From assembly GCA_965215885.1 (NCBI GenBank), contig CBDCEW010000095.1, positions 71,345 to 135,344 of the forward strand: a stretch of DNA of 64,000 bases, written 5' to 3'. The position numbers were made by a program, and so were the translations under genes. This document shows positions 1 to 64,000 of the stretch, one piece after another. The notes under the pieces are model-generated. The model had not been told where the DNA came from. It made no database searches and saw only the letters and a program-made list of their open reading frames with translations. Each line of letters starts with the position of its first letter. The first letter of the stretch is position 1. The stretch comes from Candidatus Moanibacter sp. (GTDB lineage: Bacteria > Verrucomicrobiota > Verrucomicrobiia > Opitutales > UBA2987).

Positions 1-450
1 GTAGCCGAGACCGATCACCCGGCATTTCGCCAAGAGGTAGCGACGCGGGTCCTCTTTCTTCAAGTTCGCTCCGGTGAAACCCATCGAAGTTTCCGCGTGG
101 GCCTGATAGATCGTCAGCCCTCCACGTATTTTCTCCAGCAAGTCGAAGTCGCCCGCCATCCACGCGAGGACACGCGGCTCGATCCGGGAAAGGTCGGCGA
201 TGAGGAGCTTGTGGCCTGGTCGAGCGATCAGGCAGCGGCGCGGATCGACACCGTGAAGCGGCTCTCGGTTGAAGTTCTGGAGATTGAGGCCGGCATCCCC
301 GGACCATCGACCGGTGGCAATCGCGCCGAAATACTTCAGCGAGAACGGGAGTGAGCCATCCGGTCGGCAACGGTCACGCATCGTCTCCAAGACCCGAAGC
401 ATACGATTCGATTTCCGCCAGTTTCGGATGTGTCGAATCCACGGAGAGCG
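1..450 (-). pseudogene. Phage-type family A DNA polymerase fragment (5'-truncated; continues off the left edge)
   Basis: Not in the ORF track. Manual translation (codons ending at base 1) gives ...LKYFGAIATGRWSGDAGLNLQNF...LIADLSRIEPRVLAWMAGD...RYLLAKCRVIGLGY, i.e. PolA motifs A and B. In-frame stop at 496-498, so the exonuclease part is missing. Confidence 0.85.
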
Positions 451-502
451 GCAAGACGGGGGCCAGTCTCGGTGCGGGTGGTGACTTTGGACAAGTCATC
501 GC

Positions 503-724
503 TTACCGGCGTCGAGGGTTGACGGTGCAATTCTCGTCCAGCGCGGCCCGGACCTTCTCCACGTCGAAGCGGACGAAGTGGCCGATCTTGACGTAGGGAA
601 TTTTCCGCTGGGCCTGCATCTGGCGAAGCCAGCGCAAGGACGGTCGGCTCTGTTCGTCGAAAAGGGCTTCGAGGAGCCCGTTGGCGTCAACGAGTTTCGG
701 TTGGGTGGGCAAAGGTGTTTCCAT
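503..724 (-). CDS. Excisionase/AlpA-like helix-turn-helix protein
   Basis: 73 aa; SLRWLR...KIPYVKIGHFVRFD pattern typical of MerR-like HTH excisionases. Confidence 0.7.
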   Translation of the reverse strand: METPLPTQPKLVDANGLLEALFDEQSRPSLRWLRQMQAQRKIPYVKIGHFVRFDVEKVRAALDENCTVNPRRR

Positions 725-736
725 CTTCGTAATTTA

Positions 737-937
737 TTAGAGTTTGGTGAAGTCGTCGGAGTGAATCAGGAGCCAGAAGCCGGGCCTGCCCTTCTCGGAC
801 AGGCGCAGCCGTTTCGCGTCACGGAGCGTGGTGGGCCGGAGCCCGTCACCGCCCGCGCGAGGCAAGCGGTGACAGGGCGACCCGTCGGCTTTATACCAGT
901 GCGTGGACTGGCTCTGATCTTTCTTGAGAACTGCCAT
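737..937 (-). pseudogene. N-terminus of a phage exonuclease-like protein fused to an unrelated C-terminus
   Basis: HWYKADGSPC...RPTTLRDAKRL resembles the start of phage PD-(D/E)XK exonuclease-like proteins, then switches to SEKGRPGFWLLIHSDD after about 46 aa. Confidence 0.5.
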
Positions 938-953
938 GATCAGCGAACTCCGC

Positions 954-1487
954 TTAGAATGGGCCGTTCTCCTGCGGATCGACCGCGGGATTCCATGCCT
1001 GCTGCGGCGCAGCCGGCGGAGCGGGAGCCTGAGCTTGGGCGAAGGCTTCAAGCGGGAGCACCTGCGGCTTGAGCTGGTCGATGACCGGAGAAATGCCGAC
1101 CATGTTGGCGTAGGTCTTCGTCCCCTCGCGGCTTTCCCTGTGGGCCACGGTAATCATCGCGCCCTGGCCGCGAAGTTCGCAGTAGTCCCAACCATACTTC
1201 GGCGGATGGCCGAGCCAACTGGTCAGCAATTTGAACAGGTTGCTCTTGGGCGATCCGCTGATGCGGAACTCGAAGGTCTGGACCTTGTAGGTCTGGCCGT
1301 CCTGACCGCGGAACCCGAAAAGGAAGCGCGTAACATCGAGCTTCTCGATTTCCTGCGGGTTCTCGAATTTCGGACGATCAACACCAAACTGGTCCTGAAC
1401 GTCGAGACAGGTGGCAACGAATGTGCCAGCGGGAGCGAGGGCTCCGGTGTCGAAGCCAGAGGCTTCGGGTTCTTTCATAACTGCCAT
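954..1487 (-). CDS. Phage single-stranded DNA-binding-like protein
   Basis: APAGTFVATC...KSNLFKLL core, P/A/Q-rich linker and acidic/aromatic tail (DPQENGPF); replication-module context. Confidence 0.55.
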   Translation of the reverse strand: MAVMKEPEASGFDTGALAPAGTFVATCLDVQDQFGVDRPKFENPQEIEKLDVTRFLFGFRGQDGQTYKVQTFEFRISGSPKSNLFKLLTSWLGHPPKYGWDYCELRGQGAMITVAHRESREGTKTYANMVGISPVIDQLKPQVLPLEAFAQAQAPAPPAAPQQAWNPAVDPQENGPF

Positions 1488-1621
1488 GATTATCTATTTT
1501 CATCAGGCAGACCCTACCTTGCTCGTGCTTCATGCCGTTGCTTCTCGGTGAATCTGCCTTCACCTCGAAGGCGCTACATGACGCGTAGCGAGAGCTACTT
1601 TTCGCGTAGCGGGGGATTTTT

Positions 1622-3745
1622 CTAACTATTTTTCACCGGATTGGGGCTTCGTGGACGCGTGCTCCAAGAGGTCGGAACCTCGGGCTGGTATCTTAGCACG
1701 GCCCCGAGATCTATCGCATCACGGAGATGATCGGCAAAAACGCGATCATCCTTACCGATTTCCTCGATGGTTCGGTTAACGCTGTTCCGAACACTGTCGC
1801 GAAGGTTCTTCCGCTCATCCCTGGCTTTGCGGATTCTTCCGCCCAAACCAACGGCTCGACCGATTTCCTTTTCGATCACGGCTACCTCCTCCTCAAGCTC
1901 AGTCACGCGGCCGACATCATTGTTTGTCTCGGCCTCGCGCCTTTCTTCAGGGATCTCGCCTAGCCTCTCGCGGTATTTCGCTAGCGCCTTTTTATCAACC
2001 ACGTCGCCAAGATCCCCCAACTGCGCTCTGTCGGTGATCGAAAAGCCCTCGGCGATTTCCTCGGCGTCGATCTGGCCCGCCTCAACATCTTCGCAGAAAC
2101 CGATATTCAGTTCTGCCGCCACATCATAAACGGAAAAGGAACGATCGGGTCGCCCGAGAAGGAACTGGAGATACTCACAACCTTTTCTGTGTTTCTGGAT
2201 CAAGAGCGGCTTGCCTTTGTTGAACCGAATCTGCCAGACGTTTCCGCGCTTGTAGAAAAAGTTGGGGGGCTCTTCGTCGGTGCCGACTGCCGGCAGTGAC
2301 GTAACGAATCCGGACTCGTAGACGATCCGGAGAAGTGAATCACCCGGGAGCTTGCGTGTTCGGATGTCGCCGGCGTGTCTGGCGAGCAGAATGTCGACTG
2401 CTTTACGGACCTCCCGAGCATGGCGCTTGTGTAGTTCAAAAAGCCGCTCGGCACTGCCTTGACGGTCGCCCGGCAAACAAGCCACTGCACGAAGCAACTC
2501 AGGATACTTGTCGATGAATTGAACGACGGAATCGACCTGCTCAATCTCATGGGCTCGTTCAAGATACGCAGCCGATAAAATCTTGTCGTCGTCCTTGGGC
2601 CGCTCACCGAGGAATATGTCATGCTTATAGTGGGTAGCCGGATCGTATTCTTCTGCATCCGCTGCGACAATCGCTATGCGCCTATCGATGCATTGTGAAC
2701 AAGTGCCGCAATGAGTTAGTTCCAGCCTTCGCACCCTCACGTGGGTGCAACTCACCGAGGTTGTGATTACTTCGGGAATCCCGGCCTCAACTATCAACCT
2801 GATGACATCCGCTTTCGTTTTCCAGAGGAAGGGATTCTCAACGGTGAACTGCTCGTCTGAGAGCAGCGTGAAAAGTTCCTGAAACCCCTCAATAACGCGG
2901 GGGTGCGTCGTTCGGGTGGCACGGCTCCCGATCACCTGAGCGCAGATTGGCAGATTCAGGCTGACGACTCCGTTCTCGTAAAAGCGAATACTGTTCAGGC
3001 CAAGCATCTTGGCAATGGTTGCACCGAAGCAGGCAAAAAGGAAAGAGCGGGTTCTCTGGGTATACTCTCGGGCGCGAGAGTTTCTCTTGCTTGCCCGGAC
3101 ACCGAGATGAATCGGTGCGAGACGGTCGCCAGCCTCTTGACTCAAGGCATCGTGCAACTTCCGCAAAATTGTGTTGTTCTTGGTCGTTGGCTTGTGCGTT
3201 ACCAAAACGACCTTGCGGCGCTGGCGAATCACCTCATCGACGGCTCCACCAAGTGAATCGAGACCACCGGAAAACAGGATGACCTGTTCCGGTGGCGCGG
3301 AATTTTGTGGGTTTTCATCAAATTTGAGGTAAGTCTGAAAAGCAGGCGGATTCGCCGCTTGAACGAATTTGAAGGTGAACCGGTCGTCGGACAGGAAGCC
3401 GAGTAAACCGGAAAGACACTCGATGACTTCCGGCCTTTTCCAGACCTTCAGTTCGCGCACTGGAACGTGGAATGTGAAGTTGCGCCGCCAAGCGCCTCCG
3501 AAGCTGTCAACGTCTTGGTTGGTGCGCCTGATCAGTTGGTCGGCGCAGTAAACGTAGACGGCGATTTCAACCAGGTCATGGAGCTGGCTCGGGATTTTTC
3601 GAAGTAAACGTTCGTCGATGTCCTCGATGCGCAGAACAACATTCTCGTCTTCATCACCGCCCCAGAGATTGAGGTTGATTTCTTTATCGGGGCCGTTGCC
3701 TGGCTTGGTCTTTTCACCGCAGTAAATGGAAAAGTCACGATGCAT
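1622..3745 (-). CDS. QueC-like (QatC/Cap9-type) PP-loop ATPase with C-terminal regulator-like domain
   Basis: FSGGLDS PP-loop, QRTRSFLF, ENG, TRTTHP, NPF..KTK and SC...HCGTCSQC zinc site; about 210 extra C-terminal residues. Confidence 0.85.
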   Translation of the reverse strand: MHRDFSIYCGEKTKPGNGPDKEINLNLWGGDEDENVVLRIEDIDERLLRKIPSQLHDLVEIAVYVYCADQLIRRTNQDVDSFGGAWRRNFTFHVPVRELKVWKRPEVIECLSGLLGFLSDDRFTFKFVQAANPPAFQTYLKFDENPQNSAPPEQVILFSGGLDSLGGAVDEVIRQRRKVVLVTHKPTTKNNTILRKLHDALSQEAGDRLAPIHLGVRASKRNSRAREYTQRTRSFLFACFGATIAKMLGLNSIRFYENGVVSLNLPICAQVIGSRATRTTHPRVIEGFQELFTLLSDEQFTVENPFLWKTKADVIRLIVEAGIPEVITTSVSCTHVRVRRLELTHCGTCSQCIDRRIAIVAADAEEYDPATHYKHDIFLGERPKDDDKILSAAYLERAHEIEQVDSVVQFIDKYPELLRAVACLPGDRQGSAERLFELHKRHAREVRKAVDILLARHAGDIRTRKLPGDSLLRIVYESGFVTSLPAVGTDEEPPNFFYKRGNVWQIRFNKGKPLLIQKHRKGCEYLQFLLGRPDRSFSVYDVAAELNIGFCEDVEAGQIDAEEIAEGFSITDRAQLGDLGDVVDKKALAKYRERLGEIPEERREAETNNDVGRVTELEEEVAVIEKEIGRAVGLGGRIRKARDERKNLRDSVRNSVNRTIEEIGKDDRVFADHLRDAIDLGAVLRYQPEVPTSWSTRPRSPNPVKNS

Positions 3746-4523
3746 CAGGCTCAGCTCTTTTCTTCATTTCGGAGCGCATTTTCTCCATTGCAACCCGACC
3801 GAAGTCCTTCGATTTCTGTTTCGAGATGTGTCCGTTGTTCTCGTAGTGAATCTTGGAAAACCAATCAGCGCTGAAACGTTGAACGATCTTGGACGCCTCG
3901 CGGCAATGCGTCTCCAAGGCTTTCTTGAACTGAGCAACCTGGTTCATTGTGGCGAACCGCTGGCCTTCTCCGATCTGAGTGCCGATGGTTTTGGATAGGA
4001 AGTAGTCGAGAGACCTGTTGGTCAGGTTGCTGAAGAAGGAACGCGACAACCGACCGAAGGCCGCAGGTTTTCCCAGATCGGCCAAGGCTGTCTCTAACTC
4101 ATGTGCGGATAGCGTAAGCAGCGTGCCGTAACGGTCGTTCAGTTGTTCGATCACAGCAGAGACAAGCGCATTCTGCGCCAGCTCTCCAAAATCCGAGCTT
4201 TTCCCCTCAGCTGATACACCCTTGTCGAGCGCTGATACGATAGCGAGCGCAACATCGGTGAGTGTGGTATGGTCGGAGAGCTTGATTCCGAGCGCCTCAA
4301 AATGAGCGACTGGATCGTCAGACCTGGCAGCTACCGCTAACTGAGTCATTAGGTCAACGGACTCCGCGAAACCACGGTCATTCTGGATTACCGCGAACGC
4401 CTTGTCGGCGGCCTGCATCGTTGCACCGGCCACCTTAGACACATCCGCACCGTCAGCGATGTAGCGGACGATTTCTTTCCACGCCCGAGTCTGCGGGAGC
4501 GTTCCTAGTCTTACGTGGCCCAT
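3735..4523 (-). CDS. Helical hypothetical protein, coupled partner of the QueC-like enzyme (N-terminus MGHVRLGTLP)
   Basis: 262 aa clean ORF; stop overlaps the QueC-like start by 11 nt. Confidence 0.75.
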   Translation of the reverse strand: MGHVRLGTLPQTRAWKEIVRYIADGADVSKVAGATMQAADKAFAVIQNDRGFAESVDLMTQLAVAARSDDPVAHFEALGIKLSDHTTLTDVALAIVSALDKGVSAEGKSSDFGELAQNALVSAVIEQLNDRYGTLLTLSAHELETALADLGKPAAFGRLSRSFFSNLTNRSLDYFLSKTIGTQIGEGQRFATMNQVAQFKKALETHCREASKIVQRFSADWFSKIHYENNGHISKQKSKDFGRVAMEKMRSEMKKRAEPDAS

Positions 4524-4596
4524 GAATGGTGATGCGGGCGCTCTGTCCCTCCATAAACATCAAACTTCCGCTTGAAGCCTTGTCAAAGCGTTTAAC

Positions 4597-4878
4597 TTGC
4601 TTAGAGGCGTTATGATGATGAACTTCGGGGATGTCGGTCGGATGCTTTTTGAGCGGCAAGAGTTCAGTGGGAGGTGTGTCACCCGCTACCTCGAAGTGAA
4701 GTCGATGTCGGTTGCCTTCGAGAACGACGTCGAGTTCGTCCTCAAGGAAGCGAAACTGAACTACGAGAAGCATTTCCGCGTCGATCCATTCATCTGTGAC
4801 TTCATCCTGACGTTAGACCGACGACGCTTCGCCATTGACTGCAAATATAACGTCAACCGCGACTGTAACCGCACCTAA
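4597..4878 (+). CDS. Short PD-(D/E)XK nuclease-like ORF, probably a fragment
   Basis: CDF...FAIDCKY motif; only 93 aa. Confidence 0.35.
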   Translation: MLRGVMMMNFGDVGRMLFERQEFSGRCVTRYLEVKSMSVAFENDVEFVLKEAKLNYEKHFRVDPFICDFILTLDRRRFAIDCKYNVNRDCNRT

Positions 4879-5055
4879 GTGGCTGTGAAGCTCCTGCGGG
4901 AGAAGGGAGCAACCTTTCAGGCGCATCAATCGAACTGAGCAACAAGAGGTCTCCCATCTCCGGAACCTGGTCGCGAAAGAGACGCGCGAGGGCAGGCCCG
5001 GAATCTGGCTGTCACAGAGCCCAAGGTATGCCGTCAATGCGGCCTCGCTCCCCAG

Positions 5056-6927
5056 CGGCCTGACAAGATCGAGCAGGAAAAGGGCCTCAAGCGGTGGGCG
5101 CGATCAAGCTTCTGGCTGGATGACCGCTACACGACCAACGCCGAAGAAAAGCTGCCGGAAACATGGGTACCGGGAAATCGGCCAAACCTTAACCAGATGC
5201 ACGCGAAAGCGGCTGCGGAGATCGACAGGGACGTTGTGAAGGCACCTCTGATCGACGAAATCGGCAGAGCAAAGGAATTGACCCGTGGCGCATCGACAAG
5301 CGGAGTGCGGACCCACACCCTGCCATACAAGCCGAAGGACGTGGAGGATGACGGCGAGTTTCACTATGTCATCCTCGGCCCAGACGCGGCCTCCGAATCG
5401 GGCAAGCCAAGCCCGGAGGCAACACGCTTCCTCAACGAAACAACGAGCTCGGAGAAACCTCGTGTCTTCCGCAATGCCGTGATCCTGCTGACTCCAACCA
5501 AAGACGGTGTCGAGCTCGCCAGGAATGCGATCCGCGACTACCTCGCTTGGGAGCAGGTCCGCACTGAACTCAAGGATGAGGAAGACGGTGGCCAGGTCGA
5601 TGTGGCGCGGATGCAGACGCTGCTAATTCGGGTGAGAGAATCGCAGGGCAAAATCGCCAACGCGATCTATCAGGCCTACAGCACGGTTGTCACCGTAACC
5701 GAGAAGAACGAAATTCAGGCGTTCAGGATTTCCATCAGCGACGATCCCCATTTCCAGATCGTCAAGAACGACCAACGCTCACGCATCAAGGACAGTGCCA
5801 TCAACGCGGAGTCACTGTTGCCGGGCGGCCCCTACGACTTGTGGACCGATGGCCAGACGGCGAAACGCGTCAAGGATCTCACGGGCGCATTCGCGCAATT
5901 GCCGCGTCTCCCGAAGATGCTCAAGGCAGAGACGATTCTCGATACGCTGGTCGACGGATGCCGGCAGGGAGCATTCGTCTTGAAACTGACCCGCCCCGAC
6001 GGGTCGAAGCGGACATGGTGGTTGAGCGAACCGGATGAAAACGCGCGGAAGGACGCGGCCCTGGATCTCGTTCTTCCCGAGTCGGTGGATTTGGCGGAAA
6101 TCGACCCAGCCTTGGTCGCCAAAGACGGCTTGGCCGGACTCTGGACAAGCGACGAGATCACCGTCCAGGACGCGCTCGCCTACTTCGAGGGAGGCAAAGT
6201 CGTCCAGATGAAGAAGGGCGACTATGAAGAGCCAATGATGATCCCAAAGGCCGGGAAAGCGGTCGTCCAGGAGGCGGTGAAACAGGCCGTGCAAAAGGGC
6301 AAGGTCTGGCTGGTTTCCGGGCCGACGAGCATTTATGGTGAGGAGGTTGCTCCGGGTATTCTCACGGCTGGTGCAGTGCTGTTGCCGCCACCTGAACCAG
6401 TAAGCGTCACCGAGATTCTACCCGAAGTGATTCCTGACGTATGGACGAATGTAGAGACGACCGCCCTCGCGATTGCGACCGCGCTCTCGCAAAAGGCTGG
6501 CAAGACGCTCCCGTGGAAGACCGTGGCCGATGTGATCAACCAAGCAATCAACAATCGCTACCTGATACTGTCGGAAGACTCCGGCCAGTGGCCCTGCGAC
6601 TTCTCGGGCGCTGGCAAGGTTGCATTAGAAGAGGCCAAGCAGGAGCCCATTAAGCCAGATGAAGTCCATGAAGGATCTTCAGGGCGAATCGCTGCCGTGT
6701 CGGTAACGTGTGAAGAAGCCCAAGCCCTTCTCGACGCCTTGGCCTATGAGGCCATCCCAGCTCTGCTGGAGATCAAAGCGAAAACGAGAATCGGGGTGAA
6801 GGTGACCGTTGGAATCGAACACGACCCGGAAACGAGCGAGATGACCGAGGAGGCTGCCGGAGAGATCGGAGACGCCGCAAAGTCGGCGTCCGATGATTTC
6901 AGGATTCTCTTCGAACAGAAAAACTAA
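5056..6927 (+). pseudogene. DUF499-family AAA+ protein, C-terminal part only
   Basis: Frame open from RPDKIE..GLKRW..WLDD..RPNLNQMH through DVEDDGEFHY, PRVFRNA, GGPYDLW, FAQLPRLPKML; no Walker A region. Confidence 0.7.
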
Positions 6928-7081
6928 GACCCCTTGGCCCCCTCCGATTTGCAACAGATTTGCCAATTTGTTTTCAAAAAGCTGCATTTAGCGTCACTTT
7001 GTAGCAGCGTTCGATTTTCACAAGTTGCTCATTAGTAACAATAAATGAAAATAGGTGCGACATTAGGAAATCTAAAATCGA

Positions 7082-7102
7082 GTTCGACTCCCGCCACCTC
7101 CA
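7082..7102 (+). mobile_element. att site: duplicated 3' end of tmRNA (ssrA) marking the right end of an integrated element
   Basis: GTTCGACTCCCGCCACCTCCA is a T-loop, 3' T-stem and acceptor strand CACCTCC-A that would pair with GGGGGUG via G3-U; no 5' half upstream. Confidence 0.75.
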
Positions 7103-7137
7103 GGCTTCGACACTCGCTGCGCTCCTGTCGAAGCCTG
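7101..7137. repeat. Perfect 12-bp stem hairpin directly after the att site
   Basis: CAGGCTTCGACA (7101-7112) pairs with TGTCGAAGCCTG (7126-7137). Confidence 0.8.
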
Positions 7138-7220
7138 TCACGGCGTAGAGCGCGCAGCGCCCGAAGCCGGACCGAATCAAAATGAAGAAATCGAGCGCTC
7201 CCACTACGCCCTGGCAAGCC

Positions 7221-7475
7221 ATGAAAACAGAAAAGTTTCATTACGTTTATATTCTCGTTTCCGAACAGAACCACCGACAGCATTACACCGGAATCACGGA
7301 CGACTTGAAAACCCGCCTGCAGAAACACAATGAAGGTGGAACTCCACACACCGAGAAGTATCGACCATGGAAGATCGAGACAGCAATCGCCTTCACATCC
7401 CGTTCTAAAGCAGTTGCTTTTGAAAAACATCTAAAGACCCACTCCGGCCGATCTTTCGCCCGAAGGCATTTCTAA
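7221..7475 (+). CDS. Small GIY-YIG nuclease family protein
   Basis: YVYIL...YTGITDDLKTRLQKHN...AVAFEKHLKTHSGRSF. Confidence 0.85.
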   Translation: MKTEKFHYVYILVSEQNHRQHYTGITDDLKTRLQKHNEGGTPHTEKYRPWKIETAIAFTSRSKAVAFEKHLKTHSGRSFARRHF

Positions 7476-7504
7476 TCCTCCCCAGTCCCTGGCGCCTCAT
7501 CTGG

Positions 7505-7595
7505 TATGCCGCCTTCTTAGAAAAAGCACCGGCCTGGAGATTCGAAAGACTACTTGAAGATCGGTTCAGGCTGGCACTTTCAAAACCGCCAAATC
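7505..7595 (+). pseudogene. GIY-YIG C-terminal remnant
   Basis: YAAFLEKAPAWRFE / frameshift / DYLKIGSGWHF. Confidence 0.55.
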
Positions 7596-7735
7596 TGTCT
7601 CGACAGTTGAGTCCATAACGCCGGAAAGATAGCCAGAATCAGCCCAGCACCCGCCCGGACATTTCACATACATCGTGGCGAGGTAAAATGATGATCAATG
7701 TTGATAACGGCATTGCTGCAATACAGTATTGCACC

Positions 7736-7987
7736 ATGGCAGTAGTAATACCTATGAGCAAACGAGGCACTGTAACTTTGCCTCCTGACCTTCGGCGGCG
7801 TCTTGGTCTGGATCGTCTCGAAAACCCGATGCTTCTGGCCGAAGAACGGGACGGGAAACTGGTTCTTGAACCAGCAACGGCTGTACCAGTGCGTGACATC
7901 CCGGAATCGACAATCCGGCAGTGGATCGGCGAGGACGAAGCGGCGATGAGCGCGTTCTCCAGGCCACGGAAGCGGAAAAAGAAGTGA
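7736..7987 (+). CDS. AbrB/MazE-family antitoxin
   Basis: MSKRGTVTLPPDLRRRLGL...DGKLVLEP. Confidence 0.8.
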   Translation: MAVVIPMSKRGTVTLPPDLRRRLGLDRLENPMLLAEERDGKLVLEPATAVPVRDIPESTIRQWIGEDEAAMSAFSRPRKRKKK

Positions 7988-8058
7988 GGGTGTTTCTCGA
8001 CGCCAGCGTCTTGCTGTCGGCATCGCTTCTGAGTGCGCCGGTTAAAGCGGGTGGTTAG
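7984..8058 (+). pseudogene. Truncated PIN toxin
   Basis: GTG overlaps the antitoxin stop; MRVFLDASVLLSA is the first PIN strand; stop after 24 codons. Confidence 0.65.
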
Positions 8059-8102
8059 CTCATTTCTTGATTTTCCGCTCGATTAATGCCATAATTATAT
8101 AA

Positions 8103-8309
8103 ATGAAGACAGAAGTAATTGCTTCGAATCCGGAAGTTCTCGGAGTTATACCGGTGTTCCGAGGAACTCGTGTCCCGGTCAAGAATCTGATCGATTACCT
8201 TGAAGGGGGACACGACATTCAGGAATTTCTGGACGATTTTCCATCGGTCCAGAAACAGCAGGTGATTGAGGCTCTCGAAGCTGCAAAGAGTGAGCTTCTG
8301 ACTACTTGA
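8103..8309 (+). CDS. DUF433 antitoxin-like protein
   Basis: PVFRGTRVPVKNLIDYLEGG...FLDDFPSV. Confidence 0.85.
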   Translation: MKTEVIASNPEVLGVIPVFRGTRVPVKNLIDYLEGGHDIQEFLDDFPSVQKQQVIEALEAAKSELLTT

Positions 8310-8398
8310 AGGTAACCTGTCAACATTCCGTGAGACACAGGCAAACATTGTCATCCTTGCGCATATTGAACCTGTGCCCGGAAAGGTTTATCGCAGTC

Positions 8399-8668
8399 TA
8401 GACAAACCGGGAAAGAGCAGCGATTTCAGAAACGGATAAAAGGACGGCAACGGATTTTTCTGAGAGGTGCCGATAACAGCTAATTTATCATGGGGCCGAA
8501 TTGCGCGGAAGTGAAAATCGCAAGTCTTATCCGTTAGACAAACCGGGAAAGAGCAGCGATTTCAGAAACGGATAAAAGGACGGCAACGGATTTTTCTGAG
8601 AGGTGCCGATAACAGCTAATTTATCATGGGGCCGAATCCGGAAGTGAAAATCGCAAGTCTTATCCGTT
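8399..8668. repeat. Tandem duplication of about 135 bp (2 copies)
   Basis: TAGACAAACCGGG...TCTTATCCGT at 8399 and 8535; copies differ at GAATTGCGCGG vs GAATCCGG. Confidence 0.9.
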
Positions 8669-9076
8669 GCCGTGCTTTAATCCGTTGCCAGAATCCTCCC
8701 GTAAAATTGTACCAAATGATTCTGACTTCCTCTCCCCTCTTTGTCCCGGCTACAGGGCACGCTCATCGATCACCCTTATGCAGTCCGTTGCCCGTGGTCG
8801 GTTGGGCGGGTATATTACCTGTCCCTAATTTGCCTCCCTTTCGCGCTTTTTCGCGTGGTTAGCGGGCAATTCCCTTCCTTGGTGTCCCTCATGCACACCG
8901 ATCACAGTACCTGATTTGCAGGGGAAGCCGCATCCTGGACAGCACGATTCAAACGATCTACTTCGGTGGATGGATTTGGTCGATATACTGTTGCCGCTAC
9001 TTCGCATCCACTTCCTCCTCTCCGAGTAAACCAGCGGGGATAAAGGGCACCGCGCCATCCGCGGTCTCGCCGCAGC

Positions 9077-10072
9077 TCAGAACTGGCTCAGCCGCACCAT
9101 CCGCTGGGTTTCGACATCCCAAACTTTCAGGCGCAGGCAACGGATCACTTCCAAAGGGTTCAGCGAGGTCGTCTTCGGCGTCTGCAGTTCCGGCATCTTC
9201 CTCATCACTTCGGGCAGCCGGTAAAAGGGAATGCGAGAATTGAGGTGGTGAATGTGATGGCAGCCGATATTACCCGTGAACCAAAGCATCACCCTGTTCA
9301 TTTTCATAAAGCTGGAAGATTCCAGAGCGGCTCCCTCGTAGGTCCAGCCGGCGTTGTCCTTCAAGGTCACGAGCGGGAAGTTATGCTGGGCATAGAACAG
9401 GTAGGACCCGCTCGCGCAGCCGATGAAATGAGGAATGACGAGGGTGAGAAAAAGAGCGGTCCAGCCGGCGAAAACCACCAATAGAGTGCCGACAGCGATG
9501 TGCAAAATGATCGCGACGATCGAGTCAAAGTGTCTCCGCGGGTTACTGACGAAGGGTTGGATGCACATCCCGAAGATGAAAATGAAGAAATAACCGAAAA
9601 AGATCGTGAACGGACTGCGCATGAAGAGATACCTCGCCCGTTCCGCTTTGGACCCCTCCAGGTAACGCTTCTTGGTCATGATCGGAAAGGAACCGATGTG
9701 GGCGCCCCGAAGCTTGGAGTTGTGGGTGTGATGATAATTATGCGAACTCGTCCAGATACTGCTCGGGGTGAGTGCGTAGAGGCCGTACAATTTCATCAGG
9801 GCGGCGGCTAATCGGGATTTTGGCAGGATAGCGTGATGCTGGTGGTCGTGATAAATCACGAACATCCGCACGAGAAGCAGTCCGCAGAGGATGCTGCAAA
9901 GCACCCTGCCGAGAATGTGGAAATTCCAAAGGGTACCCGCCATGACGAAGGCGAGCAGCACTCCCGTGGAAATCACATGCCACCAACTCTCGGCCGTGAA
10001 ATCCCGCGCGAATTCCTTCGTCGCAAGAATAAGTTGCTTACCCTCTCTCACTTTAATCCGGGATTTCCCCAT
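9077..10072 (-). CDS. Membrane fatty acid desaturase
   Basis: His boxes HDHQH, HNYHH, HHIHH and hydrophobic segments; likely start MGKSRIK. Confidence 0.9.
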   Translation of the reverse strand: MGKSRIKVREGKQLILATKEFARDFTAESWWHVISTGVLLAFVMAGTLWNFHILGRVLCSILCGLLLVRMFVIYHDHQHHAILPKSRLAAALMKLYGLYALTPSSIWTSSHNYHHTHNSKLRGAHIGSFPIMTKKRYLEGSKAERARYLFMRSPFTIFFGYFFIFIFGMCIQPFVSNPRRHFDSIVAIILHIAVGTLLVVFAGWTALFLTLVIPHFIGCASGSYLFYAQHNFPLVTLKDNAGWTYEGAALESSSFMKMNRVMLWFTGNIGCHHIHHLNSRIPFYRLPEVMRKMPELQTPKTTSLNPLEVIRCLRLKVWDVETQRMVRLSQF

Positions 10073-10801
10073 ATGATGCGTATGAATCGTTGAAGTCATC
10101 CACCTTTGGATCTTTCGAGTGTTTTTACCTCCTTTCAATTCGCTTTCGCAATTGTTTTTCTTGGTATCTGCCAGTTCAGATCTGTCGCAATGAAACCGAC
10201 CCGCGCAAACATCTCGTCAGCATGCCACTCTACCTCGGAATGAACGCCGCTCTCGACCAAACGTCGTGGTCGACCTTAGAGAAGCCCCTCCAATCGAAGA
10301 GAACAGCAGGATTTTCCCTGGTCGACTTAACTACCTCGTTCATCCCGCGCAAGCGCGGTCCTACCTGCCAGCGACCAGCTTTGCCCCGTTGCCACGTCGG
10401 TAACGACGTGGCTGCAAAATAGCTGACCACTGTTTACCGTTTATTTGCTTCACTTTCATTCTCACTGAATTCCTCTCCCCTAATTGTGCCCTTCTGTTCA
10501 GCAGGTTCTTCGACTTTGCGTCTTCTTGACATGGCGTACTCCCGCTTGCGGGTTGAAGACAGTGTTATGCAACTCCTCTCCCTCCCTATTCGTTGCCCTT
10601 CATTTCCCGGCTTGCCGGGACTCACTCTCCCCTTTCACTCGCCCCACTTTCGCGCTTTTTCGCGTGGTTAGCGGGCAATTCCCTTCTTTGGCGGCGGATA
10701 TATTACCTGACCCTGGTGCACACCTCCGCTCGGACAGTGGCACGGTTCCGGTAGGCACTGTGAATCATGTTAATAACTCCTCCTTGCTCACCGCCACAGT
10801 T

Positions 10802-11340
10802 ATGTCGAAAATGCGCCGAATAGACAATCAATCGATTCAAGTTCAATATAACCAGGGACTGGAGTCGCTGGAGAGAATACTGTCTAAGGTGCGACGGGCC
10901 GGAGATTATTTGTTCACGGCAATGCCGAAGTGCCGATGCCGAAACTCGAAGTGGAAGGCGCGGGCATCATTTCGTTCCCTGTTCCGGAAGTGCAGGTCCG
11001 CCAACTGATCCAACAGGCCGAACGCGCGCCATATGGCCGGGGTGTGGAGACGATTCTCGACACTTCAGTGCGTAAGGTGTGGCAGTTGCATCCGGCGAAG
11101 GTGCGCCTCAGCGGCAAATCGTGGGCAGCGCACCGAAAAGACCAAACCCGTCGACGCCGAGCTCGTGGCGGATTTGCTCGATGCGCTTGCCCTGCTCGAA
11201 GCCGATGCGCTGCGCGAGCGAGCGGCGGCAAGCATTATCGCCCGTGCGGCCGTCTTCGATCCCGGCAAAGTAGTCGTGCCCGCGCTCACATCGCTGCACG
11301 AGCGGAATAGGCCGTCCATTGAGAGCGAAGGCTCCGTCCC
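10802..11340 (+). pseudogene. 2OG-Fe(II) oxygenase-like gene remnant
   Basis: AERAPYGRGVETILDTSVRKVWQ N-terminal motif, frameshifts, catalytic core absent, then a distal helical fragment. Confidence 0.6.
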
Positions 11341-11568
11341 GCCCCGGGTATTTGCGCGAGGCTGGCATCGAGAATGGCCGACGCCTCTATCCGCGCCAGG
11401 AGTTGGTCTCCCTGCCAGTGAGGAAGATCAGGACACCCATGTTTTAAATGAAGTCGAAATTCGGCACGCGCCGTCTATGTTCAATTCAAGAAGGCTCCCG
11501 TTGCGAAGACCATTGATCAATCGGGTGAGAGGTTACAGGTAGCGATTGACCTCGATAGAGAAGGTCCT

Positions 11569-11625
11569 TGGAGATTCGAAGACTACCTGAAGAGCGGCTC
11601 AGGCAGGCGCTTTCATTAACGCCCG
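11569..11625 (+). pseudogene. GIY-YIG C-terminal remnant
   Basis: WRFEDYLKSGSGRRF; similar in nucleotide sequence to 7532-7585. Confidence 0.55.
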
Positions 11626-11665
11626 CGACCCACTCAGGAACTTCATTTGCCTGCCGACGTTTGGT

Positions 11666-11899
11666 CTACGTTGCCAATTCTCGAACGTGCGCTATCTCAT
11701 TCGCGGCAACCGGTCGTACCTGGTCAGCCTCCAGAGTTACTAACGCCGCCGTTTTTCCAGAAAACGTCACGAACTCTACTTCGTAGGCTCTAGCTCCCGG
11801 ATAAACATGCACAATCGCTCCGATGTCACCTGACTGGAGACCATGGCTGGGTTCGTCCAGTGCCAATACGACTATGTCATGCTCCTTAAGCTTCATCAT
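11666..11899 (-). CDS. DUF4926 protein
   Basis: KEHDIVVL...GLQSGDIGAIVHVY...YEVEF. Confidence 0.85.
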   Translation of the reverse strand: MMKLKEHDIVVLALDEPSHGLQSGDIGAIVHVYPGARAYEVEFVTFSGKTAALVTLEADQVRPVAANEIAHVRELAT

Positions 11900-12239
11900 C
11901 TTCCTCCTGAACCGGATATACAGTCACCAGTCTGGGAAATTCCTCATCGATGTCGAGAATCCATACGCTGCGCACAGTAGGGGCACGGCCATCAGGAGAC
12001 ATCAGAGGTCCCTCGACAACCCATTTCGTGCCAAAAGTAGCCTTATACTCTTCAACAACAGGGTTTCTGAGGGCATGCGAGCGAAGGGCATTCGCTAGTT
12101 CTTCGGGTCGATCGGGCGCAAAGCCAAAACGGATGAAAAATCGTGCTTTCGAACCCCCTACCGGGTGAGAGACATCCAAAAGGTAACCACCGATCTTGGC
12201 GTCATCGATTCTCGCATTCCTCGCGTCAAATTCGCTCAC
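11886..12239 (-). CDS. DUF6883-like protein (predicted toxin partner of DUF4926)
   Basis: KIGGYLL..SHPVGGSKARFF..FGF...PDGR...VRSVW...PRLVTVYP; overlaps the DUF4926 gene. Confidence 0.75.
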   Translation of the reverse strand: MSEFDARNARIDDAKIGGYLLDVSHPVGGSKARFFIRFGFAPDRPEELANALRSHALRNPVVEEYKATFGTKWVVEGPLMSPDGRAPTVRSVWILDIDEEFPRLVTVYPVQEEDDEA

Positions 12240-12258
12240 GGTCCTCTTAAACCATCAG

Positions 12259-12480
12259 CTACGGCTGGACCGTCAGAGGTTCGCCCGCATCAGAGTAATC
12301 AGGCTTATCTTTCCCATATGCCCTTTCAAGCAATGCAGCAGATGCGGCAAGAAAATCGCCCCTCTCACCGGCCGCTTCCGGAGAAGGAACTTCCAAAACA
12401 ACCTTGCTTCCCACCGGCAGCTTCAAAGGCTTTTGCAGGACAAGATGCCTGGAATCCTCTATTTCGGCTTCAATTCGCAT
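12259..12480 (-). CDS. Small antitoxin-like protein
   Basis: N-terminal beta pattern (PLKLPVGSKVVLEV) and LERAYG..PDY tail. Confidence 0.45.
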   Translation of the reverse strand: MRIEAEIEDSRHLVLQKPLKLPVGSKVVLEVPSPEAAGERGDFLAASAALLERAYGKDKPDYSDAGEPLTVQP

Positions 12481-12485
12481 GTAAA

Positions 12486-12704
12486 TCAGGCGCTCGTCAG
12501 GCTCTCACATGCGTGCTCCAGAACGGCTTCTACCTGTTCGCGTGAAACTCCGGGAAACCATTTAATAAACTCGTCAACCTTCGCTCCATCTTCAAGGTTC
12601 TCGAAAAGCGCGGAAACCGGAACGCGGGTTCCCTGAAATATCCAAGCACCGCTAACGTTTTGAGGATCGCGTTCTACGGCAGAACACTCCGACCAATCCA
12701 GCAT
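12486..12704 (-). CDS. DUF433 antitoxin-like protein
   Basis: VSGAWIFQGTRVPVSALFENLEDGA...FPGV. Confidence 0.85.
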   Translation of the reverse strand: MLDWSECSAVERDPQNVSGAWIFQGTRVPVSALFENLEDGAKVDEFIKWFPGVSREQVEAVLEHACESLTSA

Positions 12705-12865
12705 CTGACCAACTTACATCCTAAGTTCAGATTCAGCAAGTGCCCTTTTCCAGATGTTCCACGCCTCCTCCTAGCCCGATGCAGTCGTGGCGTAGTCGGG
12801 CAATACAACCCAAATCTCGGCTTCAGAATCGCAACTCCGCCCGAACCCGCACAAGAACCTCCGCT

Positions 12866-13117
12866 ATGTACTACGTTTACCGAATCCAAAGTATCTCACA
12901 CCGAAAGAGAGATTACTCAGGTTTCACAGAGATCCTTAAGCAGCGTGTAAAAGACCACAACGCCGGAAAAATAACCAGCACAAAGGGGCACGGTCCCTCG
13001 GAGTTAATCTTCTATTCCGCTTTCGCCCGCCGCAAAGATGCTCTTGCCTTCGAACGCTACCTCAAGACCGGATCCGGAATCACCTTCGCTCAGAAGCGAT
13101 TATGGCCTGAACGGTGA
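12866..13117 (+). CDS. Small GIY-YIG nuclease family protein
   Basis: MYYVY...YSGFT...RVKDHNAG...ALAFERYLKTGSG. Confidence 0.85.
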   Translation: MYYVYRIQSISHRKRDYSGFTEILKQRVKDHNAGKITSTKGHGPSELIFYSAFARRKDALAFERYLKTGSGITFAQKRLWPER

Positions 13118-13618
13118 CCCATTCCGGCAGATCATTCGCCCGATGACATCTCTAATGTCCTCAGGATTCCGTGGCACCATTGGTCCAATCCTTTCCCACA
13201 TCCAATTTTCTAAATTGAAGCATTAGGAAGGAAGCGAATTTCTCCATTTCTTCATGCTCGACGGAATACCCTTCGCAAACCTCGAAAATCGCAGAATCCT
13301 CCTCGGCCGAACTGGGAAAAGCATAGATGCGCTCCAAGCCGTGGTCGGCCAATCGGCCCCCAAAAACCATCAAAAGCGTTGTGCCGCTCCCTCAAGGCGT
13401 CCAGCAAACAAAAAAATACAGCAACCGCTTTTCCGGAAGCCTTTGCCAGTTCTTCCCGCCAGGAGTTGAAAGCCTCCGGTTGGTCCACTAATCCCGTATC
13501 GAATGTCGGTTCAATTTTGGGAGGGAAGGGTTCCTGCACTATCGACAGTTGGTCTCCAACTTGTAGAAAGCCTAATGAAAAGAGACTATTACGGCCTGCC
13601 CTCCGATAACCACAATCT

Positions 13619-14249
13619 ATGTTATTCAATTCCTTCCCCTTTCTGCTCGGATTCGCGCCTATCGTAATCGGCGTTTACTTTCTTCTCGGAAAGCTCGACG
13701 AAAAACTCTGGCCGAAGTGTTGGCTAATCTTTTCATCCCTAATCTTCTATGCTTGGTGGAACCCCCCCTATTTACTCCTCCTGGTCACTTCAATTTCTGT
13801 CAATTTTCTCTCAGGAACTCTCATTCACCGAGGGAGAAAGCGAAGACAGATAAGACGAAGTCGCGCTGCTGTATTCTTTGGAGTTACCTTCAATCTCGGG
13901 GTCCTGGCAGTCTTCAAGTATTATAATTTCTTTATCGAAACGATTCAACCGATAATTGGCAGCGAACTGATCTTGCACACATTAATTCTACCACTGGGAA
14001 TTTCCTTTTTTACCTTCCAGCAGATCACTTACCTGGTCGATCTCTATCAGGAGAAAATTCAAATTCACTCGATTCTTGATTTCTCCCTATTTGTTTCCTT
14101 TTTTCCACAATTGATCGCTGGCCCGATTGTTCACCACAGCGAAATGATGCCGCAATTTCGGCGGAGAGAAACCTTTTCCTTTCATGCAAACAATCTGATT
14201 CTCGGATCCTCCTTCTTCACCTTGGGTCTCTTCAAGAAAACCGTACTAG
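13619..14249 (+). pseudogene. MBOAT O-acyltransferase (AlgI/DltB-like), truncated by IS1380
   Basis: MLFNS, SLIFYAWWN, LPLGISFFTFQ, FFPQLIAGPI, GLFKK; breaks at the CTAG of the IS end. Confidence 0.85.
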
Positions 14250-16100
14250 CCCTAAAATAAGCGCGTTTAAAGGTTGAACAGGAAACTTCGTTATTCCTAA
14301 CGTTATTTGCCATGCTGGCGGTAGTTTTGCCGCCGCCACCCTTGGGCTGGTTTCATGTTTTGCTTTTTTTGAGTCATATCCGTTCTGTTTTAACGTTAGT
14401 TCTGTCCCCTTTTTGGGATACGCCGACAGTCCTTCCGTTGTGGCTGTGCGTTCGCGGTTACTTGATCTGCTACCCAGGCGACATAGATCGGAATCGCTCC
14501 CAGGTGCTGATAAAATCTCCCATCCACTCGTTCCAGCTTAAAAGCCGATAAACAATTCGGCGCCCGCTTCGGATGATTTGCGCGGGGAGCAAGATGATGG
14601 CGTGAAGGAAGCGCCGAAACTCCATCTTCACGATCTCCAACCCCCGCTGGCGGTTGGGCATGAGTAATCCATACCACGCCTTCAGGTTCCAGGCCAATGC
14701 TGTCATTACCATATAGGCCCAATTGCTCAAAAGATCATCCACGGGCATACGCATCGCATTAACCCCGTTTTTGAGTTGCTCAATAACGTTCTCCTGATCG
14801 CAGCGTTGATTCGCAAAGGCGACCACCTGCTCCTTAGTCAGGTCCCTACGATTTGTGATATAAAAAAAGTAGCGGATCTCATCAAAGAGCACTACTTCGC
14901 CCTTTTGCACACTGATGTTCTTACGCACCACCACCATCCGATAGGTCTTTTTGCACTTGTTGGGCCGATAGTCCAACTCGGCCACACTTTCTGCCTCCAG
15001 CACCTTGTTTTCAAAACCCTTCTGGTGCACGATCCCTTCCTTCACTCGCGGCGCTTTAGCTCTCGATTCGGTCGCTATTTCATGCTTGGGCAACCGCTCC
15101 AGTTCGCTCCAGGCCGTCTCTCTGAACTCCTCGGCCAGTCCCACCACTTTGGGATGCGCATCCATTCCGAAGATAAATCCCGTTCCTTCTTCATCCCACC
15201 GATCGAAGTTTTCTGTCAACGAAAAGTCCGTATCCCCTCGCAAGCAGATTTTCCCCGCATGCGCACGCACAAGTTCCACCGCCCGATCAATCCACTTTAC
15301 GCATCCCTCATGGCTAGTCTCATTGCCCGGTCGATTCACCATGTAGAGCACTTCCCTGGTATTTGCCAAACTCACGATCAGCGGTGCATAGCCCCAGATC
15401 CCCTTATAGCTTATTCCCATACCCCCTTTGCACTTCCCTCTCGTCTGCGCTATCGTCCCGTCCACATCGATGAACGCCTCCTCCATGAATCCTTTTGCCT
15501 GCTTGTTCCACACCCCTTGCCGTATCCGGTTGATCCCTTCCATCAATTTTTCGATCGCGCCTTCATCAAAGCGTCGGGTGAAGTCTCCACTGGTCGTCGG
15601 ATCCGGTATCCTCTGCGCTCCTAAGGCATTCAGAAAAACCTCGTCCTTGCGGCGCAATTCGATGTCTTCGAGCCGGATCCCTCCCAATAATGCGTTGTAG
15701 GCTATGTTGAGCACATGATCACTCTCATGATACGGCAGGTGGCGCTTGAGCAACTGCACGCTCTGGTCGAGCTCTTCCACCAACCCCAGTCTCTTCACCA
15801 TCAGGTGAATCGCTCCTATCCCTCCACAACTCACCCCTTTGCCTCGTTCGGCCGTCTCGTAGTGGATGTTGCTCGCTTTGAACATCGGTTTGGCCTGTTC
15901 AGGCCAGCCCCGATTTCTAAGCCGATGCTTTATTCTTCTCTTGCTATTGTGGAGGTTCTTGCGGTATCTTCTTTTCACTCGAAACGTCCTTTTTTTCTGG
16001 GTGGTTTTTTTGGTCGATTAACAGTTTTCCCAGTATCTAAGCGCGTTTCGAGCTTTTTATTGCGTTAGGTATATTCCAATCACACTTGTTCGAGGACTAG
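14246..16100 (-). mobile_element. IS1380-family insertion sequence
   Basis: Imperfect terminal inverted repeats (14/20 matches) both bounded by CTAG; encloses the transposase. Confidence 0.75.
14470..15978 (-). CDS. IS1380-family transposase
   Basis: IDVDGT, GYAPL, RPGN, RGDTDF, NQRCDQENVIEQLK. Confidence 0.9.
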   Translation of the reverse strand: MKRRYRKNLHNSKRRIKHRLRNRGWPEQAKPMFKASNIHYETAERGKGVSCGGIGAIHLMVKRLGLVEELDQSVQLLKRHLPYHESDHVLNIAYNALLGGIRLEDIELRRKDEVFLNALGAQRIPDPTTSGDFTRRFDEGAIEKLMEGINRIRQGVWNKQAKGFMEEAFIDVDGTIAQTRGKCKGGMGISYKGIWGYAPLIVSLANTREVLYMVNRPGNETSHEGCVKWIDRAVELVRAHAGKICLRGDTDFSLTENFDRWDEEGTGFIFGMDAHPKVVGLAEEFRETAWSELERLPKHEIATESRAKAPRVKEGIVHQKGFENKVLEAESVAELDYRPNKCKKTYRMVVVRKNISVQKGEVVLFDEIRYFFYITNRRDLTKEQVVAFANQRCDQENVIEQLKNGVNAMRMPVDDLLSNWAYMVMTALAWNLKAWYGLLMPNRQRGLEIVKMEFRRFLHAIILLPAQIIRSGRRIVYRLLSWNEWMGDFISTWERFRSMSPG

Positions 16101-16814
16101 TCCTCGGACCGAATAGGGTCCCAATAATGATTTCCTCCTTCATCCATCGACCACCGCAAGGAACAGTGGGACGGCTACTGCACCCGTGGGCATTCTCTTC
16201 GAATTTCTCCCACAGTCGGCTTCCCAATCCCCATTCGTTGTACATCCTCCATAGCTTTAGCGTAGGAGGGCCCTTCATTTCCCGGCCTGCCGGGACTCAC
16301 TCTCAAAATCCAATGTTCCCTCTCGCTCATTTGGGAGAGCCTTTCGCGCTATTTCGTGTTGTTAGCGGGCAATTTCCTTCCTTTGCGGCGGATATATCAC
16401 CTGTCCCTAGTGTACACTCTTTTTGCAAAATGCTTGTCGATTAGCCGGTAGACCAGCAAGAAATCCTGCCGGATTCCTCTACGCCAAGATTATCCCCTGA
16501 CTCCTCCCGGTGGGAAGGGACGGTGAAATGATATTGCTTACGGCGATCTCTTGCACGACGTCACTGCGGCAGGTGTCGAATTCGAAAAACGGTTGACGGC
16601 CATTCTCCTGAATCCTTACGTACGCGCACTTCCTGCGGTTTGATCCCGAGCTCAGCAACATGAGTAAATCGGCAGAGGTCGCAGACAAGCTCCTCAAGAA
16701 ACAAGCGTAGCTCGAAGTAATCTTCTTCAGCGAATGACATCGCAACTGGGATCGTATCCTATGGCTTCTACATGCATGCCCTAAGACCGCTCCTGCTGAG
16801 ATAAACAATACTCG

Positions 16815-16958
16815 TCAAGCATCTTCCTCGCTAAGCTTGGCTATTGCCACTGCAAAGGCTTCAAGATCTCTGAGATCACTTTGAAGCACTTTGTATATGA
16901 TCTCGTGGTCAATGTCTGCGTAACTCAAACGGGTTGCTAGAATTTCACGATCAACCAA
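16815..16958 (-). pseudogene. HEPN (DUF86/HepT) toxin with in-frame internal deletion
   Basis: MVDREILATRLS joined to YADIDHEIIYKVLQSDLRDLEAF (47 aa); RxxxxH motif absent; overlaps the MNT stop. Confidence 0.7.
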
Positions 16959-17415
16959 GGAACCGGCCCTCCCTCAACTGTTTGAACAAGGCCTCGTCAT
17001 AAATGCTGGAATAGTGCTGGAAATCGAGGGCTTCTTTAATTGCGGCCGCTTCGAAGATAATGCGGTCGCGCTCGCTTCGCGCGTAAACCAGCTTCCCGTT
17101 GCGCACAACACGGTCCTTGATGATCGAACCCGCCGTGTTGAGAACGACCAAATCCATATCCTCCCGCCCGCAGACCTCCTCAAGGGACGTATGCAGCTCG
17201 ACCCGTTTTCGCCTATCCCGGGCTGCGCCATGTTCAATAAGTACCGCAATATCAAAATCGCTCAAGGCGCTTTGGGTTCCTCGAGCATGGGCACCGTGCA
17301 GATAAAGAAGGATAACCGGCAAATCCGCGCATGCCCTTGCCAGGGCGGCAACGATCTGCTCCACTTCATCCGGCTTCAGAACCTTTACTTCTTGCAATGT
17401 CGAGTGCAGACGCAT
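16951..17415 (-). CDS. Minimal nucleotidyltransferase (MntA-type antitoxin)
   Basis: LYLHGAHARG...SDFDIAV...DLVVLN; start uncertain. Confidence 0.8.
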   Translation of the reverse strand: MRLHSTLQEVKVLKPDEVEQIVAALARACADLPVILLYLHGAHARGTQSALSDFDIAVLIEHGAARDRRKRVELHTSLEEVCGREDMDLVVLNTAGSIIKDRVVRNGKLVYARSERDRIIFEAAAIKEALDFQHYSSIYDEALFKQLREGRFLG

Positions 17416-17567
17416 GGCTTTATTCAAATAGAAAACTCCTTTATCACAAAGACGGTGTAACACTTTGCCGCGAAACACAATATTCGAGACATCAATGGTC
17501 ATTGTTGCTGGTTCCAGCTCCTTTCCAGGTCCCCGCGAACTTCACATATACAGGTTGCATGGCAATG

Positions 17568-17710
17568 CTCGCACGCAAGCGAGTTTCCCACCCACAGTCT
17601 CACTGGTCGGCACAGCCAATCTGCCCCGATTTACCGTAAGGGTAGGAAGCTCGCTCGCGAGCGACACACACGTCCTTCGATTTCCTCTTGCGCGCAAGCG
17701 CGCTTCCTAC
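17568..17710. repeat. Cluster of three GTAG/GTGG-type REP palindromes
   Basis: GTAGGAAGCTCGCTCGCGAGCGA at 17642 and inverted copies ending TTCCCAC (17591) and TTCCTAC (17710). Confidence 0.7.
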
Positions 17711-17846
17711 CCATCGTATGTAGCCGGTCCGCTCAGCGACAAAATAGCTTGGGGATTTTCCCTTGCAACCAATTCAGGCGATCGACCCCTCAATTATTGG
17801 CTCGAAACCGATCGACCTATTCGCCAATGATAAAGACGAGAACACT

Positions 17847-18253
17847 GTGAATCTTCCGGACGTGACAGAAAAGGAAAAACATCGATCTGAAGCCGAGATA
17901 AAGCTCCTGACAGGCGCTGTACTCACCGGTCCCGGGGAAACGGAACTCGAATTGAGAAAGGCCATCGAAGCGAGAGTGGCCGAGCTGGGAGGGAGTAGGC
18001 GACCGAAATCTGACTCGGACGTGCCTCCAGAACTTGAGAGCTACGTGGATAAGGTCGGGAGGCACGCTTATAAAGTGACTGATGACGACATAGAGAAACT
18101 AAAGAGCGCAGGTTATTCAGAAGACGCGATTTTCGAAATCACCTTGAGCGCTGCCCTGGGCGCCGGTCCATGGTGAGACGTTTGGACGGGAACGCTATGG
18201 GACGTTTGGAACGCGGACTAACTGCCTTGAAAGGCACCCAAAATGCGACTTAA
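17847..18253 (+). CDS. Cys-less CMD/AhpD-like partner protein with apparent 29-nt insertion near the 3' end
   Basis: YVDKVGRHAYKVTDDDIEKLKSAGYSEDAIFEITLSAALGAG; the expected tail MGRLERGLTALKG resumes at 18197 in another frame; start uncertain. Confidence 0.65.
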
Positions 18254-18824
18254 GAAAGTTGAAGAGGGACACGGTTTTCTCACGAAACTAAAGTTGGGGC
18301 TGTTTGGAGTCGTCGCGCGCAGGAGAGCGCCCGATGTCGTGAGGACCCTGTTTTACAGGCCCGAGTTTTTCGGAGAGCATTATAGTGAGATTCTACAGGA
18401 CGTGATGCGGGGGGATTCAGACTGGACGGTGGGGGAGCGGGAACTATTCGCAGCCTACGTGTCGAAAAAGAATCAATGCCTCTTCTGAACGGGAGCACAC
18501 GGCGCAGTTGCGTCGAAGGTCATGGGAGACTCCATCGTAAACGCGGTCCTGGAAGACGCATCCACCGCGCCCATCGATGATAAGCTGCGAAGCACTCTGC
18601 AGTTCCTTGAAAAATTGACCTTGACGCCGGAGAAGGTCGGACCGGAAGACATCAGACCGATGAAGGAAGCCGGAGTCAGCGATCGGGCCATTGCGGACGC
18701 CATCTACGTCTGCATATTGTTCAACATCATTGACCGAATCGCCGATTCCCTCGACTTTCAGGTTCCGGAACCGAAGGAATTTTCCCGCGCCGCCACCTTT
18801 CTACTCAAGCGCGGTTACCGATAG
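18243..18824 (+). CDS. AhpD/CMD-family peroxidase-like protein, probable selenoprotein (CxxU), 193 aa
   Basis: Two track ORFs share one frame across TGA 18486-18488: GERELFAAYVSKKNQ-C-L-F-U-T-G-A-H, the AhpD CxxCxxxH motif. Confidence 0.85.
18500..18515 (+). promoter_or_regulatory. Putative bacterial SECIS hairpin
   Basis: CGGCGC-AGTT-GCGTCG: 6-bp stem with GU in the loop, starting after an 11-nt spacer from the UGA. Confidence 0.65.
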
Positions 18825-19088
18825 AACGGAATAGGAGTCGACTTCGGCCGCCGGCGGGAAACGGATTGGCGAAGATTTGGCCCGCTGATGCAGTAGCCAT
18901 CCCACTGTTACTTGCGTTAATCGACAGATGAAGGACGAAAACTCAACACAGTCTCTAATCGATCACGGCAGATTGAGTCACTGACAGGCGCAGTGGTATG
19001 GGGCGAAGCCCACCGTGGGAATACTCTTCCTCTTTTTTGAAGCTTCTGTTGACAGTCTATTCCTGATTAGCGAGAAGATCCAATTTCA

Positions 19089-20096
19089 ATGGAAACCAAG
19101 ATGATTCGAGTGGCAATAGTCGGAGCCGGCGGCATCGGTAAAAAGCACGCGGCCTGTTATGAAGAAAATCCCCATACCGAAGTGGTGGCATTTTGTGACC
19201 TCGTCAAGGAACTCGCGGACAAGGCGGCGGAACCCTACGGTTGTCCCACCTTCACATCGGTGGCCGAACTGCTCGACTCGAATGTGGAAATAGACGCCGC
19301 CGGTGTTTGCACGGCCGGGGAAGAGAACGGCAGCCATCATTACGCGCCGACCATGGAACTGCTCAATGCGGGTATTCCGGTACTGGGCGAAAAGCCGATC
19401 TCGAACAATGTCGACGAGGCGAAGGAGATGGTTGCGCTGGCCAGGCAAAAAGGGCTTCGCTACGCCATCAATCTCAATCATCGATTCACTCCGGCGGCGC
19501 TACGGGCGCGCCAATGGCTCGATGAAGGGCGAATCGGGGAGATGAATTTTATCAACATGCGGATGTGGATTAACAATAAAAAGGAATCCAGCGAACATTT
19601 CCACATGCGCGCGCTTCATCCCCACTCTCTGGATGTAATGCGCTATTTCGCCGGCGATGTAAAAAGAGTGCACGCGTTCTTCAAAAAGGGAGAAGGAAGG
19701 AAAATCTGGTCCAACGTCCAGGTAAACCTTCAATTCGAAAACGGCGTCATCGGCCACCTCCTGGGTAGTTACGACGGTGGCGGACCCGGGACACCATGGG
19801 GTCTCGAAACATGCGAGATTGTCGGTTCGCAGGCACGCATAATCATTGAAGAAGCCTGTGAAAATCTGATCTTCAGTCCCCGATTTTCGCTCGAGAAGGA
19901 GTCTTATGAACATCTGAGCGGCATGAAGAATTTCGGAGAGACCTTTCAATCCCGTATCGACGCCTGGGTCGATGATCTTCGTAACGAAACCGCTCCCGAC
20001 CAGGTAAACGCCAGGGCGGAGGACGCCCTCAAGGTCCAGCTGATCATCGAGGCCGCTATTCGAAGCTGGTCCGATGGAACGGTCGTGGAAGTCTAG
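19089..20096 (+). CDS. Gfo/Idh/MocA oxidoreductase
   Basis: VAIVGAGGIG, EKP, NHRF. Confidence 0.9.
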   Translation: METKMIRVAIVGAGGIGKKHAACYEENPHTEVVAFCDLVKELADKAAEPYGCPTFTSVAELLDSNVEIDAAGVCTAGEENGSHHYAPTMELLNAGIPVLGEKPISNNVDEAKEMVALARQKGLRYAINLNHRFTPAALRARQWLDEGRIGEMNFINMRMWINNKKESSEHFHMRALHPHSLDVMRYFAGDVKRVHAFFKKGEGRKIWSNVQVNLQFENGVIGHLLGSYDGGGPGTPWGLETCEIVGSQARIIIEEACENLIFSPRFSLEKESYEHLSGMKNFGETFQSRIDAWVDDLRNETAPDQVNARAEDALKVQLIIEAAIRSWSDGTVVEV

Positions 20097-20653
20097 TCCG
20101 CTTATTTCGCAAAATAGGCGGGCTAGAAAGCGAACGCTGGAATAGAAAAGAAACCACGGATTACACTGATTGCACGGATGGCACATCCCGCTGAGCGGCA
20201 CTATTCATCAGACTCTGCTAGATTGGCATTCGGAAATGGAAAACAGGGAATTGACTATACTTAGAGACCGATGCAGGAGTCTACTTCGCCTCTCTGCTGT
20301 ATGGCAGAGCCTGAAGCGCGAAAAAGAGCATTCCCAAGAGCGCTTACGCACCATTAGCCAACCAACAGCGCTCTTGGAAATGCTCTTCGTTGCCCTTCAT
20401 TCATTCGCTGCTCCCTCTAATTCTCCACTTTCACTCTTTCCACCCGTGGTACTGCGGAGCCATCCGTGGGCATCCTCCTCCTCTCTTATTACTCTTCGTT
20501 TCCTTCTGTTAAACTCTCCGTGGTTTTCTGTGCTTCCCACGGCACGGCGCAGCGGAGCGGAGACGGCTCCGTCGTCCTCTGTACATCCTCCGTTGCTTTA
20601 GCGAAGGAGGGATGACCCCTCTTTCTTTCTTCAGTATATCGACATAACTCAAA

Positions 20654-21451
20654 ATGAGAATCGGCATCAACTCAGTCCTCTTCGGCGGTTACGACATGGA
20701 GACCGCCTTCAAATATACCGCGCTCTGCGGCTACGACGGGATCGAAGTCTCCGCCATAAAAAGCATGAGCGAACACCTCGTCATCAATCAGTGGCGAGAA
20801 TGCGCTCCCGAGGTCAAACGGCTCGCCGGTGAATATGGCCTCGAACTCCTCGCGATGGAACAACCCTCCACCGATCCTGATACTATGGAGTCCGCCATGC
20901 AGGCCGCCGTGGAGACCGGAATTCCGATTATCAATTGCGGCCCGGGCGGTTCAACCGATGACCCCTTTTCCATTCAGGGGACCATCGATACTTTGGGTAA
21001 ACTCTCGGAGCGAGCGGAGCATTACGGTGTAACCCTTTGCGTAAAGGCACATGTTGGAAGAGCGGTTTACAACACTCCGACCTCGCTGCAAGTTCTCGAA
21101 GCAATAGATTCGCCCGCCTTTGGACTGGATATGGACCCGAGCCATATCCACCGGGCAAACGAAAATCCCGTCGAAGCGATAGCGGCGGTCGTCCATCGAA
21201 TAAAGCACATACACATCCGCGACTGCAAAGGCCGCGAGTCTGGCCCGGGTAAACCTGAGCTGCAGGCGAACGGACGGGGAGACATCGACCTTGTCGGCTA
21301 TATCCGTGTCTTGCATGAAAACGGTTATACAGGACCGGTAAATCTCGAAGTGATCGGCGCGAAGGAATACGATCTGCCGGCATGCGTCGCCATTGCGGCG
21401 GAGACGAAAGGTCACCTGCAAGCCTGCCTGCAGGCTTGTGGCGCGCGCTAG
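20654..21451 (+). CDS. Sugar phosphate isomerase/epimerase (xylose isomerase-like TIM barrel)
   Basis: GYDGIE, DPSH, HIHIRD, GRGDID, GYTGPVNLE. Confidence 0.85.
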   Translation: MRIGINSVLFGGYDMETAFKYTALCGYDGIEVSAIKSMSEHLVINQWRECAPEVKRLAGEYGLELLAMEQPSTDPDTMESAMQAAVETGIPIINCGPGGSTDDPFSIQGTIDTLGKLSERAEHYGVTLCVKAHVGRAVYNTPTSLQVLEAIDSPAFGLDMDPSHIHRANENPVEAIAAVVHRIKHIHIRDCKGRESGPGKPELQANGRGDIDLVGYIRVLHENGYTGPVNLEVIGAKEYDLPACVAIAAETKGHLQACLQACGAR

Positions 21452-21467
21452 GAGTCTCCGTCACCCA

Positions 21468-22466
21468 ATGAGAAAAGGCATCGGCATCCTCGGTTGCGCC
21501 CATGGTCATATTAATTCCTACTGCAACCGCTGGCGGAATGAACTCTCAGACCAGGTTGAGCTCGTCGCCGGGTGGGACCACGATGCCGAACGTTTGAGAA
21601 ATGCGGCCGTCACACACGGGTTCGCGGCAAGCGAGTCAGTCGAGCAATTGCTCTCTCGAGAGGATATTGACGCGATCGTAATCGGTTCGGAAACCGCATT
21701 TCATGCCGAGCATGTCGAAGCCGCCGCCGCCGCCAAAAGAACGATTATTTTGCAAAAGCCGATCGCTCTCACCCTGGAAGAAGCCACCCGGATCGTTACA
21801 GCTGTTAATACGAACAGGATCCCTTTTACCATGGCATGGCAGATGCGGGTCGATCCTGAAAATCTCAAGATGAAGGAACTCGTCGATTTAGGCGTGATTG
21901 GTCGCGTCCTCATGGCGCGGCGTCGCCACTGCCTGAAAACCCATCAAATGGCCGGGTTTGAAGACAGCTGGCACGTCAAACCGGAACTCAATCGCGGAAT
22001 GTGGGCGGATGACGCCGCTCATGCGATCGACTTCCTTTTATGGATGTTCGGAGCACCGAAGACCGTGGTCGCGGAAATTGATACGCTGGTCAACCCCAAG
22101 GTTCCTGACGATTCCGGCATCGCTGTTTACCGCTACGCCGATGGGTTGTTCGCTGAAGTCGTCAGCTCTTTTACCGCCACCGCCGGCGAGAACACGACTG
22201 AGATTCTGGGTGAGAAAGGAATCATTATTCAAAATTTCGGAGACCAGCCGAGCGCCGCGGCGCCAAAACCGAACGGGGCCATCGCTCTTAAGTGGTTTCT
22301 CGATGAAGACGACACCTGGCACTACGGCGAATTCGAACCCTGCAGCCGACAGACCGACCGAATCGCAGGCCTGGCCGAACCGCTTGCCGAATTTATCAAC
22401 GGCAAGAGACCGCCCCTCGCGACCGCCGAGGAAGGGCGACGGATCAGAATTTCCGATATCGGATAA
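21468..22466 (+). CDS. Gfo/Idh/MocA oxidoreductase (last helix possibly deleted)
   Basis: GILGCAHGH, QKP, GMWADDAAHAID. Confidence 0.85.
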   Translation: MRKGIGILGCAHGHINSYCNRWRNELSDQVELVAGWDHDAERLRNAAVTHGFAASESVEQLLSREDIDAIVIGSETAFHAEHVEAAAAAKRTIILQKPIALTLEEATRIVTAVNTNRIPFTMAWQMRVDPENLKMKELVDLGVIGRVLMARRRHCLKTHQMAGFEDSWHVKPELNRGMWADDAAHAIDFLLWMFGAPKTVVAEIDTLVNPKVPDDSGIAVYRYADGLFAEVVSSFTATAGENTTEILGEKGIIIQNFGDQPSAAAPKPNGAIALKWFLDEDDTWHYGEFEPCSRQTDRIAGLAEPLAEFINGKRPPLATAEEGRRIRISDIG

Positions 22467-22490
22467 CTCGAAATCAAAGCGGTATTACAC

Positions 22491-23894
22491 ATGGCACAGA
22501 AAAAGAAGACTCGATTCCCCAACATCCTGCTAATCGCTATCGACTCGTTGCGACGGGATCATATGAGCTGCTACGGCTATGAGCGGCTGACGACTCCACA
22601 CATCGACCGCTTCGCGGAGGACGGCACGCTCTTTGAGGACACCTTTTCAGCACATATTCCGACGACTTCGGCCTATGCCTCCATGCTCACGGGACGCGAC
22701 TGCTTCGGCACGGAAGTGGTAGCCCTACGGCACAAGGGAGGTCTCACGAAGAAGGTAACGACGCTCCCTGAAATCCTGAGAAAGGAGGGATTTAATACCA
22801 CCTGCGTCGGCTTTACCGGAAATCCATCTTCCCGCGGATTCTCGAAGTACCTGGACTATACCGCCTGGGGCGACTGGAGCGAACGACCCCTGAGGAAAGC
22901 GGAACTGTTGAACGATATGGCGCTCCCCGAGATGGATCGGCTGAACCGATCAAAGAAACCGTGGTTCATGATGCTCCGGCACATGGATCCCCATGCGCCT
23001 TATCTACCGCCTGCGCCCTATGATTGGATGTTTTACGGAGGCAATCCTTGCGACCAAATAAACAAGAGCATGGAGCCTGTCAGGAAATTCAAACCTTTCG
23101 GGGATTTTCACCTTTCATGGATGCCTCCCGGAATCACGGACCGGCACTTCGTCGACGCGCAATACGATGGCGCCGTGGCCTACATGGACGCATGCATCGC
23201 TGTGATATTCAGGAAACTGGAGGCGCTAGGTATCCTCGATGATACTATCGTGGCGCTAAACGGCGACCATGGCGAAACCCTCTACGAGCACGATTGCTTT
23301 TACGACCACCACGGTCTTTACGAGCCCACCCTGGTCGTGCCCTTAATCATACGCTATCCGAAGAAATTGCCCGCGGGCCGGCGCGTCTCCGGAAACAATC
23401 AGCACAGGGACCTGGTGCCTACCCTGCTCGAGTTGGCCGGCGTCAAAACCGGTCTGAAATTCGACGGCCGGCCATTGACGCGCCTGGTCAAGGGACAAGC
23501 GGCGAGTTTCGAGTCGGATTTCTACATCACCGAGTGCACCTGGATGCGGAAGCACGGCTGGCGCACACCGGAATGGAAATTGATAGTCGCGCTCGAGCCG
23601 GACTTTCACTTCAAGCCCGAGGTCGAACTCTATAACCTGGTGGAAGATCCGCTCGAGCTGAAGAACGTGGCCAAGCAACATCCGGACATCGTGGCGCATT
23701 TGAAGCAGCGGATGGATGCCCACATTGCTCGAAGAGAGAAGGCGCTGGGCATAACGAATCCTATGCTTACGCAGGGTGATTGGCACGGGGAGAGTGGAGT
23801 GGGGGCATTCAAAACGAGCCGGCAGGCCTATGATACTTTGCATATTGGAACCGCTTCGGCCGCCCAGCGGCTACAGGCCCAATCCCGCAAATAA
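22491..23894 (+). CDS. Sulfatase-like hydrolase (alkaline phosphatase superfamily)
   Basis: PNILLIAIDSLRRDH, TPHID, DPHAPY, GDHGE, HHGLY, ELYNL..DP.E. Confidence 0.9.
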   Translation: MAQKKKTRFPNILLIAIDSLRRDHMSCYGYERLTTPHIDRFAEDGTLFEDTFSAHIPTTSAYASMLTGRDCFGTEVVALRHKGGLTKKVTTLPEILRKEGFNTTCVGFTGNPSSRGFSKYLDYTAWGDWSERPLRKAELLNDMALPEMDRLNRSKKPWFMMLRHMDPHAPYLPPAPYDWMFYGGNPCDQINKSMEPVRKFKPFGDFHLSWMPPGITDRHFVDAQYDGAVAYMDACIAVIFRKLEALGILDDTIVALNGDHGETLYEHDCFYDHHGLYEPTLVVPLIIRYPKKLPAGRRVSGNNQHRDLVPTLLELAGVKTGLKFDGRPLTRLVKGQAASFESDFYITECTWMRKHGWRTPEWKLIVALEPDFHFKPEVELYNLVEDPLELKNVAKQHPDIVAHLKQRMDAHIARREKALGITNPMLTQGDWHGESGVGAFKTSRQAYDTLHIGTASAAQRLQAQSRK

Positions 23895-24238
23895 CCCTAC
23901 CTGCCTGCCGAACTTTATAATTCTATCGGAAGAGTTACTCAGTTTCATTCCGGTCCCGGCTTGCCGGGACTAAGGAATCTGTCGGTCTCATCTTCGTCGT
24001 GATCTACATTTCTCACCCAAGAATTTCGTACTTCAAGGATGTTTGAAAATCTATGACCGACAGATTCCTAGCCCGAAAATTTCACAAGCCATCTGCTCCA
24101 ACTGCGGATGTCACAGCGCCTCAAGGACTTCCCTCGTCCGCCGACTTCCACGTGTTCCAACACGCCGTCACCCGCCGGACTTTGGTAAGCCCCTGATCCG
24201 CGGCAACCTCCGCAGTCTCGCTTCGAAGTGTGTGAAAT

Positions 24239-25213
24239 ATGCGGGCTAGCTCAATCTTGAACGATCCAGAGTCAACCGATTCACATCGACCCTACTTCGG
24301 GATCGGTCTCGCCCTCTTTACGACTCTCGCCTGGGGCCTACTTCCTCCGATCCTCAAGGTTCTCATCTCGGAAGTCGACCCGATCACGCTGACCTGGTAT
24401 CGCTTTGCGGGATCCGCTACGATCATCGCCGCGGTCAGTGGACGCAGAGAGCTCCAAAGATTCGCCAATGGGATTAACCTCCTTACGGGGTGTCTGCTGT
24501 TCCTCGCCGGCGCAGGGCTCACGGCAAACTATTTTCTATACCTGAAGGGTCTCGAACATCTGACGCCCAGCGTGGCGCAAATCATCATGCAGATCGCGCC
24601 CTTCTTCGTGCTTCTGGGCGGCGTTTTCATCTTTGGGGAACGGTTCTCCCGTCGGCAGTGGCTCGGCCTTCTAGCCCTGGCAGCCGGCTCCGCGTGTTTC
24701 TTCAACCAGCGATATTCCGAGTTTCATGCGATTCCTTCCACCTACACGCGCGGTGTTTTGCTTCTGGTAAGTTGTGCTGTGATGTGGGCCGCGTTCATCC
24801 TTTTGCAGAAAAAGCTCGTACAGTCCTTTGGATCGCGGATCATTATGTTCGCCTGTTATCTTGTGGGCACTCTCGTTCTGCTGCCGCGTGTTTCCCATCA
24901 ATCCGTCGGTGCGCTCTCGGCCGAGATGATGCTCCTCCTCGTCGTCGCCATCCTCATCACGGTTTCCTCCTATCTGGCATTCACGACTGCTTTGCGGCAT
25001 ATCGAAGCCACGCGCGCCGGTCTGTTCATCGCCAATGTTCCCCTCGTCACGCTCCTCGCGATGCTCATCCTGGGTGAACGGGTTGCCCGCCTGGAACCCG
25101 AAAACCTGAACGCGCTGGCCGTCTTTGGGGCCGTCCTTGTCGTCGCGGGCACGATGATCGCCGCCATAAAACCGTCCCGCCGTGACGAAATCACCCCCGT
25201 CCCGCCCGAATGA
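24239..25213 (+). CDS. DMT/EamA family transporter
   Basis: About ten hydrophobic segments, WG, RF, IFGERF. Confidence 0.9.
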   Translation: MRASSILNDPESTDSHRPYFGIGLALFTTLAWGLLPPILKVLISEVDPITLTWYRFAGSATIIAAVSGRRELQRFANGINLLTGCLLFLAGAGLTANYFLYLKGLEHLTPSVAQIIMQIAPFFVLLGGVFIFGERFSRRQWLGLLALAAGSACFFNQRYSEFHAIPSTYTRGVLLLVSCAVMWAAFILLQKKLVQSFGSRIIMFACYLVGTLVLLPRVSHQSVGALSAEMMLLLVVAILITVSSYLAFTTALRHIEATRAGLFIANVPLVTLLAMLILGERVARLEPENLNALAVFGAVLVVAGTMIAAIKPSRRDEITPVPPE

Positions 25214-25269
25214 AATCGGAGAGAGCCGAAGAAACGGAGACAGGGAAAGGGGGGGAGAAACTTAGGGTG

Positions 25270-25530
25270 ATTCTTTGTCGCGAGCTTTGTCGTCAACTTT
25301 GTCGCCGTTTTCGGTAGATTGCTCGATGAGGTTCACGACGAAGTTTGGAGGAGCTTTCTACCCCGTAAGGGAACCTTTGTCGTCAGCTTGGTCGCGAGCT
25401 TTGTCGATGTTATCGGTCGCTCTTCCGAGGAAGCTTATGACGAAGCCTAGTGTCGAACGCCCAACATCCAACGTCCAACGCCCAACATCGAAGTAAAGAA
25501 TTTCGGCGTTCGATGTTCAGTCCGGGTTCT
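25270..25530. repeat. Low-complexity intergenic repeats (CTTTGTCG units; CCAACGT/CCAACGC heptamers)
   Basis: Directly visible. Confidence 0.6.
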
Positions 25531-26315
25531 AACTCCCAAAACCCCCACACTTCTGCCGCTGTCCTTCCCATTACCCACTCAACATCATCGCCTTCCCTGA
25601 ATGCGGGATGACGGCGAACTCCATCCAGTGTATTTTCATAGCCCTCGCGTCCGGCGCTGGGTGGAAAATCAGATCCCCACATCATTCGCCGCGCCCCGAA
25701 CGCCTCCTTGGCCATTTCGAAAAGGGGTGGCAGGTTCTCAAATCTGAATTCCGGCGCCAACACCGATGGACGACGGCAGATTTCACCCAACCCGGGCACC
25801 TTGAGAAAAGTGTTTGGATACCGCGCACTATCGAGGGCGGATTCATAGTCCTTATAAGGCGGTTCAGTGATCCCCACGCCGGCCAGGTGCTCGATTACGA
25901 TCTTGGTATCTGCACATGATTTGACAATCTGCTTGAAACCGTCAGACGCGAAATCCGCCGAATCGCCGAGAGAGCTGACTACGAGACCCAGCTCGCCCGC
26001 TTTCGCCCAGAGGTCATGCGGATGTTGGGTGTTGAACATCTGCCCGGGTTTAATCCTTACACCGGCCGCGCCCTGCTCCGCCAGCCTGGTCAGGTCCCCT
26101 AACGGGTCGGAACTGTGCGGATCCACCAGCACGACTATTCGAAAACGGCCCGGCCGTTTCGTCGACTCGGAGAACAGATAGTCGTTGTCGTAAGTGCCGC
26201 CGTGCTGTATCAGTACCGCTGCCTTAACCCCGCATCGGTCCATCTGAAACTCAAGCGTCTCGATCGGTTCGAACCAGTTTCTTCCCGCGTGACAGTGGGA
26301 ATCGATCACCAGCAT
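25410..26315 (-). CDS. Amidohydrolase family 2 protein
   Basis: IDSHCH, IEHLA, MWGSDFP; the last 40 codons run into repeats, true end probably near 25530 (one base fewer would give WGFGS-stop). Confidence 0.85.
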   Translation of the reverse strand: MLVIDSHCHAGRNWFEPIETLEFQMDRCGVKAAVLIQHGGTYDNDYLFSESTKRPGRFRIVVLVDPHSSDPLGDLTRLAEQGAAGVRIKPGQMFNTQHPHDLWAKAGELGLVVSSLGDSADFASDGFKQIVKSCADTKIVIEHLAGVGITEPPYKDYESALDSARYPNTFLKVPGLGEICRRPSVLAPEFRFENLPPLFEMAKEAFGARRMMWGSDFPPSAGREGYENTLDGVRRHPAFREGDDVEWVMGRTAAEVWGFWELEPGLNIERRNSLLRCWALDVGCWAFDTRLRHKLPRKSDR

Positions 26316-26332
26316 CGGTTCATAATTCTCGG

Positions 26333-26494
26333 TCAGGTTCCTCCTGCAGTCGGCGAATGAATCTCGATCTCCTCTTTGATTACGGTGCCGGAATCATCGA
26401 TCCTGAGTCGCCGATTATCGCCCAAGTGCCAAACCGCCAATACGAAGGAAATCAAACCCACTGCAAGAGCTAAGGTGCGAAGTGTTGCCGGCAT
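26333..26494 (-). CDS. Small single-pass membrane protein (53 aa)
   Basis: MPATLRTLALAVGLISFVLAVWHLG..., fills the gap between co-oriented genes. Confidence 0.35.
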   Translation of the reverse strand: MPATLRTLALAVGLISFVLAVWHLGDNRRLRIDDSGTVIKEEIEIHSPTAGGT

Positions 26495-26531
26495 ATTTCC
26501 ACCATAACGCGTTCGTAAACTCGGTCAACAT

Positions 26532-27395
26532 CTACTTCAGAGCCGGACCGGGGTTACGATTCCATTCGATGCTTGGGGCATCACCGCTGTAGACTGGAAC
26601 TACCGGCTGGAGGCGTTTGAGGGCGGATTCAGACCAGCCTTCCGTAAGATCCGGGCGGACCAGGTAAGCCTGCATGCATTCCGGTAAACCGTAAAACGCA
26701 GGAAGATACCAGAGAGTAATAACGGTCCTGCGTTGATCGCTCCTGTTCGCGTGGGCGCTGTGGAGAATACGGGAATCGCCGACAACCAGATCACCCGCCT
26801 TGACGCAGACATCGATCTCACCATCAGCCAACTGAAAGGCGGGATGCTCCGGATCGGTCAAACCGGCGAGATCCTTCGTATGGGCTTCCGGTGAAGCATC
26901 GTGGAGGTAGTGGCGTTTCAGGTGGCTTCCGGGTATCAGACGCAGGCATCCATTCTGGGGTGTGGTATCGACAAGATAGTACATAAAGAACAGCTGCTGC
27001 GGGACTGGTTGGTAACTGACCGGATCGTTCCAACCCCACCAATCCTGATGCCAGAAAAGGGGTGGGCTATGGGGTGGTTTGCTGATCACATAGCCCGAAG
27101 AGAATACGGGCCTGTCGAAACCCAATAAACGGAGAGTGCCAAGCGCTTTTGGCCAAGTAACCAGTTCCGCGAAAAAGGGATCCCGATGAACATTTATCAG
27201 ACTTCCGGTGGACTTTTGAGTCTCGAAATGCTCGGCGTCCTCGCTGCCGAGAACTCGGAGGGCGGCATCATCGACCCGCTGCAGCATCTCCGCATTCAGG
27301 ATATTCTTCAATACGCAAAAGCCCTGCTCGAGAAGCTGGTTGTATTCTCTCCCGCCGGAGCTGGTCTTCATCGAGTGTTCGCCTACATCCTGCAT
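26532..27395 (-). CDS. Phytanoyl-CoA dioxygenase (PhyH) family protein
   Basis: WHQD, NGCLRLIPGSH, AGD, LHSAHAN.S..RR. Confidence 0.9.
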   Translation of the reverse strand: MQDVGEHSMKTSSGGREYNQLLEQGFCVLKNILNAEMLQRVDDAALRVLGSEDAEHFETQKSTGSLINVHRDPFFAELVTWPKALGTLRLLGFDRPVFSSGYVISKPPHSPPLFWHQDWWGWNDPVSYQPVPQQLFFMYYLVDTTPQNGCLRLIPGSHLKRHYLHDASPEAHTKDLAGLTDPEHPAFQLADGEIDVCVKAGDLVVGDSRILHSAHANRSDQRRTVITLWYLPAFYGLPECMQAYLVRPDLTEGWSESALKRLQPVVPVYSGDAPSIEWNRNPGPALK

Positions 27396-27559
27396 CCCGT
27401 AAAGATTGCCTTTGCTCGTACCGCGTCAAGCGGTTCTTCAATTGTCCAATCATTATCTTTGTAGATCACGACCCAAGGTCGACCAGACTTCTCCTCTCCC
27501 CTTCTCCGTTTCCCCGTGTCTCCGTCTCTCTCCGATCCCCCCTCCCATCGAAACTCGCA

Positions 27560-27835
27560 ATCGTGATCTCCAGTCGATCTTCCCTATTTTCGAATTTAGA
27601 TTACGATTAAAGGATTCCGACAGGATAATCAATCCGCTCTCCCTCTCCCATCGTGTCTCTTAATCGTGATCTCCTGTCGATCTTCTCCTCGTTCGATTTT
27701 AGATCACGACTATGATCACGATGGGAACATTGAATGGGTTTCCCCTCTCCCATTGTGGCTCTCAATCGTTATCTCCCATCAATCTTTCGTCGATCGAATT
27801 TAGATCACGATTTAGATCACGATTGTGATCACGAT
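27560..27835. repeat. Three degenerate units of about 100 bp with ATCGTGATCT/AGATCACGAT arms
   Basis: Units start near 27560, 27663 and 27765. Confidence 0.65.
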
Positions 27836-27917
27836 GGAGGATCTCACAAACCCCCTGAAATCACATCCAGATAGTGGATTATCTCCGCGAATTTCGAACG
27901 CTAAGTCCGACAGATTC

Positions 27918-29138
27918 CTAAATCTCGTCCCACGGAATCGGCTGGTTCAAGTCGATCTTCGGCAATTCTTCCTCAATCGCTTCGGGATATTTCTGGGCGG
28001 CGCCGGTATTGAATACGACGACTCGTTCGTTCAGTAGGATGTCGCCCTTTGCGATCAGCCGGTCGAGCACACCCAGACAGACCGCCGTCTCCGGGCAGAT
28101 CGGAATCCCTTCCAGGGATACTGCAAGTTGCATCCATCTCCCGATCTCCTCTTCGGGCGCGGCCATAGCGGTGCCTCGGCTTTTTCTGACCGCATCGATG
28201 ATCATGAAATCACCGACCGCGGAAGGTACCCGTAACCCGCTCGCAATCGTCTCGGCGTTTTCGAAACGCTCAGCGAATCGTTTGCCCTGCTCAAAGGCGG
28301 TGACGATGGGGGCGCAGCCAGTGCTCTGGCAGGCGATCATGCGCGGCATTTTCGGCGACTTCAGCCAACCGATCGCTTTCAGTTCTCCAAAGGCCTTCCA
28401 CATGCCTATCAATCCCGTGCCGCCGCCGGTGGGATACAGAATAACGTCAGGGAGTATCCACTCCAATTGTTCGGCCAGTTCGAGCCCCATCGTCTTTTTT
28501 CCCTCGATGCGGTAAGGTTCCTTGAGCGTTGATAGGTTGAACCAACCCTTTTCCCTCTCTCCTTGACCCACGATCTTACCGCACTCGTCGATCAGGCCAT
28601 TTACAACGAAGGTCTTCGCACCGGCTAGAAAGCATTCCTTTTTGTTAATGGCCGGCGTGTCCTCGGGCATGAATACCCATGATTTCATTCCGGCACGGGC
28701 GGCGTAGGAAGCCATCGCGCCACCGGCATTTCCCGCCGTCGGTGCAGCCAGCTTCTCGAGGCCGAATTCCCTGGCCATGGTGATGGCCATGGCCATCCCC
28801 CGAGCCTTGAAACTTCCCGTCGGTAGCCGGCTCTCATCTTTTATTAGCAGATTCCTGAGACCGAAGTGCTCCCCAAGCCGTGGTGCAGCCAGAAGAGGAG
28901 TATTGGTTTCGCCAAGAGAAATGATGTTGGCCGGGTCGGCTACCGGCAGAAGCTCGAGATAACGCCAGAGTGTGCGTGGTCGATCGATGAGATCACTCTT
29001 CCTGAAATTCTCCTTTACCCCCTCAAGGTCATACCGCACCCAAAGCGGCCGCTGGCAGGCCGTGCACAGGTTGTGTACTTTGCCCGCTCGGTATTTCTTA
29101 CCACAGTTGGCGCATTCCAGGTGCGTAACATACGACAT
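27918..29138 (-). CDS. thrC: Threonine synthase-like PLP enzyme
   Basis: SLGETNTP, PTGSFKARG, EGKKT, PTGGG, FNTG; N-terminal zinc ribbon. Confidence 0.85.
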   Translation of the reverse strand: MSYVTHLECANCGKKYRAGKVHNLCTACQRPLWVRYDLEGVKENFRKSDLIDRPRTLWRYLELLPVADPANIISLGETNTPLLAAPRLGEHFGLRNLLIKDESRLPTGSFKARGMAMAITMAREFGLEKLAAPTAGNAGGAMASYAARAGMKSWVFMPEDTPAINKKECFLAGAKTFVVNGLIDECGKIVGQGEREKGWFNLSTLKEPYRIEGKKTMGLELAEQLEWILPDVILYPTGGGTGLIGMWKAFGELKAIGWLKSPKMPRMIACQSTGCAPIVTAFEQGKRFAERFENAETIASGLRVPSAVGDFMIIDAVRKSRGTAMAAPEEEIGRWMQLAVSLEGIPICPETAVCLGVLDRLIAKGDILLNERVVVFNTGAAQKYPEAIEEELPKIDLNQPIPWDEI

Positions 29139-29315
29139 GTGCGTCGATTGATACCTCTCGGTAATCGGTCAGCAAGGGAATTCTTCTCTACTGACTGATA
29201 ATCCGTTTTCCCATTTGACGGGACAGGGAGGCTTTATAAAGCTGTCGTTCAATTGACCTTGATCAATCAACGCGACCAAGTCTAAATCCCTGGAATTTCT
29301 TCTCCTTTTCTGAAA

Positions 29316-30377
29316 ATGCCAAATTTTAAGCCAGAGACACTGAGGAACATCGGTTATGAGCTGTTCCGCGCCACGGGGTGCTCCGAAGAGGATACCCGAG
29401 CCGTCGTCGATCACCTCGTCGAATCTAACCTCTTCGGTCACGATTCTCACGGCGCCATCCGGTTTTACGAGTATGCCGGCGCAGTGCGGGAAGGACGGTT
29501 CAATCCGAAAGCTCGACCCGAAATCGTACGGGACCACCCGACCGTGGCCGTCGTCGATGCCGGTGGAGCGATGGGCCAGGTCGGAGCCACCTTCGCGACT
29601 GAATTGGCGATTGTGAAAGCGCGCGAGTACGGAGTCGGCACCGTCGCCCTTCGCAATACCAGCCACATCGGGCGTGTCGGCGCCTACCCGTTGATGGCGG
29701 CGCGCCAGGGATTTGTATCGCAGATCTTTGTCAACGCGGGCCACCTGGGGTATCAGATCGCCCCTTTTGGCGGCATTGAGGGTAAACTGAGCACCGACCC
29801 ATTAGCGTTCGCGGCGCCGCGGCGTCAGGCCGACCCGATCCTGGTGGACATGACCACTTCGGTAGTAGCGGAAGGGAAGATTCGAGTAGCGCGAAATCGA
29901 GGCGATAGCGTTCCACCGGGTTGGATTATCGACTCCAAAGGCAATCCCACCACCAATCCTAATGACATGAAAGCTGAGCCGCCCGGAGCAATCCTTCCCC
30001 TCGGTGGAGTAGTCGCTCACAAAGGAACCGGATTAGCCATTATGGTAGAAGTCCTTGGTGGCGCATTGAGCGGTCTCGGCTGCGCCAATGGTTCTCGCAC
30101 GATGATCAGCAATGGAGTTCTCCTCAACGTCTACAACATTGAGCATTTCGTCGATACCGACGATTTCTATGACGAGATTGAGAGCCTCATTCGCCATATC
30201 AAGTCGAGTGCGCTCGCTCCCGGATTTGACGAGATCCTCCTGCCGGGCGAACCTGAGTATCGCAGCGCCGAGCGGGTCGAGAAGGCGGGAATCGAGGTGG
30301 ATGAGAAGACGTGGGAGCTGATCTGCGAGGAAGCACGCCACGTCGGAATCGATCCCGGTAAGTGGACGAGTGAATAA
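29316..30377 (+). CDS. Ldh_2 family (type 2 malate/L-lactate/sulfolactate) dehydrogenase
   Basis: GHDSHG, SHIGRVG, DMTTS, HKG.GL, LPGEPE. Confidence 0.9.
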   Translation: MPNFKPETLRNIGYELFRATGCSEEDTRAVVDHLVESNLFGHDSHGAIRFYEYAGAVREGRFNPKARPEIVRDHPTVAVVDAGGAMGQVGATFATELAIVKAREYGVGTVALRNTSHIGRVGAYPLMAARQGFVSQIFVNAGHLGYQIAPFGGIEGKLSTDPLAFAAPRRQADPILVDMTTSVVAEGKIRVARNRGDSVPPGWIIDSKGNPTTNPNDMKAEPPGAILPLGGVVAHKGTGLAIMVEVLGGALSGLGCANGSRTMISNGVLLNVYNIEHFVDTDDFYDEIESLIRHIKSSALAPGFDEILLPGEPEYRSAERVEKAGIEVDEKTWELICEEARHVGIDPGKWTSE

Positions 30378-30583
30378 TTTCTGCCTCGAATGGTACTTAT
30401 TGCAGGTCGGACAACGTCTGAGTATGGGTTTGGCGTCCTTTAGGTTGCCGGCTCCCTCCGGCCTCGCGCCGGGGGCGCCACAAATAGGTAAAAGGTGCAA
30501 TTCCGACCGACCGGTAAAGCTCCCTAAACGAGTCGATGGCGACGAGATTGACAGAGAGATACTGGTTCCCTATTCACCTAGAT

Positions 30584-31138
30584 ATGCCTGAGGTAAAATT
30601 CCCGGCTATTACCGTCTCTGATTACGAAGCCCTTCCCGAAACGGGGCCTCGCTACCAACTCGTGGAGGGAGAATTGATCATGACACCGGCGCCCGATCGC
30701 TACCATCAAGAGATATCTGGAAACATCGAGTTTCTCTTACGGAAGTATTTGGAGGATCATCCGATTGGTAAACTCTATGATGCGCCGTTCGATGTATATT
30801 TGACCGAGACCAACGTTTTTCAGCCTGATATTCTCTTCGTTTCGAATAAACGTTCGGCGATTCTTTCCAAGCGAGGCGCCGAGGATGCTCCGGATCTAGT
30901 CGTTGAAATTCTCTCTCCCAAAACAGCCGGAATCGATACCGGCGCAAAGAAGAAGATGTATGCCCAGAGCGGAGCCGCGTTTCTTTGGATAGTCGATCCC
31001 GAATCAAAACAGGTGCAGATATATGAACTCCAGAATGATCCCGAGAATCCAAAGGCTGCATACGGAGAAGGAGAGCAGTTTTCTTCGCCCTTGTTTCCGG
31101 GACTCGAGATCGAAGTAGCCGAGATTTTCAGGGACTGA
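30584..31138 (+). CDS. Uma2 family endonuclease
   Basis: YQLVEGEL...HQ, QPD, PDLVVEILSP. Confidence 0.9.
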   Translation: MPEVKFPAITVSDYEALPETGPRYQLVEGELIMTPAPDRYHQEISGNIEFLLRKYLEDHPIGKLYDAPFDVYLTETNVFQPDILFVSNKRSAILSKRGAEDAPDLVVEILSPKTAGIDTGAKKKMYAQSGAAFLWIVDPESKQVQIYELQNDPENPKAAYGEGEQFSSPLFPGLEIEVAEIFRD

Positions 31139-31284
31139 AATTGAGAGTGGAATAATCGAGCACCTCGGTGAGCCAGCTTTTCTCACGAATTCCTTTGAAG
31201 TGTTTCGGCTCCATCGCGACTCCCGTCAGCCCGAATGGCACCAACTTAAGGAATCGTTCCGGTGATCACTGATGTTCCCGATTC

Positions 31285-31345
31285 GGCCGCAAGCGGCCTT
31301 CCTACAAAGACTTATGTCCCTCGTAGGAAGCTCGCTTGCGAGCGA
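31285..31345. repeat. Pair of GTAG REP palindromes
   Basis: ...CCTTCCTAC (to 31305) and GTAGGAAGCTCGCTTGCGAGCGA (from 31323). Confidence 0.7.
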
Positions 31346-31476
31346 TTCTTGCCATAAGTCAGCACCATTCCCGTCAGACCCTCACACTTGCCCAACGAGG
31401 AAAATCGGGCGACCCGGAAATCTTGTGAGATTTCCGGGGTAGGCTATGCGCACCAAAAAGACACCCTTCAGCCTCT

Positions 31477-32217
31477 TTACTCAACTAATTCGCTCAGGGC
31501 CTGTTTGACTGTAGACTCGAGAAATCGCAGATCGTTATTGAAATCGATAAACAGGAAACCCTCTTCGATGCGACGTCGAACAGCCGCTGCATCCTTTGCC
31601 GGTATGCCGCAGGGTTTGCCGCCACGAACACAGCCTTCACGGAATTGCTGAAGCGCCGCTTCATGGTCCGGATGGCCGGATTCGACTCCCATCGACAGGG
31701 CTAAATCGTTCGGGCCTAAGAAGCCAATATCGATGCCTTCCACCCGGGCGATGGCCTCCGCATTTTCAATTCCTTCCATATCCTCAATTTGCGGAATGCA
31801 AAGAATCTGGTCGTTCGCCACATTGTAATAATCCGACGATATTGTGACGCAGCGGCCCGTGCCGGCCGAACGAATTCCCACCGGCGGGTATCGCACTGCC
31901 CGTGCCAATTTTTCAGCCTGCCTGGGGTTGCTCACGTGCGGAAAGACCAGGCCCCACGCTCCCGCATCGAGGAGTCGTGCCGCCGTAACAGGATCGTGGT
32001 CCCAGGCCCGTGCCAGGGGGATGGCGCCGCGGGCCTCAATGGCTCGAAAGGTGTGAATGACGAGTTCCAGGTCAAATCCGGTGTGCTCGGCGTCGACGAC
32101 CAGCCAGGGGAATCCGGCTGCGGCCATAACCTCGGCGGACAGCGGCGAAGCTAGATTGAGCCAGGAGCCGATGGAGGGCTTGCCGGCGGCTAATATCTCT
32201 TTAATTGGATTATGCAT
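31477..32217 (-). CDS. HpcH/HpaI aldolase family protein
   Basis: DAEH, LDAGA, RYPP.G.RS, QIE, GPNDL. Confidence 0.9.
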   Translation of the reverse strand: MHNPIKEILAAGKPSIGSWLNLASPLSAEVMAAAGFPWLVVDAEHTGFDLELVIHTFRAIEARGAIPLARAWDHDPVTAARLLDAGAWGLVFPHVSNPRQAEKLARAVRYPPVGIRSAGTGRCVTISSDYYNVANDQILCIPQIEDMEGIENAEAIARVEGIDIGFLGPNDLALSMGVESGHPDHEAALQQFREGCVRGGKPCGIPAKDAAAVRRRIEEGFLFIDFNNDLRFLESTVKQALSELVE

Positions 32218-32248
32218 ACTGTTGTGCTCCTTACTACAATCGTTAGAT

Positions 32249-33567
32249 CACTACTGTCCGGTTGTTTTTCTAGGAACGCAGGTTAATCGATTGATAACCA
32301 ACATTTTACATATGATTTCTGCTGTTTTCGACTTGAAATTGCAAAAAGCCTTGTGGACTCTCAAAAATTTCGAGGGTCCAAATCATGTATACAGGTCGAT
32401 TCGTTTTTTCTCAAATCATAGATTATCTTCCGCGCCATCAGTTCCATCGTTGCGTCCAACGCTACGGAGGCGACTACAAAGTTCAAAAGTTCAGTTGCTT
32501 CGAACAATTTCTCTGCATGGGTTTTGCCGAGTTGACCTACCGGGAGAGTCTGCGCGACATCGAAACCTGCCTGCGGGCAGTACAACCAAAACTATACCAC
32601 GCAGGGATTCGAAGCGGAGTATCCAAAAGCACGCTCGCCGATGCCAACGAGAAACGAGACTGGCGCAGCTACGCCGACTTTGCACAGGTCCTCATCGCAA
32701 TGGCTCGTCCTTTGTATTCAAACGAGGATCTGGGCATCGACCTGGACAATACGCTCTACGCTCTGGACTCCACCACGATCGATCTATGTCTATCACTCTT
32801 CCCGTGGGCACGTTTCCGCAAGCACAAGGGGGCGGTGAAGGTCCATACGCTTCTCGATCTCAGAGGCTCTATCCCTTATTTTATCGAGATTACCGATGGA
32901 AAAGTTCACGACGTAAACATTCTGGATCTCATCATCCCCGAGGCCGGTGCTTACTATGTAATGGACCGAGCCTATCTGCATTACGAGCGCCTCTATCGGA
33001 TCGCACAATGCGGTTCTTTCTTCGTCACACGCGCCCGCCGCGGCTTTCAGTTTCGCCGCCTCTACTCTCAAAAGGTCGACAAATCAACCGGTCTGCGTTC
33101 GGACCAGACCGTTGCCCTGGTCAGCTTCTATCCTGCCAAGGCCTACCCCGAAAGACTCCGGCGTATCACTTACCTCGACCCCGACAGTTCCGAGCGCTTC
33201 GTGTTTCTCACCAACCAGTTTGCCCTCCCAGCCATAATCATCACCCAGATTTACCGTTTACGCTGGCAGATCGAATTGTTCTTCAAATGGATCAAACAGC
33301 ACTTGCGCATCAAGAGCTTTTTCGGCACCTCCGAGAATGCTGTGAAGACTCAAATCTGGATTGCCGTCAGCGTCTATGTGCTCATCGCCATCATCCGCAA
33401 ACGCCTTCGCCTGGAGATCAGTTTGCACAAAATCCTACAGATTCTCAGCTTCACCCTATTTGAGAAAACTCCTATGACTGAACTACTTACAGAAACCGAT
33501 TACACTTTCAATGAACACCGCATTCCTAAACAGTTGGAGTTGTTTGACTTATAACCGGACAGTACTG
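32249..33567 (+). mobile_element. Complete IS4-family element with 9-bp target duplication
   Basis: Ends CACTACTGTCCGGTT / AACCGGACAGTACTG; TCGTTAGAT at 32240-32248 and 33568-33576. Confidence 0.92.
32385..33554 (+). CDS. IS4-family transposase (DUF4372-type N-terminus)
   Basis: DSTTI, DRAY, YRLRWQIELFFKWIKQHL. Confidence 0.95.
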   Translation: MYTGRFVFSQIIDYLPRHQFHRCVQRYGGDYKVQKFSCFEQFLCMGFAELTYRESLRDIETCLRAVQPKLYHAGIRSGVSKSTLADANEKRDWRSYADFAQVLIAMARPLYSNEDLGIDLDNTLYALDSTTIDLCLSLFPWARFRKHKGAVKVHTLLDLRGSIPYFIEITDGKVHDVNILDLIIPEAGAYYVMDRAYLHYERLYRIAQCGSFFVTRARRGFQFRRLYSQKVDKSTGLRSDQTVALVSFYPAKAYPERLRRITYLDPDSSERFVFLTNQFALPAIIITQIYRLRWQIELFFKWIKQHLRIKSFFGTSENAVKTQIWIAVSVYVLIAIIRKRLRLEISLHKILQILSFTLFEKTPMTELLTETDYTFNEHRIPKQLELFDL

Positions 33568-33730
33568 TCGTTAGATTCCTTGTTTCTTAAGCGAATTTTT
33601 CAATAGAAGTAGCTGATATTCAAAAGATTATACTTTCAACGCAAAAGATCTCACAGCCCCCCATTCGTTGCCCTTCATTCATTCGTTGCTGACTCATCTT
33701 CCCGCTCAGCGGGATTGCGGCTACGCTGCC

Positions 33731-34768
33731 CTAGGAGAGTCCGACAGATTCCTGGGCGATTTCTTTCCCTTCCGAGGAGATCGAGAAAACGCTTTCTTTT
33801 TCATCAAATGCCAGTTCAAATCCATTGCGGGGGATTTCGTCGACCGAGACACCAATGAGTTCTAAGGGATTGTAGAAACCCGTTCGAAGCAGCTCCTCCA
33901 GCGTCAAAATGTCCATTGTCGCCAGGTTATTCATGCAGTCAAGCACCGTTGCGGAAGAGCCTACGAGGCACTGCTTTACTGGATTATAAATTCGACCGCA
34001 CTCCTCGAGATTCACTTCGTTTCCTAAGGCTTGATAGCGGCCCGGAGGGAGACCCGCTATGGAAGAGGCGTCACTCACGACGATGATGTTGTCGACACCC
34101 TTCGAGCGGATAAACGTCTTTATCACGGAAGAGGGAAGGTGATGCCCGTCGGTAATGATCATAGCGGCTAATTGATCGTTCGCCAATCCCGCCCAGATCG
34201 GATTCTCGTGCCTGGGGAGAATATTGGGGAGTCCGTTTCCCAAATGAGTCAGGGCACTACCTCCTGCGTCAAAGAAACCCGATAGGTGCTCCTCAATCGC
34301 CATAGAGTGGCCGTTTGAAACCGTCATGTCCCTGCCAATCGCGCTCTCTGTAAGGTCAAGCGCTCCCTCGAGTTCACAGGCGAGGGTGAGAAGGCGCAAA
34401 TGACCTCGACACAAAGCCGCCAGCTCATTGAGCATTTCGACATCGGGCTGATTTACCCACTCCTTATTGTGCGCTCCGACGGCGCCAGGTTGATCGGAGA
34501 TGAAGGGTCCCTCCAGATGAATTCCCAACAGCCTGCCCTTAAACTCGTCTTCTTCGAGGACCTCAGCTATTAAAGGCAAGTTACGCTCATAGACCTCTTT
34601 AGCGGAAGTAATAAGAGTGGGAAGAAAAGCAGCCGTGCCTCGATCGAGGAGAGCTCTGCACGCCTTTGTGAATTCCTCGACGGTCAACTCTGGGTCCGAG
34701 AAGTCCGTTCCTTTAAAGCCGTTAACCTGAAGGTCAATAAAGCCTGGAATTCCCACTTTCATTTTCAC
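33731..34768 (-). CDS. nagA: N-acetylglucosamine-6-phosphate deacetylase-like
   Basis: [28 protein letters not shown]. Confidence 0.85.
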
Positions 34769-35514
34769 TCCTGCTCGTTCCCTGGAAGAAGCGACGCTGA
34801 TTGGTGATCGAGATAGAGCTTACAATTCGCGTGGGTTTGCAATATTGAAGCAGGCAGTTCAGGGGTTATCTCTCCCTGCAGTGCCCTTTCCACCGCCCAT
34901 GCCTTACGTTCGTCCGGCACAGAGCAGATGATTAACTCGCTTTTGAGGATTTGGCGAACGCTCATGGAGATTGCCTGGCGTGGGACTGAATCGAGATTCG
35001 GGAACCAACCCTCTCCCAGCTGTTGTTTTCGGCAGGCCTCGTCCAGATTTACTACCAAATACGGCTCTTCCGTCTCGAAGTCGGCTGGTGGGTCGTTAAA
35101 TGCGAGATGTCCATTCTCGCCGATTCCAACACAGGCCACATGAATCCTGAAGCTCGATAACAGGCTTCCCAGCCGTGCGCACTCAGATTCCGGATTCGCG
35201 CTCTCTCCATCGATAGCGTGAAACTGTTTAAGAGCGACCACCCTGTCGGCGAATCGCTCTCTAAGATATCTCCTGAAGCTGGCTGGATGACTTTCTGGCA
35301 GGTTGATATATTCGTCGAGGTGAAAGGCGCATACTCTGCTCCAATCGACATCTTCCCTCACAATGTTTTCCAGCATTTCGAACTGGCTCGCCCCGGTCGC
35401 CAGAATAATATTTGCTTCTCCATTCTGGTCAATTGCGCCTCTGATTGAATCGGCCGCTTCCTTTGCCGCAGCGCTTCCCAGCGAGTCTTTGTCCCCGAAT
35501 ACTTTAATTTTCAT
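34765..35514 (-). CDS. nagB: Glucosamine-6-phosphate deaminase-like
   Basis: [31 protein letters not shown]. Confidence 0.85.
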
Positions 35515-35587
35515 AATTAGAGCCTGTTCTATTAGAGGATAATCCAATTGAAGTAGGCGTATGCGTAGAATAGATTACTGAAGAATA

Positions 35588-36490
35588 ATGAATCAACCTA
35601 AGAGTATTATAGATACTCACCAGCACGTAAACTGGCATCAAAGAGATGTTCACGGGCTTATACGCGATATGGATGATCACGGGATCGGGCAGGCGTGGCT
35701 GCTCTCCTGGATAATGAATCCGTTATACGACAACGGTAAATACCACCGAACGCTAAACCCGGCGAATGTGTTACCCACCGGTTTGCATGAGGGTATTCCG
35801 CTGCAGGATTTAATCAACGCAAAGGAACGGTATCCAGAACGCTTCCTTCTCGGTTACTGCCCCAATCCGATTTGGCCGACGGCTCCTGATCTTTTGGCGA
35901 CTGCTCACCAGATGCACGGCGTCCAGGTGTGCGGGGAATGGAAGTTTAAGATGCTGATCGATGATCCGCGCTGCATTGAGATATTCAAGGTAGCGGGAGA
36001 ATTCAAAATGCCGGTCATTCTGCACCTCGATGTGCCTTACCTGCGGAATGTGAGCGGGGGTTGCACATATCAAACCGAGTGGTACGGTGGAACCGTGGAA
36101 AACCTGGCTCGGGCACTGGTAGCCTGTCCGGATACGCTATTTATTGGGCACGCTCCCGGATTCTGGAGGGAAATCAGTTCGGATGCGGATAAAGATTCCA
36201 ATCAATATCCAGACACTCCGGTTATATCGCCGGGGAAATTGGAAGGTCTCTTCCGCGACAATCCGAATCTCTACGCCGATCTCTCGGCGAACTCAGCTCT
36301 CATCGCTTTGAGGCGGGACGTGGATCATGCCGGGAAGTTTCTAACCCGCCACCGGGAAAGGCTCCTTTTCGGCCGCGATCGCTACGGCCGCGATTTGCAT
36401 GAATTCTTGGGATCCCTCTCTCTAGATGAAGAGACTATCGAACGCATTTACCATACAAACGCAGAGAGCCTGGTGGCACATTCACATTAG
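35588..36490 (+). CDS. Amidohydrolase family 2 protein
   Basis: IDTHQH, GEWK, LH, GH, LYADLS, LFGRD. Confidence 0.85.
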   Translation: MNQPKSIIDTHQHVNWHQRDVHGLIRDMDDHGIGQAWLLSWIMNPLYDNGKYHRTLNPANVLPTGLHEGIPLQDLINAKERYPERFLLGYCPNPIWPTAPDLLATAHQMHGVQVCGEWKFKMLIDDPRCIEIFKVAGEFKMPVILHLDVPYLRNVSGGCTYQTEWYGGTVENLARALVACPDTLFIGHAPGFWREISSDADKDSNQYPDTPVISPGKLEGLFRDNPNLYADLSANSALIALRRDVDHAGKFLTRHRERLLFGRDRYGRDLHEFLGSLSLDEETIERIYHTNAESLVAHSH

Positions 36491-36510
36491 CTAGATAAGG
36501 AGAAAACATA

Positions 36511-37578
36511 ATGAGAAATATAATAGACAGATGCCTATCCCTGGCAATTACCTTGGTGATTGCGTTGGGATTCCTGGCCATCGACCTGCCGGCGGCCAAT
36601 AATCCAGTCGATGAAAACTGGTGGCCGAGCGAATTTGGCGCCGACGACAAAGTGGGCGCCGTTAACCACATAACCCCTGAAAAGAGAATAGAGGCGGTAA
36701 AGCTGGTCAAGAAGGGGATGACGGCCACTCTCGGCATGCCCTACTATAACGGAATGCCTCTCGTTCCCGGCCGCACTTATGCCTTGAGTATCCCTGGTGG
36801 GGGAACCCCCACTCACGGACCACTCAGCTGGCCCGGTGAGAATTACGATATGACTTTCATGGACGAGATCGTGACCGCCGAGATCGGGCAGGTCGGCACC
36901 CAATGGGACGGTCTGGCTCATCCCATGATCCGCATCCAAGGGGTAGACGGATGGGAGGATGGAAACTATTTCTACAATCGCCATAGATTGGAAGATGTCG
37001 GGAGCCCCCGTGGATTACAGCACGTCGGCACCGAGCACATCGCTGAAAAAGGCTTCTTCACCCGTGGCATCCTCATCGACATCGCCGCCCTCAAAGGTGT
37101 CAAACGACTGTCAAAGGGTTATGCTATCACCCTCGATGACTACAAAGCGGCCTTGAAAGCCCAGGGTATTGACGATGCCGGCCAGGGAGACGTCGTGCTA
37201 TTCCGGACAGGTTGGAACAGTTTGTGGAAAGATTACAGCCGGCCTCCCGGGGAGAGGGCTGAGGATCACGCTGAGTTCGGCTCGGGTGAGCCTGGAGTCA
37301 GTGTGGAAATTTGCGACTACCTGGCCGAGAGAAAAATCGCTATGGTAGGTTCGGATACCTGGGGGCTCGAGCCCTACGGCGACCCCGACCAGGGTGAACC
37401 GGAGTCCTTCGCATATGGGCACATGAACTTCATCGTCCGGCGCGGCATCACAAACTTTGAAAATCTTGACCTCGATGTGCTCTCAAAAGAAAAAGCCTAC
37501 GAGTTTCTATTCACCTGGGCTCCTCTCAAATTAGTCGGTGCGACCGGCTCTCCAGGTAATCCGATCGCGGCCTGGTAA
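36511..37578 (+). CDS. Secreted cyclase-family (kynurenine formamidase-like) protein
   Basis: Signal peptide; GTQWDGLAH, TRGILIDI, FRTG, GSD, ENL, GATGSPGNP. Confidence 0.85.
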   Translation: MRNIIDRCLSLAITLVIALGFLAIDLPAANNPVDENWWPSEFGADDKVGAVNHITPEKRIEAVKLVKKGMTATLGMPYYNGMPLVPGRTYALSIPGGGTPTHGPLSWPGENYDMTFMDEIVTAEIGQVGTQWDGLAHPMIRIQGVDGWEDGNYFYNRHRLEDVGSPRGLQHVGTEHIAEKGFFTRGILIDIAALKGVKRLSKGYAITLDDYKAALKAQGIDDAGQGDVVLFRTGWNSLWKDYSRPPGERAEDHAEFGSGEPGVSVEICDYLAERKIAMVGSDTWGLEPYGDPDQGEPESFAYGHMNFIVRRGITNFENLDLDVLSKEKAYEFLFTWAPLKLVGATGSPGNPIAAW

Positions 37579-37584
37579 GGGACA

Positions 37585-38400
37585 TTACAGGTCGCTAAGG
37601 CGATCTCGGATCACCGCCGCCCTCTCATATTCCTCCTGAGCGACCGCTTCCGCCAGTTCCTTCTCGAGTTTCTCCTTTTCGCTCAAGGGTCGCTTCCCTT
37701 CGATCTCTTGAGCCAATTCCTCGAGCGCCTTAAGGGAGCGCTCCTTCTCCGTGTGAAACTCCATGGCGTCGACTTCTTCGAGTTCTTCAATTCTCTTTTT
37801 CACTTCCCGAATGATTACAAGGGCTGAATCGAAATTGCTTTCATGAATCTCAACCATCACCCTGGCGACAGCGTGCATCCTCAGAATATAGGGCCACCAC
37901 CGCTCCAAATGCCTCCTGTCCGATTCCCTCAAAGCATATTGACTAACGAATCGAAATACCTCCATATTCCGCTCAGTGTCTCGAATAACTCGAGCGTAGT
38001 CCTGGATCTGCAGGAGGAATACGTAGCGTTCATAGATGCGAACGCTCTCATCAAAGATAGTTTTGCAATCCTTCTCAGTTAGGGAAAATGCGGCTTCACT
38101 CTTTCCCCCGGCAAGATGCTTTCTTAGCTTGTTTCGATAATAATCCACCACAAAAGTGTGCCCCATGGGCCGCTTACCGTCGGGCCTGCCATCCATTTCC
38201 ATCTGTAGGATACCCTGAAAGGCTCCCTGATCGACCCGCACCTGGATTTTCTCCGCACCTTTCTCGCCGACGACCTTTCGAACATTGTTCTGTTGGTTAA
38301 ATGGCCATTCTTTCAGGAAATCTGTTAAATCCTTTATCCCATCGAGCGGCTCCTCCGAACCGCCGGATTGCTCTTCCTCTTCCTTTTTGCCAATACTCAT
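37585..38400 (-). CDS. UvrB/UvrC-motif-containing protein
   Basis: MDGRPDGKRP; C-terminal AVAQEEYERAAVIRD. Confidence 0.8.
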   Translation of the reverse strand: MSIGKKEEEEQSGGSEEPLDGIKDLTDFLKEWPFNQQNNVRKVVGEKGAEKIQVRVDQGAFQGILQMEMDGRPDGKRPMGHTFVVDYYRNKLRKHLAGGKSEAAFSLTEKDCKTIFDESVRIYERYVFLLQIQDYARVIRDTERNMEVFRFVSQYALRESDRRHLERWWPYILRMHAVARVMVEIHESNFDSALVIIREVKKRIEELEEVDAMEFHTEKERSLKALEELAQEIEGKRPLSEKEKLEKELAEAVAQEEYERAAVIRDRLSDL

Positions 38401-38490
38401 CTCGATCCAATTCTTCGTCGTCGGTCTTGCAATTAAATCCTGCAATTTCCTTTCTGTCAATTGCAGGTGTATCTACCCTGTCATTAGCAT

Positions 38491-39015
38491 ATGAGCATCT
38501 CTCCAAATCCCCCGGAAGTCAGGATCCATCCCTTGAAGGATGACACTGTCATTCCAAACAACCCGCGGTTGCCCCTCCTCGTCTATCTCGCTGCCCTCGA
38601 TCAGTCGGCCCGGGATTTAGCCTCGGCCTTTGAATCGCTCTTCGCTCAAAACCGCTGGGGTGGCATGTGGCGCTATGGCGTCTACCGTTTTCACCATTAC
38701 CACAGCACAGCCCACGAGGTGCTTGGAGTATTTCGCGGCTCCGCCTCGATTCAATTTGGGGGAGAGAAGGGTATTGTTCAAAAGGTGAAAGCCGGAGATA
38801 TGGTCGTCATCCCCGCCGGTGTCGGTCACAAGAATTTGCACTGCAGCCTCGGATTTTCCGTCGTCGGGGCCTATCCTTTGGGACAATCCCACGACATGTG
38901 CTACGGGAATCGAGAGGAACGTGATTTTGCCCTCAGTAATATCTCTGCGGTCGCCCTCCCCGAATCCGACCCCATCTACGGTTCTCAGGGTCCTCTCCTC
39001 GAACACTGGACCTGA
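38491..39015 (+). CDS. Cupin (YjlB-like) protein
   Basis: PNN, HHYHSTAHEVL, IPAGVGH, VGAYP. Confidence 0.85.
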   Translation: MSISPNPPEVRIHPLKDDTVIPNNPRLPLLVYLAALDQSARDLASAFESLFAQNRWGGMWRYGVYRFHHYHSTAHEVLGVFRGSASIQFGGEKGIVQKVKAGDMVVIPAGVGHKNLHCSLGFSVVGAYPLGQSHDMCYGNREERDFALSNISAVALPESDPIYGSQGPLLEHWT

Positions 39016-39314
39016 TCTGTATCCCTGCCATTTATGCCACTGTCTTAAATGATAGTGCATTATTATTCGGAATAATAACGTTTAAGGCTATGAAAAGCAT
39101 TTGAGTCGCTCTTTCGAGTCCCTTACGGGTATCTCAGCACGCGTCTTTTAAAACTAACCTATTCTTGTGCTGTTAACCTCTTTCCTGATAAGTGTTGACG
39201 CCATTAAGGAACCCAAACTTGAGCGTATCGGTATTCATACGCTCATCGCGATATTGGGTAAAAATTATGACCTCCAAAAACACGCGATTGCCGAAGAAAT
39301 TCTAAGAAACTACT

Positions 39315-42300
39315 GTGGCTCTAGACCCAAACACATTATACTATGGCGATTGGCTGGACTGGATCGAGCAGTGGGAAGATTCCTGCGTTGATTTAATCTA
39401 TTTGGACCCGCCCTTCAACTCGAAGGCCAACAAAAATATCATCTTTGCGAAAAACGGCGCGGGGGATGCCCAATACCGCGCCTTCACCGACATTTGGCAT
39501 TGGGACGATGAGGCTGCCGCCCGCTTCGAAATGTTCGAGGGCGCGGTCAGCCGTCCGGCGCACGATGTCATTGTCGGACTGTACAGATTCCTGGGCGAAT
39601 GCGTGATGCTCGCCTATCTGACCTATATGGCTGAACGACTCGAGCAGATGCATCGACTCCTCAAGCCGACAGGATCAATCTATCTAGACCCCATTCGAAA
39701 AGCCTTTCGAGCGGACGGTTTCAGGTTTTCCGCCACAGGCGGACCAGCCTATGGCTGGCAGGCGTCGGGTTTCAGGCTGCCGACGCTGCCGATGAGCAGG
39801 TATTGAAAGCGGCCATCGGCGTGGCTTGCTGCACAATACGCAGCAACCTTGCCGCTGTTTGGAGGCATACTCATCCCGTGGTGCTTTTTTCTCCGAGCTG
39901 CAAAGCGGTCAGATTCAGGCCGACTGTTCCAGTTCCTCCCGCAGTCGTTTCTTCATCAGTATGATGCGGCAGAAGTTGTAGGCCAGAACCTTCTCGAGCA
40001 GTTCATCGCCTACCGCATCGATGCCGCGGCGGCCGAGTTCGCCAAAGGCAAATCCATCGTTTAATCGTGAAGGCATCAGCGACTCCACTGCGGAGCGATT
40101 GCGGCGTGCCTCGCGATACGCCTCGCTCTCCCGGTCCTCGGGGGTGGTCAACTTCTTGCCCTTCGGCCCGCCGCGTCTATACTGATCTGACTTTAGGGGC
40201 CCAACCGCCCGAAGGCTGGCTCCTTGCGCCCAAAATACGGTGATAGCATATCCGCTCATCAGCGTCGCGTTGATCCGCAGCTAACCGGTCCAGACCTTGA
40301 TCGAATCGCCGATGTTTCCGGCACCAGCTCACATGGAGTAAAGACGCATTGCCTTGCGGTTCATCAGGATGGTGACAAGGAAGGTTCGCGGAACCAGTTG
40401 TGGCATTGTCGGCCCGAAGACTCAGGTGCGGCTGCCCTTCTTGATTAGGCCGCCGATTCCACTGCTCAGGACCTTCAAGTGCGTGGACGGTAGCTTCTCG
40501 CCCTGAAACCCCCGTCATAGGCCATCCTCAACATAGCTTGGCAACGGCATTTCATCGCGCCTGATCTGGCTCAATACCCGCTTCATAAGCTTGGCGAGTG
40601 GGAGGCAGTGAATCCATCCTAGGCCCGCTTCGATGTCTCAGTTCCCCTCCCGTTAGAGGTCGGCAGGGGTGGGCCCCGCTTGAGCAACCGCCGGAAGTCT
40701 TTCTTCAGCTTGCCTGTTCAAAATTCTGATAGAACCGCTCGGCCAGACAAATTTTTACCTCGCTATCGTCCATCTCCTGAGCCAACGCGCTAACGCTCCA
40801 TCCCTTACGTATCCTCCAGCCCGAATGAATGGGATCGCACGGTACTTCTGACTTCGGACGCTTAGGCCCGCATGATAAAGATCAGAATCCTTCATCGGTG
40901 GGATAGCAGACTGAAATGCATCAGGAGAGGTGCTGGGATTGTCCAGATTCGAAAGCGCCCATGGCTCCTGGAGGCTTAGAACCCAGTTGCCATGCATCAG
41001 CAAGAATCAAGCTCGCGTCCTATGGCAGACCAGGATCACGTACATCCAGATCGTCGTCACCGCCGGCATCCTCAGTCCCCGCCTCGTAAGAAATTACTAA
41101 GCTCATCGACTCGACGCAGAAATTTCGTTGCCGAATTTTCGAGAGTCAACTTTTGAGGGCTCAGAATCGGCGGGATCGAGATGCATCGACGTACGTAATA
41201 GCGTTCATAGGCCGGCATCAGCTTTGTTTGGCCTACCGGAAGGTCGATTCACACAGGCAGAATATTCCCCTCCTCGGGCAGCTCCGGCAGCTCCGGGTGC
41301 GCCCTTCAGAGAACCTTTCTACCAATTGACGTATCTTCTTCTCGCCATGGTCATTGTCCACGGTCCTTCTGGATCGCCTCGAAAAAGCGCCTCGAGCCGA
41401 AGCCAGATTCTTCAACTTCATCCAGAAAATCACGAAACTCCGTGTCTGGAACCGGCAGAATGAGGTTGCTAAGGGGCGTCTTGTCGCTTTTGTTCTCCTC
41501 TGTCGCACATGTTGGCATGTTTAACTCCTTTCTTAATCTTAAGTTGATTAAACACTCGTATGTTACGACACTTTTTATCAAGTCGAAAAACTGATTTTTC
41601 TCAAGTTTTTCTTGCGCCTTTTGCGCCTCTTTGCGGCCAATCAGTAGCTTTTCGGATAAGGTCTATCTACATTGCGATCCCACAGCCAGCCACTACCTCA
41701 AACTGCTCATGGATGCGATCTTCGGATATGGAAACTTTCTCAACGAGATTGTGTGGCATTATCAGGCTGGAACAAAACCACGAACAGCATTTGGCAGAAA
41801 GCATGATACAGTTTTTTCCTATAAACTGAGATTGAACACATTCAACCGACAACCGAAACCCGTCAATGACCCCAAGCGTTATAAGCACGTTGATAAGGTT
41901 GGCCGAAGATACGACGTAAATGGTCAAGGTAACCGCTACTATCTCGATCAAGGACAAACCTGTGACGATGTTTGGACCTATATCCAGGAGAAACAATTTC
42001 AGCAATTGAACTCACAAGCCAAAGAACGCCTTGGTTATCCAACACAAAAACCGCTTGCCCTGCTTGATCGCATAATCAAAGCCAGTTCGAGTAAAGGCGA
42101 TCTTGTCCTAGATCCCTTTTGCGGTTGTGGAACCACTATCGAATCGGCCGCTCGGCTTGGGCGCCAGTGGGCGGGCATCGATATTTCTTCGTTCGCCATT
42201 GGCATGATCCAAGACAAGCGTCTCAGAAGGCTCGGGATTATTCTATCGACACAGGGGATACCTTACGATCTGGTGTCTGCCCGCAAGCTATCCGTCGAAT

Positions 42301-42740
42301 CACCATTCAACTTCGAGAGTTGGGCAATTGCGAGAATACCAGGGTTTTCGCCGAACATCAAGCAGGTCGCAGACGGCGGTATAGACGGAAGGGCGACCTT
42401 GGCAACCAAGCCGGAAAATTTCGATTCCAGGCGAGCCTTGGCACAGACCAAGGGAGGGAGGTTCAATCTGAGCAACTTCAGAGATTTCTGCCACGTCATC
42501 GAACGCGAGAAGGCTGCTCTCGGATGCTTTATCACTCTTGATGACGTCGGATCACAGGCAGCTAGAACGGAAGCAGCCGGTTGTGGCCGTATACGTGTGT
42601 CAGGCTATCCCTACAAGAGAATGAACATGTGGGCAATCAGCGATTACTTCGGGGACAAAGGGTTGCCAAGACTGCCGATTATGAACGATCCTTTCACTGG
42701 TAAGCCCATGAGTCAATCTGACCTCTTTGCGTCAATCTGA
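39315..42740 (+). pseudogene. N4/N6 DNA methyltransferase fused to an Mrr-like endonuclease domain, split by an IS
   Basis: DPPF in the 5' part; [15 protein letters not shown] and DGGIDG...QTKGG in the 3' part; removing the IS and one TATCTA restores GSIYLHCD in frame. Confidence 0.9.
39687..41663 (-). mobile_element. Inverted second copy of the IS at 45685-47601 with a corrupted centre
   Basis: Ends GACCCCATTCGAAAAGC / GCTTTTCGGATAAGGTC; 6-bp duplication TATCTA. Confidence 0.88.
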
Positions 42741-42779
42741 TTTCATGCTTGATAATTTCCATAAAAAAGGAGGTAGGAG

Positions 42780-43028
42780 ATGAGTGAAAATGAATCACGT
42801 AATATTCTTAACGCCATAGCCGGACTCAAAGTTGACATGGGAGGACTCGGGAAGCGCATGGATCAATGTGTTCATGAGATGAAGGCTGATCTCAAGAAGG
42901 ATCGAGAGGATCGCAATGCGGAGCGCACTAGGGATCGAGAGGAGCGTACTAAGGATCGAGCGCACTACAATGCGGCTCTTCAGAGGATCCACGAGGCTCT
43001 TGAGGGAATGCAAAGAAGAGCACATTAA
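42780..43028 (+). CDS. Small coiled-coil hypothetical protein
   Basis: AGGAGG upstream; repeated DRE(E/D)R units. Confidence 0.5.
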   Translation: MSENESRNILNAIAGLKVDMGGLGKRMDQCVHEMKADLKKDREDRNAERTRDREERTKDRAHYNAALQRIHEALEGMQRRAH

Positions 43029-43077
43029 GTATATCATTACCTTACTTATTCCGACCACAGGACTTAGAAATGATAAG

Positions 43078-43933
43078 TTAAGAAACCCCGAGGCAAATCC
43101 CGATTGAATTCTCGAAGGAATCATTGCGGGCTCGCTGGTTATACTTGAAGCACGCCTCGGCGAGATAGAGGGGCATATACTTGACGCTGTAGTGGTGATG
43201 CTGGCCGAACCATGCCCGCTTTACCAGGGCCCAGAACCCTTCAATGCCATTTGTGTGGGTCAGTTTCTCCACGTAGGCCAATGAGTGATTGATTACGGCG
43301 TGAACCATCTTACGCCCGACTTGGTGATAGGCCGGGTTTTCGTCGGTTATCAGAATCGTTCCGTCCTTCTGCACGAAGCGATCAATGAACCACTCTAGGC
43401 CGTCAGAGGAGAGATCGACGGCAACCTCGGCATGAACGCGCCCGCCGCGCTCGAGAACGCCAGTAATCGGTGTCTTGGAAGTGCCGCGCCCGCGCGGGTG
43501 AGAAACGCGATCCTCAACGCGATTGGTCTTTCTCGGCTTGCCACCTATGTAAGTCTCATCGGCTTCGACTATCCCTTTGAAGAGTTCCTTCTGTTCGGGA
43601 TCAAGAGCCATAGCCGCCCGAATGCGGTGCATGATTGACCAAACTGTTGCTTGATGCATACCAAGATCGCGTGCTATCTGATAAGAGCTTGAAGACTTCT
43701 TTGCATTGAGCATCAGAGTGAGGATCAGGAACCAGTTCTTGAGCGGCACGTGCGTCCGGTGAAATACCGTTCCCACCGTAACCGAGAAGGACTTTTCACA
43801 TGCCCAACATTGCCACCGGCGAACCTGTTTATTGCGTTCGGTATGCTTGCAAGTCTTGTGGCCGTGGCAATACGGGCATTCCGTTTTTCCTTGCCAGCGA
43901 ACCTTTTCCAAGTAATCTGCGGCTTGTTGGTTA
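43078..43933 (-). pseudogene. IS1595-family transposase with 5' end replaced by a palindromic repeat
   Basis: CPYC..C..C zinc ribbon, EADETYIGG, TD, HTNGIEGFW. Confidence 0.85.
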
Positions 43934-44048
43934 GTAAAGATCCTCGGGGCAAGCCCCGAGGCATTTGAGTTTCCAGATCTCAAAATTGAAGGTACGAAGC
44001 AAGCTTCGGGGAATTGAACCCGGAGCGATTAAACCCGAAGCGATTAAA
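43934..44048 (+). repeat. Non-autonomous two-hairpin element, copy 1
   Basis: GTAAAGATCCTCGGGGCAAGCCCCGAGGCATTT...CGAAGCAAGCTTCG...CGATTAAA. Confidence 0.75.
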
Positions 44049-44115
44049 TGGGCCAAAAACCGATTCTCCCGTGACAGGATAGAGGATTATCAGCAACTCA
44101 CGCTTTCAGGCCACT

Positions 44116-45204
44116 TCAGGACGGCCTCGCGAACCGGACACAAACCGGCATCGGCACATTCACCGCTTCGCCCGTTGGCGCTAACCGGCCCGTCTCGCGA
44201 TCGACTCGGAAAGTGACCACATTGTCGGAGTCCTGATGCGCCACCAAAAGTAAACTCCCACCCGGTGCGAACGCGAAATTCCGCGGTGTCTTTCCCAGGC
44301 TGGGCTCGAATCCTACAAGCGACAATCCGCCTCTTTCCGAATCGATCGCAAAAATTGCCATACTGTCGTGTCCCCGGTTCGAACCGTAAAGAAAACGGCC
44401 GTCCCGCGATACCAGAACTTCCGCCGTGGTGCTCTCGCCCGCGAAGCCTTCCGGCAGCGTCGAGACTGTCTCAATCTCCTGCAGTTCGCCCGTTTCCGAT
44501 GCGTAGGAGAAAGCCGTTATGGTGGAGTCAAGTTCGTTGATAACGTAAGCAGAGCGACCAGAAGGATGAAAGGTGAAGTGGCGCGGACCTGCCCCCGCCG
44601 CAACCTCTACCCAAGGCTTCTCTGCCGGGGTGAGCATACTCTTCTCCGCATCTAAACGGTAGACCATAATCCGATCGAGGCCCAAATCACAGATAAAGAC
44701 GAAGCGGTTATCGGGTGACAGGTTCGCGGAATGTGCGTGTGGCCCCGTCTGCCGTTGGGGATTAACACTGCTCCCTTCGTGCTGGAAGAAGGCACTCGCC
44801 TCCCCCAGTCGGCCATCTTCAGCCAACGGAAACGCTGACACGCTCCCGCTACCATAATTGGCCACAAGGAGACACCGGCCCGCCGCGTCTATGTTGAGGT
44901 GACAGGGGCCCGAACCGCCCGAAGGCTGGCTGTTCAAAATACTGATAGAACCGCTCACAGCGTCGCGTTGAAACGCGCTAACCGCTCCACCCTTACGTTC
45001 GCCATGTTTCCTCACTTCGCTTACCGCGTAAAGATAACGTTCATTGGGATGGATGGCAAGGAAGGTCGGATTGTCCATTTCGGCCACAAGCTCAGGTGTG
45101 CTTAGACTTCCATCTTCAATATCAAGGCGGCAGAGGTAGATCCCCTCGCCCTCCCCGCTCGTATAGGTTCCTAAATAGACAAACATTTCATCCGTTTTCA
45201 TCAA
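44116..45204 (-). CDS. pgl: Lactonase (6-phosphogluconolactonase-like beta-propeller)
   Basis: GTYT, ANY.SG, RQ.GPHAH, DLGLD, GPRH, SNRGHDS, PRNF. Confidence 0.88.
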   Translation of the reverse strand: MMKTDEMFVYLGTYTSGEGEGIYLCRLDIEDGSLSTPELVAEMDNPTFLAIHPNERYLYAVSEVRKHGERKGGAVSAFQRDAVSGSISILNSQPSGGSGPCHLNIDAAGRCLLVANYGSGSVSAFPLAEDGRLGEASAFFQHEGSSVNPQRQTGPHAHSANLSPDNRFVFICDLGLDRIMVYRLDAEKSMLTPAEKPWVEVAAGAGPRHFTFHPSGRSAYVINELDSTITAFSYASETGELQEIETVSTLPEGFAGESTTAEVLVSRDGRFLYGSNRGHDSMAIFAIDSERGGLSLVGFEPSLGKTPRNFAFAPGGSLLLVAHQDSDNVVTFRVDRETGRLAPTGEAVNVPMPVCVRFARPS

Positions 45205-45311
45205 TTTTGCTTTCGATGTCGATACTATCCATCCTAGGTCGATCGAGTAAGTTCCCCTCCCGGGAGGGGCAGGGGTGGGTTTCTACCAGGCTCTTTTTCG
45301 CCTTTCAAATT

Positions 45312-45680
45312 CTAAACCGCTCGGCCGCTTTTACCTCGTATCGCCATCCAGAGAAGGGAAACGCAAAACGTTAACAGCCCCGAGGCAATGAATGGGATCG
45401 AAGCGATATAAGTATAAGCTTGATTACCCATGACAAGCCCAAACAAAACAAGCAAACACACACCAACCAGGAAAACGATAGTGCTTAGATGGATAGGGTT
45501 CATAAATCGTTGGTCTCTCTTGATGGCCTGCCAAAGGTTGATCACCATCACAAAGACATTGATCAAATTCATAACGGATAGCACGAGAATGATCACGCTA
45601 TTTGGTGGAATCAGCTTTCCTGCCAAGGGAAGCCCCACTAGCACGGTGATTATCAGAAGTACTAAGGTAAATTCCGTCAT
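45312..45680 (-). CDS. Small membrane protein (about four TM segments)
   Basis: 122 aa hydrophobic ORF. Confidence 0.55.
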   Translation of the reverse strand: MTEFTLVLLIITVLVGLPLAGKLIPPNSVIILVLSVMNLINVFVMVINLWQAIKRDQRFMNPIHLSTIVFLVGVCLLVLFGLVMGNQAYTYIASIPFIASGLLTFCVSLLWMAIRGKSGRAV

Positions 45681-45684
45681 ACTA

Positions 45685-47601
45685 GACCTTATCCGAAAAG
45701 CTACTGATTGGCCGCAAAGAGGCGCAAAAGGCGCAAGAAAAACTTGAGAAAAATCATTTTTTGGCTTGATAAAAAGTGTCGCAACATGCTAGTGTTTAAC
45801 AACTTAAGATTAAGAAATGAGTTAAACATGCCAACATGTGCGACAGAGGAGAACAAAAGCGATAAGACGCCCCTGAGCAACCTCATTCTGCCGGTTCCAG
45901 ACACGGATTTCCGTGATTTTCTGGATGAAGTTGAAGAATTGGCCGGGTTCGCGGCGCAAATCATCGAGGCGATCGAGAAGGATCTGGACGCCCATGCGCG
46001 TGAGAAGAAGAAACTTCGATTGGAAGATCGCAGGTTCTTTGAAGGGCGCACAGCGGAGCTGCCGGAGCTGGACATCGAGGAGGAGAATATTCTGGCTGCT
46101 GAATTGAATCTTGGGGCAGGCCGGCCGCGGATGCCGGCTTATGCGGTATACGTGTTCGTGATGCTTCGAGGGTTTCTGGGTTCGTTGACCACGAAACCGG
46201 CACGGCGGTTTGTGCGCGAGTCGATGAGCTTGTACGGATTTTTGCAGAGCGGGGGACTGAGAATGCCGGCGGTGACGACGATTCTGGAGAACGTGAACCT
46301 GGTCAGCCATACGACCCGCGAGTTGATCTTTGATAAACAGATTGGGTTTATCCTCCAGGAGCAATGGGACGATTTCGGGAAGCTGACGATCGACAGCACC
46401 TCGGTGAAAGCAAACAGCTGCTGGCCCACCGATGGGAAGATTCTGAGCGGTCTTTTGATGCGGGCCAATCGTTTGGGTCAGAAGTTGCATGTCTTCGGGC
46501 TGGAGGATTTTCGCAAGGGATGGGTTGGGCGTTGGCTGGAGGAAATGGACAAGCTGGAGTTTCAGATTTGTCTGGCCGCGGGCAAACCGAAGTCGAAGGG
46601 CAAGCTGAAGAAACACTACCGGCGGTTGCTCAAGCGGGGCCGCAAGGCGGCCGACTCACTAACGGGGGAACTGAGCCATCTTGAAGAGGGCCTGTCGATG
46701 GATTCACTGCCTCCCACTCGCCGGGAGCTTCTGGAGCGGGCATTGAGCCAGATCAGGGGCGATATTGCCGACGCCAAGCGGGTTGTTGAGTATGCTCATG
46801 ATCGGGTGTTTCACGAAAAGAAGCTACCGTCCACACAGAAGGTCCTGAGCCTCTCGGACGGATCGGCGGCCTACATCAAGAAGGGCAGCCGCAATCCAGT
46901 GATCGGGTACAAGCCACAACTGGTTCGCAGCGAAAACGGTTTTGTCACCAGCCTGATCGTACCGCAAGGCAACGCGGCAGACTCCATTGAGCTGGCGCCG
47001 GCCATCGGCGATTCGATCAAGCGCACCGGTGTCATTGCTGAACTGGTCAGCACCGATGACGGATATGCTTCGGCGAAGGGACGCAAGGAGGTGCTGAGCA
47101 TGGGGGTAAAGCAGATCAGTATCAGTGGGGCGAAGGGCAAGAAGTTGACCACCCCCGAGGACTGGGAGAGCGAGGCGTATCGCGAGGCACGCCGCGATCG
47201 CTCCGCAGTGGAGTCGCTGATGTTCACGATTAAAGATGGATTTGCCTTTGGCGAACTCGGCCGCCGCGGCATCGATGCGGTAGGCGATGAACTGCTCGAG
47301 AAGGTTCTGGCCTACAACTTCTGCCGCATCATACTGATGAAGAAACGCCGAGGGGAGGAACTGGAACAGGCAGCCTGAATCTGACCGCTTTGAAGCTCAG
47401 AGAAAAAAGCACCACGGGATGAGTATGCCTCCAGACAGCGGCAAATATACGTATTGTGCAGCAAGCCACGCCGATGGCCGCTCAATACCTGCTCATCGGC
47501 AGCGCCGGCAGCCTAAAACCCGAAACCTGCCAGCCATAGGCTGGTCCGCCCGTGGCGGAGAACCTTAACCCGCCCGCTCGAAAGGCTTTTCGAATGGGGT
47601 C
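45685..47601 (+). mobile_element. Complete IS (IS5/IS1182-like DDE) with 6-bp target duplication
   Basis: Ends GACCTTATCCGAAAAGC / GCTTTTCGAATGGGGTC; ATACTA on both sides. Confidence 0.9.
45828..47378 (+). CDS. DDE transposase
   Basis: IDSTSV.AN..PTD, GYK, DDGY, RSAVES. Confidence 0.88.
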   Translation: MPTCATEENKSDKTPLSNLILPVPDTDFRDFLDEVEELAGFAAQIIEAIEKDLDAHAREKKKLRLEDRRFFEGRTAELPELDIEEENILAAELNLGAGRPRMPAYAVYVFVMLRGFLGSLTTKPARRFVRESMSLYGFLQSGGLRMPAVTTILENVNLVSHTTRELIFDKQIGFILQEQWDDFGKLTIDSTSVKANSCWPTDGKILSGLLMRANRLGQKLHVFGLEDFRKGWVGRWLEEMDKLEFQICLAAGKPKSKGKLKKHYRRLLKRGRKAADSLTGELSHLEEGLSMDSLPPTRRELLERALSQIRGDIADAKRVVEYAHDRVFHEKKLPSTQKVLSLSDGSAAYIKKGSRNPVIGYKPQLVRSENGFVTSLIVPQGNAADSIELAPAIGDSIKRTGVIAELVSTDDGYASAKGRKEVLSMGVKQISISGAKGKKLTTPEDWESEAYREARRDRSAVESLMFTIKDGFAFGELGRRGIDAVGDELLEKVLAYNFCRIILMKKRRGEELEQAA

Positions 47602-47847
47602 ATACTAAGGTAAATTCCGTCATGCACAACGGATTGCTTTTCGACGATAAGCTCTAGTCTAATCCCCGGAAGCGAGCTTGTCGAATTCCTCAACGCTACT
47701 TGCAAGTTTACCGAAACCTGTCGATAGGCCTTATCTACCAATTGCGCCAACTCCAATCAACAAACAAAATTCGCACGTTATTTCTAATTTTTTGAAAAAC
47801 AAAATAATGGGTCCGAAACCTTCTGAGTTTATTTGATCATAACCGAC

Positions 47848-47914
47848 CGTGCGACGGAGCGCCCGGTCCACCGATAAAGCAGGTTCAGTGGTGGACCGGG
47901 CGCTCCGTCGCACG
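47848..47914. repeat. Long inverted repeat (REPIN-like hairpin); degenerate relative near 49997-50060
   Basis: CGTGCGACGGAGCGCCCGGTCCACC ... GGTGGACCGGGCGCTCCGTCGCACG. Confidence 0.8.
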
Positions 47915-48038
47915 GTCAAAATAGGTAGTAACTCCATTAGATAAACAGATCTCGCCAATTCAGTTTGGTCTGCCTGATCCCGCTCAGCAGGACCAAGGGA
48001 GGCCAAAGGCTGCTTAAGGTCCGGCCGAATGCCGGGGG

Positions 48039-49616
48039 CTACCGAGCTTCTTCATCCCTCACTGGCAGCCGATAGCAGGCCGCCTCTCTGTGGTTTCGGA
48101 CGAGGAGATATTCTCCTGCCAGGGCGGGAGGGTTCCAACTCTTTCCCTCCAGTGCCGTAAATCTTGCCAACTCCCGACTCTCCTGAGGGTTCGGATCCAG
48201 AAGGACTACCTCTCCATACTCGGACGTAACGAGAAGCAAATCGCCCACCAGAATAACCTGGCCGTGTCCATAGCGCCCCCTCTTCCATCGCAACTTACCA
48301 TTGGCCGCATCGAGACAGACCATCACCCCATCATCCAGTCCGTAAATGAAACCTTCGTGATAGACAACGTTAGTGAATTTCGCCTTTAAGCGAAGAGTTT
48401 TCCAGATTCTTGAGGCCGAGAACTTCCCTTCCAGATCCTGATTGATTTTCAACAGCTCGCTTCCCGTGCCGTAGCCGCTCGAGACGAGTATCCGATCATG
48501 GGGAAGGACAACCGGCATGGCGACATGGGGATGGCCTCTCCTCCACGGGTACCTCCAATACACGTTCCCATTCTCCGGATTATGCGAGGCCACACCCGAA
48601 GCATTAAATATCAAGACTTGGGGAACGCCAACGAGCGTGCACAGTAAGGGTGAACTGTAATGGGCCTGTTCACTGCCCATTCCCCAGGCAAAATCCCCCG
48701 AATCCCGGTAGTATGCCACGAGCGATCGATTAGCGCTGCCGCCCGCGCAGACAATTACTGTCTCCGGAATCACGAGAGGGGAACCGCTGAACCCCCAATC
48801 GGGCACACTGCTATTGTTATTCTTTACGATATCTTTCGTCCACACCCGATTCCCTGTGGATAAATCGAAACAGTTCAGTATCCCTGTTGCCCCGAGTGTG
48901 TAGACACGCTCACCTACGATGGTGGGCGTGGCTCGAGGTCCGATACCTCCGAGGAAAGTCTCGTAGCGGGCATTGTCCGTATGTCTCCAGAGCCTCTTAC
49001 CGGTAAGCAGGTCGTATGCCGTCACCCACTCGCTATTACCACGCTGTTCCTGGGTGACCGCAAAACGCCCCTTTACGGCAAATCCAGACCAACCCGCTCC
49101 AATCGATTCACGCCAGATCAGCTCGGGTTTGCGCGCTTCCCAATCGCGAAAGAGGATCGGACCGGTGACCGTAGCATTACGCCGCGGACCAAGGAACTGG
49201 GGATAATTCAAGTTATCCGCCCCAACTTGCGGTCCCCCAATGGGGACGCTTCCTGAAGCTTCAGTCTCGGAATCCGGTTCTGTCTCTTCCGGAAGAGTAT
49301 GCTCTCTCCACCGCCACTCCACAATCGGAACAAAATCGCCGGAAACCTCCCTCAACCTGAATAAGACGCAGATTACCGCGACCAGCCCTAAAAGGATACC
49401 TGCTACCACCAATTTAATCCACCTGCGCAGCCGCGAAAAGACCAGGATCCACAACAAGCTGAGAAGGTAGGTAACAACAAGAACAGAGGCCGTCCAGATA
49501 AGCTTTTCCTGTCTCTGAACATCCCGAATCACCCAGTTCCATACAAGCACAAATGCGGCGAGCAAGAGCAGCAATAGAAGCGGCCACCAGCGTATCTTAA
49601 CCTGTTTTTCGTGCAT
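48039..49616 (-). CDS. Membrane-anchored PQQ-like beta-propeller (BamB-like) protein
   Basis: N-terminal TM segments; YPQFLGP.R, GPRATP, SSP, W-containing propeller repeats. Confidence 0.85.
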   Translation of the reverse strand: MHEKQVKIRWWPLLLLLLLAAFVLVWNWVIRDVQRQEKLIWTASVLVVTYLLSLLWILVFSRLRRWIKLVVAGILLGLVAVICVLFRLREVSGDFVPIVEWRWREHTLPEETEPDSETEASGSVPIGGPQVGADNLNYPQFLGPRRNATVTGPILFRDWEARKPELIWRESIGAGWSGFAVKGRFAVTQEQRGNSEWVTAYDLLTGKRLWRHTDNARYETFLGGIGPRATPTIVGERVYTLGATGILNCFDLSTGNRVWTKDIVKNNNSSVPDWGFSGSPLVIPETVIVCAGGSANRSLVAYYRDSGDFAWGMGSEQAHYSSPLLCTLVGVPQVLIFNASGVASHNPENGNVYWRYPWRRGHPHVAMPVVLPHDRILVSSGYGTGSELLKINQDLEGKFSASRIWKTLRLKAKFTNVVYHEGFIYGLDDGVMVCLDAANGKLRWKRGRYGHGQVILVGDLLLVTSEYGEVVLLDPNPQESRELARFTALEGKSWNPPALAGEYLLVRNHREAACYRLPVRDEEAR

Positions 49617-50293
49617 TTTACAGTCCGACAGGTTCTCAGGTCGGACAAGCCGCCAAAGCGCCGCTTTTATCGGTGGCAATTGAATAGGTCTTCGTTTCGG
49701 TAGCGATCAGCATGAAGTATCCTTTATTTCGCGGAATTTACCAGGTTGACGTCCTGTCGGCGATTGAGGCAAGTTCCCTCCACATCCTCGCAGACATAAT
49801 ATAGAGCATATCCATCCCAACTCATGGAACAATTCGCAACCGTCTCTGGCCAGCCTATTTCGAATTCAATACTGCTGAATTTGGCGGCGGTCGGTTTCAG
49901 CCACCCTCGACGAAGCTCGGGGACTGATAGATTTCACTTTTAACTTGGTAATTCCCCGTAGCTTGCTACGGGGTCGCTGATTTTCTCAAGCATCATCGTG
50001 CGCGGAGCGCCCGATCCACCCGCAGCAAGGATGTTAGTGGTGGAACGGCCCCTCCGGGGACGTTTGTTTCAACTTCGAAATTAGCATAGGCAATTAAGTT
50101 CCAAATGGCGAAAGAGTTAGATACCCCGTCCGCGGCATGCCGGGACGGGGAGTGTTCATTAAATATTTTACAGTCGTCCTTGATTCCGCACGGAAAATCG
50201 TGCGATACTACACCTTCGTTAGACCACGCGGCGGACAACACTTCTTCCACGTCTCAGCAAAATGCCGTCTACCATACGCCGCACGGACTCATC

Positions 50294-51325
50294 ATGAATA
50301 AGCGCTTCGACATAACTAATCGCTTCTGCCAATTGGATTGCTTATTTGTCTGGACGTCATTGGCGTTACTGCCGGCGGTAGTGCCCGCTTCAGGGGAGAC
50401 AGAAGAAATCACGCGATTAAGAGCCCTCGCCAAGGTCGGAAATCCTAACGCCCAATTCAATCTCGCCCAAATATATCGGAGGGGTGACGGTGTGATCCGG
50501 GATCTGGAAGAGGCACTCAAGTATTATATTAAGGCCGCGGAAAAGGGGCACTCTGTGGCACAGGCAAATCTCAGCACCATGTATTACATGGGCGAGGGCG
50601 TGGCTCAAAATTACAGAGAGGCGTACAATTGGTGTCGAAAGGCGGCCAAACAGGGCTTCATGGGCGCCCAATACAACCTCGCCGTGATGTATGCAACTGG
50701 GCAGGGGATCGACCAGGATCTTGAAGAGGCCTTAACGTGGTATGACAAGGCCGCCGAACAAGGACACTCTGCGGCTCAGTCCGGACTAGGCACGATGTAT
50801 TACGAAGGCCGCGGCATCCCTCAGGATTATGCCGAAGCTCGGAAGTGGTACCGAAAAGCCGCCGAGCGTGGGAACTCCGTCGCTCAGTTCAGACTTGGAA
50901 CGATCTACGACGCCGGCAAAGGCGTGGATCGGAACTATACCGAAGCATTCATCTGGTATAAGAGGGCCGCCCAACAAGGAAACGCCGAAGCCCAATACAA
51001 CATCGGAGCCATGTATGCAAAAGGCCAAGGTGTCGACCAGGACCATGAAGAGGCACTAAAATGGTATCGCAAGGCCGCTCAACTAGGGGATGCCGTCGCT
51101 CAGAACAGCTTAGGCCTCATGTATGTTAGAGGGAGAGGGATTGAACAGAATTATGGAGAGGGTATGAAGTGGATCCAGAAGGCGATCGATCAAGGAGAGC
51201 CCGTCGCTTTTTACAACATGGGTCTCCTTTATCAAAAAGGTATTGGGGTACCAAAAGATTTCGACGAGGCGCAAAAGTGGTTCGAAAAAGCGTTTGAGCG
51301 GGGCTACGACCCAACCATTCACTAG
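50294..51325 (+). CDS. Sel1-like repeat protein
   Basis: About eight AQ.NLG.MY..G.GV..D..EA..WY.KAA.QG repeats. Confidence 0.92.
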   Translation: MNKRFDITNRFCQLDCLFVWTSLALLPAVVPASGETEEITRLRALAKVGNPNAQFNLAQIYRRGDGVIRDLEEALKYYIKAAEKGHSVAQANLSTMYYMGEGVAQNYREAYNWCRKAAKQGFMGAQYNLAVMYATGQGIDQDLEEALTWYDKAAEQGHSAAQSGLGTMYYEGRGIPQDYAEARKWYRKAAERGNSVAQFRLGTIYDAGKGVDRNYTEAFIWYKRAAQQGNAEAQYNIGAMYAKGQGVDQDHEEALKWYRKAAQLGDAVAQNSLGLMYVRGRGIEQNYGEGMKWIQKAIDQGEPVAFYNMGLLYQKGIGVPKDFDEAQKWFEKAFERGYDPTIH

Positions 51326-51576
51326 CCCACTTTTCTCACGAATATTCGAAAACTCTCGAACAGCAGGAAATTATCTTCCCCTTCCACCGTCCTTGCGGGC
51401 AACGAAAGGCGGGCTAGCCCGGACATTTCACGCATTTCGTAGCGAGACGGCGTAGATTGTTGCGTGTCAATGCCTTTTCGAAGCACGGCGGGCGATCCCG
51501 GCCTGCCGGGATTAGAACCCTCTGAGGTCGTCCCGGCATGCCGGGATCGTAGTAGAAGGTTTGTGAAATGTTCGGG

Positions 51577-51888
51577 CTAGGAAACCATCGGCCTGCCCAA
51601 TCCCAACCCTATCAACTCCCGGCGATAGCGCAGCGACATCATATCGGCGCGCGAATGATATTCCTCCGCAAGATCAAGAGGGATTTCCTCCGGGTGCTGG
51701 TTCTCCACGATAGGCTTATCTTCAGAGAGTATCTTAACCTCCCATTCAATTAACTGCTCGTCCGGCGTATCGAGATCGAAGTTACGGCAGAAGAAAAAGT
51801 ATATCTTAGTCCGCTTCGCCGAAACCGGCTGGATGCCGATAAACATGGCATGGACCTTCGGGCCCCCGTAGTCTACCTTGATGCGCAC
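51577..51888 (-). pseudogene. Orphan C-terminal fragment of a Rieske oxygenase (VanA-like)
   Basis: EDKPIVENQ.PEEIPLD...H.RAD..S..YRR; no Rieske domain upstream. Confidence 0.65.
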
Positions 51889-52046
51889 ATGGATACCAGA
51901 ATTCGCTTAATATCTGCCAATTTTGCGAAGGCGTTTTCGCCCTTGAACAAGGATTTGTCTTTACCTCCATTATCCTCTCCGCCTTAACGGTCTCTATTAT
52001 TGATAGAAAATTTCACTGGGCTGCATTTTGGTCTCCAGTTAAGACA

Positions 52047-54893
52047 CTGAAGACACTTCTTCTGCTATCGCTATTCCTGCTTGGTGCAGGCGCCCTGAGC
52101 CGCACCTACGGCTCCTGGAATCGAACCTGGGCTCATGAGCGAAGCCGCCTGTCCGTCGACGAAGAGGTGCTCTGGGGTAGACTGTCAAACGGGCTAAGAT
52201 ACGCGCTCCTGCGACATCCCGGCATCCCCGAACGAGTAAGTATGAAGCTCCTTGTCCACGTGGGTTCCGTCGAGGAGAACGAGGATCAATTGGGCATCGC
52301 TCATTTTATTGAACATATGGCCTTCAACGGTACGCGACATTTCCAGGCCGGTGAACTCGCCTCGTTTTTTCAACAGCTCGGGATGGAGTACGGCCGCGAT
52401 ATCAACGCCTCCACCTCTTTTGACCAAACGGTATATGGTCTCGAACTCTGGGAGAACAACGAAAAGCTGCTTCGAAAGAGCCTCCTCCTGCTACGAGACA
52501 TCGCTGACGGTGTTCTTTTCGAATCGTCTGAGATTGACAAAGAGCGTAAAGTCATACTGAGCGAAATGCGAGGCAGGGATGGAATAAGCTTTCGCGCCGA
52601 AGTGGACGCCTACCAGCTCTTCTTTAAGGGCTTGACCTTTACGGAACGCATCCCGATCGGTACCACTGAGAGCATCCAGAGCATGCCGCGCGAGCAGTTT
52701 CTGAAATTCTACAGAAAATGGTATCGCCCTGATCTAATGGTTCTCGTCGCTGTTGGAGACATCGAGCCATCCAATCTGGCCACCCTCATCGAAGAGTACT
52801 GCGGCGATCTCAAAGTTCCTTCTTCTCCTCTACCTACCCGGAACATCGGACGTCTTCAGCGATCGGGTTCATTGAAAGCGTCCACTTTCAGAATCTCCCA
52901 CGTGGGAACCGCCAATATCCGTGCCGCCTCCGTAATTCCTGCCAGGAGACGAACCGATTCCTTGGAATCGCGCAGGCAAATATTCAACCGTCGATTCGCA
53001 AATACGTTATTGGAGCAGCGAATGAGCAAGGCGATCACGGGAGCGTCAAATGGCTCTGCAGGGTATTCAAGATTTTTCGGCAATGATGCCACAATTGCAT
53101 CCATCAATACAAACGGTCAACAATGGCGGGATGCCGTTCTGGGCCTCGATCGAGTAGTACGATTCACTCTAAGAGATGGATTCACTCTACAGGACATCGA
53201 CTGGCTACGTAAACGCCAGCTGGTCCAAACTCAGCGGATGCGCGAATTCTACCCCAAGCTCGACCCTACCACAATCAGCAATGCCCTCGTTCAGTCAATC
53301 GTCGACGATACTGTATATGTCGGCCTCAAGCAGGAACTGGCCTGGCAGGAACGGTTTCTTCGGGATCTAAGTATCAAAACTGTCCATCGCTCATTCAACG
53401 AATGCTGGAGCCAGGATAGGATGGCTTTCCATATCTCCGGAGAAGTCGATATTGAAGGCGGTGCCAAAACGATCATAAGCGAAGTGACACGGGGGCGGAG
53501 AGAGAGAGTCGATCTTTACGCCCTGGGAAATCAGGAGGATTTTGATTTTGAGCCTCCCCTCCTCCTCAAGAAAGGAGCCGTCGTCGAATCCAGGGAGATT
53601 CCCGAAATGAATGCCCATCTCATGCGATTCGACAATAACGTACGTTTGAATTTTATTGAGTCCCACCACGAGCCGGGTCTCATCAGGGCCCTCGTTCGAG
53701 TCGGTGGAGGTCTCTTTGATCTTAATGAAAATAAGCCTGGGCTTCGTGAATTTGCCCTGCAGGCATTCCTTGGCAGCGGCACCAAGCGTTATCGTCCCGA
53801 CGCCATACAATCAGTCCTCGCCTCCTCTATGCTGGAGTTTGGCTTTGACGTGAACGATCACGACGCCTTCAGTTTTCGAGCCACTTTCGGGAGCGAGGAT
53901 CTCGATCTCTTTCTCGGAATCGTTACCGAATACCTTAACGACCCCGAAGTCTACCGTTTCAGCTACCAGAACGCCAGGATAGGGGCAGCGATGCAACGAT
54001 TCCGGTCCGGAATCGGCATGCAGGACGGATACCGCGCCTTTCAGAATTTCCTCTTTCGGGAGGACGGTCGCTTCGCCTGGGGCTCCTTCGAGGACTACGG
54101 TGCGCTGGGGGTCACCGACGTCCGCAAGTGGCTTGTCGATCCCCTCGGTCGCGGCTATCTCGAACTCAGTATCGTTGGGGATGTGACCAGGGACCGTGCC
54201 GTCGATAGTGTCTCCAAAACTCTCGGTGCATTAGGTGAGCGGCGCATTGAGAAGAAAAATCCGAATCCCCAACGCCCCGTCGAAGTAAGAGCGCCACTCG
54301 GATACCGACAGCTCGAATTCGTCGGGGAAGAGCATCAGGCGATGGTATTGGGATACTGGGTTGTCAAGCAGACCCTCGAGTTTCGTGATCGAATCGCCTT
54401 GGAGGTTTTGAGTCGTGTCATCGAACGCAGATTATGGGAGACCCTGCGCGAAAACCTGGGCGCTACCTACAGTCCACAAACCGAATTCACTTCCTTTCTC
54501 GAATATCAGAATTTTGCTGCTATTCAGGCTTCCGTGGATTGCGCACCCGAGGATGCACCCGCCCTCGCTCGGGCTATTCTCGACATATCGAATGATATTG
54601 CGGAACATGGCGTCACCGATACCGATATTGCCGAAGCCGCTGGCCCAATTAAAATTAAGTTGCGACAGGCATTCCTTTCCAACGATTTCCTCTTGAATGT
54701 CCTCCTCAAACGGGCCCAGGAACGTCCGGTGTCGATCGACGAGACTCTCGCTCTCAAAAACGGTATCGTCTCTACCGTGACCGCCGACGAGGTGAACGTT
54801 TTCGCAAAGACCATCATGGTCTCGGAGAACGCAAGATCCGCCTCCATCGTCCCGAAGCCATTCATCGGGATTTTCCAAACGGAAAAGAATTAA
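52047..54893 (+). CDS. M16 zinc peptidase (PqqL-like)
   Basis: LSNGL, GS..E, HFIEH, NASTS; signal-peptide-like in-frame sequence upstream of the called GTG at 52167. Confidence 0.9.
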   Translation: MKTLLLLSLFLLGAGALSRTYGSWNRTWAHERSRLSVDEEVLWGRLSNGLRYALLRHPGIPERVSMKLLVHVGSVEENEDQLGIAHFIEHMAFNGTRHFQAGELASFFQQLGMEYGRDINASTSFDQTVYGLELWENNEKLLRKSLLLLRDIADGVLFESSEIDKERKVILSEMRGRDGISFRAEVDAYQLFFKGLTFTERIPIGTTESIQSMPREQFLKFYRKWYRPDLMVLVAVGDIEPSNLATLIEEYCGDLKVPSSPLPTRNIGRLQRSGSLKASTFRISHVGTANIRAASVIPARRRTDSLESRRQIFNRRFANTLLEQRMSKAITGASNGSAGYSRFFGNDATIASINTNGQQWRDAVLGLDRVVRFTLRDGFTLQDIDWLRKRQLVQTQRMREFYPKLDPTTISNALVQSIVDDTVYVGLKQELAWQERFLRDLSIKTVHRSFNECWSQDRMAFHISGEVDIEGGAKTIISEVTRGRRERVDLYALGNQEDFDFEPPLLLKKGAVVESREIPEMNAHLMRFDNNVRLNFIESHHEPGLIRALVRVGGGLFDLNENKPGLREFALQAFLGSGTKRYRPDAIQSVLASSMLEFGFDVNDHDAFSFRATFGSEDLDLFLGIVTEYLNDPEVYRFSYQNARIGAAMQRFRSGIGMQDGYRAFQNFLFREDGRFAWGSFEDYGALGVTDVRKWLVDPLGRGYLELSIVGDVTRDRAVDSVSKTLGALGERRIEKKNPNPQRPVEVRAPLGYRQLEFVGEEHQAMVLGYWVVKQTLEFRDRIALEVLSRVIERRLWETLRENLGATYSPQTEFTSFLEYQNFAAIQASVDCAPEDAPALARAILDISNDIAEHGVTDTDIAEAAGPIKIKLRQAFLSNDFLLNVLLKRAQERPVSIDETLALKNGIVSTVTADEVNVFAKTIMVSENARSASIVPKPFIGIFQTEKN

Positions 54894-55035
54894 TCGGGAG
54901 TTCTCGCGGGAATTCCTGGGTAAATCGCTCCATTTAGTCGCAAGTGAGTACGGCCCCCGGCGCGCTGACACTTGCCGGATCAAACGGGAGTGAAACTTTG
55001 ACCCACCCTCCAGACACCCCTTCCCAGTAGGGCGA

Positions 55036-55122
55036 CCCACCCCTGTCCCCTCCCAGGAGGGAAACTCAATCAATGAGTCCACCAGTGAACAGATCCCCTC
55101 CTGGGAGGGGTTAGGGGTGGGC
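55036..55122. repeat. Inverted pair of CCCCTCC...GGAGGGG palindromes (third copy at 45252-45281)
   Basis: Directly visible. Confidence 0.7.
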
Positions 55123-55299
55123 TTCTTCCGAACCGATTTCAACCTTCAAAACACGTTTCCAAATGGCCCACCTACGAGCTTCCGAATTCATTTGACAGAG
55201 GTGGTTCCTCTTCCAACTGAATCAGTCGTCCTGAAACCCCACCCCTCCGTATCGAAAATTAGGTATTCCTGAATCATAGGATTAAAAGGAGGAAGCAAG

Positions 55300-55644
55300 A
55301 TGTTTGGAATCAAATACATCAAAGTGCCGCCAACGACATACGTCCAACAGTACAAGGCGGGGAGAGTAAAACGCGAAGGCGCGGAGCTCAAGGAGCAGAC
55401 GCAAGTAGCGTGGAATGCCAATTACCTTTACTATTCTGTCCGGGAACCCTTCCCTAGTAAACACTCCTCAACGAATTCGGTTTTTGGAAAGATCACAGTT
55501 GATCAGCCAATGCGTGTCGTATCGCATATGCCGCAAAAATGGATCATATTCAGTGACGGAATCGAGAAGGATTTTCTCGATTTCAATTCCGGTATGGAAG
55601 CGACTATTTCCCTGGCGAAGAAGAAGGGGCTACTCGTAGTATGA
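55300..55644 (+). pseudogene. Chimera: SPFH-domain N-terminus fused to NAD-kinase-like C-terminus
   Basis: MFGIKYIKVPPTTYV..Y..G.V.REG, then VREPFPS...S.MP...IFSDGIE.DFL.FNSG. Confidence 0.6.
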
Positions 55645-55707
55645 CTAACTCTCTCATTCACACGCCAATTGCACTGAGATAATGGGGATAAACGGTAAAT
55701 TCGGCCT

Positions 55708-56089
55708 ATGTTCGTTGTATCCGTCGATGCCGTGATCTTTGGCTTCAAGGAGAAGACTATCTACATTCCCTTGTGGCCCCTGGGCATTCGATCATCAACA
55801 GATCATATTCACGGCAATAAATCGCCTTCGTGGAAAACTCACCTACGAACCTATAGGTTTCAATCTGCTCGAAGAAGAATTCAGCATCCCTCAGCTGAAA
55901 GCGCTCTACGAAGTAATCCTGGACAAGACTCTCGTCCGCACAAATTTCTCCAAAAAGATTCTCTCCATGGGACTGTTAGTTCCAACGCGCCCGATTAAGA
56001 GTTCTCGGGGTCGCCCCATACAACTCTATAAGTTTGACCGAAACCGATACGATGAGTTACAGGAAAGAGGCTTTGCTTTTGAAATCTGA
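55708..56089 (+). pseudogene. nrtR: NrtR regulator lacking the Nudix core
   Basis: VSVDAVIFG start, then (other frame) AFDH..I...RLRGK, F....L..LYE.IL, NF.KK, GRP..LY.F. Confidence 0.75.
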
Positions 56090-56202
56090 AATGGATTCCT
56101 ATCGAATCCCCATTGTTTCAATTCTCGCGATTACAAACCGTTTATCACCCGCCCTTAAGAAGCCGTTTGAAGTGATGGGGGAAACATGAACCCTGCCCCA
56201 CA

Positions 56203-58083
56203 ATGTCTACCCTCGACGTCCAAAATCTTTCCAAATCCTTTGCCGGAGAGGTCATCCTCGAAGGTGTCTCGCTCACCGTCGAGAGAGGAGAAAAAGTCGG
56301 CCTCATCGGGGCAAACGGTTCCGGCAAGACTACCATTCTCAAACTCGTCATGGGACTTGAGATCGCCGAAGATGGAGCCATTGCTAAAGCCCGAGGTGTG
56401 AAGCTGGGTTATCTTCCGCAGAAGGCGGAGCATAGGCCCGACAGCACCGTAAAGGAAGAGTTGCTCCGAGTCTTTGATACGATCAGAGAATTGGAAGGAG
56501 AGTTGGCGGCCCTGGAGTCGTCCATGGCTGATTCGGGGCCTCGTGGAGAAAGTAGCAAAACACTCGCAGAAACCGACCATTACGACCGCCTTTTGGAGGA
56601 ATTCGAACAACTGGGCGGCTATTCATACGAATACAAGATCAATACAGTTGCGGAAGGCCTCGGTTTGACACGGCTGCTGGACCGGCAGATCGATACTCTG
56701 AGCGGCGGAGAGAAAAACATTGTGGCACTGGCAAGAGTCCTTCTCGATGAACCCGACATCCTCCTTCTCGATGAACCGGGAAATCATCTCGATTTTGAAG
56801 GCCTGGCATGGCTGGAGAAATTCCTCAGAGACTCTCCCAATAGCATAATCATCGTCTCCCACGACCGCTACCTTCTCGATCGAGTCGTCGATCGCATCTT
56901 GGAAATTGAGGACAACCGAGTCACGGGATATCACGGGAACTATTCCGCCTACAGGGCCGAGAAGCTCAAATTCATACTCAATCAAAAGGCTGCTTTCAGC
57001 GCCCAGCAGAAAGAGATTAAGCGACTTGAAGAGATGATTAAAAGGTTCGAGCTTTGGGCTCGAATTGTGGACAACCCCAGGCATGCCGTGCAGGCCCGCA
57101 ACAAGCAGAAAATGCTCGACCGCATGGAGCGCATTAAGCGACCCGATCTCGATGGGAAACGCATTGAACCAAGATTTCAAATCAACCAACGAAGCGGGAA
57201 TGTGACTCTCGAACTCAACCGCTACTCGCGGTCATTTGGAGAGAACGTGCTCTTTCACGAGACGGATCTCCTCCTCAGTTTCGGAGACCGCGTCGGCCTC
57301 GTGGGCCCTAACGGTTCCGGCAAGTCTACTCTCTTTAAAGACATCGTGGCTGATGCCGGCTGGGAGAACCCGCGCGTTCGAATCGGCCCTCGCACGAAGG
57401 TTGGCTACTATTCGCAGGAACATGAAACCCTAACCCCTGAGAGAACGATTCTCGATGAGGTCTGTATCGATGGTCGACTCACCCGCGAAAAGGGATTCGG
57501 GGTATTGTCCAGGTTTCTCTTTCGATGGGAAGATATGAATCAGAAAGTGGAAACGCTCAGCGGCGGAGAGAAGAGCCGTATCCAGCTCGCGAAGATCGTG
57601 ATCTCTGGCAGCAACCTCCTCCTGCTCGACGAACCGACCAACCACCTCGACGTTTACTCCCGCGAGAAGGTCGAAGAAGCATTGGAAGAATTCGAAGGCT
57701 CCCTCTTTATCATCTCCCACGATCGCTATTTTCTCAATCGCATCATCGATCGCGTTGTCGAATTGCGGGATCGTCGATTCGTTGAATATCCCGGAGATTT
57801 CAGCTACTACTGGGAAGAGTTAAAGAGAGCAGACTCAAAATCCAAACCTGCTAGACGCCGGCTCCCCGGCGCCGGATCCAAGAGACGGCGCTCAACTTCC
57901 CAACTGAAAAATTCACGGCAAGTCGAAGTTCGAATCGAACAGTTGGAAGCAGATAAGCTGCACCTGGAAGAGCAAATGGAAGAAGCCTATCGGAAGAGTG
58001 CTTACAAGAAAGGAGCCCAACTTGTGGACCGGCTTCAAAAGCTGGAAAAGGAAATCGCCGTCCTCTACGAACAGCTGAGCTGA
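56203..58083 (+). CDS. ABC-F family ATPase
   Basis: Two ABC domains (GANGSGKT and GPNGSGKS, LSGGE, LLLDEP, SHDRY), linker, no TM segments. Confidence 0.93.
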   Translation: MSTLDVQNLSKSFAGEVILEGVSLTVERGEKVGLIGANGSGKTTILKLVMGLEIAEDGAIAKARGVKLGYLPQKAEHRPDSTVKEELLRVFDTIRELEGELAALESSMADSGPRGESSKTLAETDHYDRLLEEFEQLGGYSYEYKINTVAEGLGLTRLLDRQIDTLSGGEKNIVALARVLLDEPDILLLDEPGNHLDFEGLAWLEKFLRDSPNSIIIVSHDRYLLDRVVDRILEIEDNRVTGYHGNYSAYRAEKLKFILNQKAAFSAQQKEIKRLEEMIKRFELWARIVDNPRHAVQARNKQKMLDRMERIKRPDLDGKRIEPRFQINQRSGNVTLELNRYSRSFGENVLFHETDLLLSFGDRVGLVGPNGSGKSTLFKDIVADAGWENPRVRIGPRTKVGYYSQEHETLTPERTILDEVCIDGRLTREKGFGVLSRFLFRWEDMNQKVETLSGGEKSRIQLAKIVISGSNLLLLDEPTNHLDVYSREKVEEALEEFEGSLFIISHDRYFLNRIIDRVVELRDRRFVEYPGDFSYYWEELKRADSKSKPARRRLPGAGSKRRRSTSQLKNSRQVEVRIEQLEADKLHLEEQMEEAYRKSAYKKGAQLVDRLQKLEKEIAVLYEQLS

Positions 58084-58620
58084 TAACATCCTGGCGCACC
58101 TACCGCAGCGTAGCCGCAACCAAAAAGATGAAAAGAACCGCAGATGCACGCAAATGGACCTAGCGCAGCAGAGCCGCAACCAAGAAAGAAAAAGAGAACC
58201 GCAAATGGACGCAAGTGAACGCGAATAAAGAGGAAGGCACCACGGATTCGAGAAAACCGCAGATTTGTTGAAGAGGGATTCCCAACGGTTCGACAGGCTC
58301 ACCCTGAACTCATAAACAGTGAGGAGATTCTTGATCGAATCGAGAAGGTAACTCGGAATACCCTGGTAACCTTTTCCCGAACCTCGTCCCGAACCTTGTC
58401 GACCCCACAACTTTGAATACCAACATGTTACACTCCAAGACGTGTTCAAAAAACTAAGTTCTGACGGATAGTAATACAAATGACTGAGAAAGCGCCGCAG
58501 GTCGATTTAAGTTCCAAGATCGAATCAGGTTTCAAACCAGTTGGGCGTTGGACGTTGAAATATTCTCACGGATGGTTCCGCAGTACCGCGGAAAGGTGGA
58601 GAAGTAAATCGCATAGAAAG

Positions 58621-58699
58621 GTAAAGTCGGGGCAAGCCCCGAGGCATTTGATATTAGATTAGAAACGAAGCAAGCTTGAATAAACCCGAATCGATTAAA
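58621..58699 (+). repeat. Non-autonomous two-hairpin element, copy 2
   Basis: GTAAAGTCGGGGCAAGCCCCGAGGCATTT...CGAAGCAAGCTT...CGATTAAA. Confidence 0.75.
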
Positions 58700-58982
58700 A
58701 CTCTAACCCTGAAATCCTCTCACTATTCCACCACTCCAACGCGTCAACACTCCAATCTCCTCCCCCCCATGCCCGTCATAGATCCTTCCCCCTACCGGCC
58801 TCCCTTACTCCTCAAGAATCGGCATCTTCAGACAGTGCTGCCTTCGCTCCTGAGAAACGTCAGGGGTGTCGACCGCATCGATACGCCGGACGGAGACTTT
58901 GTCGACGTCGACTTCTCTCAAATCGGCGCTAGTCGAGCCGCCGTCCTCTGCCATGGTCTGGAATCCAGTGCCAGTGAAAGTT

Positions 58983-61282
58983 CAGAACTCGCTATCATGC
59001 GGGTTGGCGCAGGGGGCAATCGCAGATACAATTCCCGGCTTTTAATCGCTTCGGGTTTAATTCCCCGAAGCTTGCTTCGTTTCTAATTCGTCTAATATCA
59101 AATGCCCCGAGGATCTTTAAGAGCTAAAGAAAACGGTAGGCTTCATCTTCGAACCATCAAATTCGAAGAAAAATGGAGAAACCTACCGTCAAAGAAGAGA
59201 CCTTCTTACAGTGCATCCTTGGAGTGGACAAGGGTCATCCCTCGATCACGGTCTATCGGGATCTGAGCGAAGGCAAACTGCACGTCTATTACGGGCATGA
59301 GCTTTTTGAAGTCGTAGAGGACGATCGGGAGCAAGTTGAATTCAAGCTATTGGTGGGGCGCCTCTACAATGCGGGGTTGAAGAAAGGGCGCTTAGAGAAG
59401 CAATTTGAGGTTGACCCCAAAACGATGAAGCGGTGGGGGGAGGCGCTTCAAAGCGGAGATGCCGAGACCTTAGCGCGAGTGCTGGCGGGACGCAGCGCTC
59501 ATCGCAAATTGACGAGGGAAATCCGGAGTTTTGGGCGGGTGCGCTTCGGGCAGATCTATGGGGAGAGTCGGTATGGCTACAGCAAGAAGATACGGGGGGA
59601 GATCGAGGAGGTGTTCGGAGTTAACCTCAGTGGGGAAACTTTGCGCCCTGTCTTTAAGGAGCTTAAAGAGGCCCGGGCAAAGGAGGCCGAAGCCGAGAGG
59701 GCGCAAAATCGGGAGACTCCCTGGGATTGCCCGGAGGACTCGGGGAGGGACGAACAGGAGCAAGAAGCAGAAAATAGCCCCGAAAGCGAAGGGGACAATC
59801 GCAAGGAGTCTCCCGATTTTTCGAGGGAGAGCTCCGAAGCGGTGCAATGGTATCGGCACCTGGGAGTACTTCTGTTCAGTGCCGCGCTCAGAGAAGTCGC
59901 TCAGATTGATCGCGAAGAGGGCTGGCTTTTGAAACAATGGGTGGCTTGCGGGTTGTTGGCCGCGGTCAATATCGAGCAGAGCAAACTGCTCGATCTCGAA
60001 GACCTGCAAAAACTCATCGGGCGAGTCCTGTATACCCCCTATCTGCAACGCCAAAGCCTTAGCGCCCTGGCCGATGAAGGGCTTTTAAGAGAGATCCTCA
60101 GAGTGAACGCGAGGGGCCTGAATGCTTCGGATGAAGAGAGCTTTTATTATGATCCGCACACCAAACATTACACCGGAATGAGCAAGGTGCTGGCGGGATG
60201 GTGTCCGGGTATCCGTCTGGCCGACAAAGCGCTCCACAGCGATTTTATTCATACCCTCAAGGGCTATCCGATCTATTTTGCGAGTACCGACAACTATGAG
60301 GATATAAGGGAACGGTTTATCCCCAACTGCGAAGCGATGCTCAGCTGGTGCTTGCCGGCTGATAAGAAGGTGACACGTGGACCGGGCGATCGCCGCGGAG
60401 TGGTTTTACGAAGCCATCGTGGAGCATCCTCAACTCGAAATCATTACCTGGGAAAAAGGTTACAAGGCCAGCGCCCAGCCCCTCCAACGTCACGGGCAGT
60501 TGCGCCTGCAGCGCGCGCGCAACCATCGAAGATCTCCTATCATCTTCGCTATCACGCCCCATCCCGCAGTGGATCGTCGACCAATATCGAACCATTACCG
60601 GAGCATCCTGGCGACCGATCAGCAGGCCCGAAATGAAGAGGTAATCAAAGGGATGTTCAGTCGCTGGATTCAGGAGAATGACTTCAAATACCTCGATAAG
60701 CACTTGGGGATTAATCAGATCACCTCTTATCGCACCGTCCACTACAAGCGATTAGCCCAACACCTTGAGGACAAGCAGGAAAAAAGCGGTCAAAGCCCTC
60801 CTGAAGGCAATGCACCGAAGAATTGAAAAGACTGTCGCATGCCCACCCGGGCCGCCTCCGAAAAGATCCGTCGACTCGATCAGGCCCTCAAAGCCCTCCA
60901 ACTCGAACTGGAGCAAATCGACACCGAATGCTCGAGCTGCAGCGCCTCCTATGTCCGCCTGGACACCGCTAACAAGTCCCTCATGGATGCCTTGAAAATC
61001 TTCGCCCGTAACATCTACAAGCAGCGAACCCTTTAAAGCTCGCTACAACAACTATCGTGACGACCACGATCTTCACTCACAGTGACGGCGTTCTTATAGA
61101 GAGGGGCTGTGCGGTCGAAGGCATTTATTCCCCACCGATCCCCCTCGGGTGCCGGTGGTGCTTGAGTCCTCAATGAGAAGCCCTTTGATGCCCGACGGTT
61201 CAGGGAAGAATCATCTTCCGACTGGGCAGATTTAAACTTGCGATTGCATAGTGCCTTTAGAGGGGCAATATAGTGAGGTCTG
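58983..61282 (+). mobile_element. Unclassified IS with degenerate large transposase and 5-bp target duplication
   Basis: Ends CAGAACTCGCTAT / ATAGTGAGGTCTG; AAGTT at 58978-58982 and 61283-61287; ORF pieces with YDPHTKHYTG and RWIQENDFKY. Confidence 0.82.
59040..59119 (-). repeat. Non-autonomous two-hairpin element, copy 3 (inverted, nested in the IS)
   Basis: TTTAATCGCTTCGGG...GAAGCTTGCTTCG...AAATGCCCCGAGGATCTTTA. Confidence 0.75.
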
Positions 61283-62610
61283 AAGTTACATCCGAGGCAT
61301 GGTTAGGGCCTTCAACCGGCGAGGATGGGATGCCTCTGTCCTCAATTTCCGGGGGTGCAGCGGAGAGGAGAATCGTCTCGCGCGCTCCTACCACAGTGAC
61401 GCTACGGAGGACCTTGACACGCTTGTCTCTTACCTTGAAACGAACTCTACCTACGAGACGCTCGCCTTTGTCGGTTTCAGCCTGGGTGGTAACCTCGTCC
61501 TGAAATATGTCGGGGAGAGCGCAGAGAAACTGAAACCATCCATTGTCGCCGCCGCCGCGGTATCCGTCCCCTGCGATCTCGCATCGAGCGCCGCCTGCAT
61601 GTCCCAAATCTCAAACCGCTTCTACATGCGCCGTTTCGCGCGAAAACTGCGAGAAAAGATCCTCTCGAAGGCAAAACGATTCCCCGATGAGATCAATTTT
61701 CCATCTCTCCGCGCCGCAACCACATTTTACCAAATTGACGAACACTACACCGGACCAATCCACGGATTTAAGGGGGCCCATGATTACTGGACCCGATGCA
61801 GTTGCCGACAATTCACCCCAAGGATCAGGATCCCCACCCTCTTGATCAGCGCACGTGACGATCCCTTTCTCTCCAAAGCCTGTTTCCCTTACCAGGAAGC
61901 AGTAGAGAATCCAAATTTCACCCTCGAAGTTACGGATTCAGGTGGCCACGTCGGTTTTATCGCCCTCAATGGTAGTGGAGAATACTGGCACGAAAGCCGT
62001 ATCGCCGATTTCGCCTCAGCTGTCGCCGCGACGCATCCTCGAAACTCGTCGTCGTAATCGTAGTAGGAGGTCGATCTTCTCATCTTCCATTAACAATTCA
62101 AAAGTTTATTATTCGGATTTTCCCTCTCGCTCAGTGATAGAAGGCATTCGCGCTCTTTGAAGAATTTTCCCACGGTGGGCTTTGCCCCATACCACTGTGC
62201 TTGTGAGTGACCCTAGCTACCCTCATTGAATAGGTACTGCGGTGAGCTTCTCTCCTTCATCCAACGACTACCGTTAGGAACAGCGGGATGGCTACTGCAC
62301 CCGTGGGCATTCTCTCTATCGACAAAGCTTACGATCCCGCTCAAGAAGAGGTTTGTGAGAGCACCGGTGGGACATTGCCATCTCAATCTTTGTCGTCGAC
62401 TCTGTCGATTCGCGTTGTCATTGCGAGGAAGAATGACGAAGCAATCCAGACATCTGGCCTGAATCCGACAAGCCACAATTCATCCGTTGCCTGTCTTTCT
62501 ATCCGCTGTAACACGCTCCCTTTCGCGTAATTTCGCGTTCTTTCGTGGCTAACGGTGTACTCGAAACAGGGACGCATCCTCGAACTCAGGTGGAAGGGAG
62601 TGGGAGGACT

Positions 62611-63357
62611 TCAAATATTCTTTCCGCCATCGATCACAATATTCTGTCCTGTGACAACGTGCGTGTGAGCGATGAGCGCGTAGACGGTATCGGCGATATA
62701 ATCCGGGGTCGCTATCTCCTCCAGGATTGTGCCCTCGCACCCCAGACGAAAGTGATCTTCATGACCATCCACCCATCGCGTATTGACAATCCCGGGTGCG
62801 ATCGAATTGACCCGCACTTCGGGGGCCAGAGCGATGGCAAGGGATTTAGTAACGCTGATAGCGGCTGCCTTTGAAGCTGCGTAGGCCATGGAACTTCCCA
62901 TTCCTGTCAAACCGGCCACGGAAGTGATGTTAACGATATAACCTCTCCGTTTCTTCAGTTCCTCTGCAACGGCACGGCAACAAAGGAATATGCCCTTTGC
63001 GTTTACGTCCATTGCACGATCCCAGTATTCCTCCTTGAGTCCCTCCAGATCGTCAAGGGCGACAAAATCGGTAGTTCCAGCACAATTTATCAAAATGTCG
63101 AGTCTGCCAAACCGGATCAGCGTCTCAGCCACCATCTCTCGAACCTGACCGTCGTTTGACACATCAGCCTTGTGTGCGGCCGCCTCTACGCCCATTCCCA
63201 CAATTGTCTGCTCAACCTCCAACGCCTCATTTTCCGAACGTGAATAGTTAACTACAATGTTGATCCCCTCGCGCGCCAAACGAAGGGCAATGGCCCTTCC
63301 AATTCCGGTTCCTCCTCCCGTCACGAGTGCAGTCCTGCCTCTTAAAGTTTTTCCCAT
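62611..63357 (-). CDS. Short-chain dehydrogenase/reductase
   Basis: TGGGTGIG, NCAG, YAASK, VNSIAPG. Confidence 0.92.
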   Translation of the reverse strand: MGKTLRGRTALVTGGGTGIGRAIALRLAREGINIVVNYSRSENEALEVEQTIVGMGVEAAAHKADVSNDGQVREMVAETLIRFGRLDILINCAGTTDFVALDDLEGLKEEYWDRAMDVNAKGIFLCCRAVAEELKKRRGYIVNITSVAGLTGMGSSMAYAASKAAAISVTKSLAIALAPEVRVNSIAPGIVNTRWVDGHEDHFRLGCEGTILEEIATPDYIADTVYALIAHTHVVTGQNIVIDGGKNI

Positions 63358-63492
63358 AAAACAATCCCTCAGTTTCCTGTTTTTTAACAAGTATTTCGAA
63401 TCAGCCTAGATTTAACACTCTTGGAGAAGACGTTCGTCATCAAGAGCGTATCCGGCCTGGTGTCTCTACCGTCATTGCGATCCCGCCAGGCG

Positions 63493-64000
63493 CATTTGCG
63501 TTAACCTAAGGAGAAGAAACAAGAGAGGAAATCAAGTCGAGAACGTTTTTCATAGGTGCAGTGTTTGGGGATTTGTTTGAGCCATCGGGGGATGATCTGA
63601 TCTTTGGGAATGTGAGAGAGGATGAAGAAGTAGGGAGCAAAGAAGCCAAACCAGTAGGAGAATTTAAGAATACTCAGAGGAGAGGACAAACTGGTATTCG
63701 AATAGTGTCTAAGGGGACCATAGACGAAGTTGAGTAAGTGGGTAATGAGGATGAGACGGGCGTAGATAAGAAGCTCAACCTGGTAGGGAGTAGTCTCTTT
63801 GGCCTGACCGAGATTAAGATGTTGCTTAAAGGCCTTAAAGAAAATTTCGATGCGCCAGCGAAGCCCGTAAAAGCTCAGAATCTGCTTAGGGCTAAAGTCT
63901 TTCTGATGGAGGTTTGTAATAAAGATTTGGAAACCGAGAAGGAAGCTGGTGCGGCTGGTATATCGAAGTCTATTGTCGCGGTTTTGTCTATGCTCGTGGC
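63493..64000 (-). mobile_element. IS4-family element, 3' part (continues off the right edge)
   Basis: Frame open from the edge: IFITNL...YGLRWRIEIFFKAFKQHL to stop at 63501; end-like TTAACGCAAATG. Confidence 0.8.

Follow-up and report, generated by a model that had tools for sequence, protein, structure and literature searches.

A QatBC-like gene pair with a predicted C-terminal winged helix is a likely regulatory switch of prophage-type integrative elements

Results

A two-gene pair heads a decayed early operon

The locus lies near the start of the window, the whole 64,000-nucleotide stretch of Candidatus Moanibacter sp. DNA that was analysed. Two minus-strand ORFs share 11 nt, and both are intact, as an earlier note on this DNA had read them. 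The first encodes a protein of 262 aa (the partner) and the second a protein of 707 aa (the enzyme). The SGGLDS, QRTRSFLF and TRTTHP motifs named in that note are all found in the enzyme. A tandem palindrome, GCTAC-N7-GTAGC-N4-GCTAC-N7-GTAGC (1573-1610), stands directly past the enzyme stop codon and is followed by genes of an early operon. The features are as follows.

4523..3735, minus: partner ORF, 262 aa, starting MGHVRLGTLP (ORF reading)
3735..4523, minus: the same ORF as QatB-fold partner with an MGH start (VIA-align, hhalign, Gly2 census)
3745..1622, minus: enzyme ORF, 707 aa, with an 11 nt overlap with the partner ORF (ORF reading)
2303..3745, minus: QatC-clade PP-loop domain, enzyme residues 1-481, assigned by comparison (PADLOC, PDB, motif alignment, tree)
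3254..3271, minus: SGGLDS pyrophosphate loop, enzyme residues 159-164 (sequence and alignment)
2900..2917, minus: TRTTHP, a Thr-x-Thr replacing the Tyr-x-Asp CDG motif of Cap9/QueC (sequence, tree rows, PMC13279940)
2690..2749, minus: four-cysteine zinc site C333, C346, C349, C352 (invariant in the alignment)
1622..2290, minus: predicted OmpR/PhoB-type winged helix with a long helical-hairpin insertion, enzyme residues 485-707 (VIA-align)
1573..1610, no strand: candidate operator, two GCTAC-N7-GTAGC palindromes with a 21-bp period (single window match; position-linked in relatives)
1556..1572, no strand: short inverted repeat GCCTTC-N5-GAAGGC adjoining the operator (present in several relatives)
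954..1487, minus: early operon gene 1, SSB/replication-initiation-like, C-terminus lost (NCBIfam NGO0469, E 2.8e-13, under the cut-off)
740..937, minus: exonuclease and resolvase-like gene remnants (comparison with L021)
503..724, minus: excisionase-like HTH, intact (profile match; 72/73 residues against L021)
1..450, minus: family A DNA polymerase, C-terminal half (residues 302-625 only, against L021)

Primase and helicase genes come next after the polymerase, beyond the window edge. An intact sister element, L021, served as the reference for gene decay. The SSB-like gene keeps 149 of 220 residues of its L021 homologue, the exonuclease 46 of 270 and the resolvase-like gene 21 of 120; the excisionase (72/73), primase (287/290) and helicase (376/379) are whole. 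The description of the neighbours as ruined is right for the SSB-like, exonuclease, resolvase-like and polymerase genes, which are cut or deleted, and wrong for the other three. The comparison also places the pair at the head of the replication or early operon, which is more fitting wording than the end of an integrated element. This copy of the pair heads a decayed element, where its output may be incomplete or no longer of use.

The source genome is 90.3% complete, and searches of it found no canonical QueC, QueD or KAP NTPase. Near-identical DNA occurs in one of eight genomes of the same family. Window positions 1-1610 recur on a second contig, where the operator is a variant and a transposase takes the pair's place. 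Counting the source genome, the partner is present in 15 of 401 genomes of the phylum, a patchy occurrence that fits a mobile element. A PTPS-family gene is found in 46 of the 57 other carriers, the remaining 11 being without QueD, which rules out the idea that carriers generally lack QueD. A first scan of viral sequences with the single partner sequence gave no match, and annotated phages gave only two distant QatC-like matches. Some relatives (L035, L070, L071, L098) sit among restriction or toxin-antitoxin-type genes without the early operon.

The enzyme belongs to the QatC clade

Enzyme residues 53-376 match PADLOC QatC at E 7.8e-57, and a solved QatC (PDB 9vlk) is matched at E 1.9e-29, in agreement with the QatC-type assignment first made. 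The enzyme misses the NCBIfam QatC equivalog cut-off (212 bits vs 280) and that of TIGR00364 (QueC; 30.6 bits vs 150.3). The cluster-2 motifs, as listed in the available text of PMC13329287 (SGGxDS, RxRxxxF, ExG, HP, PxxxxTK and a four-Cys zinc site), are invariant or nearly so in 38 sequences. The PP-loop, RxRS, HP and zinc cysteines are invariant in these sequences, at 34-62% identity. In a quick maximum-likelihood tree of 52 rows, built without an outgroup, 12 canonical plasmid QatC fall to one side of a 97% branch, and the 39 MGH-linked enzymes form a 95% group. These sequence comparisons place the enzyme in the QatC clade and not with Cap9. The Cap9 likeness drawn in the earlier note falls away, TRT standing in place of the Tyr/Asp CDG motif. 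Public databases label many members queuosine-pathway synthases, probably wrongly.

The partner is a remote QatB with a near-invariant Gly2

With the partner sequence as query, Pfam, PADLOC, NCBIfam, PHROGs and the PDB yielded no useful match. Its family comprises 1094 clusters at 50% identity. The partner model (pLDDT 83) was aligned by VIA-align with QatB 9y01_A at Z 11.8 and rmsd 4.1 over 209 of 215 residues, the next fold standing at Z 6.0. A VIA-align Z under about 13 can be common among helical proteins, so other lines of support matter. Comparison of the partner profile with 12 QatB by hhalign gave E 3.5e-4 and a score of 34.0. The controls stayed lower, 30 block shuffles reaching 22.1 at most, the reversed profile 16.3 and 16 unrelated families 29.0. 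A Foldseek comparison with QatB was weak (E 0.17), and an Atlas match of the partner at 0.88 to a QatB-bearing cluster is a lead only. QatB was not among the rows of a wide fold search with the partner; the best rows were dynamin-like bundles (Z 7.0), which we set down to common helical matches. Model residue 10 aligns with QatB residue 64, leaving the partner an arm of ~9 residues vs the 63-residue tail of QatB. The partner is a remote QatB, its fold beginning at about residue 10 and that of QatB at 64. It had been proposed as a new substrate class, a claim that its QatB fold contradicts.

The N-terminus was examined in relatives whose sequences cover it. Gly2 is present in 141 of 142 such members, and His3 in 132, among the best 150 of the 1094 partner clusters; in a second search (best 120 of 168) Gly2 is present in 115 of 116. 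Gly2 is near-invariant, as anticipated. We set aside as circular both the MGH start in 147 of 149 loci and the invariance of Gly2 in the alignment, since those sets were chosen by the MGH motif. One natural partner-enzyme fusion, P0252, lacks Gly2; it is metagenomic and may be an assembly artefact.

Partner and enzyme are strictly linked and are predicted to form a QatBC-like complex

Of 80 genome loci with the partner, 79 have an enzyme match after it (the exception is at a contig end, and two of the 79 are broken); the same holds for 7 of 9 phylum loci and 56 of 60 viral loci, the remaining four lying at contig ends. The linkage is strict, in support of the earlier reading. Profiles of 12 QatA and 12 QatD found neither gene in any of 149 loci, with flanks of up to 10 kb, some of them short. 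Together with the lack of a QueD match in the genome, this bears out the observation that no qatA, qatD or queD lies beside the pair.

Folding of enzyme 1-481 with partner 2-262 gave an ipSAE of 0.90 vs 0.29 for the best control, past a mark that is reached by 116 of 157 solved pairs and 2 of 215 mismatched pairs. Contacts agreed between runs by at least 89%, and partner pLDDT was at least 86. Because similar QatBC complexes have already been solved, the model speaks for likeness and not for binding, and the pass may be memory of those structures. The predicted interface takes in partner residues 2-11 and enzyme residues 229, 279, 334 and 350-351, with no Gly2 pair listed. On the enzyme it covers the 261-279 loop, neighbours of the zinc site and the 385-432 helices, as the available text of PMC13279940 describes for QatBC. 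The partner N-terminus is thus predicted on the active-site side, where the earlier note had looked for it.

The enzyme ends in a predicted OmpR/PhoB-type winged helix

Enzyme residues 485-707 match nothing in Pfam or PHROG. In a VIA-align search with a model of this tail (pLDDT 78), the top 18 of 48,161 chains were all OmpR/PhoB-type DNA-binding domains, at Z 8.3-6.7, the best value being close to the level that VIA-align calls common. The matches align 85-100 residues, the fold being split by a helical hairpin. Foldseek gave no match for the tail at E 0.001. Using profiles built from members of the counted sets, we found 102 long-insert tails, 23 short winged helices and 7 unassigned tails among 132 complete enzymes. 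The structural model indicates that the enzyme ends in an OmpR/PhoB-type winged helix, as do 125 of the 132.

A search for short stand-alone helix forms gave 6 proteins, mostly fragments, and a profile search for tail diversity gave near-identical architectures only, among the best 120 of 3965. In a relative on a Leptospira plasmid, the tail is a DpnII-type nuclease (E 1.4e-10). The metagenomic fusion protein without Gly2 combines partner, enzyme and a domain with phosphoesterase-like motifs, as read by eye.

The pair occupies a likely regulatory slot of prophages

The neighbours of the pair are serine recombinase, DUF2924, LexA-type HTH and sigma-like proteins, excisionases, AAA_24, nucleases and primases. 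Its slot precedes the xis/sigma early genes in prophage contigs, one of which, L180, has terminases downstream. Related elements were collected through DUF2924 (the best 80 of 177, plus 56 of 57 with one edge match dropped), giving 136 loci. The slot holds the pair in 32, one of six other families of unrelated proteins in 77 and something else in 16, and is too short to read in 11. The pair and another slot family never occur together (0/136 DUF2924-recombinase loci); the six families were picked by eye from these same loci.

Profile comparison links the tails of five of the six families to winged helices, from strongly to weakly. The F316a tail matches OmpR at 96-97% and the short QatC tail at 95-96%, where the OmpR profile is of 4 sequences and reversed controls reach 7% or less. 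The F730 tail matches F227 at 86-90%, the F343 and F227 tails match F316a at 35-59%, and the F316b tail reaches 32% or less. The F376 tail had no winged-helix match in this comparison. The elements also carry repressor-like genes separate from the pair, a LexA-type HTH and an HTH plus IrrE peptidase. The shared slot points to several unnamed regulator families.

A candidate operator follows the helix type and the early promoter

The tandem palindrome has a single match in the window and none in 100 shuffles, and this is the only perfect match in the genome. In 45 of the 102 long-tail loci the early operon lies beyond the recombinase genes, with the pair inverted ~6 kb away. All 45 have the palindrome 107-114 nt ahead of the excisionase match, and none has it behind the enzyme. 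It stands directly behind the enzyme in 37 of the other 57 and is absent from 20. Redundancy is high: clustering at 80% tail identity reduces the 45, 37 and 20 loci to 4, 9 and 15 clusters. The palindrome is found in none of 77 non-pair slot loci and none of 22 short-tail loci. The latter have TGTCACA direct repeats instead (13/22), with a copy 17-18 nt before a -10-like hexamer in 11 of the 22. In one locus, L361, the same helix is joined to a non-QatC N-terminus and the palindrome follows.

The palindrome arms are non-complementary in 26 of 164 cases, which argues against an RNA hairpin. A terminator was ruled out by the position in the inverted loci together with these mismatched arms. A reverse scan of viral contigs for the motif covered 80 loci out of at least 120. 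The fusion turned up in 24 of the 80, one further locus had a part of it, and 3 had the same helix without QatC. The other 52 showed nothing of the pair, 42 of them with short flanks. In two of the three loci with the helix alone, the motif lies 21 and 57 nt behind it. Some matches are chance coding repeats, and several resemble other phage promoters. The motif follows the helix type and the early promoter and is not exclusive to the pair. No sigma-70 consensus promoter was found overlapping the operator in the window.

Discussion

A probable regulatory switch built on a QatBC core

We think it likely that the pair is a two-gene regulatory switch of prophage-type integrative elements, which uses a QatBC core to activate the excisionase/replication operon. 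The folds, linkage, slot and operator placement are computed; the catalysis, coupling, activation and trigger we infer. On the structural model, the partner would lose Met1 and dock on the QatC domain, its Gly2 entering the PP-loop pocket (step 1). By analogy, the QatC domain would use ATP to ligate a carboxylate donor, which need not be CDG, to Gly2 (step 2). The state of the complex would control the fused OmpR-type winged helix (step 3). The helix would bind the tandem candidate operator, picked out by co-variation in sequence, at the excisionase/replication promoter (step 4) and would most likely activate the early operon (step 5). The trigger would most plausibly be a phage- or stress-related metabolite.

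The earlier note had called the pair a minimal defence or regulatory system. Given the predicted C-terminal winged helix, the prophage slot and the candidate operator, none of which that note named, the likely role moves from defence to regulation. The same note had listed as established that QatC is reported to attach a deazaguanine, which overstates the sources. The available text of PMC13639016 gives an NDG peptide by LC-MS/MS and not by intact mass or in vitro, and that of PMC13279940 calls the QatC reaction unresolved and not reconstituted. A distinct QatC substrate is suggested in the available part of PMC13376578.

The pair could alternatively be minimal QatBC-like anti-phage cargo of prophages, its winged helix serving only to autoregulate or to target the complex to DNA. 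QatBC without A and D is reported to protect against phage lambda (PMC13279940), some relatives carry nuclease or phosphoesterase tails or lie in defence-like neighbourhoods, and the pair has stayed intact while its element decays. We consider cargo unlikely, as the operator tracks the early operon and not the pair, the slot is common to non-Qat winged-helix proteins that are mutually exclusive with the pair, and 125 of 132 tails are winged helices and not effectors. Doubt about the chemistry gives a different alternative, in which the helix activates constitutively or under some other control, QatB and QatC are only a scaffold, and Gly2 serves docking with no covalent modification. The QatC activity has not been reconstituted in the available accounts (PMC13279940, PMC13639016), the source genome and 11 of 57 other carriers have no QueD, and the P0252 fusion does without Gly2. 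The invariance of the PP-loop, RxRS, HP and zinc cysteines in 38 sequences makes a mere scaffold very improbable, and QueD absence counts only against host CDG as the donor.

The sign of regulation could also be reversed, with the fusion repressing the early promoter and partner modification releasing it. Tandem palindromes are typical of operators bound by repressors, keeping a working repressor would be of advantage where the operon is decayed and possibly toxic, and a second operon copy with a variant operator exists elsewhere in the genome. PhoB-type activators place a half-site where the -35 element would be. The short-helix half-site takes that place, the window operator overlaps no sigma-70 consensus promoter, and the elements have separate repressor-like genes. 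For these reasons activation is preferred, and we regard repression as quite unlikely.

Beyond the switch itself, we tentatively propose a wider scheme, which is possible though doubtful. A widespread class of prophages would wake through covalent modification of a protein N-terminus, with QatBC sensing a phage- or stress-derived metabolite and turning on the activator that is fused to it, at the promoter of the excisionase. In this scheme the pair would be one allele of a set of interchangeable, unnamed sensor-winged-helix modules, and QatBC at large would sense, with transcription, nuclease or phosphoesterase as exchangeable outputs. Since some hosts are without QueD, the sensed metabolite might be a deazaguanine precursor that an infecting phage makes.

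The 2026 structure papers state as open what triggers QatBC and how it acts downstream. Because a natural fusion couples QatBC to a predicted DNA-binding domain that has a defined 38-bp site, both could be read out with a plain reporter. If the switch is real, it would let prophages be induced by a route other than repressor cleavage, and the data suggest a defence chemistry reused as an on/off switch for waking dormant phages.

Comparison with known systems

An open-access literature search turned up no account of the MGH partner, of QatC fused to a winged helix or of the tandem operator. PMC13329287, in its available text, finds qatA or qatD next to only about one in three cluster-2 genes, so sequences of the pair may sit uncommented in its supplement.

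Type IV CBASS pairs Cap9 with CdnD; Cap9 is likewise a QueC-family enzyme and acts on the N-terminal glycine of its partner, as is proposed here. It is about 185 aa long, carries the Tyr/Asp CDG motif and has a CD-NTase as its partner (PMC13279940). The enzyme here differs in having 707 aa, a Thr-x-Thr and a QatB-fold partner without a Pfam or PADLOC match. FseA of ICEMlSymR7A works in a similar way, as an element-borne HTH activator that binds an inverted repeat at the rdfS (excisionase) promoter (PMC10359603). It differs in its DUF6499-DUF2285 make-up and its control by quorum sensing and an antiactivator, with no enzyme-substrate pair in the account available there. OmpR/PhoB regulators share the fold of the predicted C-terminal domain and, for the short-helix type, the TGTCACA direct repeats. 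Unlike them, the pair has a QatC domain and not a receiver as its input, and the window type adds a long helical insertion and a candidate site that is palindromic.

The closest likeness is to the core of qatABCD, with which the pair shares the B-then-C order with overlap, the cluster-2 motifs, the Thr-x-Thr, the QatB fold and the N-terminal glycine. Its predicted interface also uses the same 261-279 loop and 385-432 helices as QatBC (PMC13279940, PMC13376578, PMC13639016, as far as available). The pair differs from qatABCD in its lack of qatA and qatD, its separate clade at the 97% branch, its winged helix, and its slot in a prophage early operon with a candidate operator. Where QatB has MGTS and a long disordered tail, the partner and most of its relatives have MGH and a short arm. 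By gene content the pair is not a qatABCD member, and it is a variant of the QatBC core whose job is probably another, regulatory one.

Occupants of the slot and gene order in related elements

The slot before the early/excisionase operon of prophage-type elements, where the pair of MGH partner and QatC-clade enzyme can lie, is also occupied in related loci by six unnamed protein families. A Pfam search of the six gave no match above the cut-off. The C-terminal end is a winged helix in several of them, and in several families the genes seem to be followed downstream by short repeats of their own. The six families are candidate alternative sensors. Members are found at:

L188, 3582-5699
L202, 3572-5744
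L307, 3161-5556
L314, 662-1693
L212, 260-1390
L234, 2919-3602

Gene order varies in Burkholderiales-type elements, where the block HTH-recombinase-DUF2924-LexA HTH-pair is flipped relative to the early operon (loci L143-L171 versus L142); this may be a fixed arrangement or a switch driven by the recombinase. DUF2924 elements encode a stand-alone LexA-type DNA-binding domain (~85 aa) upstream of the partner gene:

L052, 9705-9965
L032, 219-476

At L104 (9749-12116), the partner gene is present without a detectable enzyme gene; the sigma-like early gene still comes next.

Two ORFs lie beside the pair in the window:

4576-4878, small unassigned ORF
4939-6927, divergent from the pair, N-terminally truncated ATPase-associated ORF with a PADLOC HmaC match

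The latter aligns to HmaC positions 545-769 of 941 (E 7e-10).

Palindrome and early operon away from the pair

The tandem palindrome, a candidate operator, is also present in other phage contigs lacking the pair (L353, L358, L386, L393, L398, L405 and L408). Judged by eye, it apparently precedes packaging or lysis genes in some of these. The decayed early operon is duplicated in the source genome, on contig C59 (L333), where the second copy is 99% identical. This copy has an operator variant and, upstream, a transposase where the pair would be.

Variant QatBC-like pairs

A Bradyrhizobium plasmid (L125, 2327-4954) encodes a further variant of QatBC, in which an MGSG partner is combined with a QatC-like enzyme of altered motifs. 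An ASCH-domain gene follows the enzyme gene, and no QatA or QatD match was found at the locus. On a Leptospira plasmid (L111, 2704-5348), an MGH partner accompanies an enzyme fused to a DpnII/MboI-type nuclease.
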